Shown here piece by piece: positions 1 to 64,000 of a stretch of DNA of 64,000 nucleotides (position 1 is the first letter of the stretch; each line of letters opens with the position of its first letter). Position numbers and translations under genes: made by a program. Source of the stretch: Histomonas meleagridis 2922-C6/04-290x (lineage: Eukaryota > Protista > Parabasalia); contig JAANOX010000259.1 in the NCBI GenBank assembly GCA_020184695.1, forward strand, positions 85,612 through 149,611, written 5' to 3'. Under the pieces are notes generated by a model, which did not search any database, had not been told where the DNA came from, and saw nothing but the letters and a program-made list of their open reading frames with translations.

Positions 1-373
1 AATGTTTTTTCAATAAAAATATAATAATCATAAGATATAAAATTAAACGAATAATAAATAGATTATATGAAATTAAAAAGCCAAAATTAATATTTTAACA
101 CAATATTTTAACACAAATTGTTTCTTGATCAAAAAGGAATTGACGATAACATGTTATCCCATGGGATAAAACTTTTTCAAATAATAAATTATTCAAAAAG
201 TTATATCGGTTTACTGTGGCACACCAAGATACCAAAAATAATAAAAAAAAATCATTTTTTTTTTCTTATTTATTTTTTTAGTTAAGAGCACTGCAAACTG
301 TCAACGTTTTCATAAATTCATTTAAACGTGATCAGGTTTAAGTGCTCTTTTTAGTTTCGATGAATTCATCAAG

Positions 374-1231
374 TCAATTGACTTGAGGGAATCTAATAGA
401 ATTGTAGAATCCAACCAAGAAGTTGTTGGAAGCAAAAACGACATTTTGAACATATTTCAGTATGGCAAAAAATTGTCTTTGGTTCTCATTTCGGTAATTA
501 ACCGATTCAATCAACAAATTTTTTATTTCGGATATTTGCCATACCAAATCTTTATGATTTTCTTCCATTTTGCTTTTTAAATCGATAATACTACCTTTTA
601 ATATATGTCTATTCTTCTTCATTTTTTCTTGAAGTATTTCATTTAATATGCACAAATCAATAAGGTTGATCCTTTTAGAGGAACTTACTGTATAAATCAA
701 AGCTTTTATGAAAAATATATTAAATTTCTTATCTATAGATATATTTTGTAAAGAATTTTGTGAATTCTGTTTCTTATTAGGTAAAGACACTATATAACCC
801 AAGTAAGATTTTAAGTCCATATTTGCTTCGGTTATCAAATGTTGGTATACTTGTTTTTACATAGGTATAGGAGAATTTGTTTTACCAGACTTTTTAAAAG
901 TAGGATTTGTTGTTTCATCCTTTGTTGTTTCAGTATTTTCTTGAGTAGAATTTGAATTCTGTTGACAATATGTTTCAATATTATTTGATAATTTAATTAA
1001 AATATTATCTTTAGCACGAGCTTTGGTTTGGGCAATATCTTTAAAATCACTTAAAGTAGGACTGTTTAAAGGATTTGAGACATCAAATTTTTTTATCAAA
1101 TTCCATTCTTTATCAGTCAATTTAGAAACTTGAGACTGTGATTCACTTAATGCACAAAGATTTTGATGTGCTTTTGTTAATTGGTGAAAGATCTTATAAA
1201 TGAAGTTGGAACAATTTTTATTTGTTTCCAT
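374..1231 (-). pseudogene. Hypothetical protein interrupted by one in-frame TAA (or two adjacent small ORFs)
   Basis: ORFs 857-1231 and 374-838 share a frame and are separated only by TAA plus six sense codons (AAA CAA GTA TAC CAA CAT). No recognised domain. Confidence 0.45.
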
Positions 1232-2294
1232 AAAAAAAAAATGATTTTTACATCAAATTCAACTGCTCATTCAATTGTTCTCAATTTGATTCAAACGCAC
1301 GAAGATCAGGCGGCTTTTGTATTCAAAACGAAAAATATTCTTAAATTAATGCATCCAAACTTGAAATAAATTCATTGGCCAAAATTTTCGTATCATCAGT
1401 GAATTTCCCCTTACTTCTCAAAAGTCTTACATGTTTAAAAAGTTGGTTGATTTGCATAACCGTACCTTTTTCTGATAACATACAAAAAGTGATCGTTGTA
1501 TAAGAGATGGCATTTCCTAATTTTTCACAATTTTATCCTGCCTAAAAAATTTACGATAGAACTTTTTGAATAACAACAATAAATTATTTTGAATACCTAA
1601 TAAAGCATTGAAAACTTCCGACGGTTATTGATCGTCAACAAAAAACGTTCCTTTTAATTCAAAAAGTTCAAAAATTTCAAAAATGGTAAAATATCTAAAT
1701 AAATGAATTTTAAATTCCTTAAAGTATTATACTTTTATTTTCAATATGATGTGTTTGTATAATTGTTTTATTATGTTTGAATTTATTATATATTATAATA
1801 TTTAGAATTTTTTTTTATTTCCAATTTTATTTCAATTCAATAGTTTCCGTAATTTTTGAGTTCAAAATGATCGACTTCTTTCAAATACATCTTTTAATAT
1901 CCATGGGGAAATATGTTTTAATTCCTCTAATTTTGATTACTATAATTTCAAGTAATGATGTAATTTTGAAATTATGGGTTGGTCATAAAATTTATTATGA
2001 GTTGCCAAATTCAAAATTTATAATAATAAAATGATTAAATTTGCTAATTTTTTAGTGGCATTATTGACTTAAACATACTAATTTTAATATGACTGTCATA
2101 TGTCATTTGTTTTGATGGAATTAATTAGTATAATAATTTGAGTGTTACAGGTAATTCGTTTGGTGGTGCGATGGCAAATTTCAATATCATTCAATTAGCC
2201 CGTATCGTATCCTTAACCTAAAATCATAGTAGAAAAAATATTCAGGATTTTGAGTTTTAGTACCTCTGTATAAGTTTTGGAATATAGAAATATT

Positions 2295-2407
2295 AAAACT
2301 GTTTTGGAACTGCAATTGAAATTGTAAAACAATTTGGTTACACAAAGATAGTCCAATTACTTCGTGAAAAAGGCATAAAGGAAAAATCTGATGCTGTACA
2401 AAATTAA
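2295..2407 (+). pseudogene. Ankyrin-repeat remnant
   Basis: With one indel it reads KTVLE(L)AIEIVKQFGYTKIVQLLREKG, resembling the ankyrin TxL..A...G..EIV.LL pattern. No start codon. Confidence 0.35.
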
Positions 2408-2545
2408 TAAATCATATAAATGCAATTGTTATATAATGGAAAAGCCATTACTGACATCTAAAATCTTTAAAGAATTCCTTTTTGTTATATTAAATAATAC
2501 AATATTAAATAATTATTAAGTTTATTACAAAAATAAGTCTTTCAT

Positions 2546-3556
2546 CTAAATTATGTTAGGTTTCAATTCGATCACAGATATTTCAGGTTTACATAAAAAC
2601 CTTATTAATGGATAAGGTAATGGTGTTTCACCAATCCCTCTGCTAATATGTAATATCATGTCACCAACTAAATAATTCGATGTTACACATGCATGATACT
2701 TTAATGAGCCAGGAGGTAAAAATGGTGTTCCTGCATTAAAGGGTAATACACATTGTCCTCCATGAGAATGACCACTAAGCTGTAGATCAAACATTTGTGA
2801 CTCGCTTGCTGCATCTGCTGCATCAGGCATATGAGCAAGAAGAATGTGCGGAACTGTGGGATCACCAGTGAAGTTAGATTTCAATTCGGCGACGAATAAA
2901 TTCGTCTCAAAAAGTTTGAGTGACGGTTTTAATCCAGATATGTAAATTTTGCTGCCTCTGACTGGAAACTCAACTGTTTGCTGGTTAAGAACTGTTGCAC
3001 CGATGTTGGAAAGCGCTTCTGTGAGCTCGCTTTGACATTCAACATCATGGTTTCCAAAACAAACAAATAATGGAGAATTAAGATACTTGAGAGAATTGGC
3101 AATTGTATAAACATCTTGTGTAGAATGCTTAGATTTGTCACTAATTAGGTCGCCTGTCAAAACAACTAGATCAGGGTTCTCGAAATTGATGAGATTGACT
3201 ATGGATTTCAAACGTGAATATGTAACTTGGGGATACGGATAATGAACATGAGTATCTGTGATTTGCACTATTTTTAGTGGTGGGAAATTACTCCGATTTG
3301 ATCGAAAAGAAAATCTTTGAATTTTAAGAGTAAATGGTTCAATATGCATATATATTAAAAAAAGAATACCAAATAAAAAACAAAGGTAAAAAAGGTTGAT
3401 ATGAAGACTATTTCTATAACGAAATATCCAAATTTGAGTTGGCTGAAAATGAACATGAAAGAATGTCATGAATAAAACGAGTGTAAACAATAAAATGAGA
3501 GCTAGGGTTATGCGACCTCTTAAAATTATTGCTCTCTCCTCGGCCCATGTGAGCAT
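2546..3556 (-). CDS. Membrane-anchored calcineurin-like metallophosphoesterase (YkuE/YaeI-like)
   Basis: Motifs DTH, GD, GNHD, H and GHSH, with two N-terminal hydrophobic helices. First ATG at 3556. Confidence 0.85.
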   Translation of the reverse strand: MLTWAEERAIILRGRITLALILLFTLVLFMTFFHVHFQPTQIWIFRYRNSLHINLFYLCFLFGILFLIYMHIEPFTLKIQRFSFRSNRSNFPPLKIVQITDTHVHYPYPQVTYSRLKSIVNLINFENPDLVVLTGDLISDKSKHSTQDVYTIANSLKYLNSPLFVCFGNHDVECQSELTEALSNIGATVLNQQTVEFPVRGSKIYISGLKPSLKLFETNLFVAELKSNFTGDPTVPHILLAHMPDAADAASESQMFDLQLSGHSHGGQCVLPFNAGTPFLPPGSLKYHACVTSNYLVGDMILHISRGIGETPLPYPLIRFLCKPEISVIELKPNII

Positions 3557-4524
3557 ATTGGGAAAGGACAAAAGATTTTCATTTCGTTAACCGTAAAAAC
3601 TTTTTTTGGTGTGGTCCAAATGGACAAAAAAGTTAATTAACTCCCATTAAACTTTATATTTTGCATAAAAAATCACTTTGTTTTTACTGACATAGCTTTA
3701 AATTATTTTATAATTAAGGATGAAATTAAATTGATTTTTTGATGTTTAATATTTTTGATATTTTATCATGAAATACATTGCCAACATGTCCCCTTAACAT
3801 ACGGCCTTTTGCAATGTTTCTCATTTGTTTCATTTTCAAGTTATGTTCTAATTCCAAGGGTGAGATTTCTATCAGCATTCCTTAACGTTTTCATCAATTT
3901 TGTTGCTCACAAATCTCATGAGATAAAATAATTATTTTTGGGTCTTTATGTTTACAATTTATCTTTGACTTAAATTGTTTGATTTGTTCCGATAAATTAA
4001 TCAATGAATTTTCTGATATTATCTCTAAAAACATGTTTTTATTTCAGTTGTCAGTCTGATGAATTTCTCTAATTTTTTTTCTCCATCCTACACTAGTAAT
4101 TTTGGTAGCTTCATAAAGGAATTAAAGAGTTTCTGTCTAAAGTATATTTCGGTATTAGTTATTATTTTCAAGTCACAGGAATACGAATTGTTGAAAAATC
4201 AAACAGATATTCAAAAAGAAATTTGAGTAATATTACCTAAACATAGAGACAATTATTTTTTCTTGGATATTATTTTAATTCATACTATGGAATATTTTTT
4301 GTAATAATGTTTAAAACATTGTGGGAATTTCAAAGGGTTCCCCTCATTGCTTGAAAATCAATATTTCAACTCATTTTACGTTACTTTTTCAAAACGTAGC
4401 CGTGACGTTCTGATTTGAAAAATTCTGTCTACTCTCAGAAAAAATGCGAATGTGTCAGATCCGTGAAAATTTCCTTCTCTGAATTTTGTGTTAAAAAATT
4501 TTGACGGTCAACAAGACCATTAAA

Positions 4525-5100
4525 ATGGATTTCAAGCACTATTGCTGCAATTGCAATAACATTGATATCCATGGAGAAAAAGTGGACCTTCATCATAAAA
4601 CAGCTCTTAGTCACATAACACTTCGAGAAGTCCTTCGTAAGCAAAATGATTTTCCTTTACTCCAACTTAATTCGGCATCTATTTCCATAAAAGACTGGTC
4701 AAAAATATGTGTAAGCAAAGTTGCATCTTCAAAATTCCAGTTGATTTGCTTTTCTTGTTTGCAGAAAATCAATATTTATCCAAGTAAGAACAATTGTTAT
4801 GTTCAATTCGACAGCGAAAAGGCAACTACTACAGATTCCTTTGATTATGTCATACCGACAGAAATTCAAGAAATTTTTAATTACAATTCTGATCAAAAAT
4901 CTCCTCCAATGAAGCCAATTGATCATCTCAAGACTATGGACGTTAGTTCTTTTTCGTTAGAACCAGAGGTAATGCTTGATGATGACAATGATTTTGAAAT
5001 AATGTTTGGTAATCAGAATGAAAGATTCGTTGGATCTTTCCAAGATTATGTTGTTTTTTCACCATGTGCTGTTGATGTTTGGTATGGCGGTTTTGATTAA
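4525..5100 (+). CDS. Hypothetical protein with Cys pairs (CCNC...CFSC; possible zinc ribbon)
   Basis: Open frame of about 190 aa from ATG 4525; no family recognised. Confidence 0.6.
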   Translation: MDFKHYCCNCNNIDIHGEKVDLHHKTALSHITLREVLRKQNDFPLLQLNSASISIKDWSKICVSKVASSKFQLICFSCLQKINIYPSKNNCYVQFDSEKATTTDSFDYVIPTEIQEIFNYNSDQKSPPMKPIDHLKTMDVSSFSLEPEVMLDDDNDFEIMFGNQNERFVGSFQDYVVFSPCAVDVWYGGFD

Positions 5101-5149
5101 TTATGTGAAACATAAAAAACATCTTCATGAGAATCTGATTTATTTTTAC

Positions 5150-6301
5150 TTACTCTTTTTCATCTTCTTCATCACCTTCTATTAGCAACCCATTATCATC
5201 ATCTTTTTCATCTTCTAAATCATTATCAAGAAGCTTGAACCCGAATTCTTTTTGATCTGGCTCATCGCTGCTATCGGAAACTGTCACATCTTTGAATTCT
5301 TCTGAATCTTCCTCTGGGTTCACTTCACCTTCCTCAAAAAGTATGTCTTCGTCCAAATTTTCCCATTCATGAGAGTTCCTTATGTCTATTTTCTCGTTCG
5401 CTTGAAACAAAGAGTAGACACCTTTTTTAAATGGTAGGGCATCATTTCTGTTTTCGCCATCTCCGAGCAACGGTTGATCTTCACCTTTCAGTTGAAGTTC
5501 TAAAACATGAACACGCTCATGCAATTCGTTGTTTTCACGTTTCAGTTCTTTCCTTTCTTCGAGAAGTGCTTGAATTTCTGGATTGTTATTTACGGAATCA
5601 AAAAGTTCTTGATTGAGATCTTTTATTTCTTGTATCAGCTCTTCATTACGCTTTTTAAGTGCAGAAACATCGGAAGATTCGCTTTTGTTGGAAAATGGTT
5701 GGAAATCAGAATTTAAGAAATTGTGTATTATCGATTTGCTTTCTTCGAGTTCCTTAGAAACCTTATCAAAAGAATCTTTTTGCCCTTTAATTATTGATTC
5801 GTAGTGATGGTGAAGAGCTTCGATTTCGGTTTTCATACGTGAGTATTGTTTTTCAATTTCTTTTGATTCTGAAATACGCGATTGATAAGCGGAAATTTGT
5901 TTTTCCAGGTTTTGTATTTTTTCAGCATATTTTTCGTTGTGAGATTCAAGATTTTCAATTTTAGTTGTAAGTTGTTGATTTTCCTCTTGTAGGTCCTGTA
6001 GTGTTTTTTCAAGCTCTGTTATTTGATTGCTTTCTCCTTGATTAGTGTTTTCTTCTTGAGTAAATTTATTGTTTGAAAATATTTGTTGTCTTTGAATTTC
6101 ATTTCTAAGTCTTTTGTTTTCATCAAGTAGTTCCTGCTTTTCTTGTTGGAGTATTTGACATATTTCAAGAAGATTTTCATTTGGGTCTTGTATTTCATAT
6201 AATTGCTCCTCAAGAATAGATATTTGATCCTTTAATGCTTTTATTGTTTTTCTATATGCATTAAATGTATTTTCTGATCCGGCTTGTGTTGGTAATTCCA
6301 T
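5150..6301 (-). CDS. Coiled-coil protein with acidic C-terminal tail
   Basis: 383-aa ORF with E/K/L/Q heptads and a D/E-rich C-terminus. Confidence 0.75.
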   Translation of the reverse strand: MELPTQAGSENTFNAYRKTIKALKDQISILEEQLYEIQDPNENLLEICQILQQEKQELLDENKRLRNEIQRQQIFSNNKFTQEENTNQGESNQITELEKTLQDLQEENQQLTTKIENLESHNEKYAEKIQNLEKQISAYQSRISESKEIEKQYSRMKTEIEALHHHYESIIKGQKDSFDKVSKELEESKSIIHNFLNSDFQPFSNKSESSDVSALKKRNEELIQEIKDLNQELFDSVNNNPEIQALLEERKELKRENNELHERVHVLELQLKGEDQPLLGDGENRNDALPFKKGVYSLFQANEKIDIRNSHEWENLDEDILFEEGEVNPEEDSEEFKDVTVSDSSDEPDQKEFGFKLLDNDLEDEKDDDNGLLIEGDEEDEKE

Positions 6302-6833
6302 TTTCGATCAGGAGATAAGTCCACTTTTTGAGGCTTTAAAATAAAGTGACAGTTATTTCTGGCGCTTTTTTATGTTTTAGCTACCATCTGGTTGAATATT
6401 CATTATGCATAACCCAGGTTTTATTCTTATTGCACTATGTTTTGCCATTTCTTATTTTATGAATATTTATAAGAATTTATTAATGTAAATCAAAATTTCT
6501 GATTTAAATTTAGATAACCCAAATGTATAGGACATTTTACACAATCTTCATGGCATCATTGTTTATATTTAAAATTCTCATCTCCATCAGACATGTTTAT
6601 TCACACACTTTTCCTAATGTTTCACCAACTAATTCCATAAAATGCTAATTGATTTACCCGTGAAAAATACAAAGTTTCCAATATTTAAATATTCACTTAC
6701 TACATAAGGCAAAAATCTACTTTCAATTTTCATTTGATTTTTTGTCAATAATATGTTTGAAGTAAAACAGATGTGTAAAGGCCGTTTATTATTTGTTTTG
6801 CTGTTTTTCAAGCTGCGACTTCGATACGCATAA

Positions 6834-7349
6834 TTATTTTAAGGCTAGAAGTGCCCTCAAAAGATCAGAGTTAGAAGAAGAAATTGTTGCAGACACTGAA
6901 GAAGAAGAATATGATAAATAAGAATGCGTCTTAGATGAATACGATTTAATGGACTGTGTAGTAGAAGAAACGGATACGTATTTATCAGATGAATATGCGA
7001 CAACAGATCGTTTGTCGAAAGAAAACGAGGATATAGAAACTGAAGAAGGACTAGAAGAAGTTAAAGATGTACTATGTGAAGGAACCAGTGACGATGATGA
7101 TGAACTTTTATTTGTGGACGAAGATGAATAAGGACTTGTGTAATTGTTTGTTGTGCTGTTAGAAGAGGATGAAGAACTTTTATATGTGGACGAAGATGAA
7201 TAAGGACTTGTGTAACTGTGTGTTTTGCTTGATGAAAATGTGTATGTTTCGTCAGATGAATCACTATCATCACTATAGGTATGTGTAGGTTCCCTATAAG
7301 GACGAATACCAGTAATTTCATTTACCCGAGCGAGACGATCTCTCTCCAT
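6834..7349 (-). CDS. Ser/Thr-rich low-complexity protein with a 24-aa internal duplication
   Basis: 171-aa ORF. TSPYSSSST(Y/N)KSSSSSS occurs twice with a 72-nt period (plus-strand units begin near 7102 and 7174). Confidence 0.6.
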   Translation of the reverse strand: MERDRLARVNEITGIRPYREPTHTYSDDSDSSDETYTFSSSKTHSYTSPYSSSSTYKSSSSSSNSTTNNYTSPYSSSSTNKSSSSSSLVPSHSTSLTSSSPSSVSISSFSFDKRSVVAYSSDKYVSVSSTTQSIKSYSSKTHSYLSYSSSSVSATISSSNSDLLRALLALK

Positions 7350-7646
7350 ATGGATGTGAAATCAAATCCAAAAGAACCGCAATGTACTGAAATTTTTGAC
7401 AAATTCAGCAAACGGCAAAAATTGGATTCTTATCATCGCTCATAATTCAATATTTTAAATATATTTTTATAAAAATCCTAATCCAAAGTTGGTTTTCGAG
7501 AGAATCTATAGATTTTTTATATTTATCATTCCTGCTTTCGACATTATTTGTTCTTATTTATAAAATAAAAATATAAGAAATAAATATTATTTAATTTTTT
7601 TGCTTCATTGATTTCAATCATTACTTGGTCATTTACTTCAATAAAA

Positions 7647-8651
7647 TTGAAAAAAGAAGCTAAAATTCTTGTTGTTAGAGATGAAGGAGTCGGTAAAACA
7701 TCTCTTATCATGAAGTTGGGCTTAAACAAAAATCCTTTTACTGGAAAAATTCCGAAAATTCTGAAAAATATCCGAAAAGATGTAAACATCGACAATAAGC
7801 CATATACACTTAGGTTATGGGATTCAAGTTTCAAAGTGGAAAGTTTGGTTCATCTTTATTTTCCAAGTAATGTTGTTCTTCTTTGTTTTGCTCTTAATTC
7901 TAAGAAATCGTTTAATCATCTTATATCAAAATATATTCCTAAAATTAGCGAATATCGCCAAACTAAAAATATTATTCTAATTGGGACTAAGTCAGATTTA
8001 AGACAACCTGGAAATCAAAATCATATTTCTGATTTCGAAGCAAGGCAATTTGCTCGCCAACATAATTTTTCTACATACATTTCATGTTCCACAAAAAACA
8101 ACATTGGCCTTAATAAAATTTTCCCATCATGTATCAGATTAATTTCTCATTGCGAATATTTATCGACAAACTCATCATTTGATCTCACATTTTTCGGCAT
8201 ATACTTCCATTTTTCCTTATTAACATGTGTTCCATTAATATTTCATTCAGCTTTTATTTTAGTAAATAATGAAATCAAATCGAATTTTCAAGAAATTAAT
8301 TTGTATAAACTTACGATTTTTATTGAAGCCATTTCAATAATAATTCTTTTCATTAATATATTTTTCTTTATTTTCCCAATTGATAAAATCTCATTAGAGG
8401 AAGTATATATTAAAGGAATCCATATGAATGGTGTGTTGAATATCATTCAAATGGGAATCGGAATCACATTAATAATTCTCGCGAATGCTTCTGACGTAGG
8501 AAATGATAAATATCTATATAAGAAATTCCAAGGATTAGGAATTGATGCCTTGGCGATCTCCTTGATACACGGAATAATATTCAGTTTCTTAATCATAATA
8601 AATACAGTTATATATATAATCCAATTTCTAAGAATTGAAGCTGCCATATAA
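7647..8651 (+). CDS. Degenerate Rho/Rac-like GTPase domain fused to about four C-terminal transmembrane helices
   Basis: KILVVRDEGVGKTSL (G1), LRLWDSSF (G3), VLLCFAL, IILIGTKSDLR (G4) and CST (G5), then four hydrophobic segments. No in-frame ATG upstream of the P-loop; TTG at 7647 sits where the ATG is expected. Confidence 0.7.
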   Translation: MKKEAKILVVRDEGVGKTSLIMKLGLNKNPFTGKIPKILKNIRKDVNIDNKPYTLRLWDSSFKVESLVHLYFPSNVVLLCFALNSKKSFNHLISKYIPKISEYRQTKNIILIGTKSDLRQPGNQNHISDFEARQFARQHNFSTYISCSTKNNIGLNKIFPSCIRLISHCEYLSTNSSFDLTFFGIYFHFSLLTCVPLIFHSAFILVNNEIKSNFQEINLYKLTIFIEAISIIILFINIFFFIFPIDKISLEEVYIKGIHMNGVLNIIQMGIGITLIILANASDVGNDKYLYKKFQGLGIDALAISLIHGIIFSFLIIINTVIYIIQFLRIEAAI

Positions 8652-9059
8652 CAATAGATCTATAAAATTCCTTGATAACATCTTTGAATGCGCACAATGA
8701 TATAAGAAGTGACGCAAAAATGTGAAAACATCTTTGTCAAAAAAAAAAGTTTTCGAAAATTTGGTAATAATAAAAAATAACTTTTGTACAATAAATTTTC
8801 ATTATCAAAAGTTATTTTTAAAAATAAATTCATGATTTCAAGTAATTTTTGCATAAAATACTGTCAATAACCATACTTTTCGGCGTGTATATGTTGTGCA
8901 GAGTCATTTTCTAAATAATGCTGAGTTACTAAAATATAATTTTCCAGGTCGAATAAACAAAAATACCGAATGATGTACCAATAAAATCTTCCATTTTTGA
9001 AATATTTTAATGATACAATCTCTTTAATCTATTAATACATATATATAAAATTGAGTTTC

Positions 9060-9410
9060 GATTTCAGCAATTCGTATATAGTGATCATCCTATAATCTTG
9101 ATATCATGGATATATAATATCTATACATAGTTACAGATATAATTAATATAAATCTAAGAATTATATCATGACTAGCACGAGATAAATTTATTCTTTCATT
9201 CCAAAAAGCTATAAAAATCGACTTTTGCATGGTTTATATCAAACGATAGCAACAACGATAAGTGACGATAGGAGCGAATTTGAATGATGGTAAATATTAT
9301 CAAAATTTTACCCTTTCCTCGATTTTCTTAATTTTTGTATTTTAGCAAAAAGTTCATTTTTATTGAATGAATATCTATACAAATTTAATTTGCAAATGAT
9401 CTTTAAAATA
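9060..9410 (-). repeat. Dispersed repeat, copy 1 (decayed coding family)
   Basis: Clearly similar to 17830-18105 and 18450-18525. Minus strand reads FWNERINLSRASHDIILRFILII. Confidence 0.75.
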
Positions 9411-9699
9411 TTGACTTGAGATTTGTTTATCAATTCCTTTTATCTCATATTACTCATGTGCTTTCAAATTTTGAATATATTACATTTTTCAACTTATTTG
9501 ACATTATTCGTAATGTTGTTAATTTATCTATTTCTCCGAATATGAGTCAATACAACAGTTTCTTGAGCAAGCTTTATTCTGAAATTGTTTTTGATAACGA
9601 TACGAGCAGATTGAGTGATTTTTATTCATTTACTCATTCAAATTTGACTTTAAACCGCTTGAACATGTATAATGATATCAGTAACTTATAATCGGATTA

Positions 9700-9810
9700 T
9701 AATCGTATATGGAGATCATCATACGATCTTGATATAATGGATATATAATATATAAATACATAGTTGCATCTATAATTAATAAAAAACTAAGAATAATATC
9801 TTAATCTATT
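9700..9810 (-). repeat. Dispersed repeat, partial copy 2
   Basis: atcgtatat...gatataatggatatataatat...tacatagtt matches 9072-9165 and 17850-17945. Confidence 0.65.
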
Positions 9811-10606
9811 AAGAAATTAAAAATTCAGAAATTATTTGGGAAATGATGAAATAAGACTGATTGAGAAAAAATTATATATTCTTCGGCAAAAAATAAATCC
9901 AAACTTTGATAAATTATGAGTTTTGCTTTTATATCTTTTTTATTTAAATTTTTCAAAATCATATTCTGGATTTTGTTAAATTTTGGAAATTCTCATTATT
10001 CAAAAAAACAATATCATTTATTTTAGAAATTTAAAAAATATAAAATAAGGCGTACAAGCTATCATAAAATTACAATATCATAATTATCCAAAATTTTTTC
10101 ATGAATAGCTTTAGATAAAATTTCATATGGAAATAATTTATCATCTTTTATTTTGGATCATTTTGATATATTTAAAAATTAATTCAAGTACTATTGTCCT
10201 CCGGGAATACTTGTTTTTTAAAGTATCTTTTAAAAGAATTCGTATACTTTATATTTCATTTTCCTTCAGATTTTCCTTAAGCCCTTTCATATTTAATATA
10301 TAACTTAATTCATGCATATATAACCTAAAAAAAGTATAAGTTTGATGTCATCTCTGAAGAATACAACATTTTTTTTTCCTCATATCAATGAAAATTAATT
10401 ACAATTTAATAAGCAAGGATTTGTTTTTCAATATTTTAAATATTTTGTATAAATTAACTGACACCATCAGCTGCTGATCTATGTAATTATGGTTTTTGAA
10501 TACCATCAACTGTTCATTTGTTGATGTATCGTAATTTCAAACCGTAATAAAAGTGAATAGTACGTACTATTGGACGTTAAAATATAAATAAAGAATTCAT
10601 TAATCG

Positions 10607-12649
10607 ATGGATAATGATTCAAATAGCAATGAAGCTATCAAAAACATTGTACAACAACTGGGCCTTTCCAAGTTTTCTTCATCATTAATTAATTTAGAGA
10701 CGATTTCAGAAGCATCAAGTGTATCATCAAATCATTCAGATACAGACTCCAATTTAAAAATTAGTTCTCTTACAGGAATTTCAAGTAGTAACATAAGCTC
10801 TTTTGAACATCAAATTAATCAGAGAGATTTAGTAATTGAAGCAATTAGAAGACGACATAATCAACAATTAGATTCTCTATATAAAAAGTTAAGAGATACA
10901 AACCAATCAATTAAGTTTTTAAAAGAGAAATTTGAAGAAAGAATTAGCAAGTTAACAAAAGATTTTAACAAGGAAAAAGAATTAATCGAGGCAAATGCAT
11001 CCAAAGAAATCAAAAGACTCAAACTACTAAACAATGAGTACCGTGAAAATCTCACATTTGATAAGCTTCCTAATTTAACAAAACAAGAATATGAATCATT
11101 AATCACAAGTCCACCTTCTAATTTAACTCTTCAACAATTCCTATCAATTCAACTTTATGAGTATCAACAAAAGCCACCGAATAACATCCAACAATTAGAA
11201 GAAGTCAACAACAAATTTGAAACTACAAATCAAGATCTCCAAAACGAATTGAATAGTTTACAAACCGAGCTTTTATCGGAACGCGAATTACGGATATCGC
11301 TTGAATCAAGACTTGCCTCTTTAACCAAAAAAATATCACCAAAGCCAGTTGAATTAACACCAAAAGGTCAAGCTGAAAAAATCATTAAACTAGAAAATGA
11401 ACGTGCAGGATTACGCGGTTCATATCAAGTTACACTTGCACGACTTGAAGAATCCAATCTTCAAAAAGAAGAATTAAATCGAAAATGCAAGGAGCTTGAA
11501 AGTAATATAAATCATTATAAAACAGAAGTCACATCTTTAAATGCGCAACTTCAATCATTACAAACCTTAACAAATCGTCAAGAAGCAATTTTGTCACAAC
11601 AATATCATGAAATATCGGAATTAAAGAAAACGCGTGATGAGTTTTTTCATCGATTTATTCAAACATCAGAAGAGAGACGGAATGAAATGGGCACAATGTT
11701 AAAATCAGAAGTTGAACAATTATCACAAAGAAGTCGAAATGATGTCGAATACATACAAAAAGTTACTGAACAAATGAGAGAACGCGAGATAAATGTTCTT
11801 ACAAAGTCATATAATAATGTCATTGAAGAGAATAAACAACTTAGATTAGATATTAGAAGAACAGAAGAAGAAAAGTCTAAGTTACAAGCAGAATATCAAA
11901 CATTACAACTTTCACATGAAGCTGAATTAACACATCTTTCAAGTGATAACAAAATTAAATCATATGAATTGGAAAGAATAAAACTTGTTTATGAAGAACT
12001 TAAAATGAATCATGAAGACATTACTGATGAAAGAGATGCATTATCTGCTAAGTTTGATATTGTTAAACAAGAAATGTATAAATTAGAAAATGAAATTAAA
12101 ATTAGAGATCAACAAATCAAAAGTTTATCCGAAAAAGTTGTAATGTATGATAAACTAGAAAGTGAACTTGATATAGCAATCGAAACTTTACAACTTAATG
12201 ATTTTGGTCCGCTTGCTGTTCCATCTGATGCAAATAGACGTATTAAACAAAGTGTAATGCTTGCAAAAAGAGTTATGCAACTTACAAAGTCGAATAATCA
12301 ATTAAAAGAAGAATGTTCAAAATTGCAACAAAAAATTACTGAAAAAGAAGATGAACTTAATAACTTAAAGCAGCAATTAATGAATTCAAGTCAACCACAA
12401 CAAGTATTTGTTCAGATGATGAATGAAAAACAACAAGAAATTAATGAGCTTCGAAAGAAAGTACAAACAATGGCAGAAATGAATCAACAACTTAATAAAG
12501 AGAATGAAAGTTTAATGAATAATGTAAATTTCGTTGCTAAAAAGAATAATGAAATTGAAGCTACGAGAAAATCAACAGGTTGTTTCTTTTGCGAATCAGA
12601 ATTTCATCCTGGCGATCCAGCGCCATTTATTATAACACGATATAAATAG
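10607..12649 (+). CDS. PIBF1: PIBF1/CEP90-like centriolar coiled-coil protein
   Basis: 680-aa coiled coil. VPSDANRRIKQSVMLAKRVMQL matches the conserved PIBF1 segment [27 protein letters not shown] Inr-like motif just upstream. Confidence 0.8.
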   Translation: MDNDSNSNEAIKNIVQQLGLSKFSSSLINLETISEASSVSSNHSDTDSNLKISSLTGISSSNISSFEHQINQRDLVIEAIRRRHNQQLDSLYKKLRDTNQSIKFLKEKFEERISKLTKDFNKEKELIEANASKEIKRLKLLNNEYRENLTFDKLPNLTKQEYESLITSPPSNLTLQQFLSIQLYEYQQKPPNNIQQLEEVNNKFETTNQDLQNELNSLQTELLSERELRISLESRLASLTKKISPKPVELTPKGQAEKIIKLENERAGLRGSYQVTLARLEESNLQKEELNRKCKELESNINHYKTEVTSLNAQLQSLQTLTNRQEAILSQQYHEISELKKTRDEFFHRFIQTSEERRNEMGTMLKSEVEQLSQRSRNDVEYIQKVTEQMREREINVLTKSYNNVIEENKQLRLDIRRTEEEKSKLQAEYQTLQLSHEAELTHLSSDNKIKSYELERIKLVYEELKMNHEDITDERDALSAKFDIVKQEMYKLENEIKIRDQQIKSLSEKVVMYDKLESELDIAIETLQLNDFGPLAVPSDANRRIKQSVMLAKRVMQLTKSNNQLKEECSKLQQKITEKEDELNNLKQQLMNSSQPQQVFVQMMNEKQQEINELRKKVQTMAEMNQQLNKENESLMNNVNFVAKKNNEIEATRKSTGCFFCESEFHPGDPAPFIITRYK

Positions 12650-12998
12650 AATATTGTATTTAATAAACATTGTTTTTATTATGTAATTTTGCTTTGAATA
12701 ATTATTTTTGTTATGTAATTCGTTTGAGAATTGCTTATGATTTATTTGACGCTTTGTTTAATATTAAACTATGGAAATCATTTCTGTAGCTATGTTCATT
12801 AAAACCTAACTTTAAAAGTTTGGATTCATCATAATCATCTTGTTGAATTCTAAAATAATTATTATAAATCTTCTGAACTTTCACATTTTGTACAAAATGG
12901 GGAATCTCAATTATTAATAACATTAAAATCATTTTGTAGTTATTTTCTTTAAATAGGATTTTATTTTTGGTTTTATAAGAAAAATATTTTTAATTTAT

Positions 12999-14417
12999 TC
13001 AAATATCTATTTGGCTTCTAAATAATCCATTTGGCAAGTTCAAAAGTATTGATTGGAGATCTGCAGCTAGTTTAGCAATCTCAAAATTATCTGAATTATC
13101 TATCAGACTACATAAGAAATCAAAACTTTGGAATTGCTCCGCAGCTATGTTCTCGAAATATCCTTCATCTCCATGGTCCGAAAACTGATCAGCTAAAGCT
13201 TTCATTGCAATAATTGCAGGTTTGGCCAAACTTTGTAAATCAATTTCAATTGTATTACTAAGCATTATAATAAGACCTTTTTTAACCATCTCTATTAATG
13301 TATCGAGTTTACACATTGTGATGTAATTTGAAATAAGATTCGAAATTGAGGGCTTTATAACAAAAGGTGCCATGTCAAAATCGGTTATGCACTTTTCCCA
13401 AACCGAATTTTCCGTAAACCAGTCAAAAACTGATTTTTCCCTTTTCATTAATTCCGTTATTGAATCAAATGCGAGAACTACAGTGCTATAAGGTATGTCT
13501 TCTTCGGAAAAAGCTAGGTTCCCTATTCGGCCAATATCAAATACTAATTTTTGAGTTCCATTCATTTGACATAAATTAATAATCGTTGATAACGCAGGAT
13601 AAATATATTTCTTTTCGAAAAAAAGCATGTCATTAATAAAAATAGGAAGGTCTGTTTGATAAAACATATCTAACGGAAATTGATTACGAAAATCTGTAAG
13701 TTGTTTAAGTATCCATATCATTAAGAACTCTAACTTTTTATCATCTTTTTCATAAATTTTGTTAATATATTCAAGAATTTCGATTTCAACATCGACACTT
13801 GGTTCAAACTTTGTGCAATTATAAAGGAATAAAAGAAGTTCGTCATGACATTCGATACTAAACGCAATGTCTTTGAGCTCTTGAAATGTAATTATATTGA
13901 ATACTCGTTGAACTGATTCATCATCTGGAGCATTTGGTATAAGTGGTTTGGAATTACATGAAACAATACTTCGTAAAACAGAAAATGCATTGGCTTTAAA
14001 AGGAAATTCATCCATTCGTAAATGTGCAATTACAGATTCAATAATTGGAGTTTGAAGAAAATAAGAACCAATGATACCGTTGAAAGAGAGAAGCGCTTGA
14101 ATTAAATCAAAAGCGCATCTTGTAATATTAGGTGAATTACAATCAGATAAAATTGATATTAAAAAATGCAAAAAATTGATATTATTTTTTTCTTGAGGAA
14201 AATCAAATTCTTGTATTTTGGAAAGATTTTCTTTGAGTTCTTCAAGTTTTTGACAAAATTTTTCAAAGTTATTTATTTTATAATTATTCATGATTTCAGA
14301 AAAAGATTGTGACAAAATTAATGGATTTGAATTTAGCATTGTATCAGGTTCGATAATATCTTTATTCCTTTTGGAAAATGATGAAATTTTTTTGCATTTG
14401 TAATTGGTTGTGAGCAT
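12999..14417 (-). CDS. ARM/HEAT-repeat helical protein (importin-alpha-like, divergent)
   Basis: 472-aa all-helical hydrophobic pattern; C-terminal pattern shared with the ORFs at 24812 and about 62 kb. Confidence 0.65.
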   Translation of the reverse strand: MLTTNYKCKKISSFSKRNKDIIEPDTMLNSNPLILSQSFSEIMNNYKINNFEKFCQKLEELKENLSKIQEFDFPQEKNNINFLHFLISILSDCNSPNITRCAFDLIQALLSFNGIIGSYFLQTPIIESVIAHLRMDEFPFKANAFSVLRSIVSCNSKPLIPNAPDDESVQRVFNIITFQELKDIAFSIECHDELLLFLYNCTKFEPSVDVEIEILEYINKIYEKDDKKLEFLMIWILKQLTDFRNQFPLDMFYQTDLPIFINDMLFFEKKYIYPALSTIINLCQMNGTQKLVFDIGRIGNLAFSEEDIPYSTVVLAFDSITELMKREKSVFDWFTENSVWEKCITDFDMAPFVIKPSISNLISNYITMCKLDTLIEMVKKGLIIMLSNTIEIDLQSLAKPAIIAMKALADQFSDHGDEGYFENIAAEQFQSFDFLCSLIDNSDNFEIAKLAADLQSILLNLPNGLFRSQIDI

Positions 14418-14473
14418 AAGATCTTTCTAAACCATTGAAATGTGAAACTAAGCCAAAAAAAATGCAAAAAGTT

Positions 14474-14545
14474 GGGGCGATTCGGGAATCGAACCCGAGA
14501 CCTCTCGCACCCAAAGCGAGAATCATTCCACTAGACCAATCACCC
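14474..14545 (-). tRNA. trnP-UGG: tRNA-Pro(UGG), copy 1
   Basis: GGGTGATTGGTCTAGTGGAATGATTCTCGCTTTGGGTGCGAGAGGTCTCGGGTTCGATTCCCGAATCGCCCC. Acceptor stem GGGTGAT/ATCGCCC, anticodon TGG, TTCGA loop, T5 terminator 3 nt downstream. Confidence 0.97.
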
Positions 14546-15744
14546 TTTTCGATTTTGAAGAATTCGGATGATATTTATTTATTTAAAAGAACCATCTAAC
14601 ATTAATTAAGAATAGGTCCGAATATGCATATGCATTTATTTGAATGCCGTTGTTTGCATCAGAGTTAAAAATCAATGTACAGTCCCTAACAAGTAAAAAT
14701 CCCCCACTGGCCAACGAAAACACCCTTCAGAAAGCGGTTTAGGATTATAAACGTGCGCACGCCATAGATTAAACAAACACTGTGAAATACTTTTCAGAAC
14801 GCATTCAAACACGGCAACGGACTTAGTGAAATATATTTCATAATATCTTCATTCAAAAATGGTAGCTGTCAACCAAATAAACAGTTGCTTCAAATCAGAA
14901 AATCAATTTTTTTTATTTTTTACTGAAATAAATTTAAAGAAATATAAATCAATAAGCATATGTACTATATTCACTAAAATTATTTGTTATCTCATTTTTT
15001 TCACAGCAATCTCTAAAATGCTATTTTGGGTTCAATAAATAAAAATAGAAGTTTAAATTCAATAAATATATAGAACTAATAATAGTTAATAATAATTTAT
15101 ATAATTTTTCTTTAGTTTTCATTCTGTTTTTAAGTTATACTATATTTTCAATATCTTTACCAGAGCAAAAATTCAAAAATCTGTCTTTGAAATTTTTGAT
15201 AATTGATTTGTTCTATGAATAGGATAATTCTTGAAACAATTTATTCATTATTGGAGGCTCTAAGGACATAGGAGAAAAAATGACTTTTTGAATAGACTTT
15301 GCGGTTACAGATCCAGATCAGAATTCGTTCGGAAACGAGTGAGCGAGACTAATAAAAAAATATTTTAAACATTTCTTTAACAATACTCGTATATACTGGT
15401 TTAGATGTGGTTAATTGGTACGTCCAGTCTTAGCTTAGATGACCGTTTATGAATTGTATCGTACAATACTCAATTCAAATGAAATTTTAAATCAGCTAAT
15501 TGTTTTCGTCATGAAACCGCTTTTTGAATTCAAATTTAATCAAAAACAAATTTCCTGCACAAAAAGTCAATTTAGCGCCTCTTTATATATTAATTTGTTG
15601 TTTATTAACTAATTAACTAAATTCGAAACAACACAATTACATTACATCTTCACACTTATTGAATCAATTAGATCACATTTTCACACTTTATGAATTTATT
15701 ACATGTAATTACATAACAATTCTATTATTTAAAAAAGTAATCGA

Positions 15745-17070
15745 TTAATTTTTTTTCTTAAGCAATGGACATTTTTTAATATAATGATCATAATTGCCAC
15801 AATAGCTACATCTATATTTTTCACCCTTTAATTGTTTCTTACCAAATGGAACGTTTTTCGATATATTCGTGTTTGCACGTCCTTTTTGAGCTATTGTTAA
15901 AAGCAATTCTTCATTAGGCATGATTTTAATTTGTTCTGCTTCTTGAAAGAATTTTTCAAAAAGCATATTTGATATCATTATATTTATGTGCAATTGCAGC
16001 GTATGGTGCAATTTTTGCCATTATTGTACCATAATTATTTTTAGCCTTAACATTGTTATTAATAATTTTTAAGTTTCCTTTTATTTTTTCTGATTCTTCT
16101 CTAATATATCTTGATGGTACTTCTTTAAATTTTATTCTATTATTATTTGAAATATGCCTACATGGTATTGCATATTAAGGATTATGTATTCTGCGAATAC
16201 ACCAACAACAAATGTCATTATAATTTTGAGGATATATACTGTTTTTTAAATATTCATCTGTTATTACTATTTTATATAAAAGTCCGACTTTATCATTTTC
16301 CTTATTAGGTCTAATTATGAATTTATTATCAATAACATTGTTTATTAAAAAAAAATGGATTAAATTATTAATAAATTGGATAGATTATTTAATATTTTAA
16401 TCGATTTTGTTAATGTTATTCAATATATAATTCGATTCAAATTTCGAAAAAATACATTCAATTTTTCCAGTATTCAAATAAGTTATAGGAATGCTTTTTA
16501 AAGCCATATCCAATGGCAACCGATGTTGTCTATAATTAATTAATTCACTTAGAAGTTCTTTTTCAGGTGAATTTTCCATGTTATTCATTTTATTTGTCAA
16601 ATATTCTATAAAGCTTTTACAAGATTGTATATTATTTTAATATGAAAAAATATATCCATTATTAATTTGTTGTCGTGGAGCAATTCAAGATTTCTTTGGA
16701 TGTGTACTAAGCAAAATCCAATAATTGTCTCAGGAAAGATATTATGAGCTGCATTGAATTGGGCCATATATCTATCCATAACAATTAAACAAATTTTTTT
16801 TTTGTGTAAATTGTTTAATATCATTCAATAATAATTTAAACAAATTTTCTGTTTCATCTGAAAAAAAGTCATATGAAACGATTTGAGAATGGTCATCAGG
16901 ATCAATAAATGAAATGTACATTCGAATACATATCTTCTGTTACAGCAACTTGTTTGAGCTGCAGAATAAAGTAATTTAGATTCTCTTGAAACATTTGAAA
17001 CAAATTCTGTTATACTAATATACCCGTTGAATGGGAAAGTTGTTTTTTTTAATTTTATTACACTCATTAA
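15745..17070 (-). mobile_element. Decayed MULE (Mutator-like) transposase with SWIM and CCHC zinc-knuckle remnants
   Basis: Fragments in order: N-terminal RRYVFECTFH; MULE core IVMDRYMAQFNAAHNIFPETIIGFCLVHIQRNL; SWIM remnant IPCRHI near 16170; C-terminal CSYCGNYDHYIKKC. Many stops and frameshifts. Confidence 0.8.
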
Positions 17071-17829
17071 TAAGAGATGTAACTTTGTATTTGATTTTTT
17101 CCATCAAAATAGCAAACTACATTCATAACCGTTTGAACATAACTTTTTCATATAATAAATTTTTTTCTAATCAAATTTCACTTTTTGAATGTGCTGATCA
17201 TGGCGAAAACAATTAGCCTTTTAGATCTTCATTAAAATTTGAGGAATTGTTTTTCGCTACAGACAAACCTGAAATTTCAGTAGCAACAAAATTGTGTAAA
17301 AAAGGCGGGGAATTCCTTGGTAATTTCAGAAATGTGATATAAAATTGTTCTGATTATATTCATATACAAATATTGAATCAATAATTGTTGGTTTACCCGG
17401 GGTGTCATATATTCTCGTTTTTAATCTCAACTTTCAGTGCAGCTCATTAAATCATTTGGTCTTTCTCATTTGTGATTTAGTACACCTAATTTATTAATAT
17501 ATATATTTTATCATTTTATCCATCACATTTAGACTTTCAATATACACACATAATTTCATATCTCATTTAATAATTACTATCTCATTTTATCTCTCTCTTT
17601 CAAACATCTGTGATTCACGTAATCATTTTTTGCATTTTTGTCTATTTTGTTTAATTTTTTAGTATGCATATAATAGGTTTTGTATTTTTAAATCTTTAAT
17701 TATATGTATTTGTGATTTAACTTTCTTGGTTTATTGCTTCAGTTCTTGAATATAAATCAGATGATTTTTCATTCATTCGATTCTATCGTTGGAAATGAAT
17801 CCAGTTAATAATACTATATATATTAAACT

Positions 17830-18525
17830 CGACTTGCGATTTCCACCCATCGTATATAGCAATCATCCCACTATATTAATATCATGAATATATAATATAT
17901 ATACATAGTTACATCTATGATTAATATAAATCTAAGAATAATATCATAATTAGCACGAGATAAATCTATTCTTTCATTCCAAAAAGTGACAAAATCGACT
18001 TTTGCATGATTTATATCAAACGATAGCAGCAACGATAAAATATGATAGGAGCGAATTCGAATGATGATAAATATTATTAAAATTTTACTATTTCCTCGAA
18101 AAGATACGTTATTTGTTTCTATCATTGTGATGTGTAAACAGCCAAATTAAATGATTCTTGCTTCGTTAAAAATTTTGATATTATATCATAGAAACGTGAT
18201 TTGATATTTATTACGAATAATTATATGAGATCTTGATTTCCTTGAATTTATGAATTTATTGAAAAAATGAATGATGTGATAATTTTCGTAATAACTTAAT
18301 GATGTATCTATTTGACCTAATTAATGATTCATAATCAATGATATAGTTTCTGTGTAAGTCACATCCTTGAAATATCTTGGGACTATCGATACGTTTTTTT
18401 CTGATTGAAACGATTCTCGATCATTGAATTTATTTGATGTATCTTTATTTTATTTTTGTATTTTAGCAAAAAGTTCAATCCTATTGAATAAATATCTATA
18501 CGAATTTAATTTGCAAATTATTTTT
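17830..18525 (-). repeat. Dispersed repeat, copy 3 (inside the island; two blocks, 17830-18105 and 18450-18525)
   Basis: Direct-orientation similarity to 9060-9410. Reads FWNERIDLSRANYDIILRFILIIDVTMY and ICKLNSYRYLFNRIELFAKIQK. Confidence 0.75.
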
Positions 18526-18880
18526 CCAACATTCTATGTAATGATGTTGATTTCCCTGCCCCTCGGAATATTTGTCAATATTAAAGTTTTTAGAAATTAT
18601 TTGATGAATAATGAAATATCATTTATTTTACATGATTATATTAAAAATTGATATCATATTCTTTTCAAATCTATCGAAAATATTGATGAACTCAAAACAT
18701 TTCGGATATATTGATGGCATATTCATGTAATTGTCGTATATAAAGTGTTACCAAAAATTATTTTCATACGATAGAAATAATTCAAAAATAATTGACTTAA
18801 TTACGATTGTTTTAAATTATAAATATCTGACATTTGGGAATAAAATTTGGTCAAAGAAGTTTGACTCTTATTCAGAAAAT

Positions 18881-19165
18881 TCAGAAGTTTGTTGGTCCAC
18901 CGAAATTCATCATAACTTCCTTCATACGCTTTTCCATGGAGTCAATAAGGTGATTTATAACTTCTTCAGAAATTGAACTCCATACAGCAAAGATATATTC
19001 AATTAGTTCCTACTTTGTTTGCGGAATCAATTCATATTCTTTCGCCTTAATGATACTCCATAGATTCTCGATAGGGTTGAGGTCAGGCGACATCGCGGGC
19101 CAATTTTCTAGGATATTTACATAATTTTTCAAATAATCAATAGTTATTGTTGATATTATTATTCA
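18881..19165 (-). mobile_element. 3' fragment of a Tc1/IS630 transposase (not in ORF track)
   Basis: Reads YLKNYVNILENWPAMSPDLNPIENLWSIIK...QTK*ELIEYIFAVWSSISEEVINHLIDSMEKRMKEVMMNFGGPTNF*. WPxxSPDLNPIE is diagnostic. The 5' part is replaced by hAT sequence. Confidence 0.9.
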
Positions 19166-19169
19166 TAAC

Positions 19170-20035
19170 AAATCTACTATTTCAAGATTTACAATAACAC
19201 CTGATGAATTTAAAAATTTACATAGGGTTCTACAAATTTTAAAAAAACTTACACTTATATTTGAGGATCCTAAAACAAAACTGATGCATACCCGAAGATT
19301 GAAAGTGCCATGTTCGAATTAGAAAGGCTCTCAATCGATAACAACAAATATGCAAGTGCAATAAAAAATTGTATTGGGGAATATACAATTAACTCTCCAA
19401 TTAAAAATTTATTTTTAACTGCATATATATTAACACCTCGTGGACACAATGACTATTATAAACGTTTATTAAATAAAATTGATGATAAACCTCAACACCG
19501 ATTTATTGAAAGTTGGATAGTTGGATCAAAGATTAACTAATATTTAGTTTTAAACAATAAAGCTATTGATGAAATATTGCAAGAAGGAGTTGATAAAATA
19601 TTAGAACAAGAACTTTTAGAAAAAGAATTTGAAACAGACGAAGAAATTGATAAACACAAAAAAGGTGTTGATGAAGCATTAAAATATTATTTTTTCATAT
19701 TATCATTTCAATTCATAAAAAATCTATCAAAAAATTATACGACTGATTTGAATGTAATTACGAAAATAGATCAAGTTCTTCATGAATTTGTTTCACAACC
19801 ACTTGATGATTTAACAATTTTGAAAAGTGACTATTAAGATTGGTTATCTTGGAGAACTAATCCATATTTAGAAATTCTTGCTGATATAGCCCTAAGACTT
19901 GAAGCATCAGGTTGTAGTGAAGCAGCCTGTGAACGCACACTCTCAACGCAACGACTTATATATAATAATAAAAGAAATCGATCAAATGATGATTTACTAT
20001 TTGCAAAAATGACTATGATGAGGGCTGATTATTAA
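19170..20035 (+). mobile_element. 3' part of a hAT transposase including the dimerization domain
   Basis: Ends LADIALRLEASGCSEAACERTLSTQRLIYNNKRNRS (hAT S...ER.FS...RNR motif). One frameshift near 19290 and in-frame TAAs at 19538 and 19835. Confidence 0.8.
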
Positions 20036-20356
20036 ATAGAAGAAGAGCGATATTATTTTCATTTTTAGAACCCTATTGTAGTAGTAAGTGAGTTTCTATC
20101 AAAAAAATAATATATTATAATTAATAAATAATAAAACAAAATCTAATAAAAGTGATGTAATTTATTGATGTTTTGAATTTCAAGATATGTTAAAATTGAT
20201 TCATAATAAGATTAGTGAAGCTTTTATATAGTATAAAATTTACTTTGGCTCATTTTCGTTCATATCACATGTCTGTCCTTTCTACAGGCAAAATTTTACC
20301 CAAGGTAAAATTTTTTTTAACCAATTTTCTTTATTATTTTATGACTTTTGTTTTAT

Positions 20357-20887
20357 ATAAAAATAGAACGACAAATAATTGAAAAAAATCAAAATGAAAT
20401 TGATATTAGTCTTGAGAATCAAAGTAGATATTGCAAGATCGCATATTACGGAAAGCAATCTGCCAGAATTGGCTCGCTTGCTTCTGATTCTGACTATAAT
20501 GACATCGTTTTTTAGATGTCAAGACTTCTATCCATAAAATCATTATCAGTAAATGCATCGAATGAACCTGAAATGGCGGTTCCACGGAAGAAAGGAAGAA
20601 AAAAGAAAAGTCAAAACGAACCAGAAGTTATAAGTGAGGATTTCCCATCATGCAGAATATGTAAAAGTGAAGAACACAAAGCAGAAAACTGTTCGATTTA
20701 TAATTATTACATTCGGCAATATAACAATTATTCCGGTACAAAAAATAAAAATAAATGTAAAGTTTGTGGCTCACGGGGTCATAATTCACAAACATGTGAC
20801 ATAAGAAAAGGAGGAGTATTAGGGATAAATGATGGAGTAATTTATTTTTTTTATGGAGATATTTTTTCAGATAATATTGAAACCTAA
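20357..20887 (+). mobile_element. Double CCHC zinc-knuckle fragment (MULE C-terminus-like or Gag-like)
   Basis: PRKKGRKKK basic patch, then CRICKSEEHKAENC and CKVCGSRGHNSQTC. The frame extends upstream to about 20357 through one TAG (20513-20515). Confidence 0.55.
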
Positions 20888-21300
20888 TACTAGAAAAAAG
20901 TAATGAATAAAAAATTTATCTAAATTTGTTCTGAATATATTCGATTATCAAAAATTGTCATCTTGAATTATAATGTTGGTATATTTATTATCTCCACGTA
21001 ATGAATGTGTAACAATTGTTTGCTGACTGAAATGATCAGCTATCATTGTCAACAATCCAAAAAAAATGATTTTAGCGCCAATTAAAAAATTTTCACAAAA
21101 ACTTCATTGAATATCGACGTTATCAAAATGACATATTGTGGAAATTTGGCTTTTATCATGATAATATTCGATATAAACCAATCAAAAGATTCTATCAATT
21201 TACTGTGCTGCAGAACACTGTTCTATAACATAACATTCATTATTATTTTATTAATTTGAAGTATTGTCACTTTTCTTGTTTATTGAAAATATTCTCTGAT

Positions 21301-21341
21301 GGTAGAAAAAGGGCACACTTTTTGACACTCCACTTTTTGAT
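21301..21341 (+). repeat. Left outer TIR of the Tc1 element
   Basis: ggtagaaaaagggcacactttttgacactccactttttgat is the inverted match of 24281-24320. Confidence 0.85.
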
Positions 21342-21393
21342 CGGTTTATGCAACAACAAAAGTGACAGTAGGGTTTGTATTTGGAGGTAATTA

Positions 21394-21448
21394 GTTTTGA
21401 TCGGCGTGCATCGAAAAACTTCGTTTTTCGATGCACGCCGATCAAAAC
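21394..21448. repeat. Perfect 26-bp inverted repeat with a 3-nt loop
   Basis: gttttgatcggcgtgcatcgaaaaac-ttc-gtttttcgatgcacgccgatcaaaac, with no mismatches. Confidence 0.98.
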
Positions 21449-21543
21449 CGTCGGGCCTGTGTGGTGAAAGTTTGAGTGTTTATTACGGTTGTGGTCGAGC
21501 ATAACAAAAGAAGTTTGCTTTTTAAAAAAATCTCAGTCTATGT

Positions 21544-22418
21544 TTATTGACTGTAGATGAACTCTGCATCAGATCGACCAGAGTACATTGGCATCAATGC
21601 AAATGCTTCTGATGGAGTTTTTCCAGTTCCAGTGAGCTGCTTCAGTGATGATTGCTCCAACATGGTATTATACTGGTTGACTATCCAGTACCACGAAGAG
21701 GCCTGGTCTTTCTTCTTTCGATGGTTTCCCACCATCTCTCAATCTTCCCATTTTTTTCGGGAGTGTACGGGTGAGTCTTGTGGATTTCCACATTACTCCT
21801 TTGCAGTAGCTCCTCGAAAGGTTCACGAAATTCGGTCCCATTATCCATTATAATGGTTTTGAGAACTCCTTTTTTTTGCAGGACAGCAGAGAGGGCGTTC
21901 ATTGCCAAAATACTTGTCTTTTGCTCAAGTATCTGATAATGAATAATCAGCCTGCTTCTGTCATCAATAAACGCAATTAAATATAATTGCTTATAGTTTT
22001 CTTATGGGAGAAGCTCCAGGTAATTTAGGTCAGTATGCCAAGCTTGATTGACATACTTTGCTACAAATCTATTGAGGTGCTCTTTCTTTTTTTCTGGGCG
22101 ATTAAATTGGAACAAGCTAAATTGTTCATATATGGATTTGCATTTCCATGTTGTAAGAGACTTTGGTGCAAATGGATCTCTCTTGGCTACATTTGCCATT
22201 GCTTGGTAACCAACATTAGCTTCCTGCTTATATGCCATTATATAGGCGAGTTCTTCTTGAGTTACAGGAGGAGATGGACGACCACAATTTCGGATTTGGA
22301 TTTCGAACATTTCACAGATCTCATGTACCCTATCCCTTCCGATGTGGTATTTCATCATCACCGCCTTTACGCCTTTGGTACAGATATCGTACTTGAACCC
22401 TTCAATGCTGAAGCTCAT
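21544..22418 (-). pseudogene. rve/IS481-type DDE transposase (about 290 aa reconstructed)
   Basis: QAWHTDL; YLIAFIDDRSRLI; IMDNGTEF; HPYTPEKNGKIERWW; VNQYN...SSL...KTPSE. One in-frame TAA (22002-22004) and one frameshift near 21710. Confidence 0.88.
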
Positions 22419-22664
22419 TAAAAGTAAACCTGACAAATATTGGATTTAAATTTATCAAATATTCAATTGTTTCGATTTCTATTAATTCATTCGATTTTTA
22501 ATAAAAATTTTTGAACGTATAAACTATTTCCAATAAAAGGAAAGCACGATATACCACAATTATTTAATTTTTCGATTGAGTATAGAGGTACTTCACAATT
22601 TTTTTCTTCATGAACTAGTCATTTGCTTTCCTTTTTTACGAGAAAATCTGTTTTTACTGTTTAT

Positions 22665-24118
22665 TCAGTTATTCAATAGTGTAAGCAATTTGCCATTGTT
22701 CTTTAAAATTATGTAGCGATATTTACATTGTCCAGATGTTCGGGTATTTCCAAAAATCTGTGGTACTTTAGACCATTTTTTTCCATTCTCTAGAACAAAT
22801 TGGCATAGCAATTTGTCCTCTTCATCTGTCCATTTACGGATTGCTGCTCTTTGCTTGTTTCTCAGATCTAGAACTGCTCTAGCATTAGGGTCGAATCTTT
22901 CAGGATCATTGATGCTTGGATCAAATTTCAAAAAAAGTCGTGCATCATCAATAATTTGAAGCTCATTATCACATTGTAGTATGGGCCCATTAAAAGGGAA
23001 AGTATTTCTCCTGAATATTCATTTATGCACATTCCTCCATTTAAAATACAATACTTAAGTCTTGAATTAAATTGTCTAGTTAAAGCATTTACCTGTTCCA
23101 TTGTAAGTATATTATTCCACCAATGACGGCATAAATATATCATTTCATCGATCTTTTGTGGTTCTGATTGTTTAATTAACCATTCTTTAAGCATTGCCCA
23201 TACTACTTCTATTGGATTCAAGTCTGGACTGTTTGCAGGCCAGATACCAAGTAAGTTGATTCGTTTTTTGTAACCATAACATTGTTTCTTTTGCCACATG
23301 ATAAGGAGCATTGTCTTGCATAAAATAATAATAATAATATTCATCTTTTCTGTTCAAGATTCCAAGTAGTTGAACATTATGACTATACTGCTCAGCATCA
23401 ATTTTCACTGGAGAGACAACAAACTCTGACTTATAATTTATACCAATTGCACCGAAAATCATGATTTTGTTGGCTGTTTTGTTTCATTCACATAAATATT
23501 TTCATTTGTACTGCCATGTTTTTTCCATAAATATGAATTATCTGGACAAAATTGGATTTTACACTCATCACTAAACACAATTTTTTCATGTTTTTCATCG
23601 TTTTGTAACATAGAATAAGCAAAAGTAAAACTTCTATCCAAGCATGCTTGAGTCATTTGAGGTCTCCTTTTAAGTGGTTCGAAAAAAAAATGTAATTCAT
23701 GTCTGATTTTTGCAATAGTTGATTTTTTGATTGATTATTCTGGACTGCTTATTTGTTGTGAAACTCGCTTGCAAGTTGACCTTGGTGATGAGATGGTTAT
23801 TTCATCAATTTTTGCTTTATCATTATTATCAATTTTTAGAAGTCTTTATATCTTTTTACATAAAACTTCTCCGCTTAGCTGATATTCTTTAAGTACTAAT
23901 GTAATATGTATTTGTGATGTATTTAGACAATGTTCAATATCGCGATATGTAAATCCGAAACTTCTGATTCTTATTATCGCTTAATTTTTATTTTCATCAG
24001 GCATTACTCCAGGGTATGTTTTTTGAGCAATATTGGCTTTTATTCGATCTTCTAGATAGAGTCCTAACAACGACCAGCTTTCCATCTGATTTCTATCGTT
24101 CGCTATCGTGCTTTCCAT
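22665..24118 (-). pseudogene. Tc1 DD34E transposase with apparent C-terminal Myb/SANT domain
   Basis: IVFSDEC / FMQDNAPYH / WPANSPDLNPIE (34 residues between D and E). N-terminal HTH region has TAAs at 23981, 23846 and 23735. Single-base indels near 23465 and 23268. Downstream frame encodes KWTDEEDKLL...GKKWSKV...RTSGQCKYRY. Confidence 0.85.
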
Positions 24119-24280
24119 TTTTTGAAACTAGTTTATGTATAAAAAATCTTAATATGCTTCAAAAATATGATATTAGCACTTTTCGTAAACGATTCAAAAC
24201 TGGATATCTAAAAGTGCTGTACAGAAAACGTTAAGACCTTTTAACGGTCATCTCGAGTAATTCACTTTTAATGTAAACAT

Positions 24281-24320
24281 ATCAAAAGTGGAGTGTCAAA
24301 AAGTGCGCTTTTTTTCTACC
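24281..24320 (-). repeat. Right outer TIR of the Tc1 element
   Basis: Inverted match to 21301-21341 (3 mismatches, 1 gap). Confidence 0.85.
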
Positions 24321-24659
24321 ACTACATTTATTAAAGATATCCTTATGCTGAAATGTACATTCTAAATTAATGATATTATTTTATCATTATTCTATCAACA
24401 AATATGTGAATTCAAATAATTATAATGTTTTATTTATTATTCATTAATCTTTTATTTTTTTTTCTTTTCCATCCATATGATATTTATAAAATTTTTAATT
24501 AATTGCGTTCACCGAGATTTGAATCTCAAAAAATGTGAAGAAATTCTAAATATCAATAATTTATATGATTCGGTAGGCTTCTCATATGAGCAAAACCAAC
24601 CATTCAAAAAAAATTCACATCTATTGTCAGAAACTCACATATATTTTGAAAAAAAATAT

Positions 24660-24731
24660 GGGGCGATTCGGGAATCGAACCCGAGACCTCTCGCACCCAA
24701 AGCGAGAATCATTCCACTAGACCAATCACCC
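24660..24731 (-). tRNA. trnP-UGG: tRNA-Pro(UGG), copy 2, identical to copy 1
   Basis: Same 72 nt as 14474-14545, with its own T8 terminator at 24649-24656. Confidence 0.97.
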
Positions 24732-24811
24732 TTTCTGAATATAAAAATTTATCTCAATATATAATAAATATTATACTTTTCAACAAAGACAAGGATAACA
24801 AAACAAAAATA

Positions 24812-26206
24812 ATGAAAAAAATTGATATTAGAGACTTATTTGAAGTCGAATTTTTGGATGATAAGCCACCAATAAAATCTATTGCTGCAGATACAATTAA
24901 AGAAGATGAAATTAATCAATTATTTGAAATTATTAATTTAACTTCTAATGAACCTACACTCGAGAACTTAAGAAATTTTTCAGATTTTATCTCACGGAAA
25001 GAAAGAATGAATTCTGAAATCTTTAGCCAATTTCCAATTCATTATCAACTCCTCGATATATTAGTTTCAGACGCACCCAAAGAAGTTATAAAAGAAGCTC
25101 TTACATGTTTATCATATTTCCCTCGTGCATTTCCTGATTTAACAGAAGAAATTCTCAACTCCAATTATTTTGATTGTATCTTTCGTTTAATGGAAACCAA
25201 AGACAGTGCATTTACTGTTCCCATATTTGACAATTTTTCTATGCTTATACTTTGTTATGAACCCATACGGTCTGTTTTTTTCCAAAATTTTTCTGTTACT
25301 CAAATATTTTTTTATGAAATTTCTATTCTTGACACAGTAAACAGTGAATCCATAGCCCAATTTTCGGACTACATAACATATTTTACACCACTAACTGAAG
25401 AAATCGCCGATATTTTATTCCGAATTTTCCAAGTGATAATCGTTCAACGATTTCCAGAACGAATTCATAAAAGCCACGCACAAATATTTTCACTCCATGG
25501 AATTTTAACATGTCTACAATCAGAACAATTCAATGACCGATTTAAAGTACATCTTGTTGAATCGAATAATATCACAAAATTATTAAACATATTTTTTTGT
25601 GGAAGAGAACTTAAAAGAGAACGAATTTTAGCGATATCAGTTATTGCGGAATTATACAAACTTCATATACCAGATGTCCCAAATTTTATACCACAAATTC
25701 TTGAATCACCTTATTTATGTCAATACGCAGGTTCATTTAATCAAATTGCGTCAAGTCTAAATCAAATAATTTCATTTGCTTCCGAAGAAATTTTTGATGA
25801 ACTTTTAGAAAATGATGTCTATAATAAATTGGTACAATTGCAAAAAGATGCTTCTTTTGCTACTAAATCAATGGCACTTGATTGTTTAATGGCGTTATTT
25901 TATCGAATGACGCCACCGCAATCTTTGGTATTTTGCCAAGAGTCACTTTTCGATATACTATTCAATATGCTTAATTTGGATAATAAGGAATTAATTGTTC
26001 AAATCATTGAGTTTTTAAATGTAATTTGTGAAAGAGCTGCAAGGGAAAATGATTTAGAAACAGTGAAAATTATTTTAGCGAAAATTAACGGAGCTGAAGA
26101 ATTAAATAGTGTGGCGGCTGAGAACACTGAATTACCCGAAAACACATACGAAATAATTGGACAGTTATTAACACTATGTGAATCAGAAAATGTCTATGAA
26201 GGATAA
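24812..26206 (+). CDS. ARM/HEAT-repeat helical protein (importin-alpha-like, divergent)
   Basis: 464-aa helical-repeat pattern, e.g. ASFATKSMALDCLMAL; resembles 12999-14417. Confidence 0.65.
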   Translation: MKKIDIRDLFEVEFLDDKPPIKSIAADTIKEDEINQLFEIINLTSNEPTLENLRNFSDFISRKERMNSEIFSQFPIHYQLLDILVSDAPKEVIKEALTCLSYFPRAFPDLTEEILNSNYFDCIFRLMETKDSAFTVPIFDNFSMLILCYEPIRSVFFQNFSVTQIFFYEISILDTVNSESIAQFSDYITYFTPLTEEIADILFRIFQVIIVQRFPERIHKSHAQIFSLHGILTCLQSEQFNDRFKVHLVESNNITKLLNIFFCGRELKRERILAISVIAELYKLHIPDVPNFIPQILESPYLCQYAGSFNQIASSLNQIISFASEEIFDELLENDVYNKLVQLQKDASFATKSMALDCLMALFYRMTPPQSLVFCQESLFDILFNMLNLDNKELIVQIIEFLNVICERAARENDLETVKIILAKINGAEELNSVAAENTELPENTYEIIGQLLTLCESENVYEG

Positions 26207-26466
26207 ATACTAATTTATATTATTTATAATAAAATTTAAATATAATTTTTTAAATAATGTGTTTCTGTTCTAATCAATTTGTAAAATTATTTTTTGATAT
26301 TTATTCATGTGTGAAAATTATTTCATATCTGAATAAAATATTTTAAATACGATTAGATCAAAATCATTCTAAATAATATTAACAATTTGTTTAAACAGAT
26401 GTAAAAGATTTCAGTTTCAAATTTGTTTGATTAAAAAAAAAGATAATTTCGAAAGAAAGAATAATT

Positions 26467-29400
26467 TTATTTATAATTTTGGTTCCATTTCAAAACGTCA
26501 GCAAAAGCATTTTCCACATTTTCATTTTCGAAAATTTCGATCAATTTTTCCTCTTTCAAATTATTTCTTATCATAAACTTCGTTATTTCATAATTATGTT
26601 TTGCGTTTTCGTCAATTTTTAATTCTTTTAATAGCATTTTCACCAAAACGAAAGATGTTACAATGTTATTATTATTCTCGAACATTTGTTTCGATAATAA
26701 AATTGGAATCAAATCATTTTTATCCAATTTTTCCAACAAAATTTTACCAATTTTAATCACATCGAATAAGTAATGATCACTTTCGTTAATGATATACACA
26801 ATTTTCTGCAAAATTTCCATCGATGCCACATCGAAATCCAAAGAATTTAATATGTTATACTTAAGTTTATTACCGAAATTCAAAAAATCCAAAATTATAT
26901 TATAACTTGAAAACTTACAATTAAACACAACGTTAATCATTTGCATGAAAATTTGAATATTTTCGTTATTATAAAAACGAAAAATATTTTCTTCGAAAAT
27001 CGGAAATCTTTTATCATAAAGATTCGGATTTAATTTATCGAAATGAGGTTGAAGTAGCTCATTAAACACAGGCGAAACATTTATTAAAATTTTATTTTTA
27101 TCATTAATATGATTCGAATATTTTGTTGATAATATAATATTTAACTCACGTGAATAAGAAGGAGGATAACATTTTATATTATCGAAAACTTTTTTATTTT
27201 TTTGATAAATTTTCGGATAATTTTTCTTTTCATCATTATTAAACTTTGTTATATTAATATATGGATATAATGGATGAAAATCGGGAATTTGGTTTAAAAT
27301 TTTCATATAATTTTCACGTGTTATATCATATTGATTTAATATATAAAATATGAAATAACTTTCAATGAAATTCTTTTGTAAGAAATTAATTAAATTTTCA
27401 TTAACGTTTAATTCAAAATTATTTATGGTCGGATATGAAATATTTATTGGATATAATGAATTAAATATATTAATATTTAATGGATATTTAAAATTAATGT
27501 TTTCATTAATAGTTAACATATTAAAACATTTCGTTGTTATACTTTTAATATATTCAGGAAACAAAATTTCATTCATTTTATTCCCAAATGCATTTAATGT
27601 TTCTTCAATATTATCATAATAAGGAACAAATTCATTAAATCGTTTTATATCGATTTTTATTATCATTTCAATTAACAATTTACGAATTCCTTTTTCAGTT
27701 GTTAATGCTTTAATTAAACTAATTTCATTCGGCTCAATACTTAATTCCACAAAACATTTATCAATTAAATTTATTATATTCTTATCTAATGTATTATAAT
27801 CTTGTCGAATATATGAGAAATAAATCGACGTCGTTATTAACGAATAGAAATCATTTCGTTTAATGATTATTCGTTTCGACCATTTTTTGAGATTAATATT
27901 TAAACTCATTCGATTTCCATATGAAAAAAATGATGAAACTAATCGAGTGTTTTGATATTTCGCTAATACATATTCTTCGATTTCTTTCCATTTATCATTA
28001 CATAACAAACGATTAGAAAACCATAAAAAAGTAAAAAGTTCAAATTCAGTTGTTTCATTATTATAAGGATTAAAAGGAATTTTAATTTTTGAGTTTTCCG
28101 TTTTATTTTTAATTTCTTTTTCTTCTTTAAATGTTATTTCATTTTGTGGATTTAATTTTATTTCATTAGATATTATATATTTAAAATTATTTTTCGTTTC
28201 TAAATCATTTCGAATATTATTAAATGATTTTGGATATAAATTAATAACTTTTCGATGTATTTCATCAAGTTCATTTTGAGTAATATTAATATCTTTTAAT
28301 GTAGAAATAAAATCGAAATCATTTTCATTTATTATCCATTCATTAAAATTAAATTTGTTAATACATAAATCAAAATAATTTTTATCATCTTTAAGTTCAA
28401 GAAATGTTTTATAAGGAGTTTCTAATTTATTTTCATTCATTTCATATAAAACTTTTAATATTTCTCGATCAAAATTCGCAGCAACTTCGAAATAATTTTT
28501 TATGATAAATAAATTGTTTTTCGGTATTATTGAAATTGCTGTTTTACATATTATTAATGAATATTTATATTGGAATGCTAATTTAAAGAAGTTCAAAATG
28601 TTTTCGATAATTAAATTATTATTTTTAATTTTTATTAATTCGATTAATAATTTACAACAAGAATTAGTAAAAACAGAACCGAAATAATTAATAATTTGTA
28701 TGATTCCAATTATATTATCTTCATTTAAATTAATTTTTATGATAATTTTTGTTAATAACTTTAAATATGAATTAATAATTTTTCCGAAAATCGATTTCTT
28801 AAATTCATTATCTACAATTAATAATAATTTCTCTAATTTTAATTTATAATTTTTCCAATCTTTTAATCGTTTAAATGATTTCAAACTTATCATTGAATTC
28901 GTAATATCGAAACCTAAAATTTTTATTGATTTAAAAATTATTGGTAAAATTTTATTAAAAATTTCTTCGGAATATAATAAAACATCATTTGATTTAGTTA
29001 ATAATTTTAATGCAATAGGGAAAGAAGAATAAGAAATTAAATTATAATCCAAAAGTTCAATAATAAATTTTGTACTTAAATTCTTAAATATTTTTATGTA
29101 AAAATTCGAGTTCTTAAACCAATCAAGTTTCGAAATTGATATATTAATATTAAACTCATTAATTAACAAAGAAATTTCTTCAAGAATTGATTCATGAGGA
29201 TTATCCTTTATAAAAGATAAAATTATTTTCTCAATTTTTATCGGTAAGTTCTTAATATTATATAATTTATAGTTAATACTTTTTAATAATTTTATTATTT
29301 GTATTTGTTCGACAAAATAATTCGGTAATGGATTTAATATCAATGATAAAATTTGTTGCGTTTTAATTTCATTCATTAAGTATAAGTTATTAAAACAATT

Positions 29401-30507
29401 AATTAAACATTTGATTAATGATAAATATTTCGTCGGTTCTTTTTCTATTGCAATTTGCGTTATATATTCGAAAAAATTGTTCGGAATTTTATTGTTGTTA
29501 ATAAAAACCGAACATAACTTGATAATTGAGACTTGAATTATCGATGGAAATGTTACGTCAAATATTAAAAATCGTTCTAATTCATTTAATTCTATGATAT
29601 TATAATGATTTAATGTAACTATTAAGTCAATAATTTCGGATTTATGTGAAATAGTTATCGAATTTGTTGTCCAAAGTTTAGTAATTATGTCAAATAATTC
29701 TTTGAATTTGTTTTCTTGGATATTAAATAAATTTGTTTCATTTCGTTTGACATTTAAATTGATGATTTCAATCGAAAGTGAAATTTGATTGGAATCAGAT
29801 GAATTTAATGCCTCAATTAAACGAATATATACAATATCAAAATTAAAAAATTCAGTTTTTGGATATATTGAAAGAAATTGTTTGAGGAATTTAAGATTAG
29901 ATTTCTTGACAACAACCGGAAATAAGACTTTGGAGTCTTTACAACACATTAAAACAACTGCATGTGATAACGGTGAGTCAACTAAAAATTCTATGATTGA
30001 AATTATGGAATTAATTGATAATTCATCTCGAAATAAAATCCATATATCATCACTAAGACTTTCGTGTAACTCTGGGTGTGAACTAATAAGCATACAATAG
30101 AAGTTTTCAATGTATTCGGACCGTTCATTTGGTGGAATAGTTAATAAACAATTAACAAAAAAATTAAAAAGTATAGAAAGAGAGCTGGTTTCAAAGTAAG
30201 AATCATTGGTTAACTTTTGGTATGTTTCAAATAATGATTTTGGAGAAAAAGCAATTAATAAAGATGATAAATGATTCAGAAATAATTCCGTTAAGTGTTT
30301 TAACTTAAGGTTTTGGTGGCACACTGGTAAAACATGTTTTATTATTGCTTGTAATAAAGAAGGAATGAAATTACTATTATTTAAATCAAAATTTTTCACT
30401 TTTAATAACTTTGTAAGTTGAGCAAAAATGGCTTCAATTTCCGATGTGTTTCCAGTGCTTACTGCGTCTTGAATTGCCTTTTCAAAACCATCGCTTTTTA
30501 TTCCCAT
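26467..30507 (-). CDS. Large HEAT-like, Ile/Asn/Lys/Leu-rich hypothetical protein
   Basis: Uninterrupted 1346-aa ORF in very AT-rich DNA; family not recognised. Confidence 0.75.
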   Translation of the reverse strand: MGIKSDGFEKAIQDAVSTGNTSEIEAIFAQLTKLLKVKNFDLNNSNFIPSLLQAIIKHVLPVCHQNLKLKHLTELFLNHLSSLLIAFSPKSLFETYQKLTNDSYFETSSLSILFNFFVNCLLTIPPNERSEYIENFYCMLISSHPELHESLSDDIWILFRDELSINSIISIIEFLVDSPLSHAVVLMCCKDSKVLFPVVVKKSNLKFLKQFLSIYPKTEFFNFDIVYIRLIEALNSSDSNQISLSIEIINLNVKRNETNLFNIQENKFKELFDIITKLWTTNSITISHKSEIIDLIVTLNHYNIIELNELERFLIFDVTFPSIIQVSIIKLCSVFINNNKIPNNFFEYITQIAIEKEPTKYLSLIKCLINCFNNLYLMNEIKTQQILSLILNPLPNYFVEQIQIIKLLKSINYKLYNIKNLPIKIEKIILSFIKDNPHESILEEISLLINEFNINISISKLDWFKNSNFYIKIFKNLSTKFIIELLDYNLISYSSFPIALKLLTKSNDVLLYSEEIFNKILPIIFKSIKILGFDITNSMISLKSFKRLKDWKNYKLKLEKLLLIVDNEFKKSIFGKIINSYLKLLTKIIIKINLNEDNIIGIIQIINYFGSVFTNSCCKLLIELIKIKNNNLIIENILNFFKLAFQYKYSLIICKTAISIIPKNNLFIIKNYFEVAANFDREILKVLYEMNENKLETPYKTFLELKDDKNYFDLCINKFNFNEWIINENDFDFISTLKDINITQNELDEIHRKVINLYPKSFNNIRNDLETKNNFKYIISNEIKLNPQNEITFKEEKEIKNKTENSKIKIPFNPYNNETTEFELFTFLWFSNRLLCNDKWKEIEEYVLAKYQNTRLVSSFFSYGNRMSLNINLKKWSKRIIIKRNDFYSLITTSIYFSYIRQDYNTLDKNIINLIDKCFVELSIEPNEISLIKALTTEKGIRKLLIEMIIKIDIKRFNEFVPYYDNIEETLNAFGNKMNEILFPEYIKSITTKCFNMLTINENINFKYPLNINIFNSLYPINISYPTINNFELNVNENLINFLQKNFIESYFIFYILNQYDITRENYMKILNQIPDFHPLYPYINITKFNNDEKKNYPKIYQKNKKVFDNIKCYPPSYSRELNIILSTKYSNHINDKNKILINVSPVFNELLQPHFDKLNPNLYDKRFPIFEENIFRFYNNENIQIFMQMINVVFNCKFSSYNIILDFLNFGNKLKYNILNSLDFDVASMEILQKIVYIINESDHYLFDVIKIGKILLEKLDKNDLIPILLSKQMFENNNNIVTSFVLVKMLLKELKIDENAKHNYEITKFMIRNNLKEEKLIEIFENENVENAFADVLKWNQNYK

Positions 30508-30663
30508 TTCCGGTGCAACTTTTTGATTATCTATTCAAAACGCTGGAACCGCCAAATGATTATTTTGTTTATTGAAAATATGGAAATAATTGAAAATTTC
30601 CTTTCAATTGATTACACAAAATTTCTGTGTGTATATGTCTAAAGAACTTTAAGTTGGAAGCAA

Positions 30664-31872
30664 ATGATTCTTAAACCAGCTGAACAAGTATTAATTGCTT
30701 ACCAACATATATTGGACATTGACATTTCTCAATGCGGCGAGATAGGACGTTCGATTCCTATTCCAACTTTTGATGCAGACTTAATTACAAAACTTTGTGA
30801 ACAAGCAAAAGAACAACTCGTAGAAACTCCAATTGTAATGCATGTTCAGGCGCCAATATATGTAATTGGAGATATCCATGGAAACATTTTTGATTTAATT
30901 AGAATTTTGGTCCATGCTCTTCCTCCTCCACGATCAAGACTTTTATTTCTTGGAGATTATGTAGATAGAGGAGAGTATAGTGTTGAAGTTGTAACTCTTT
31001 TATTTGCTCTAATGTGTAAGTATCCAAATTATGTTTATGTCTTACGTGGAAATCACGAGTTCTATTCAATGAATACATCATATGGATTTTTAGATGAAGT
31101 CAAAAATCAGTACAAATCAAAAGCATTATTTGAGGTTTTTAATGATACATTCCAATATCTCCCACTTGTTGCCATTATAAACAATGAAATATTCTGTGTT
31201 CATGGTGGCATATCACCATCACTTACCAGCCTAAGCCAAATTGAGAAAATTAAGCGTCCATTGTCAGAATATGATGTTGAATATGTCTGTGATTTTGTCT
31301 GGAGCGATCCAAGCTATGACACGCAAGGCTACAACATTTCTAGTCGTGGTCTAGGTGTTCAGTTTGGTGTTAAAGCCCTTACTGATTTTCTCAATAATCT
31401 CAATATGACAAAAATCATCCGAGCCCATCAATGTGTCCAACCAGGTGTCACCAAATTTGGTGGTGATTTACTTCATACTGTTTTTTCTTGTAGTAATTAT
31501 GCTGATTCTCTCGGAAATCGATGTGGCTTAATCTTTGTCAAGCCAACCTTGCAACTTCAGCTGTTCTCCCTTCCTCCCCTCGAACAAATCCCTCGCTCAG
31601 AGGCTAACACCAAAAGATGCCAGCCTGTCGAGGAGCAGGAGATGATGGCAAACAACGCATTGTCGTTGAACGTTAAGCTCTTTGAGCTTCAATCGAAGAG
31701 AAACACGAAGACGAAATTGCATGTTCCAAGGCCTTCTGAACCAGTGAACAAATTATCAAAATCTGATAAAATGTTTAGCGTTCAAAGAACAAATACACCT
31801 TCGCCCCCACCAAAGACAAAGTTGCCGCCTTTAAATAGATCGAAGTCATGCGAAATGAAAATGAAGGCGTGA
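30664..31872 (+). CDS. PPP-family Ser/Thr protein phosphatase (PP1-like) with Pro/Ser-rich C-terminal extension
   Basis: GDIHG, GDYVDRG, RGNHE, HGG, WSDP and RAHQ motifs. Confidence 0.92.
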   Translation: MILKPAEQVLIAYQHILDIDISQCGEIGRSIPIPTFDADLITKLCEQAKEQLVETPIVMHVQAPIYVIGDIHGNIFDLIRILVHALPPPRSRLLFLGDYVDRGEYSVEVVTLLFALMCKYPNYVYVLRGNHEFYSMNTSYGFLDEVKNQYKSKALFEVFNDTFQYLPLVAIINNEIFCVHGGISPSLTSLSQIEKIKRPLSEYDVEYVCDFVWSDPSYDTQGYNISSRGLGVQFGVKALTDFLNNLNMTKIIRAHQCVQPGVTKFGGDLLHTVFSCSNYADSLGNRCGLIFVKPTLQLQLFSLPPLEQIPRSEANTKRCQPVEEQEMMANNALSLNVKLFELQSKRNTKTKLHVPRPSEPVNKLSKSDKMFSVQRTNTPSPPPKTKLPPLNRSKSCEMKMKA

Positions 31873-32358
31873 ATGATATAGTTTTTGTTTAAGTATTAAT
31901 AAAAGTGTTTTTACTTCTGTTTGGATATTGTACAAAAGTGTTCAATGAGATTCGATTTTAATATGCGAAACAATAAAAATATTTATAGTTATTTAGATTT
32001 GTTTGTGCTAAATTAGCAAGAGAAATATTATATAATATTAAATTTACTTAATCTTTTCTTTGTTTCCCACATTATGATTTGAAATTCTCTGTTTCAAATA
32101 AAAAGAATTTAAATGAAATTTATTTATTGTATATTAAATCTGTTAACATTTTAATCAAACTCATGATAAATCATCTAGATGGTAAACAAAAAAATTTATA
32201 TTATGCACATTATTATTATTCTTGGAAGCTTTAAAATGAATATTAAAATTTTTTATATGTTTTTGTTAATATGAAATTTTTTAGAATATTTCTTAAAAAA
32301 TATTTTATAAAAACGATTAACCTAATTTTATACTTTTATTTACTAAAAACTTTTTGAT

Positions 32359-34028
32359 TTATATATGAACATTTAAATTGTCTTCTTTGAAATCCTTTGC
32401 AAATGGATCTTCATCAATACTGTTTCCCGAATATTCAATTGAAAAATTATTTGTTTCATTTTCGTTTTCTTCATAATAATTCGGTTCTTCTTCACTTTTA
32501 TTCCGATTGTTTCTAATACGAATTATTATTATAACAAGTAATGAAACATTAATAATTACTGCAATCAAAACTCCAACACTAATATAAATATATGTATTAT
32601 CTTCATTAAATGTTTCGTTATTTTAATAAACAAAATTAAAATGTGAAATATTTTGTATAAATTATAACTGTGTAATCATAATATATAACTGACGTTAGAA
32701 TATATACATACGTTGAATTGATTTTCGTAATAATAAATGAATTTAAATATGAAGCATAAATACTTAATGACTTTGTGTATGATAAAATATGTGTAACAAA
32801 AAATGAATATGTGAAATTTATGTAAGATGTAAATGGATCAGTAAATATTTTAGATGAGAAATATGTGCTTGAATAACTTTGTGCAAATATATTTGATTTA
32901 GAATATGTATTTGACTTCGTATATGTATTTGAATTAGAAAATGAATTACTTTGTTAGTGTTGCAGGTATACATTCATCAATTATTTCTTTGGTTATGTTT
33001 AACTCTCCAAATGTTTCATTTTGTTATGATTTATTTACCATAACAAGTGTTGCAAATATATCACTAAAGCATATGCCTTTAACAATTGGAGAAGTTTCGC
33101 CATAAAAATAAATACATTTCAATGAAGTACAACCTGAAAACGCATAATCTCCGATGTATATTTCACATTTTCTCCAATGATAATTGTTTCTAATTATGTA
33201 CAATATGAAAAAACCGCCGTTTGAATATCTGTAACAGAGTTTGGAATTATAAAACTTGTAAATGCACAGTTTGAGAATGCCGAATCTTTTATAATATTTA
33301 CATTACTTCCAAATGAAATTGATAATAAATCAGTGCATGAAAAATGCATTTGATTCTATTGAAGTTACTGAATCAGCAGTTTTGAATGTTTCACTGTTAT
33401 TTCCAATTGGATAAACAATAAGTTTTGTAATTTCTTTATCATATAAAACCCCATCATTTTCATAATTAGAGAGATGCGAATTTTCATTGGAAACTTTTAT
33501 GAATTGAAGACTGCTACAGTAAATGAATGGATTTATTGATATTGAAACTGTACTTGAAATTGTAACATATTTAAGCATAACGCAATTTTGAAACATCAGC
33601 GATCCAATTGCTTGAACACCTTCATCAAAAGTTACAGTTTCAAGACCAGTACAACCATTGAATACATTTGACTCAACTGTTGTAAGAGGACTTTTAATTG
33701 TTAAATTTTTTAGTGAAGTACAATATTGAAATGCATATGATCCAAGATTTGTTATGCCTTCTCCAAATGAAACTTCTTCTAAACTAACACAATATTGAAA
33801 TGCATTAGATTCAATTATAGTGACTGAGTCAGCAATCGAAGCAGTAGTCAATGACATCCATTGAAAAAAAGCTTTCTCTGGAATTTCAGTTATTCCATTT
33901 GAAATGACAAGATACTTTGTATTACTTTGATAATCATTTGTAAATTCACTTGAATCTGTTATAGTTAATGTGAAAGTTTCTTCATTAAATGTTTGTATCG
34001 CACAAGAAAAAAAGAAAACAAATATCAT
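32359..34028 (-). pseudogene. BspA-like (TpLRR/LRR_5) surface protein, frameshifted: signal peptide, LRRs, Ser/Thr/Tyr stalk, TM helix, cytosolic tail
   Basis: Repeats such as SVTIIESNAFQYCVSLEEVSF from ATG 34028. The frame breaks near 33335 and LRRs continue (DSAFSNCAFTSFIIPNSVTDI). TM helix and tail in ORF 32359-32568. Confidence 0.8.
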
Positions 34029-34867
34029 TAAAATAAATTTAATATTTGTTTTTTCTTTTATCAGGTGATTTTTTGGTATAAATATTGATGAAAAATAAAT
34101 TACTTTGATCAAAAATATAAAAATCAAAGAAAATATAAAAGAATATAAATTTAAATTATTTAGTAAAGAGATAAAAATTAGGAACAAAAATGAAAAGAAA
34201 GAAGAAAAATATTTGTTCAATTGCTTGAAATAAATAAGTAATTTTTGATAAATAAAACTTTTATTAGAATAAAAGTTATGTAACTTATGAAAATATGAAT
34301 CATTAAAAATTAAGTAGCCTTTGTTAAAAAAGTAAATTTTTAAGAAACTATTAAGCCAAATAAGATGACTTACAAAAAATCTATTTAAAAGGTTGTACAT
34401 GATTTTGTAAATATAAAATTTTTCATATTTTAGATAATATTTGAAAGCATATGTTGAGATATAAAAATTACCTATAAATGCTTGTGTGATTGATAAATTT
34501 CTCAACATTGAAATACGAATTAAAAAAGCGGGATGTGATGAGAACGTTTATAAAAAAACCGTAAAAAATAAACGTTTTCTGGTTTTCAAATATTCATTTA
34601 TAAGCGCAATATCAAATAGTATTATCATGTATACTGTTTTCTCTTATACATACACACTCAAAATATATTAATTGAGAGATAAAAACTTTAAAAAATTATC
34701 AAAGATTGTTTTATAATTAATCAGATAATCAATACTTATTTGATGCATTAAATAATCGTTTATTCAGCATCCTCTTATAGGATTGAAATTGAAATTTAAG
34801 CTGTGGAATTACACTATTGCAATGATAAAATTAATAAACGTTCTTCTTTTAAACGTCTATTTTTTTG

Positions 34868-37800
34868 ATGGAAAATGACGATTGGAAAACACGTCTCAAA
34901 GCATATGAAGATATTCTTCAACTAATGTCTGATCCATCCCCAGAACTTTTAGATCAGCTATCGGCAGAATTACCAAATTATTTAGCTGATGAAAATTCAA
35001 ATTGTCAAAGAACTGCATTATTAATATGTGAAAAATATTTAAAATTTTCACCACCGACAGCCATCATAGTTAAAATTTCTAACACTATACTTCAAAAAGG
35101 CTTACTTACAAATCCTCAAACATCTGATGTTTCAAAAAATTTCATGATCCAATGTCTTCAAAAAGAGCGTCAAACTATTGTTGAACAATTATTTACTGAC
35201 ATTGAATCCAAATCCGATGAGTTCATCAAAATTGTATTTTCAATAATTGTTTCTCATCTAGCCACTCTTACATCCAAAGACTCTGAATATATATCATATA
35301 TTATTGACAGCATCAAACCTCTACAGAACTGTGATGATCCACAAATACGAAATGAAGTTTCTTCTGTCATTGCATCTGCGAAATTAGTTTCTGGTTCTGA
35401 CCTAGACACAGCTTCCACTCCCAAAACTCTTTCACCTCGTCCTAAAACAGATTTCAAGCCACGTTGGGTTGATCTTTTAAATAACCCTAATTGGAAAGAT
35501 CGTAAATCCGGCTATGAAGAACTCCTTTCGTCAATCAATGAGAATTCACAACTTCAATTCATTGAGCATAACTTTCTTGTTCCAGCAACAACAGAGAAAA
35601 ACGTTCAATGCGAAACGGTCGCCATTCAAATCATTGAAAAACTCGCTATCGTCTTCAAGAATCAACTTATGCGGAAATTACGAGAATACATTACACCAAT
35701 CATTAATGCATTATCACAAAAGCGTCAAAGTCGCCAAAAGATATTACAAAGTGCATTTGATTCTGTTGCACTTAATGTTGTTGCATCACCATATGAACCA
35801 CCATTTGTTGAACATTTATTAAAAATGATGAATTCGACATCAATACGTTTAAAAGAAGAAAGTATTTTATTTATAAATCGTTGCCAAGTCACGCCGATTT
35901 CTCAGCCAATAATTGATGCACTTAACACTTTAACTTCAGATCCTAATTCATCAATTCGAGAATTAGCTTCGAATACACTTTCAAAATTCAATTTGAAGGC
36001 GGAAGCGACCGTTAACAACTCAAACGAACCCCCTCAAGACGATAGGCCAAAAGTGACAGCTCGAGCTAGATCACCTGATATTAATCGAAGAAATATTAGA
36101 AGACATACTACAATCTTAAATACAAAGACATTATTTGAAAACTGGATTGATCCTAATACATATCAATTATTAATATCAGGACAATGGGCATCTGTTACAA
36201 AAGGCTTAGATTCATTAAAGAAGCAATTTGAACAAAATCCAATACAAAATTATGTAATAATTATTTGGTTATGTTCATATTTTACTGGGAAATTATTTAC
36301 ACCAAAAGTCATGACGAAACTTATGCAATTACTTATATACTTTATAAAATATGATAAAGAATCAATTAATAATGAAACTATAACATATGCAACGCAATTC
36401 TCTTTAGATAATATAACAGAAAAGAAATTCGAATTATTAATTTTTGAAATTCTTGACTTGTTAACAGAAATTAATTCACCGCAAAATGTATTCCAAATAT
36501 TATATACACAAATCACAGCCAAAAATCCTGCGTTACCATTACATATCTCATTATATTTCCAACATTATTTAACCAAATACAAAAAACTTGACACGTCATT
36601 AAACGTCAATGAATTAATATCACAAATCAAAATCCTTTCAGGGCATAATGATTCAGTCATACGTAAGATATCTAATGATTGTTTAGATATACTTAACAAC
36701 AACAATGAAAATAGTAATAACAATAAAACTAAAGCAATAAGGAAAAATTCGCCATCAAAAATAACAATTCAACAAACTACAGAAAGTAAAACATCTCGAA
36801 TACGTTCCGAGATACCAATTGCACGAAACAGGCCAATGACACCACAAAAGCCATTTATAAACAACAACATAATGAACGATAGTAAATCATTAATTCCAAA
36901 TCGATTAATTATACCATTAACAAAAACGACATCGAATTTTGAAGTACGTAAAGCGCTCGATGAAATCGAAGTCATATTAAACAAACAACTCGAGAAGATT
37001 GGTCCATCGACAGTATCATCGACAGAATTTACCGAATTATTTCAGAAGCTTCGTCAATGGTTTAAAGATTCTAATGCATCAATTGTATTATCTATTACGC
37101 ATTTAATTGGATTATGTTTTAAGCTCATTAAAAAAGAAGAAATATTAAACATATCAAATGATTTCTTAGTCGACACATGTTTGCTATTAAATTTCACGCA
37201 AAAAGGTATTCCTTCAGCGACAATAAATGTATTAATACAATTAGATTCGATTCATCCGACATTTGTATCCGATGTATTAATTCAAGCGTTTAGTAAATTG
37301 AACATCGATGGAAAGAAAGCAGCAATAAATTTATTAAATAATTTGAAGTTCGAAATGAATATAACAAAATTCACTTCGTTAATAATCAATTTCTTAATTG
37401 ATAAATCAGATACGTATAAAGAATCAGGGAAATCATTAATAGAAAAATTTATGTTATTAAATGGCGCAAAAGAAACAATACAAAAAGAAGCAGAACAATT
37501 TCCGCCTGCACAAAAGAATTTGTTACTTTCGAGACTTTCTTTGTTTATAAAAAATGATACATTCTTAAAAGTGATACCACAACAAAGTGAAAAAGATAAA
37601 AGAGAAGAAAATATTGATCCGTTTATATCGTTAAATATTATAAATTCGGAGGTGAAAATCGATACATTTAAAGAAATACTTAAGAAGAATTTGGATATTT
37701 ACTTTAATAATTCAAATGAATTAATTTCAAATGATATGAAAATAATTTCAAAAAATTACGAAAAATTCACTGATTTATCGAAAAGTGACTTTTTACATTT

Positions 37801-39187
37801 TTATTTTGTTTTGGATTTGATATTTTTTTGGTGTTCTTTTCAAATATTACAATTTAAAACTAAAGAAGAATTTAATTTAATGATTATGTTCTTGAATACG
37901 ATACTAAATGAATTACAAAACAAAAAAAGAAATTTATCTGATTTCGAATTATGTATAATATTACCAACAATTTTCGAATGTTCTGGTAGAAATAAAGATG
38001 AATGGAAACAAATTTGTTTACAATTTATTAAAGTTTCAATTCCTAATGATTTATTAACTGTTTTAACAAAAATTTTGTCGAAAACAAATTCGATTTATAT
38101 AATAATTTCGACGTATGAAATGTTAACTAAAATTATGCCAAGCGTTGAAGTTTCAAAGCATTTTGACGAATTGAAAAAAATAACAAATAAATTAACGGTT
38201 TTTGCCTCAGACGATAAACAAAAGAACAAGGCACTTTTTGATGTATGCACAAAATTCAATGCGTTACTCGAAAAGTACTCCTCACCTCAAAATAAAAATT
38301 CAAAAGCACTTCCTCCTTTAGCTAATCCTTCAAATAGAAGACAATCTTCTAATATACCAGCGCCTTCACCACCACAACAAAATCAAGTATTAACACCACT
38401 TCAACCTAAATCCACAAAATCGAAATCTAAAATGAATCCAATTATTGACCAAATTATTGAGTCGCCACAAATCCAAATGTACAAATGGATTAGTGATCTT
38501 CTAAATAACGATATCCATTTGCTTCTTCAGCCACTAAAATTAATTTCGAATCAACTTAAGAATGACATTAATGTTTTTAAGCCGCACATCGATACTCTCT
38601 TAGTGGCACTCATCCGAACTCTTCATATACAACTTTCGCTTACTCCATTGCCAACTCGCGTATGCAAATATGCCGCGTTTTGCATGCTGACAATTCTCGG
38701 CGAAAGTGAAGCACATAATAAAATGCGTAATGAGTACGTTGAACAAGTCATTTTCGATATTGTTACTTGCAATTCAATGTCTCAAACACAGCCTAATGAA
38801 CAAGTTCTTGTTCAAGTACTTAATGCTATTGTCATCAAACTAATCGATGACTTTAGAGTTATATCTTTTAATGTGATTGTTCGGATTTTTTGTGATTGTG
38901 ATAATGTGAATGATGGAATATATAAAAATGTTTTGAGATACTTTGAGAATTGTATAGAAATGACATCAAAGAATTCGGACTTTGATGAGGTTATTGAGGT
39001 TGTTAATGTCATTGATGAATTAATTGTAAAAAATTCGATGCAAATGGAAATGAAAAATAAAGTATTGAAAATTGTGTCGAAATTTTTGGGCGAAATAGGA
39101 AACAAATTCAAAAATGAGTTTGGAAAAAAGGATGTGAATGAAAAATTGGATGGGAAAACATTGGAAATGTTAAATGGTAAAAATTAA
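34868..39187 (+). CDS. XMAP215/Dis1/TOG-family microtubule polymerase
   Basis: TOG-domain start motifs DDWKTRLKAYE and NWKDRKSGYEEL, DENSNCQ, DSNASIV; 1439 aa of HEAT repeats with basic linkers. Confidence 0.85.
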   Translation: MENDDWKTRLKAYEDILQLMSDPSPELLDQLSAELPNYLADENSNCQRTALLICEKYLKFSPPTAIIVKISNTILQKGLLTNPQTSDVSKNFMIQCLQKERQTIVEQLFTDIESKSDEFIKIVFSIIVSHLATLTSKDSEYISYIIDSIKPLQNCDDPQIRNEVSSVIASAKLVSGSDLDTASTPKTLSPRPKTDFKPRWVDLLNNPNWKDRKSGYEELLSSINENSQLQFIEHNFLVPATTEKNVQCETVAIQIIEKLAIVFKNQLMRKLREYITPIINALSQKRQSRQKILQSAFDSVALNVVASPYEPPFVEHLLKMMNSTSIRLKEESILFINRCQVTPISQPIIDALNTLTSDPNSSIRELASNTLSKFNLKAEATVNNSNEPPQDDRPKVTARARSPDINRRNIRRHTTILNTKTLFENWIDPNTYQLLISGQWASVTKGLDSLKKQFEQNPIQNYVIIIWLCSYFTGKLFTPKVMTKLMQLLIYFIKYDKESINNETITYATQFSLDNITEKKFELLIFEILDLLTEINSPQNVFQILYTQITAKNPALPLHISLYFQHYLTKYKKLDTSLNVNELISQIKILSGHNDSVIRKISNDCLDILNNNNENSNNNKTKAIRKNSPSKITIQQTTESKTSRIRSEIPIARNRPMTPQKPFINNNIMNDSKSLIPNRLIIPLTKTTSNFEVRKALDEIEVILNKQLEKIGPSTVSSTEFTELFQKLRQWFKDSNASIVLSITHLIGLCFKLIKKEEILNISNDFLVDTCLLLNFTQKGIPSATINVLIQLDSIHPTFVSDVLIQAFSKLNIDGKKAAINLLNNLKFEMNITKFTSLIINFLIDKSDTYKESGKSLIEKFMLLNGAKETIQKEAEQFPPAQKNLLLSRLSLFIKNDTFLKVIPQQSEKDKREENIDPFISLNIINSEVKIDTFKEILKKNLDIYFNNSNELISNDMKIISKNYEKFTDLSKSDFLHFYFVLDLIFFWCSFQILQFKTKEEFNLMIMFLNTILNELQNKKRNLSDFELCIILPTIFECSGRNKDEWKQICLQFIKVSIPNDLLTVLTKILSKTNSIYIIISTYEMLTKIMPSVEVSKHFDELKKITNKLTVFASDDKQKNKALFDVCTKFNALLEKYSSPQNKNSKALPPLANPSNRRQSSNIPAPSPPQQNQVLTPLQPKSTKSKSKMNPIIDQIIESPQIQMYKWISDLLNNDIHLLLQPLKLISNQLKNDINVFKPHIDTLLVALIRTLHIQLSLTPLPTRVCKYAAFCMLTILGESEAHNKMRNEYVEQVIFDIVTCNSMSQTQPNEQVLVQVLNAIVIKLIDDFRVISFNVIVRIFCDCDNVNDGIYKNVLRYFENCIEMTSKNSDFDEVIEVVNVIDELIVKNSMQMEMKNKVLKIVSKFLGEIGNKFKNEFGKKDVNEKLDGKTLEMLNGKN

Positions 39188-40126
39188 ATATAAAATATAT
39201 GCGTGTTTTAGATAAGTAAAATAATATATAGAATAATTTTATAATAATTTTTAAAAGATAATAAAAATATTTATAACTACGTTTCAAGAACATAAGCAAT
39301 TTCTATGTAAATGAAAATATTTTATTTTTTGAGTTTAATCTTGAAATCAAATTTTATCCATTTGCAAAAATATGTTTTAATCAAGTAAAATAGTTTTACA
39401 TGTAATCATTTTTATGGTTCTTATTCAAAAAAATTGCTTATATATTATTTGTTCCAGCAGAATTCTGGAAGAATGATGTATAATAAATAAAGTACAGAAA
39501 ATTTGAATGTATAATTTTTCCCGCCGATCATCATTCATTGATAAGGTAAGTTGCACAATTCAAAAAAATTTGAATATTAGTATTAAACATCACCCTGTTG
39601 TGGTTGCCATTGTAAAAATCTGATAATTTGGTTATATCTGATTCAGAAAAAAGCTTACTATTTTCGGTTGTTCACACTATAATTTAGCTCATTTTTGTAA
39701 CAATGTGTGACATATACTAACGATGTGCTGTGTATAGGTGGGTCATGTATATTGGATGATAAAATGAAGATTCAATTTTTTTGTTCGATATTATCATACT
39801 TCTAATATTCGTTGAGGATTTATTTATATATACCATTCAATCATGGATTTGGAAGTGCTAGTAGAAATTCAAGTTAAAACTTTTTTTGTAATACTCTAAT
39901 ATTTATTCAATTTAAATTGATACAGTAAATTATAAAAAACAAATAAAACATAATATCGTATATTATGTACTTACATTTCATAATATTTATATGTGTATTA
40001 TCAGTATAATACATCCAGCATTACTGTTCCGATGATAACTGTATCATCATATAATTGAGAACAAAACAGGTAATTGAATTCAATTATCGTCAAAAACTTT
40101 TCTGAGACAGAATAGAAATAATTGAG

Positions 40127-40279
40127 ATGTCAGAGAAGGAAAAAAAGATCACTTCATTTTTTACAATGTTCTTCCCTGATCCTCCACCTCCACATCATCC
40201 ACCTGGCCCTGGCCCACAGCCACCTCATCATCCACCTCCACATCATCATGGACTTGAAATTCCATCATACCTTTGGTAA
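40127..40279 (+). CDS. 50-aa His/Pro-rich micro-ORF (one repeat unit; not in ORF track)
   Basis: MSEKEKKITSFFTMFFPDPPPPHHPPGPGPQPPHHPPPHHHGLEIPSYLW*; near-identical to the ends of 40879-41193. Confidence 0.5.
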   Translation: MSEKEKKITSFFTMFFPDPPPPHHPPGPGPQPPHHPPPHHHGLEIPSYLW

Positions 40280-40878
40280 ACAGCTCCATTGGCTTATTTT
40301 AATTTTTTAACATTTTCTGTAATAACACCTATAAAACACTCAGATGATATCATTATTATACATTAAGAGTGATCATTAATCAAATTGATCATTATCATTT
40401 CTCATGAAATATTTCAATTTACCTATTGAGCGAGAGTTGTTCAAGTATTTGATGGATGCGCATATTAATCAATTTAAACAATAATACTTTTATTTATATA
40501 TAATACTTTTTTGTATCGAGACTATTTAATTCCTTATGTATCCATTTGCTATTATTATTCCTATTAACATATCTAGCATAATATTATGAGCATAATAATA
40601 ATTTTTTATAAAAAAAAATACATAGTCATTAAGATCTGAAGAGAAAGTAAACATTATATTATACCTAGTAATCCATGAACCATTTGGTTTAAATGTAGAA
40701 TTGACTCACATCGGAATTCGTTTGTAGATGACCGGATGTTAGTTCCGATAATTACTATCTTTGTTGTATTGTAAGAACAAACAGTCGAAGCATTGAAATA
40801 TCGACAATTGATAGGTTGATAAACTTTTTGAATTCATTCAAATGCATTTGAATATTGAATGCACATCGAATAATTGAG

Positions 40879-41193
40879 ATGTCAGAGAAGGAAAAAAAGA
40901 TCACTTCATTTTTTACAATGTTCTTCCCTGATCCTCCACCTCCACATCATCCACCTGGCCCTGGCCCACAGCCACCTCATCATCCACCTCCACATCATCA
41001 TTGTTTGCCTGGTCCACCACCTCCACATCATCCACCTGGTCCAGGTCCACAACCACCTCATCATCCACCTCCACATCATCATCGCTTACCTGGTCCTCCA
41101 CCTCCACATCATCCACCTGGTCCAGGTCCACAACCACCTCATCATCCACCTCCACATCATCATGGACTTGAAATTCCATCATACCTTTGGTAA
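40879..41193 (+). CDS. 104-aa His/Pro-rich protein with three 81-nt tandem units
   Basis: (PPPPHHPPGPGPQPPHHPPPHHH)x3 joined by CLPG and RLPG. Differences between units are mostly synonymous in this frame. Confidence 0.65.
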   Translation: MSEKEKKITSFFTMFFPDPPPPHHPPGPGPQPPHHPPPHHHCLPGPPPPHHPPGPGPQPPHHPPPHHHRLPGPPPPHHPPGPGPQPPHHPPPHHHGLEIPSYLW

Positions 41194-41416
41194 ACAGCTC
41201 CATTGGTTAATTTTGTTTCTTTTTTGTTTTTTCCTTATGTAACACATACTAATTATATAATTTGCAAATAGTAACCTTTCTTTACATTCTAAATATTGTG
41301 AGAAATTCTGATTCTCTGATCATTCCAAATGAAACACTTAATTTACAGTTCTTATTATCCTTCACAGAATAAATATTTTAATTTTAAATTTAATCATTTT
41401 ATTAATGTGTACAAAT

Positions 41417-42310
41417 TCATTCTTTAGTATCAATCTTCCAGACGGGCACCGGTATATTCATTCTTTCGATGAACTTACAAATTATATCCTTCACGTGCTC
41501 CGGGTTATCCTCGTGAAGGCAATGATGTGTTCCGTTTACTATTTCAAGTTGGAATTTTCCCGACATATGTCCGATGATGAATGCTTTATCCATGTTATTT
41601 ATGTTAGGAAGGATAAGGACTTTGTACGTAGGCGCTTTGATGAAGCTTTCAGCAAAGCCTTTGAACCACCCAACCCAATATGGTTCTGATGGCATAAGAT
41701 CTGTGATCCATCGATACTTCCCATCCTCACATTTACGCACGCGGCCGGCACCAGAGACAGCAGCGCTCTTAGGATTGGCCATTTCACCCGACATGGAGAA
41801 ATATCGGATTGCATCATTTACGGTCTTGAAGGATTTAGGTCGTGAATTTAATATACGTTGCATGCCTGGCATGGCAGTGAGAGCCGTCCCTTCAATGGTG
41901 TCGATAACAAAAAGACCGATTGGCTTTAAAGTATATGATGCTTTTGTTGCAATGGATCCTCCAAGAGAATGACCTAGAAGCAAAAGCTTTTTGCCTTGTT
42001 CTTTATATGGTTTACCAATTTCAATTATATCTTCAACTAAATTATCTAATGATAAATCTTTTGAAGAATCACCAGGAGTTTCACCATGACATTTTAAATC
42101 AGGCGAAACAATTTTGCATGTGTCGTGAAGAAGTGGTGCAATTAAACTAAACGAAAGTCCGCTATGACCAGCTCCATGAACGCAAAGTAAAACAAAGTCT
42201 GATTCAACATTTGTTGAGTACACATTAAATTTTCCTCGAGGAGTGTCTATCATTTCCTTGGAATCCCAGTACGTTTGCCAAGGAGTAAAATCTTCTTGCT
42301 TCGTATGCAT
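41417..42310 (-). CDS. PPME1: Protein phosphatase methylesterase 1 (alpha/beta hydrolase)
   Basis: HGAGHSGLSF, GHSLGG nucleophile, DTIEGTA, RPKSF, WFKGF, GHMSGKFQL, HCLHED. Confidence 0.88.
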   Translation of the reverse strand: MHTKQEDFTPWQTYWDSKEMIDTPRGKFNVYSTNVESDFVLLCVHGAGHSGLSFSLIAPLLHDTCKIVSPDLKCHGETPGDSSKDLSLDNLVEDIIEIGKPYKEQGKKLLLLGHSLGGSIATKASYTLKPIGLFVIDTIEGTALTAMPGMQRILNSRPKSFKTVNDAIRYFSMSGEMANPKSAAVSGAGRVRKCEDGKYRWITDLMPSEPYWVGWFKGFAESFIKAPTYKVLILPNINNMDKAFIIGHMSGKFQLEIVNGTHHCLHEDNPEHVKDIICKFIERMNIPVPVWKIDTKE

Positions 42311-42704
42311 TTCCAATAATTATATGTTAAAAAATTGACATACTGTGTGATTTTAAGAAAAAGTTCAATCGTTCAGTTACTTTTGGGGTGGCTTTATAAT
42401 CTGAAAATGAGCACACGAAAGTTATCGGATCATCAATAAAAGCAATTGTCTAACTTTATAATATCATGAAATTTGGGAAAATAATAAACTTTATGTTCAA
42501 GCATAAATTTCGAACATTGATCCGAATCGAAAATTACTGTATAAACTATTTAAAACGTTCAATGTGTCATATCAAAATTATATAAACTTATGAATTATCA
42601 TAACCACATTTTTCCTCCTATTCAAAGTAACATCAAACCGAAATTTTTGAACAGTGTGAATTCAAAATTTTCGTGCAAAATAATCGTTTTACGCTCGGGG
42701 TTCA

Positions 42705-45188
42705 ATGTTTTTTCTCCTAATTTTAGTGCGCTCTTTTGATACATTTATTACTGGTTATGGAACAACACTTACCAAAGATAGTGAAGGCTGGTTTACATTC
42801 CCAAGCGGTCATGAAGTTGCTTATACATCAGAAAAGATTGAATGTAATCCAGGTGATTCAATATTAATTACTGTAGAAACCATTTCAGATAATAACGGAT
42901 ATATTTCTGCAGGAGTTGCACCATGGAAATCAGATGGTAATGTTAATGGTTGGGTAGTTGGTCTTAAATATACCTTAGGTGATTTAACAGTCCAACAACT
43001 CACAACATATTGTGTTATCCCAAAAGACACTGTTAGTTTTTCACCTAGTATAGTTTTTTACGGGTCACAACTTAAATTTCGCAGTATGAATTATCAAATT
43101 CTCGATCATTATGATTTACCCGAAACCACAAATGTTGTTTTAGAGAACACTAAGCTTAAAGTTAATTTTGATAATTTAAATATTACAGTTTTAGATAAAA
43201 TCACATCACGCGAATGGACACAAGTTCTACCAGAAGAAGAATACACTGTAATTGTAGGCAACACCATATCAACCAGCACGTATTTATTTACTTTATTTAA
43301 GGAGGGAGAACTTTATTATATAAATTTCACATTAAATGATGACACATTAACATATACGATAAATTGCGATGAAAGTTCAACCAAAGAAATCCCAAAATAT
43401 CCATATGCATTTATAAGTAAAATCGGCGATAAGTTTATAATCCCATATGGCGAAGGATTTTCGTATCCTTCAAATCAAGGAACAATTAAAACTGACATTG
43501 GTTCAATTAATGGACTGTGGTTTGGGATGTGGGAATTATCGATGCCATTTATCGGACTTACAGATGATAAATCATCAATGATAATATTATATGATACACC
43601 TTATGATGGAGAGTCACGAACATCGACATATTCATTAACTAATACATATTCACTTTGGCATTATTTCTCATTAGTCAAAGGGAAATTTTCATACAAAAGA
43701 CAAATTCGTTATATCTTTATACAAGGTAATCATGTACAAATCGCAAAGCGTTATCGCGAAGTTGCTAAATCGAAAGGATTATTAAAAACGTTTAAAGAGA
43801 AAGTAAAAGAAAACCCAAACATTGATAAGTTAATTGGATCAGTAAATGTTTGGTTAACAGGTTATTGGGATCTTAGTCTTAAAAACAAAGATATTTATCA
43901 TGAAATGCAATCGCTAGGGATCCAAAAAATATTATCATCATCAACGATTGATAATGAAGTCAATTGGATAAATGAGAACATGAAAGATATAATAACAAGT
44001 CGATATGATAATTATCAAGATCAATATGATCCTGAATGGTTAGAAAAAGGTTATGTAAGTGATTTAGGGCATTCATTACCAGGCGCTTATCCAAACGATT
44101 TATTAATTGATGAAAATGGTGATTATAAAAGTTCTTGGACAACAACGAATTTATCAAATCCTAATCAACAAATCCCTTTACCAGTTTTATGTGATAAACA
44201 AGCAATACCTTATGCGAAGCAACGCTTAAATGAAGAAAAAACAAATGATGTTAATTATCAATGTCGTTTTATAGATACTACAATGGCTACAGAATATCGT
44301 GAATGTTATCATGCAAATCATTTAATGACAAAAATCGAATCAAAAGATGCACGTGTAGAATTATTAAAATATTTTCATGACGAAGAGAAGATAATTATTG
44401 GTACTGAAGATGGAAGAGATGTAGCTATACCTTATTGTGATTATTTCGAAGGAATTTTGACGCCTGTTCGATTTAGACCACCATTAAATCAATTATGGGA
44501 ACATTATGATCAAGCATTGGATTATATATTAGAAAACACCGTCAATGAAAACGTGAGAATTCCTTTATTCGAATTGGTTTATCATGATTGCGTTATATCT
44601 TATTGGCATTGGAATGATCATAATTCAAAGGTTACTTCGATTTGGGATAAAAAGAATTTGTTTAATGTTTTGTACGGATTGCCGTCAATGTTCGTTTTGG
44701 ATCAATCGTTTTGGAATAATAACAAAAACAAATTCGTGGAAACATATAATATGACTTTTAAAGGCGCATACGAAAGTGGTTACCACGAAATGACTGATCA
44801 TGTCTATCTGACGGAAGATATGAAAGTGCAACAAACAAAATTCGAAAATGGTTTAAATATTATCGTTAACTTCGGTGCCGAAAATTTTGTTTATAATGGA
44901 ATGACAATTAGTGCACAAGGTTATGTCCTGTTTTATGATGATCAAGAAATAGAAAATACTTCGGAAATTGAAGAAGATAATACTTCTGATGTTAAAGAGG
45001 ATAATCCTTCGGGTGTTGATGACGATGACGACAATGATAATGAAGGAAACAGCGGAATGAAAAGTTGGGAAATTGCAGTGATTGTTGTGGTTGTGGTAGT
45101 AGTCTTAATTGTTGGCGGCGTTGTTGGGTTCTTTGTTTATAGGAAGACAAGAAAGGACATAGGAAGTGAAGACGAACCTGATATATAA
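42705..45188 (+). CDS. Type I membrane glycoside hydrolase-like protein (GH101/GH129/DUF5696-like catalytic domain, N-terminal CBM-like module)
   Basis: Short signal peptide; RFIDTT; GTEDG; IPLFELVYHDC; acidic linker; TM IAVIVVVVVVVLIVGGVVGFFVY; short tail. Family assigned from motif memory. Confidence 0.65.
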   Translation: MFFLLILVRSFDTFITGYGTTLTKDSEGWFTFPSGHEVAYTSEKIECNPGDSILITVETISDNNGYISAGVAPWKSDGNVNGWVVGLKYTLGDLTVQQLTTYCVIPKDTVSFSPSIVFYGSQLKFRSMNYQILDHYDLPETTNVVLENTKLKVNFDNLNITVLDKITSREWTQVLPEEEYTVIVGNTISTSTYLFTLFKEGELYYINFTLNDDTLTYTINCDESSTKEIPKYPYAFISKIGDKFIIPYGEGFSYPSNQGTIKTDIGSINGLWFGMWELSMPFIGLTDDKSSMIILYDTPYDGESRTSTYSLTNTYSLWHYFSLVKGKFSYKRQIRYIFIQGNHVQIAKRYREVAKSKGLLKTFKEKVKENPNIDKLIGSVNVWLTGYWDLSLKNKDIYHEMQSLGIQKILSSSTIDNEVNWINENMKDIITSRYDNYQDQYDPEWLEKGYVSDLGHSLPGAYPNDLLIDENGDYKSSWTTTNLSNPNQQIPLPVLCDKQAIPYAKQRLNEEKTNDVNYQCRFIDTTMATEYRECYHANHLMTKIESKDARVELLKYFHDEEKIIIGTEDGRDVAIPYCDYFEGILTPVRFRPPLNQLWEHYDQALDYILENTVNENVRIPLFELVYHDCVISYWHWNDHNSKVTSIWDKKNLFNVLYGLPSMFVLDQSFWNNNKNKFVETYNMTFKGAYESGYHEMTDHVYLTEDMKVQQTKFENGLNIIVNFGAENFVYNGMTISAQGYVLFYDDQEIENTSEIEEDNTSDVKEDNPSGVDDDDDNDNEGNSGMKSWEIAVIVVVVVVVLIVGGVVGFFVYRKTRKDIGSEDEPDI

Positions 45189-45336
45189 ATAAATTATTGT
45201 TAGTTTAGGAAAATATTAAATATAGAATGAATGAGAAAGTATTATATGAATTTTTATTAAAATATACATAGAAAAGATTAATGTTATAACGTACAAATAT
45301 GTTAATTCTTCATGAAGAATTGGAAAGTAAGAAAGT

Positions 45337-45852
45337 TCAAATTGTGATTTGATTTTTTAGTTGTTTGTTTTCTTCAAGAAGATTATCAATTAATTCTAAG
45401 ATATTTAGGTATTTCCCGTTGTTGCTTTTGTGGTACACTGGATCTGTTTGAACAGTTTTTGGTATTTTAGCTATTTTTGGCGTGATGCAATGTGAAGATT
45501 TTTCTTGTCTTGGCGTTTGTTTACATGTACACTTTGCTGTTCGTATGTTTGGGCTTTTTCGTGGGGATAATTGTTTTTGTTTTAATTCAAGGATTTCTTC
45601 TTGAAGCTTTTGATTTTCTTCAATTAATTGAGAAAGATATTGATACTTTTCTTTTTTAGTGGGAGAAAATTTTGAAGTATTCATTGTATGATTACTTTTC
45701 CCAAGCTTCTTTACTGGGTTCATTAATTCTATTTCATCAGAATAATCATAATATGAAGAAGTTGTTTCTATATTAGCTTTTGATGTTCTGTCCGAATTTT
45801 TTTGTTGCGCTTTATTTAAGATGGGTGTTTCCTTTTGCTTTATTTCTTCCAT
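45337..45852 (-). CDS. Hypothetical small coiled-coil protein
   Basis: About 170 aa, with a LIEEN(Q/K)(K/Q)L motif twice. Confidence 0.55.
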   Translation of the reverse strand: MEEIKQKETPILNKAQQKNSDRTSKANIETTSSYYDYSDEIELMNPVKKLGKSNHTMNTSKFSPTKKEKYQYLSQLIEENQKLQEEILELKQKQLSPRKSPNIRTAKCTCKQTPRQEKSSHCITPKIAKIPKTVQTDPVYHKSNNGKYLNILELIDNLLEENKQLKNQITI

Positions 45853-45924
45853 TTGTTTTTCTGGATTCAAAATAAATTATTGAAAAAGTGAAAAAGCGCG
45901 CGGTTATTTGAGATCTTTGTTTAC

Positions 45925-47139
45925 TCAGCATAGCCCTGTTCTAAATTCATAATTACCAGCATTTGCAACGTACTTCAAACCCTTGAAAGACTTATAAGTA
46001 ACTCCTTCAACTTCAAGTCTGTCCACAGTGAATCCAGATGGTGCAATACCAACTGTATTGAACTTAGCCTGCACAATTGGGAAGCGGCCGGCAAGATCGA
46101 AGCCTGTTTGTGTAGAAGCGCTACCAGTGAGGGTTATTTGATCCTTTCCATGAAATGCTCCAATTGTCCAAGTAGCTTCTCTTGTAGCGCTATCATATGA
46201 AGCACGACCAATCTGCGGAGCGAACGAAGGAACTGTGACGCCATCTGGAAGGTCGAAGCTTACCTCGAGATTGTTAATTACTTTTGGAAGATTCTTATCT
46301 GGCCTAAGAATAATTTCAAAGGAAACACTTCCTCTGCTCCAAGTGAACTTTGGTATGATGAAAATTGGAAGATTTACTTGGGTTGCAGTAACACGATATT
46401 TCATAAGAGTAAATTGGTTGTTGGGTGGAATGAATGTGATGGTTTTAGAATCAGAATAATTGTTTTCTACGCAACGATGGAAAGAAACATCTTCATAATG
46501 TGTATTTGACTTTAAATACAATTTGCATGTTGGTGTTCCTGAAAGTCTGCTTGTAGCATCAATGGTTCCTCTGATGTGACAGAAATCCATACGTCCATGT
46601 TCAGAGACGGAAACATCGATTGTTTCAATTACATCAATTAATATTTCATTTGTAGTTCTCTTGACGTTACATTCACGCCATGGTTTATCAAGATCAATTT
46701 GAAGCCTCTCTCCTTTGGAATAATCAGAGGTTTGTCTCGTTAATAAAGTATGAATCAAATTCCCTTCATCGAAAAGTGGATAACCAAAATCAACAGCAAA
46801 GTCAAGGATTCGATAAACCTCAGGATATTCATCCTTGACTGAGAATTCAGTAACACCATTCTTCAGTTGTGTTTGAAGAAGTTTTCCAATGTATTGAAGT
46901 ACTGAAACGCCAAATAAAGCAAATTCATCACCTTCGCAAACGCCGACAATCCAAATGTCGCCTCTTGGAAGAAGTAAAATTGATAAATCACCATTTTGGA
47001 TTATTCCAGGAACAACTTTTGTATGATCCTTAATTGCTATGCAAGCAGCATCTATATCACTTCTTTTGATTTTTTCACGGTACTGTTTTTCGATGAGAAT
47101 GACGCCTTCTTTGTTGACCAAAAAAACAGCAGAGATCAT
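45925..47139 (-). CDS. AP3M: Adaptor complex medium subunit, AP-3 mu-like
   Basis: N-terminal longin domain MISAVFLVN..G.ILIEK; PWR...K.T.NE...DVIE; SFHRCV; FIPP...F.LMKY; KG.KY...AG.YEFR. Confidence 0.85.
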   Translation of the reverse strand: MISAVFLVNKEGVILIEKQYREKIKRSDIDAACIAIKDHTKVVPGIIQNGDLSILLLPRGDIWIVGVCEGDEFALFGVSVLQYIGKLLQTQLKNGVTEFSVKDEYPEVYRILDFAVDFGYPLFDEGNLIHTLLTRQTSDYSKGERLQIDLDKPWRECNVKRTTNEILIDVIETIDVSVSEHGRMDFCHIRGTIDATSRLSGTPTCKLYLKSNTHYEDVSFHRCVENNYSDSKTITFIPPNNQFTLMKYRVTATQVNLPIFIIPKFTWSRGSVSFEIILRPDKNLPKVINNLEVSFDLPDGVTVPSFAPQIGRASYDSATREATWTIGAFHGKDQITLTGSASTQTGFDLAGRFPIVQAKFNTVGIAPSGFTVDRLEVEGVTYKSFKGLKYVANAGNYEFRTGLC

Positions 47140-47603
47140 TGGAACTTTAACCGATGCTTTATCGTTTTAACCGTTGGTGTTGTTTACATTTGATTTTTCT
47201 TGACTTTACATTTAATTTTTTTTTCTATGTTCTTAAAAAAAACTTCTGTCTAATAAAATGATACTACATAAAAATTTTTTCTGATTTGTATTTTGTAAAT
47301 GAATAAAAATTGTTTAAATCATTAAATAAGATTAATATTAAAATATCTACATTTTTCTTGAGTTATGTTTTGTTTACTTTATTTTGTAAAATATTCAATA
47401 ATGTCATCGAAAAGTGAATAAAAAAATTTCTTTTTCTAAAAATTGAAATGAAATTATCCATAATCTTTTATGTAATCATGTTTATTTATTTTTAGTTATT
47501 ATAACACTTAAGAAGCTAAGCATTTAATAATTGTTATGATTTTAAAAGAAAACAAGTCAATTCAAACTTTGATGTGCACTTTGATGTTCTAAATGATTTC
47601 ATA

Positions 47604-48815
47604 ATGGAAAACAGCAAATTTCGAATAAATGCAAATCCAATACGAAGCACACCAAAGGTTGAGCCATTTGACTTATTCGATCCAAATAAGAATGCGCCAA
47701 TAAAGTTCAATTCGTATTTATTTCTTCAAACTAAAGACACTCCAAATTTCACAATCACAGATAACAAAATTTCAATGAGTGAATCACCAATCACAAGTAA
47801 ATACCAGCTACAGCACATATTTACATTCACCAAAATCTATGAACAATCTGATAATAACATATTCCAAATGATATCCAATGAAACAGACAAAAATTTATAT
47901 ATTTTATATGATGACAACAACAATGATTACGCCAATTCCTTTATAAATTATTTCCCAAACAGTTTATTTTCCATATTTAAAATCGCAAACGATGAATTAT
48001 TCGACGTAACAAATGATAAACAATATAAAGGGAATCAAAAAGAGATAAAAAGCGATGAAATCGAATTCGGACTGATACCAAAAGACAAAACTTTATTAGT
48101 AACGAGTCGAAGCGCAAACAAAAAAATAATTTTTTTGGATATAAAATCAAATTTCTCCATTTTGCATTCGATAATTACAAAAAGTAAAACGAAAACAAAC
48201 AAATTCATCAAAAGTTTCATTCCGAATTTAAATGTTTTGGTGTTGTCAGTTATCCATAACGAATTAAATGTTTCGATTTTATCAAAAATTTGCCCAAAAC
48301 CAAAATCTGTTATAATACCGAAAAACGAAAACATTGGAAACGATTCGTTAAATGACGTTTTAAGTATTGTCAATGATTCGTATTCGAATTCGCAAAAGAA
48401 TCAAATGTTATTAGACCAAATGATCCAAAGTTATAACGATGAAATTACTGAACTATCGAACGAAAACGTAAAATTAAACGAAAACTTAATGAAAACAAAG
48501 CAGAAATTTTTGGAAATTAACGAAATATATATCAAAAACATCGAAATGAAAGAAGAGTTATGTCGCAAGAAGACTCTAATGGAAGAACTGATTACAAAGT
48601 CTATAAACTTCACCAGACATCTGAAGAATAATTACCAGCATTTCTCATACACAGTAAAGAGCATCGAGGACCAAATGAAGGAACTGTTGGACCTGTTCGG
48701 AAGTTCGTTGGAGGTGAAGGAGAACTTTAAGAAGGAAATAAAGCAAATCGAATGCGAATTCGAAGAGCTGAAATCCGAAATTCTGAACTTTATTCAGAGC
48801 GAAGCCGTTAAATGA
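47604..48815 (+). CDS. Hypothetical protein with C-terminal coiled coil
   Basis: About 400-aa ORF; may continue in another frame beyond 48810. Confidence 0.6.
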   Translation: MENSKFRINANPIRSTPKVEPFDLFDPNKNAPIKFNSYLFLQTKDTPNFTITDNKISMSESPITSKYQLQHIFTFTKIYEQSDNNIFQMISNETDKNLYILYDDNNNDYANSFINYFPNSLFSIFKIANDELFDVTNDKQYKGNQKEIKSDEIEFGLIPKDKTLLVTSRSANKKIIFLDIKSNFSILHSIITKSKTKTNKFIKSFIPNLNVLVLSVIHNELNVSILSKICPKPKSVIIPKNENIGNDSLNDVLSIVNDSYSNSQKNQMLLDQMIQSYNDEITELSNENVKLNENLMKTKQKFLEINEIYIKNIEMKEELCRKKTLMEELITKSINFTRHLKNNYQHFSYTVKSIEDQMKELLDLFGSSLEVKENFKKEIKQIECEFEELKSEILNFIQSEAVK

Positions 48816-49788
48816 GCAACAAACGCATTTCGAAAAAGTTATTCGCAGCTGTGAAAGGAAATCACTGGAAGACATTTCGTGTCGACTCTGGTTCGATATG
48901 AGGAGAAAATTTCGCTGCGAATTATGGACATTGTGCTTATGTTCAGTTCCATTCGGTCCATTTGGTGAGTGGCGTTCATTGACATCGAAAGAACGGGAAA
49001 ATGTGCAGCAGTTAACTGCTCTGTCGTCATCCAACGATTTATGTTGTGCCAACTGGTGAATTGCAGCAAAACTACAAACGCGTTACTCTTTAATATCAGC
49101 GAAAGTTCTTACTGAACGTCACAAATGTATTGTGTTATCTACTGGTGATAGTCTCGTACAAGTTGCATCGCAAACTATAGATTCTATAGTTGCATCGCAA
49201 GCTATAGATGGTATGACAACAATACAATCTGTGATTCAGCCAATGGTAGCATTATGGGGTAAGGCAAGAGAAGTATCCATGTTACCTGGCGGTGGTTTTT
49301 GTGCACATGTTACCAAAGTACATATCAGCAAAGCCTACTGCTCAAGATGCAGAAGATGGAAAAAAGAATTTGGACGTAAAAACAGCTGTTTTTCCATCTA
49401 ATAAATGCGGGTGATAAAATGCCCATTCACTTTCCGAGAGCAGAAAATGACATTTAATTAAAGCATCAAAGTTTGATGTATAAAATCTATGTAAACAACA
49501 CAAATTAAAGTGAAGTGAATTCACTTCATTCGAAATATATATCAGCAAAAAGAATTTATTTGTTTATTCGAACGATGTTTGCGAAGTGAAATAAAGTCAA
49601 TTCTCAGCCTCCATCAAAAAGTGTTATTTGACTTTCTGAAATAAAATAAAAATAACTTTTTACATCATTGGCTTTACTTTGAATTAGATTTTAAAAATAT
49701 AAAATTTTGTTTATATTTGATATATTTGAAAAATTATGAGAAATCACCATATATCAGATGAGCTATATGCATTCGGAATCTGACGTAG

Positions 49789-50076
49789 TTACGGTTTGCA
49801 CGGATTGATAACGGTCAATCAAAAAATGAAAATAAAACAAATAATATATTTATTATCATTGGAATTGTAGTTGCAGTAATTATCGTTATAGTTGTTATTA
49901 CCATAATTATTATTCGCTTTAAACAAAAGAATAAAGAAAATAGTACAGAATCAGAAGTGGAATTAGAAAACAAAGACGAAGTAAATCATTATTCGGGAAT
50001 TGTTTCCTTGAGTAACATAGATGAAGACCCATTCGCAGATGATTTCATTGAAGATAATAACAAATTATTTCTTTAA
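49789..50076 (+). pseudogene. Orphan TM helix plus cytosolic tail of a surface-protein gene (not in ORF track)
   Basis: FIIIGIVVAVIIVIVVITIIIIRFKQKNKE...SNIDEDPFADDFIEDNNKLFL*. No in-frame ATG; TAG at 49786. Confidence 0.7.
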
Positions 50077-50647
50077 GTAATTTTTACCCAATAAATAATA
50101 AATATTAAGTTTAAATATACTTTTTAAGTTGTTGTTTTTGAATAATAATTGAATGCATTTTTACTTGGTGTTTGTGAAAAAAAATTTATTTTCGCTATAA
50201 ATTAATTTGTTACAAACTTAAATTAGTATGCTATCATGAAAAATATGAATATCTAAACAGTGTTTTGATATTATATTAAAAAATACTACAAATTATGTGC
50301 ATATAAATTGTGACTTTATTTTAATTCAAAAACATTTTAAAAAGAGGTTATGGTGTCTGAAAAATTATTCTATGTTTGAATAACTTTGAAATGATCAAAT
50401 TGGTAAAAAATATCAGAAAGAAAGATATGCCGAACATTTACAGCTCCTTTCATCTGAATTAAGTGGGATATATTGCAATTCTTTCAAGAAGCACCTTAAC
50501 GTCTTTATTTAAAACCGTTTTGAATTTGTTCGTAACCGTTTGTAATTGAATATATTATGATAGAACTTTTTGTTAGAGAAAAGATGGATTTTGCTTCAAA
50601 TTTTCATAAAAACCGATATAAAAAATTTTGTTGGGTTAATTAATTGT

Positions 50648-51370
50648 TTACTCTTGTGGTGTGTCTTCTTGTGTCCATAGTGAAACATTATCACGAAGGA
50701 GTTGGAGAATCATTGTTGCTTCAGAGTATGAGTTATCAGTATTGTCATCAACAATTTGGCTGCATTCGTTGTAGGTCTTTTGGGCAAGTTCAATAGCAAC
50801 TTGCTTTTGGCCAATGATTTCGTAAAGGAAAACGGAGTAGTTAAGAATAAGTCCAAGTGATGTTGGCCTTGATGGTGGGATTTCATTCTTAGCGATTTCA
50901 AGGGCGTTTTCGTAGCATTCCTTAGCCTTGTTAGCTGGTTCTTCCTTTTCAGCTTCTGGCTTGGATTCGCAAACATAACGGTAATAGTCGGCCTTAAGCT
51001 TTTCGTAGAAAACACGTGCTTCTGGTGTGTTGGCAGCTGGAAGGAGCTTTTGGTCAACAAGGGCAATAACTTCACTGCAGTACTTCTCAAGTTCTTCGAG
51101 GATTGTCTTCTTGTATGCTTGAAGTTGCTCAACACGTGCAGTGTTTCCACGGCTTTCTTCATGATCAATGATAGCAGCAATCATACGGAGACCATTACGG
51201 CGGGATCCAACAATGTTCTTGTAGGCAACAGAAAGGAGATTACGTTCATCGGCGTTTAAGTTGGGATCAAGGTTGATGACGGTCTTCATAGCATCGACCA
51301 TTTCCTGGTGGCGTTCAGTTTGATCGAGGATTTGGGCCATAAAGAGGGTAACTTCACGTTCGGAGGACAT
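50648..51370 (-). CDS. 14-3-3 protein
   Basis: ERNLLSVAYKNIVGSRR, KLKADYYRY, LGLILNYSVFLYEI, MILQLLRDNVSLWT. Confidence 0.97.
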   Translation of the reverse strand: MSSEREVTLFMAQILDQTERHQEMVDAMKTVINLDPNLNADERNLLSVAYKNIVGSRRNGLRMIAAIIDHEESRGNTARVEQLQAYKKTILEELEKYCSEVIALVDQKLLPAANTPEARVFYEKLKADYYRYVCESKPEAEKEEPANKAKECYENALEIAKNEIPPSRPTSLGLILNYSVFLYEIIGQKQVAIELAQKTYNECSQIVDDNTDNSYSEATMILQLLRDNVSLWTQEDTPQE

Positions 51371-51373
51371 TTA

Positions 51374-51380
51374 AAAGTGA
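51374..51380 (-). promoter_or_regulatory. Parabasalid-type initiator (TCACTTT) upstream of 14-3-3
   Basis: TCACTTT lies 3 nt upstream of the ATG. A similar TCATTT precedes DJ-1 (58719-58724) and TCATTA precedes PIBF1. Confidence 0.6.
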
Positions 51381-52151
51381 AATGTCAGCATCCCACTTTT
51401 TGATAAAAAAATCCGTGGCTCATCATAAGGCGGTTATGGCTTGAAAAAGGTGTTATAAATGGAACTTTTTCTATAGTAAAATTGTCATCGTTGGGAGAAT
51501 CGAAGGACAATTTAGAGATTCCATCTATAAAATTATTGGTGTTATATTTTACGAGTTTAATAGTGGTCCAAATAATTCAAAAAAATTTAGAATTATAATT
51601 TAAATTTCATTCTCTTTTTTATAGTCATACCAAATGTTGGTTTGTATCAGTGTTTTTCATTGGAAATAGAACAAAATGGGCAGGGTGCTACAAACGATAG
51701 GAATAGGAGATATGTCACTTTTAGAGCAGATATCCACTTTGCAAATGAAGCAATAAAATAAAACAATCACAGTAAAAAAAATTGAAGACACACATGATCA
51801 TAAAAATATCGTTTACACATCTCCACTTAAGAGCTTTTTCGAGTTTTGAGATCATTAAATTAGAGACCGTTTGCGTTGGGGGTACTTTTTCATATCAAAT
51901 ATCCCTTTATGTATATCATATGAGATTTATCAAAAAGTTCAGACGTTCAATAGTTTATATTGGGTTACTGATAAAACTTTTTGAGTATCATCGATCGGAT
52001 GGTGTGACCAAAAATAACCGTTGCATAAATTTGAAATTCACTAGACTTTAATCGTCATTCTGATTTTTCTTTTGACCGTTTATTTGAACAAAAGTTAAAT
52101 TCGGTTATTTGAATGCTGTTCAAAGTTTGGCATTTTTTGGTATTAAAAAAA

Positions 52152-53720
52152 ATGGAAAAGAAGAAAACCAACTATTTTATTGGAATTGATTTTGGTGAGA
52201 AATACTCTTCTGTTGCAATCTATAAAGGTTCTGGACCTGAAATATTGAAAGGAAACAGTGATGATTATGCGATTCCATCATATGTCTTTTTTACTGATGA
52301 TGAAATAGTTGAAGGAGAAATAGCAAAAGATCTATCGAAAGATAATCCAGGAAACGCTATTTATGATTCCAAATTTATGCTTGGACGAAAGTTTGATGAT
52401 CCTGTTTTTCAAGAGAGAATGAAGAAATGGCCATTCAAAGTTATCAGTTCTATAAATGGAGAACCATTTATTGAAGTTAAGTTCCAAAATAAGAATCAGT
52501 ATTTCTCACCAGAAGACATTACTTCCCTTATTCTAAAACGCTTAAAAAAAATGGCAGACGAATATCTAAGCACAAATATCGAGAATGTTATGATAGCTGT
52601 ACCAGCCGATTGGCGTTATGATTATCGTAGAATAGGCATCACTAGAAGCGCGGCACAAAAAGTAGGTTTAAATGCTGTGAATTTTGTGTATGATCCAATT
52701 GCTGTAGCCATTGCATATAAAATTAAAGAAAAATATAAAACCGGAAGTGTTGCCCTTGTCTTTGACTTTGGTGGAAATGCTCTTAAAGCTTCTCTTTTAC
52801 AACTTTCAGATGGTGATCTCGATTTCGAAATTTTATCTTCAGTACGCAAGGATATTGGAGGTGAAGATTTTGATAATAACCTATCTGAATACATTGCAAA
52901 TATTTTCAACGATAAAAGAAATATAGATCTTCATCAAAATTATCGATCAATGTTCTTGTTAAATTCTGAATGCGAAAAAACTAAAAAGATCCTATCAAAT
53001 AAGCAAGATGCGATACTGGCTAAAGCTCAAATAATCAATAATCTGGATTTGAAACAAAAAATAAAAAGGAGAGAATTCGAAAAGTTGAACTCGTCACTTT
53101 TTGATAAAATATTGGAACCTGTTTACGATGCTCTTACAGAAGCATGCCTCAAGTCAGAAGATATTGATGTTGTTCTTCTAGCTGGCGGCACTTCGAAGAT
53201 TCCAAAGGTAGGTGAAATCTTAGGAAACACCTTCAAAGGAAAAGTTATTTCGAACGGTATAGATCCTGAACAAGCAATTGTTTTTGGTGCAGTAATGCGA
53301 GCAAAAGATCTCTTTGAAGAGAAACCAAAGAATAATGATGATGATGATGTACCATTTGTCAAAGAGCCAACTAATCAGTTGAAACATTCAATTGGAGTCA
53401 AAACAGGGAAATCAAAAATGAATTTCATATTTAGAAAAGGACAAGAATTGCCTGCAAATTCTAAGCCATTTAGATATAGAGCAATGGCTATAAACCAAAC
53501 ACGATTACGCTACAAAATTTATATAGGTGAGAACCAAGACACAAACAAAAATGAATATATTGGAGAGTTCATAGTTGACGTTAATGCAACCGAAGGAGAA
53601 AAAGTTATGATTGAGGCAAGATTTGAAGTTGATGAAAATGGAACAATTACTGTTGTTACAACCGACCCAAGCGGACAAAAATCTAAAACAACCATAAAAT
53701 CGGAAAAGCTTTTCAATTGA
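52152..53720 (+). CDS. Divergent Hsp70-family protein lacking the C-terminal lid
   Basis: GIDFG, IPSYVFF, FDFGG, IGGEDFD, LLAGGTSKIPKV, PEQAIVFGA; partial substrate-binding beta domain. First ATG at 52152. Confidence 0.85.
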   Translation: MEKKKTNYFIGIDFGEKYSSVAIYKGSGPEILKGNSDDYAIPSYVFFTDDEIVEGEIAKDLSKDNPGNAIYDSKFMLGRKFDDPVFQERMKKWPFKVISSINGEPFIEVKFQNKNQYFSPEDITSLILKRLKKMADEYLSTNIENVMIAVPADWRYDYRRIGITRSAAQKVGLNAVNFVYDPIAVAIAYKIKEKYKTGSVALVFDFGGNALKASLLQLSDGDLDFEILSSVRKDIGGEDFDNNLSEYIANIFNDKRNIDLHQNYRSMFLLNSECEKTKKILSNKQDAILAKAQIINNLDLKQKIKRREFEKLNSSLFDKILEPVYDALTEACLKSEDIDVVLLAGGTSKIPKVGEILGNTFKGKVISNGIDPEQAIVFGAVMRAKDLFEEKPKNNDDDDVPFVKEPTNQLKHSIGVKTGKSKMNFIFRKGQELPANSKPFRYRAMAINQTRLRYKIYIGENQDTNKNEYIGEFIVDVNATEGEKVMIEARFEVDENGTITVVTTDPSGQKSKTTIKSEKLFN

Positions 53721-54167
53721 GATCTTAATTGTCCAATTGGACAATGATGTGTTGTACAAACTTATACTAATAAATCATACTTTAGCTTACAGGAGCATCT
53801 GTAGCTTGTTTTGTTTAGTGCAATTTTTCTTCGATTTTTGGAAATTTGTTAAATTTTTTTTTGCTTGATTTTGGAAGCAGAAGGAAAGCTTGTTCATCAA
53901 ATGGTGTAGTGAAGCTAAATATTTGTAAAAATAGAATAGTTTGACGAGTTTGTAAATAATTTTTTCGATTTTAAAAAAAGACAAAAAAACTTATCTAATG
54001 TTTTAGCAAAGGCACTTATACTTTCACATTGTTGCTCCTTTACGTGAATAATTTTGGAACTTATAATGCCAAAATCAATTTTATCCGAAATTTCATTGAA
54101 AGAGACTTTTCATTTTCCACTGAAATAAAAAAGCAAAAATATAGGATGCCTTTTAGGAGTGGTTGTT

Positions 54168-54440
54168 TTAAGAACATTTCCAAATTTGAAAAGTCTGTTG
54201 ACCAATTTCAAAGTAAATGAAATTTTTTGATTCATAAGTAACAGATGTTCCAAACGATCTTCCAACAACGACGTGCCAGGTTGGTTCAAACTTCTTATCT
54301 AATTCATTCTTTATGAATTCGGCCATATCTTTTTGAAGTCTAAAACGTCTTACAGCCTGAGTGGCGATACTAATAACTTCATTCTTCATCTCATCAGACA
54401 TGTCAATGGTCTTTATTACGACGCGCTTGTTGTTAGACAT
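54168..54440 (-). CDS. DYNLL: Dynein light chain LC8 family
   Basis: IKTIDMSDEM...KDMAEFIKNELDKKFEPTWHVVVGRSFGTSVTYE. Confidence 0.93.
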   Translation of the reverse strand: MSNNKRVVIKTIDMSDEMKNEVISIATQAVRRFRLQKDMAEFIKNELDKKFEPTWHVVVGRSFGTSVTYESKNFIYFEIGQQTFQIWKCS

Positions 54441-55211
54441 TCGCAGAAAATCGAAATGGAAATCGGTTTATGTTATGTGAAAAACATTTCCAATTCAAAA
54501 GTGCCACTTGTGAAGCTGTTCATATATACTTTTACATTTTAATTTTTGAAGGACAGGTGGAGCAAACATTATCTTTGAAACATATGAAAAGATATTCACT
54601 TTAAAAATATGGCTAAATGTGAGATGATGATATAAAATCTTACAAATCATAATTAATCAATCAAAAAATTAATCTTTATGTAATAATCAAATAGAATGGC
54701 CTTTGGTGGCCTGGCATATAACACACTTATTTTTGATTTAAAATTAATAAATTTATTGTGTAAAACAATTTTTTTGTCAAGCTTGACTTTCAAGCATCCA
54801 AAATTGAATTCGACGGCCTTTTCTTCTCAAAAAGTCACACTTTGAAATAAAAAAGGAATAAACGATTAAAAATGTTATATAAAAAGTGGCATTACACAAA
54901 CAATCCAAATAAACTAGTGAATATTTGGATTATGTAAAGTGTCGTATTCACTCCATGTCGTCATCGTGATTCCTCCTTGTAAAACCTTGCTTAATGTTTC
55001 TTCAAGTAGAGGTCCAATTTAGAGAACATTGATTTAATGATTTTCCAATAGAAAAGAATTTTTGACGGTTCCAATCTGATTTTCTCGATGGCTTCAAATG
55101 AGCTCCTATGAGCACCAAATTGTTGTTGAACCTAATGTGACCACACCTAGATTTCATTAGTCACTAGAAAATTTTTTATTAAACGGTTTATTGATGTAAT
55201 TTTGTTGGAAT

Positions 55212-55820
55212 TTACCATCCATATGTAAGTGGTGTTGAAATTTGGTTGTTATCATCGCTTTTATCATCTTTGCCACAGCAAACATACTTGAACACAAATA
55301 TTATACCAACAAGCAATATGAAGAATACAACACCTAAGCAAATTCCAATGATAAGGATTGTGCTATTGTAGAATGTTTCAATTGCACTCTTGCATGAGGT
55401 GTTTCCAACGGTTGCATTGTCCCATGATTTACAGTTAAAGCCAGCCTGAATAATGTTAATGAAATCTTGGTTACCACTGTCGAACTGTGATTTAACCGCA
55501 TCATAGAGAACGCCCTTGCAAGCAAGAACAAATATAGCCATTGCGCCAACTATCAAAGCATAAAATATGTAAATTATTGCGAGCAAAGATCTTGCGCATT
55601 TTTTGCCTTTGACTGATGCATAAATGCCGAATATGAAAACAAGAATTGAGATACATAAGGCTACAATAACGACAATTAATAAGGTTTGTGAAATATCATC
55701 TAATTTTGTCTTAATGAAGTACAAGCAAGCTGCAAAGAGAGCAATTGTGGAACCAATTGTAATTAATGTAAGGATTGTGAAACCGAATCCACGGATAAAT
55801 TTCTTACAAGAACAACCCAT
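55212..55820 (-). CDS. Tetraspanin-like protein
   Basis: Four TM helices (three, then a large loop, then one); two Cys in the large loop; tail ends with a YGW motif. Confidence 0.75.
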   Translation of the reverse strand: MGCSCKKFIRGFGFTILTLITIGSTIALFAACLYFIKTKLDDISQTLLIVVIVALCISILVFIFGIYASVKGKKCARSLLAIIYIFYALIVGAMAIFVLACKGVLYDAVKSQFDSGNQDFINIIQAGFNCKSWDNATVGNTSCKSAIETFYNSTILIIGICLGVVFFILLVGIIFVFKYVCCGKDDKSDDNNQISTPLTYGW

Positions 55821-56194
55821 TTAAATGAACAACCCCCATCACGATCTCAAAAAGTAATTATCGGTGCATTTTTACTTAAAACTCAAATATTACATTTAAT
55901 GATGGATTTATGAATAAATAATTAAAAAATATAAGCAAACATATTATTTTATGCATGTTTATATAAATTATTTTTTGAGATTCGATGATATTATTGGAAA
56001 ATTTGTGTTTAGAGTCCAGATCATTTTTCGGGGTTTAAAACCTCCGGTCACAAACGATCAGTCGGTTTTGACAAATGCCCAAAGTTTTCTAAAGAATATT
56101 TTGTCTTAAATTTTTGCGTAGTAAACATTCGTTACTAAGAAAATACGATAGAACTTTTTGGGAAATATTCAATGTAATTTGATCGTTATTTCGG

Positions 56195-56551
56195 ATGGAA
56201 ACTCAGGAACAGGCAAAACCTGCTTTCGAAAATAAATTTAAAGTTTTGCAGGCACAAGAAATTATTAAGGCTCAGCTTGTTGAAAGTTTATCAAAACAGA
56301 CTTATTCTCCTGAATCAGCATCTCAAACAACGAGAGAAATTGTGGAAGCAATAAAGGCTAAGCTTAAAGAAGTGTTACCACCTCAATACAAATTAATTGT
56401 TCAAGTTTTGCTTGGAGAACAAAAAGGACAAGGAATTGCTATGGGATTTCGAGGCTTTTGGGATAATGACACAGACAACTTTGCAAGAGAAACGTTTTCG
56501 AACGATTCAATATTTGCTGTCGGGATTGCTTATGCTATGTATTCATATTGA
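56195..56551 (+). CDS. Tctex-1 family dynein light chain
   Basis: YKLIVQVLLGEQKGQG...FWDNDTDNFA...NDSIFAVGIAYAMY. Confidence 0.9.
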   Translation: METQEQAKPAFENKFKVLQAQEIIKAQLVESLSKQTYSPESASQTTREIVEAIKAKLKEVLPPQYKLIVQVLLGEQKGQGIAMGFRGFWDNDTDNFARETFSNDSIFAVGIAYAMYSY

Positions 56552-57128
56552 TGACAAGTAATTAAAATTTACAGATTTCATTGTTTAAGGTCATATTCCC
56601 ATTTTTTAAAATTGCACAAAAGCGTTATGATATAATAAAAATATTTTCAATTAAATGATTCTAAAAAAAATTTGAGTTTTGTTATACCTCATATATTTTT
56701 TGGAGATTTATTTCAATGTTTTGCAGAAAGCAGAAAAAACAAATTACATGTAGAATAAATATAATCAAAATTAATCATGTCGAATTAAATATATTGCTCC
56801 TTTGAAGAATGAAACATGAACTTCAAACTTATTTTTAAAACTCGCCATAGATATAAAATTAAATTATAATGGCACAATACATATTAAAAAATTATATTCT
56901 AACGATAATGAAACCCAAAATTATGAAAAAAATTATCTCTCAAAGGGGTATTGAAAAAATTAAGTAAATTTGATAACTTGGCACACAAACCTAGCAGAAA
57001 ATATTTTGAATATATTCAATTAACGTTTCATCTTATTTTTTGGGATGTTGTTCCTGTTAGTTGGTTTAACTACGAGTGCAAGCAAGATCTGGATTTTTAT
57101 GGATTCGATTCTTCTGAAATCATGACAG

Positions 57129-57656
57129 ATGTATGGGAAATCGAATATATTGAAAAAAATATATTACTTATCTCCAAAAAATATCGAAATATCATGCAAT
57201 GTTACACAACCTAAAAACTTAGTATTATATTTTGATGATCCAATGTTCACATCTTATACGCTGTTATCTCCTACTTTCCCTAGTTTATTTACTACTCTTA
57301 AATCTAAAATTGAAAACTTTGGAATTCATATTAATTTAACAGGAAATTGGAGAAATGTTCAAAATTATGAACTAAAAATATGCATAAGTGATGAATTTAA
57401 AGATTTGGTAGATACTTCTTCAATTCCAGAAAATATTAATATTTTTGAACCATTCTATTTGATAAAACCTGAAGGCACACCTGAACCCGAAACAAACACT
57501 CCACAACCTGAGCCAGAAACAAACACTCCACAACCTGAAACAGAGAGTGAAACCGAAGAAATTACAGAATCAACAAATAGCATAGGATTCAAAACTTCTG
57601 TCATTTCTTTAAGTTCTATTTTAATGGTTGTTATGAGTTTTGCTTTAGTTTTCTAG
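57129..57656 (+). CDS. Probable surface protein 3' part with PEPETNTPQ stalk repeats and hydrophobic C-terminus
   Basis: 27-nt tandem repeat at 57480-57541 with synonymous differences. The 5' part is probably in frameshifted upstream sequence (about 56900-57130). Confidence 0.55.
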   Translation: MYGKSNILKKIYYLSPKNIEISCNVTQPKNLVLYFDDPMFTSYTLLSPTFPSLFTTLKSKIENFGIHINLTGNWRNVQNYELKICISDEFKDLVDTSSIPENINIFEPFYLIKPEGTPEPETNTPQPEPETNTPQPETESETEEITESTNSIGFKTSVISLSSILMVVMSFALVF

Positions 57657-58179
57657 GTTGAATAACATCTAATTGAAAATAAAATGAAAAAACGTAACGA
57701 CAATAAGTTTATGAATAAATAAGATAACAATTTTTCTTTAATGAATTTATTTTGAGCTTGATATTGGGTTTTTATAAAAAGAATCATGTTATCTTGGAAA
57801 AAATGATTAAAAACTCAATGATTGATCCAAAAATCATAAAAAATAAAGAAGAATCATTATATTTTTTAAGGTATTTTTCAAAATACAAAATCAATCATTT
57901 CAGTGACATAATCCCAAGGGAAATGTTGAAACAGATAACACTAAAACCATAAATAAATTGCATAAAGTTCTTTCGAATATTTTTTGGAATCACTTAAGCA
58001 ATATGCTAAAGAAGGATTAAGTAATCCAAGTGAAACTGCAAAAATATTTTATTTCGAAATGATGAAAAGGAAAAAACTCAAGAAATTTCATCATAAAATG
58101 ATCTGAACTTTGATTTATTAATGATTATAATACAGTCATCGATTACTCTGCTTTTTTTTTCATGGATAAAATGTTTAAA

Positions 58180-58600
58180 ATATTTTATAAATTTATAAAT
58201 GGCGCTAATTATTTAAATTACTGGTAAATATGCAAATGGAAATGAAGAAATCATTCATCATTTGAAAGTGTATTATGCTTTGGTTAATGGTTACTTCGAT
58301 AATTAAAATTTTCAAATGATAATGAAATAATTAATTATATCAATTAAAGTACTTGTTTTGGCATCTAAAAAGAACCACATGGAAATTGCTAAAATACTTG
58401 TTAGACAAGAAGGAAATGATGGCAATGAAAACCATATTTATTTTCTTATGAATTATTTTAAATTTTTTGAAATTTAAAATAAAATTTGGATATTATTTCG
58501 AATATTTTTCATATCACTTATGTATACCTTATTGGAGAGTCAAATAGAAGTAGTTAAATTTCAATTGATGTCAATGAAAAGGAAAAATTCAGTTCAGAAA
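58180..58600 (+). pseudogene. Ankyrin-repeat remnants
   Basis: Fragments YYALVNGYFD, LASKKNHMEIAKILV and SQIEVVKF in broken frames. Confidence 0.5.
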
Positions 58601-58729
58601 CAACGGTTATCGCTTAAAAATCATACAATTTTTGCTTTTGTAAACTTTTACATTTATTTAATATCCCTTAAGGGTAAAATTGAGTTTAATGTGACGGTTT
58701 TATCAGCGTTTGCAGATTTCATTTTTTCG

Positions 58730-59293
58730 ATGCCAAAAGCTGTTGTTTTGCTTGCACCAGGATTCGAACCAATCGAGGCTTCTGCACCAATTGACATGCT
58801 TAGGAGAGCTGGTGTTGAAGTAATTGTTGCTGCTGTTGGATCACCAACTCTTTATGTTACAAGTGCTCTTGATATCACATTCCACTGTGACAAAAAGTTT
58901 AACGAGATTTCCAACTCATTATTTGATGCAATCATTATGCCAGGTGGTCTTCCAGGTGCAACAAATCTTGCTGCTGATCCAAAAGTTGTCGAAGCAGTCA
59001 AAAATCACTTCAAAGCTGGAAAGATCGTAGCAGCAATTTGCGCTTCACCTGGTGTTGTCCTTTCTGAAGCTTGCAATATCATTCGTGGAAAGCATGCATG
59101 TGGATATCCAGGTTTTGATGATAAGATCAATGAACACGGCGGCACTAAAGTTGAAGACAAGGTTTGTGTTGATGGAAACATAATTACATCACGTGGACCA
59201 GGAACATCAATGTATTTTGCTATTGCAATTGTTGAAGCTCTTTGTGGAAAAGAAAAGGCTGAATCAATTAAGAATGGAACACTCTTGCAGTAA
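58730..59293 (+). CDS. DJ-1/PfpI (ThiJ) family protein
   Basis: GFEPIEASAPIDMLRRAG, FDAIIMPGG, AAICASP (catalytic Cys), ITSRGPGTS. True start is ATG 58730 (187 aa). Confidence 0.93.
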   Translation: MPKAVVLLAPGFEPIEASAPIDMLRRAGVEVIVAAVGSPTLYVTSALDITFHCDKKFNEISNSLFDAIIMPGGLPGATNLAADPKVVEAVKNHFKAGKIVAAICASPGVVLSEACNIIRGKHACGYPGFDDKINEHGGTKVEDKVCVDGNIITSRGPGTSMYFAIAIVEALCGKEKAESIKNGTLLQ

Positions 59294-59462
59294 ATATTAA
59301 ACTGCAAATTACTTTAATTTTATATTAAAATATTAATTTGATGGTGCAAAAAATGAAGAATTATATGTTCTCGTTCAACAGTAAAATTTTTCGTTCACTT
59401 TTAACAAGAGTAATATTAAAGAATATAAATGTATGGAATAAAATTAATTCATTTATAATGAT

Positions 59463-59904
59463 TTATTGTGGTAATGCAGACGGTGGCAAAACCGAAGGCG
59501 CTGCTTTCATGGATGAATTTACAATTCCAGTAGTTTGGGCTGGCTTTGGCATATTTGTTGATTTTTGAGCAGAAGCGTTTTTATCATGAGGTACACCTGG
59601 TTGGTGTGTTGTTGAAGAAGTTGATGTAGCAATTTTGTTTCCCGTTGGTGGTGGTGGACCAATTACATCCACATGAACAACAGAATCTCCTCTAAGAATC
59701 ATAAGGCCTATATTTCTTTTAATTTCTCTTGGTCCTCCTGGTTTTCTATTTTTCAATTGTCTGTATTCTTCGCATCTTTAATATGATCTTGAATGAATAT
59801 CAAATCCCGAGAAGTTGTCCAATAAAGCGACGTTTGTCATTGATAGATATGCTTACTCTGTGATTAACAAATTTTCCAAGCTTTGATCCATGTGGTGCCA
59901 GCAT
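59463..59904 (-). CDS. SNRPB: Spliceosomal core protein SmB/B' (frame broken by clustered indels near 59770-59810)
   Basis: Sm1 RVSISINDKRRFIGQLLGFD.H, then Sm2 EIKRNIGLMILRGDSVVHVDVIGPPP, matching SmB [26 protein letters not shown]. Confidence 0.8.
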
Positions 59905-60003
59905 ATATAACTAGGAAAAGTGGCTTTTAAACGGCTGATTGGATTTCTGTCACTTTTCAAGAATAACGAACACACATTCAAAAAGTGGAATTCGTTACTT
60001 CCT

Positions 60004-61570
60004 ATGTGTGAAGATACAGAAGGATCTCTTGATTACTTATCTACACCAAATGAAGGAGATCAAATTTCAGTTATTGAGCAAGTAAGTGAAACCCTATTAA
60101 AAATAGCTGATTTTGGATCAGACCGACCAATTGATTACTTTGAACCTTTTTCATACATTCTTAAAGAAGAACGACAAACCGAAGAAAATCCACTTCTTAA
60201 TCTTCACCAACAAGGTTGTCCTGATTTTGTAGCAATATCTAAAGCAAAATCAAGAATTCAAACACAACTTTTTCCAAAAGAACGACTTACAGCTGAAGTT
60301 GAAGAGGAAGAAGAAATTAATGAACAACTAGAGGGTGAAACACCAGAAAACCATGAGGAAGAAGAAGAGGAACCTAATGAAGGAGAAGTTCCTAATGTCA
60401 TTTCTGACATGAAGTTTCTTCATGAAGTTGGACTTGGGCTTACAACTCATGAAACTATTCTTTTACAGCTTTCTATTCAAAAACTAATTCGATCACATCC
60501 AATATCGACAGCACGATTTTGGGGCAAAGTCAATGGTGTAGAGCGTGATTATTACATTGTTGAAGTTGAGTTTCATGAAGGGTCACGTCCACATCCAGAA
60601 ACCAATGAAGAAGAAGATACAAATAATAATCCAGATACGATTCCAATTGAAGAAGAAACTGGTCCAAACACATACAACTACTTTGTATGTAACACGTTAG
60701 GTGGGAAATGGACACTTTTACCAGACATTGAGCCTATTCAAATTTCATCCTCACGATGTATCAAACAAATGTTTACTGGCGATCTTAATGCAGAAGTTAA
60801 TTCCCCGCCGAATCGTTTCAAAGGCACTGAGAAAGAACTGCTTCGTTCCTTTATAGCGCGAGTTTATCATTCATGTACCATATCACCGAAAGGGCAATAT
60901 ATCTCTGAAGAAGAACCTGAAGAAGATTTACCACTTTATTCCAATGCGCCCATTGTCTTAAACGAAGAGCATGAATTTAAAGCGCTTAAAGGAATGGAAG
61001 ACTTTGTACATCGAACAGCTTTTTTGTTACCACAAGGCCGCGTTGATTATTATCATCCGATAAATGAAGAAGAAGAGAAAAATGAAAACGAAGAAGAGAT
61101 GTTAAATGACATTGAAGTCGGACCTCCAATACTTCGTTCTATTGTTGAAGATGAACCAATTAATGGCAATATTCCAAGTTGGAGTATTCGAGTTAATAAT
61201 GATAAAATATTTTGGCTGAGATCAAACACTTGGCCTGGATTAAATGTCGTGAGTAATTATAATGGCGAAAGAGTAATAAATGTTTACTTCGGTTGGGGAA
61301 TGAAAGCAACTGAAGCTGAAGAGTGGCCGCCGCTTATCGAGAAAGAGAACAAAGAAGAAGAAAGAAAAAGAACTGAAAAAGAAAACGAAAATGGGAATAA
61401 TGAAGAAAATGAAAATGGGAAAATGAAAAGAAAATGAAAACGAAACAAAACAAAATAATGAAGAAAATGATAAAGGAGATAACGAAGAAATCACAAGTAG
61501 CGCTGTATATGACGGTACTTCAGAAACGTATACTTATGAAGGATCTGCGTATGACGAATCAGTTGCATAA
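60004..61570 (+). CDS. RSPH4A: Radial spoke head protein RSP4/6; C-terminal acidic tail frameshifted near 61420
   Basis: ARFWGKVNG..RDYYIVE, FTGDLNAEV, F.GTEKELLR..IAR, LRSNTWPG, YFGWG. The tail continues in another frame to TAA 61568-61570. Confidence 0.85.
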
Positions 61571-61894
61571 ATAATAAATATTTTATTGATATGAAAATGA
61601 ATTTGTTTTTATATGATTTGATCAAAATTTAATGAATTTTTCGTTTGAAGGAATAATTAAATATTTTGCGATCTCTTATTAATATATTTGGTGTGTTCAA
61701 TATTCTGAAAATAATGATTAATCCAATGGAGCACTTGTGTCTTTATTATCTTGGGACACAGAGTTATATTATTATCTATTTGCCATTCTTTGAATGCCAT
61801 GTTTAAGAAAAAGGATTCTTTTCATGAAGAATTGTTTTATATATATAAACAGAAAATATAAATTAATAACAAAAATACAGACATTTTATTTATA

Positions 61895-63141
61895 ATGATC
61901 TATTATTTTATCAGCAATCAGCTACTTCTTGTTCATCTTTATCTGTTAATTCCTCTATTATTCCGATATATTGGCTATCGATTAAGAAATCATGACTTTG
62001 ATTCACATTCTTTTCCGTATTCAATGTACACACTATACTATCGAGAATTAGTAATTTCATTTCATATTGATCACTCGTCAAACATTCACAGAAGGAATTG
62101 AACACAATTTCATTCATAACCAATTTTATATGTTCACAATCTCCTTTATACAAAATATTTGAAGCAAGAGAAATCGCTTAGATTCTTTTCTTTAAAAATC
62201 CATTCTCTATCACTCACTATTAACCCAAACAAAACCCATATTCACATATCTCACTTTACTTTCCATATGACCGAAAAGAAGCAATATTAGACAAAATAGA
62301 TAAAATTTCACATATATATTCATTACTAGTTAAAGAAAGTTCGGAAAGAACGGAATAAAGTCCTCCATCGATTAACGTCGAAGTTGGAAGAAAATATTTA
62401 ACGTTGAAAGTTTACGAAGAAATAAAGAATTTGTCGAGATCGTTTCACCTGATATAATCTTTTGATGAAAGAAGAGAAAGTGTTTGATAAAGATTCAGAA
62501 TCATCAAAAATTAATGAGTTAATGTTCGGCCGTGAAAGAATTACATTAAATAATTTGAAAACTGATAGAAAATTTTCATCTGAATTAAATTGAAGCAAAA
62601 CATTTCGACCATATGAAAAGCCATATGTTTCAAAATTGTTTTCACTGTATTGAATTATGAAAGAAATTGTATCAATGACTATTGGATTAGGCATAAGATT
62701 TGAAATTACTGATTGTTCATTACATATCATTTTGTTAAGTGATATGTCATTGATAGCAATAAGACGTTGTAAACATTTTAGCAAATACAGATTATGGGAT
62801 ATATTTTCGAAAATAAAATCAAGAAAACGATAATCTTTTAAAAGCAATGGAACAAATGGTGATTGTGAATAAATAAGAGAACTGATTGCTTGAACTGCTG
62901 GAGTTGAACAGTCTTCGGTTTTAATTAAATCAAAAATAATCTTTAAAAATTTATCAGAATTGTAAAAACAAAACGTATGTGTGCACGAAAAATTAGTTAA
63001 TGTTTCTGCTAAATTTTGAATATTATCCTTGGGAAATTGAAAAAAGTTAGAGAGAATTTGTTGGTAACTATCATCATAACACAATCGGAATTTGCTACCA
63101 CTATTTGAGTTTTTACTAAAACCTATCAACACGAAGAACAT
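61895..63141 (-). pseudogene. ARM-repeat protein, frameshifted (third member of the family)
   Basis: ORF pieces 62398-63141 and 61911-62153 with an importin-alpha-like C-terminal pattern. Confidence 0.5.
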
Positions 63142-64000
63142 CCTGCTGCTTTTTTCTCAAAAATTGTAGGTATTCTTGATGAGAATTGTTCATGCAGGCA
63201 CTTCAGGAAAAAACGTTAAATATTTAACGTTAAACATTTTATTTTCACTTTTTTAGAATCCAAAATGTTCGCCCTCGTAACTGTGGAAACGGTCGACGTT
63301 CAACAAAAACCGTAAAATCTTTATATAAAAATTGTGTAAAAGTCCTCCATCTGATCAGTATCGGAGAATTTCCATCGTTTATCTTTGATATCAACAAATA
63401 ACCATTTGGACTTTTCTTATGTCATTCATTTGAATACCAACCTATCTCATTATTTAAAATTTCTTGTCAAACTGAATGTGAATAAAAAAGACATGATGCC
63501 TTGGTAAATAAAAAACTTTCCAAATAACGTCGACAAGTAAAAGAAATAAAATTATTTGAAAATATTTTTGTTTGTTATCCCTTTTCAACAATGTCCACTT
63601 TAGTTTCATAACATACTAGACCAGAACCAGCGTTGTTTGGGTTATTTCAGAGTTTACTTAGAATAATTGTTGTTTTCTGAATGAATCAAAAACGATATAA
63701 TCAGGCAAATAGAATTTTGAGTAATGAAAAAGTCTGAAGCGCACTCTATTTTATTTTAAGGACTTCTGAAACACAGTCCTGACCACTTTTGCTATTGCTG
63801 ATAGCTACCGTGGACCTCATTAAACAAAAATATCTGAAATTATGGATCTCATTTGGAAATCAGCTCTTCACAAATATATATTGATAATGTATTACGTGAA
63901 TGAAGCAACTGCCGTTTTCCAGCTTTATTCTGTGTCAAAAAGAGCCCTCGATCGAATCTCAGCTATTCTTAATGTGTCTTCCACCGCAATTTCTCCGACA

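Follow-up and report, generated by a model that had tools for sequence, protein, structure and literature searches.

A dead Tc1 (DD34E) element in Histomonas meleagridis whose transposase very probably carried a native C-terminal Myb repeat

Tc1/mariner elements encode the textbook minimal transposase, consisting of one DNA-binding and one catalytic domain, and insert nearly at random into TA. In the 64,000-nucleotide stretch of Histomonas meleagridis 2922-C6/04-290x DNA analysed here (hereafter the window; contig JAANOX010000259.1, positions 85,612 to 149,611), a broken Tc1 transposase frame on the minus strand is followed by a Myb repeat in a different frame. This arrangement raises the question of whether the two halves belong to one polypeptide, to two separate genes, or to a pair of frames joined by slippage during translation, and where the Myb repeat came from. 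Our analysis leads us to conclude with high confidence that window positions 22520-24135 hold a dead copy of a low-copy Tc1 (DD34E) element, the transposase of which natively ended in a Myb tail and was made as one polypeptide of approximately 470-481 aa.

The whole Tc1–Myb element was delimited on the minus strand by its inverted ends and by comparison with two paralogous copies on contigs C68 and C113. It spans 22520-24135, i.e., 1616 bp counting a TA on each side, and the same comparison places the element proper, without the flanking TA, at ~22522-24133. In sense orientation, the 5′ terminal inverted repeat occupies 24104-24136 and shows the tip TA/AACTAG (the slash follows the flanking TA), while the 3′ terminal inverted repeat, 33 nt long and 88% complementary to the 5′ arm, occupies 22519-22551. 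These inverted ends enclose both the transposase and the Myb halves, in agreement with a first, sequence-only reading of this DNA. The degraded transposase–Myb frame extends over 22665-24118 (minus strand) and is interrupted by three frameshifts and three premature stops. The first ATG of the family frame, at 24116-24118, lies within the 5′ inverted repeat and opens a frame of ~481 codons in C113, close to the fused product of about 480 aa that had been predicted; a second ATG, located 11 codons further at 24083-24085, gives 470 aa, which is the length of an intact relative, P0001. A TA is present at both ends in all 11 related elements; no empty site was found, so that a target duplication and element sequence are inseparable.

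Three-frame translation shows that the transposase of the window copy is spread over three frames, which are then followed by the Myb repeat. On the minus strand, an N-terminal Tc3-type helix-turn-helix region (approximately 23610-23810, transferred by alignment from C113) precedes a DDE catalytic core at 23207-23569, with the first and second catalytic Asp at 23567-23569 and 23313-23315, respectively, and the catalytic Glu at 23207-23209; the DDE_3 piece passes the Pfam cut-off (30.3 versus 28.6 bits). The catalytic domain is connected to the Myb repeat by a linker of ~60 aa (22836-23012), which comprises a short helix and a hydrophobic-x-x-x-D-P-x-I/V-N/E-D motif that is conserved between families in the alignment. 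The single Myb repeat at 22713-22835, corresponding to residues 44-84 of the 22665-22964 frame, matches Pfam PF00249 with 48.1 bits (cut-off 24.4; E 1.3e-12), and its translation displays a W-x18-W-x-Y spacing, in which Tyr replaces the third Trp, together with an R2/R3-like recognition helix. The Myb frame runs from ~23012 to the fusion-frame stop codon at 22665-22667, and no ATG lies ahead of the domain; the transposase frame, in turn, overruns the true junction by 28 codons and ends at a stop at 22928-22930. The overlap of the two frames and the missing start codon, both of which had been pointed out beforehand, are therefore reproduced.

The window copy is dead, as it carries three frameshifts, three premature stops and a 9-bp insertion. 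The three stops (23981-23983, 23846-23848 and 23735-23737) lie in the vicinity of the helix-turn-helix and arose by substitution. Alignment with the paralogs locates the first frameshift, a 1-bp deletion in an A run, at ~23472 (relative to three of the four paralogs), the second, a private 1-bp insertion, at 23270, and the third, a private 1-bp deletion, at ~23015; the 9-bp insertion at 23331-23339 is likewise private, stays in frame and adds extra Tyr codons. The ~23015 deletion falls right after the usual Tc1 C-terminal motif (...GGMCINEY) and is the break that parts the transposase frame from the Myb frame. A single-base indel indeed separates the frames, as had been supposed, but its site is neither near 22990 nor in the T7 run at 22929-22935, which in the unbroken frame codes for Leu-Phe-Leu.

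To what extent this break is a property of the family is answered by its other copies. A whole-genome DNA search retrieved four further long copies (contigs C68, C113, C87 and C273), a copy on C2 with an internal deletion (L006/L007), and end fragments; no intact copy of the window family was found in the genome. The five long copies are 90-98% identical over 985 common columns, and the Myb segment is present in all five. Each of the four paralogs keeps the base that is missing at ~23015 and passes from transposase to Myb in one frame, and neither a stop nor a frame change occurs at the junction in the other family copies. In C68, a 327-aa open frame contains both DDE_3 (1.1e-16; 61.5 bits, cut-off 28.6) and Myb (8e-10). 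C113 maintains a single phase throughout its ~481 codons (470 from the second ATG) with three point stops, and its N-terminal piece matches HTH_Tnp_Tc3_2 (E 1.5e-08; 35.2 bits, cut-off 31.5), whereas C87 is represented by open stretches of 280 aa and 93 aa that share one phase. The spacing between the second Asp and the Glu is 34 residues in C68, as it is in the relatives P0001, P0004 and P0007. The suspected in-frame Tc1 DD34E–Myb fusion is thus real in C68 and C113, and family copies devoid of Myb, or a conserved stop between the two domains, were looked for without any being found. Collectively, the paralog comparison indicates that the two-frame appearance of the window copy results from a private 1-bp deletion and that the window family descends from a fused ancestor. 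Contig C248 additionally contains an inverted pair of elements of ~1.35 kb, ~19 kb apart (L011:1501-2854 and L012), the 5′ end and 3′ subterminal region of which are 75-80% like the window family while the interior is non-coding and unrelated; they are probably non-autonomous relatives of the family.

The frame break could in principle be an error of the long-read assembly, with the window copy being intact, since Nanopore reads were used (PMC8529796) and the ~23472 indel sits in an A run. However, Illumina reads were used to polish the assembly, the junction deletion lies outside a homopolymer, and three stops by substitution as well as a 9-bp insertion are also present, which makes this explanation highly improbable.

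Intact versions of the same architecture exist outside Histomonas. A word-index protein search identified P0001, a protein of 470 aa and 54% identity that comprises a helix-turn-helix, DDE_3 and Myb. It is encoded on a contig of 1767 nt with inverted ends homologous to those of the window element, and its tail, from a different organism, is 51% identical to that of the window family. P0001, P0002, P0004 and P0007 all have continuous open frames through both domains, and the elements of P0004, P0007, P0125, P0148 and P0159 possess complete inverted ends with TAAAC tips. Among the best 120 matches of a profile search, at least 50 metagenome proteins of ~380-560 aa carry both DDE_3 and Myb; their sources are ENA, Logan, JGI and a single NCBI record. 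The Myb repeat is C-terminal in 56 of 56 proteins and starts at a median of 83 aa past the catalytic Glu. When the C-terminal 119 aa of P0001 were used alone in the word search, only P0001 itself matched; this search is uninformative because a 45-aa Myb falls below significance against 5.8 billion proteins.

Several of these records give hints of their sources. P0146, and P0125 on GCA_949284775.1 (L088), are Tc1–Myb proteins filed under a bacterial label or in a metagenome-assembled genome at NCBI, and probably represent eukaryotic DNA binned with bacteria. One contig with an intact Tc1–Myb element also carries a MULE transposase and a chromo-domain gene (L080:1626-3705), and another carries a second, Myb-less DDE_3 gene (L085:1906-2916); the sources of both look like transposon-rich eukaryotes.

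These paralogs and relatives bear directly on how the two frames are joined. Programmed -1 frameshifting at GAC TTT TTT TGA, which would join the frames and give two products per element, had been offered as an alternative on account of the overlapping frames and the T7 run. The offset, however, is private to the window copy, with all four paralogs one base longer at ~23015, the T run is an ordinary Leu-Phe-Leu stretch in the paralogs, and in at least 50 relatives the whole fusion is one open frame. With both the paralogs and the intact relatives reading straight on in frame, we reject frameshifting as vanishingly improbable. A second possibility is that Myb is encoded by a gene of its own within the element, in the style of PIF/Harbinger, where there is precedent for such an arrangement. 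The annotation of Tritrichomonas foetus appears to agree with it: TRFO_38609, a 379-aa transposase, is itself Myb-less, and a 72-aa Myb gene starts 2 nt downstream in the +1 frame. Yet inspection of this locus (L091:3001-4360; MLAK01001257.1) reveals a 1-nt frame change exactly at the transposase/Myb junction, so that TRFO_38609 and the adjoining Myb gene are one frameshifted Tc1–Myb element annotated as two genes. In addition, the window copy lacks an ATG before the domain, frames are continuous in C68, in the copy on contig C279 and in the four relatives named above (P0001, P0002, P0004 and P0007), and the transposase is of the DDE_3 rather than the Harbinger type; we consider a separate gene very unlikely. 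One native polypeptide accordingly remains the preferred reading.

Given that the window copy is broken, folds were compared on the relative P0001. Its AlphaFold (AF2) model has a mean pLDDT of 75, and structural matches to Mos1 and Sleeping Beauty cover both its paired-like N-terminus and its catalytic core, with Foldseek E-values of 3.5e-11 for Mos1 and 1.3e-10 for the Sleeping Beauty catalytic domain. The linker is modelled with a pLDDT of 83-86 at residues 371-395 and continues into a helix at residues 397-405, and the Myb repeat is modelled as three helices (416-429, 433-439 and 446-458). Among solved structures, the tail is closest to T. vaginalis Myb2 (3osf, E 4e-09), c-Myb, and T. vaginalis Myb1 and Myb3 (2k9n; 3zqc), all of which are Mybs of the DNA-binding kind and not SANT domains of the chromatin type.

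The fusion is also found in other Tc1 families of the same genome. Protein searches detect more than 100 Tc1 catalytic-domain matches in Histomonas, and a small tail profile places a Myb repeat directly 3′ of the catalytic domain at at least 11 further loci, which represent several families only 30-45% identical to the window family. Open frames spanning both domains reach 351 aa in the C279 copy and 391 aa in the copy on C99. Myb-bearing elements measure 1.43-1.69 kb. The Myb-less Tc1 families of the genome are shorter, at ~1.2 kb, and have TA/CAGTG or TA/AAG tips and an ordinary Tc1 tail of 61 aa beyond the catalytic Glu. The presence of the fusion in divergent Histomonas families, in T. foetus and in metagenomes means that it predates the window family.

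A catalytic-domain tree (175 rows, rooted on fish Tc1) assembles all 50 Myb rows in one clade of 67, the support of which is weak (39). The AU test strongly rejects a tree in which the Myb-positive rows alone form a clade (p-AU 2.7e-38), implying that the clade of 67 also encloses rows that lost the tail, carry a diverged tail that escaped detection, or stem from truncated gene calls. The nested Myb-negative rows include T. foetus P0006, a gene call split by a frameshift, and the C4 copy, which has a divergent Myb-like tail; many others possess long unexplained tails, and Pfam analysis of the long-tailed Myb-negative members yielded a sub-threshold Myb in P0168 only. The nested Myb-negative rows are partly gene-calling artefacts and partly divergent tails. 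When the Myb repeats themselves are placed in a tree, those of the transposons cluster nearly as a single group, separate from host R1, R2 and R3. The nearest relatives of the window family are identical in the Myb and catalytic trees, an agreement that speaks for both domains having been inherited together after one old fusion. Host R3 is the best-scoring match for 54 of the 60 tails, with R2 and R3 about equal for the window family. Each host Myb gene has two or three repeats (R2R3 or R1R2R3) and lacks a transposase; the tail is a single repeat.

The sequence-only reading had envisaged a Tc1 lineage that captured a host Myb repeat and a possible vehicle for the spread of Myb genes. A recent capture of a Histomonas Myb repeat by this one family would be favoured by the abundance of Myb genes in the genome and by the best host matches to the tail, which reach 44-50% identity over ~45 aa. 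However, the tail of the window family is 51% identical to that of P0001 and clusters with transposon tails instead of host repeats in the phylogeny that had been called for, and the fusion recurs in T. foetus and in families whose catalytic domains are just 30-45% identical; hence such a capture is most unlikely. The role as a vehicle finds no evidence either, the two- and three-repeat host Mybs forming groups of their own. As far as the trees and alignments indicate, the fusion is common to a large, old Tc1 clade of tritrichomonad parabasalids and uncultured organisms, and a Myb capture, if any, would have been ancient and single and would not have drawn on present-day Histomonas Mybs.

What, then, might the tail do? 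The native transposase would consist, in order, of a bipartite helix-turn-helix, the DDE domain, the ~60-aa linker and one C-terminal Myb repeat. We infer an ordinary Tc1 cut-and-paste reaction into TA, in which the N-terminal domain would recognise the inner stretch of each inverted end and the Myb tail would serve as a conserved accessory DNA-binding module. Slightly favoured, at somewhat less than even chances, is a role of the tail in anchoring the transposition complex on its target DNA or on chromatin, because the N-terminal end-binding domain is kept and C-terminal add-ons of related recombinases act as tethers. The analogy behind this mechanism is provided by two systems. The chromodomain integrases of Ty3/gypsy chromoviruses likewise bear an extra targeting or tethering module on a DDE recombinase, although they are retrotransposon integrases, and engineered fusions of DNA-binding domains to Sleeping Beauty (PMC3413126) embody the same add-on idea, but as laboratory constructs, and targeting by the Myb tail is putative. 

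In a close rival to tethering, possible if somewhat less probable, the Myb tail would bind the element's own ends, at the AAAC tips or at subterminal sites, and aid complex assembly in a Harbinger-like manner. All 11 Myb-bearing elements start with TA/AAC, unlike the TA/CAGTG or TA/AAG of the Myb-less families, and most tails have K-N-R in the third helix, resembling the AAC-reading R3 helix of c-Myb. Against this, AAC is too short for statistics, the difference in tips cannot be separated from phylogeny, and the retained helix-turn-helix is normally enough to bind the ends. Apart from the AAAC tip, no motif limited to the ends of Myb-bearing elements was found. The recognition core of T. vaginalis Myb, ACGATA (PMC3203581), does occur in the ends of the window family: ACGATAG is present on the minus strand at 24093-24099, just internal to the 5′ inverted repeat, and at 24103-24109, in the 5′ inverted-repeat end, and it is found in the ends of the P0001 and P0148 elements as well. 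As a Myb site it was discarded, since the ends of Myb-less Tc1 elements (copies on C265, C206, C153 and C97) hold the same motif; it is more plausible that the N-terminal domain binds at ACGATAG in the ends. 

Across the window, ACGATAG occurs 13 times against 3.3 expected, a count that none of 100 shuffles reached (examples at 9243, 9265, 17783, 18020, 18768, 35646, 36039 and 36876), and some of these sites may belong to the ends of other transposons or to promoters under Myb control.

The tail could be a natural targeting module that steers integration or complex assembly to DNA motifs, for instance through an R3-like helix reading AAC, a sequence that recurs in the conserved tip of these elements; this proposal is tentative and rather doubtful. 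The flanks of 11 elements are AT-rich and share only the TA, with no obvious common motif in a sample too small for statistics. A regulatory or import role of the tail appears unlikely. 

The surroundings of the window element were also inspected. A tRNA-Pro (TGG) gene lies at 24660-24731 (minus strand), ~520 bp from the 5′ end of the element. Targeting to tRNA genes was excluded: no tRNA gene lies close to any of 28 other Tc1 loci, and the tRNA-Pro neighbour is therefore taken as a coincidence. The region 17000-22500 is nearly devoid of long open frames and contains, ~3.4 kb from the element, a degraded Tc1 catalytic-domain fragment of 36% identity with one stop (~18899-19150; C259:104510-104761, minus strand). 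A 144-aa open frame at 22002-22436 (minus strand), 84 bp from the 3′ end of the element, looks integrase-like by eye (W-H-T-D); Pfam searches with this and three other neighbouring frames (20516-20887, 24812-26206 and 26467-30507) gave zero matches.

Compared with known systems, the element resembles Tc1, Tc3 and Sleeping Beauty in its Tc3-type helix-turn-helix, its DDE_3 domain with DD34E, its short inverted ends and its TA flanks, and it keeps the Tc1 C-terminal motif R-L-x-x-x-I-x-x-G-G-x-x-x-Y. It differs from all three in that the frame continues ~115 aa past the usual C-terminus through linker and Myb, and in that its tips are AAAC instead of CAGT. In PIF/Harbinger elements, a Myb-like protein is encoded separately and helps to assemble the transposition complex. 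The Tc1–Myb element is similar to these in being a DDE transposon with a Myb-type DNA-binding module, but the module is fused C-terminally to a transposase of another superfamily, Tc1, that retains its own DNA-binding domain. In fusions of the SETMAR type, too, a host-type domain and a Tc1/mariner transposase form one polypeptide; those, however, are immobile host genes without functional ends, whereas Tc1–Myb is a multicopy mobile element of which intact copies with ends exist. The tail shares the R2/R3-type repeat with T. vaginalis Myb1, Myb2 and Myb3, yet it is a single repeat fused to a transposase. The open-access literature searched yielded no account of a Myb tail on a Tc1/mariner transposase.

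That a large, old clade retains an extra C-terminal domain implies that the domain pays its way. The finding bears on target choice by DNA transposons in compact protist genomes and on the design of targeted transposon vectors; if the targeting role were true, the clade would be nature's equivalent of the Sleeping Beauty transposases engineered to carry DNA-binding domains. For parabasalid biology more broadly, Myb gene counts in genome annotations can include transposase tails, as exemplified by the 72-aa Myb gene of T. foetus.
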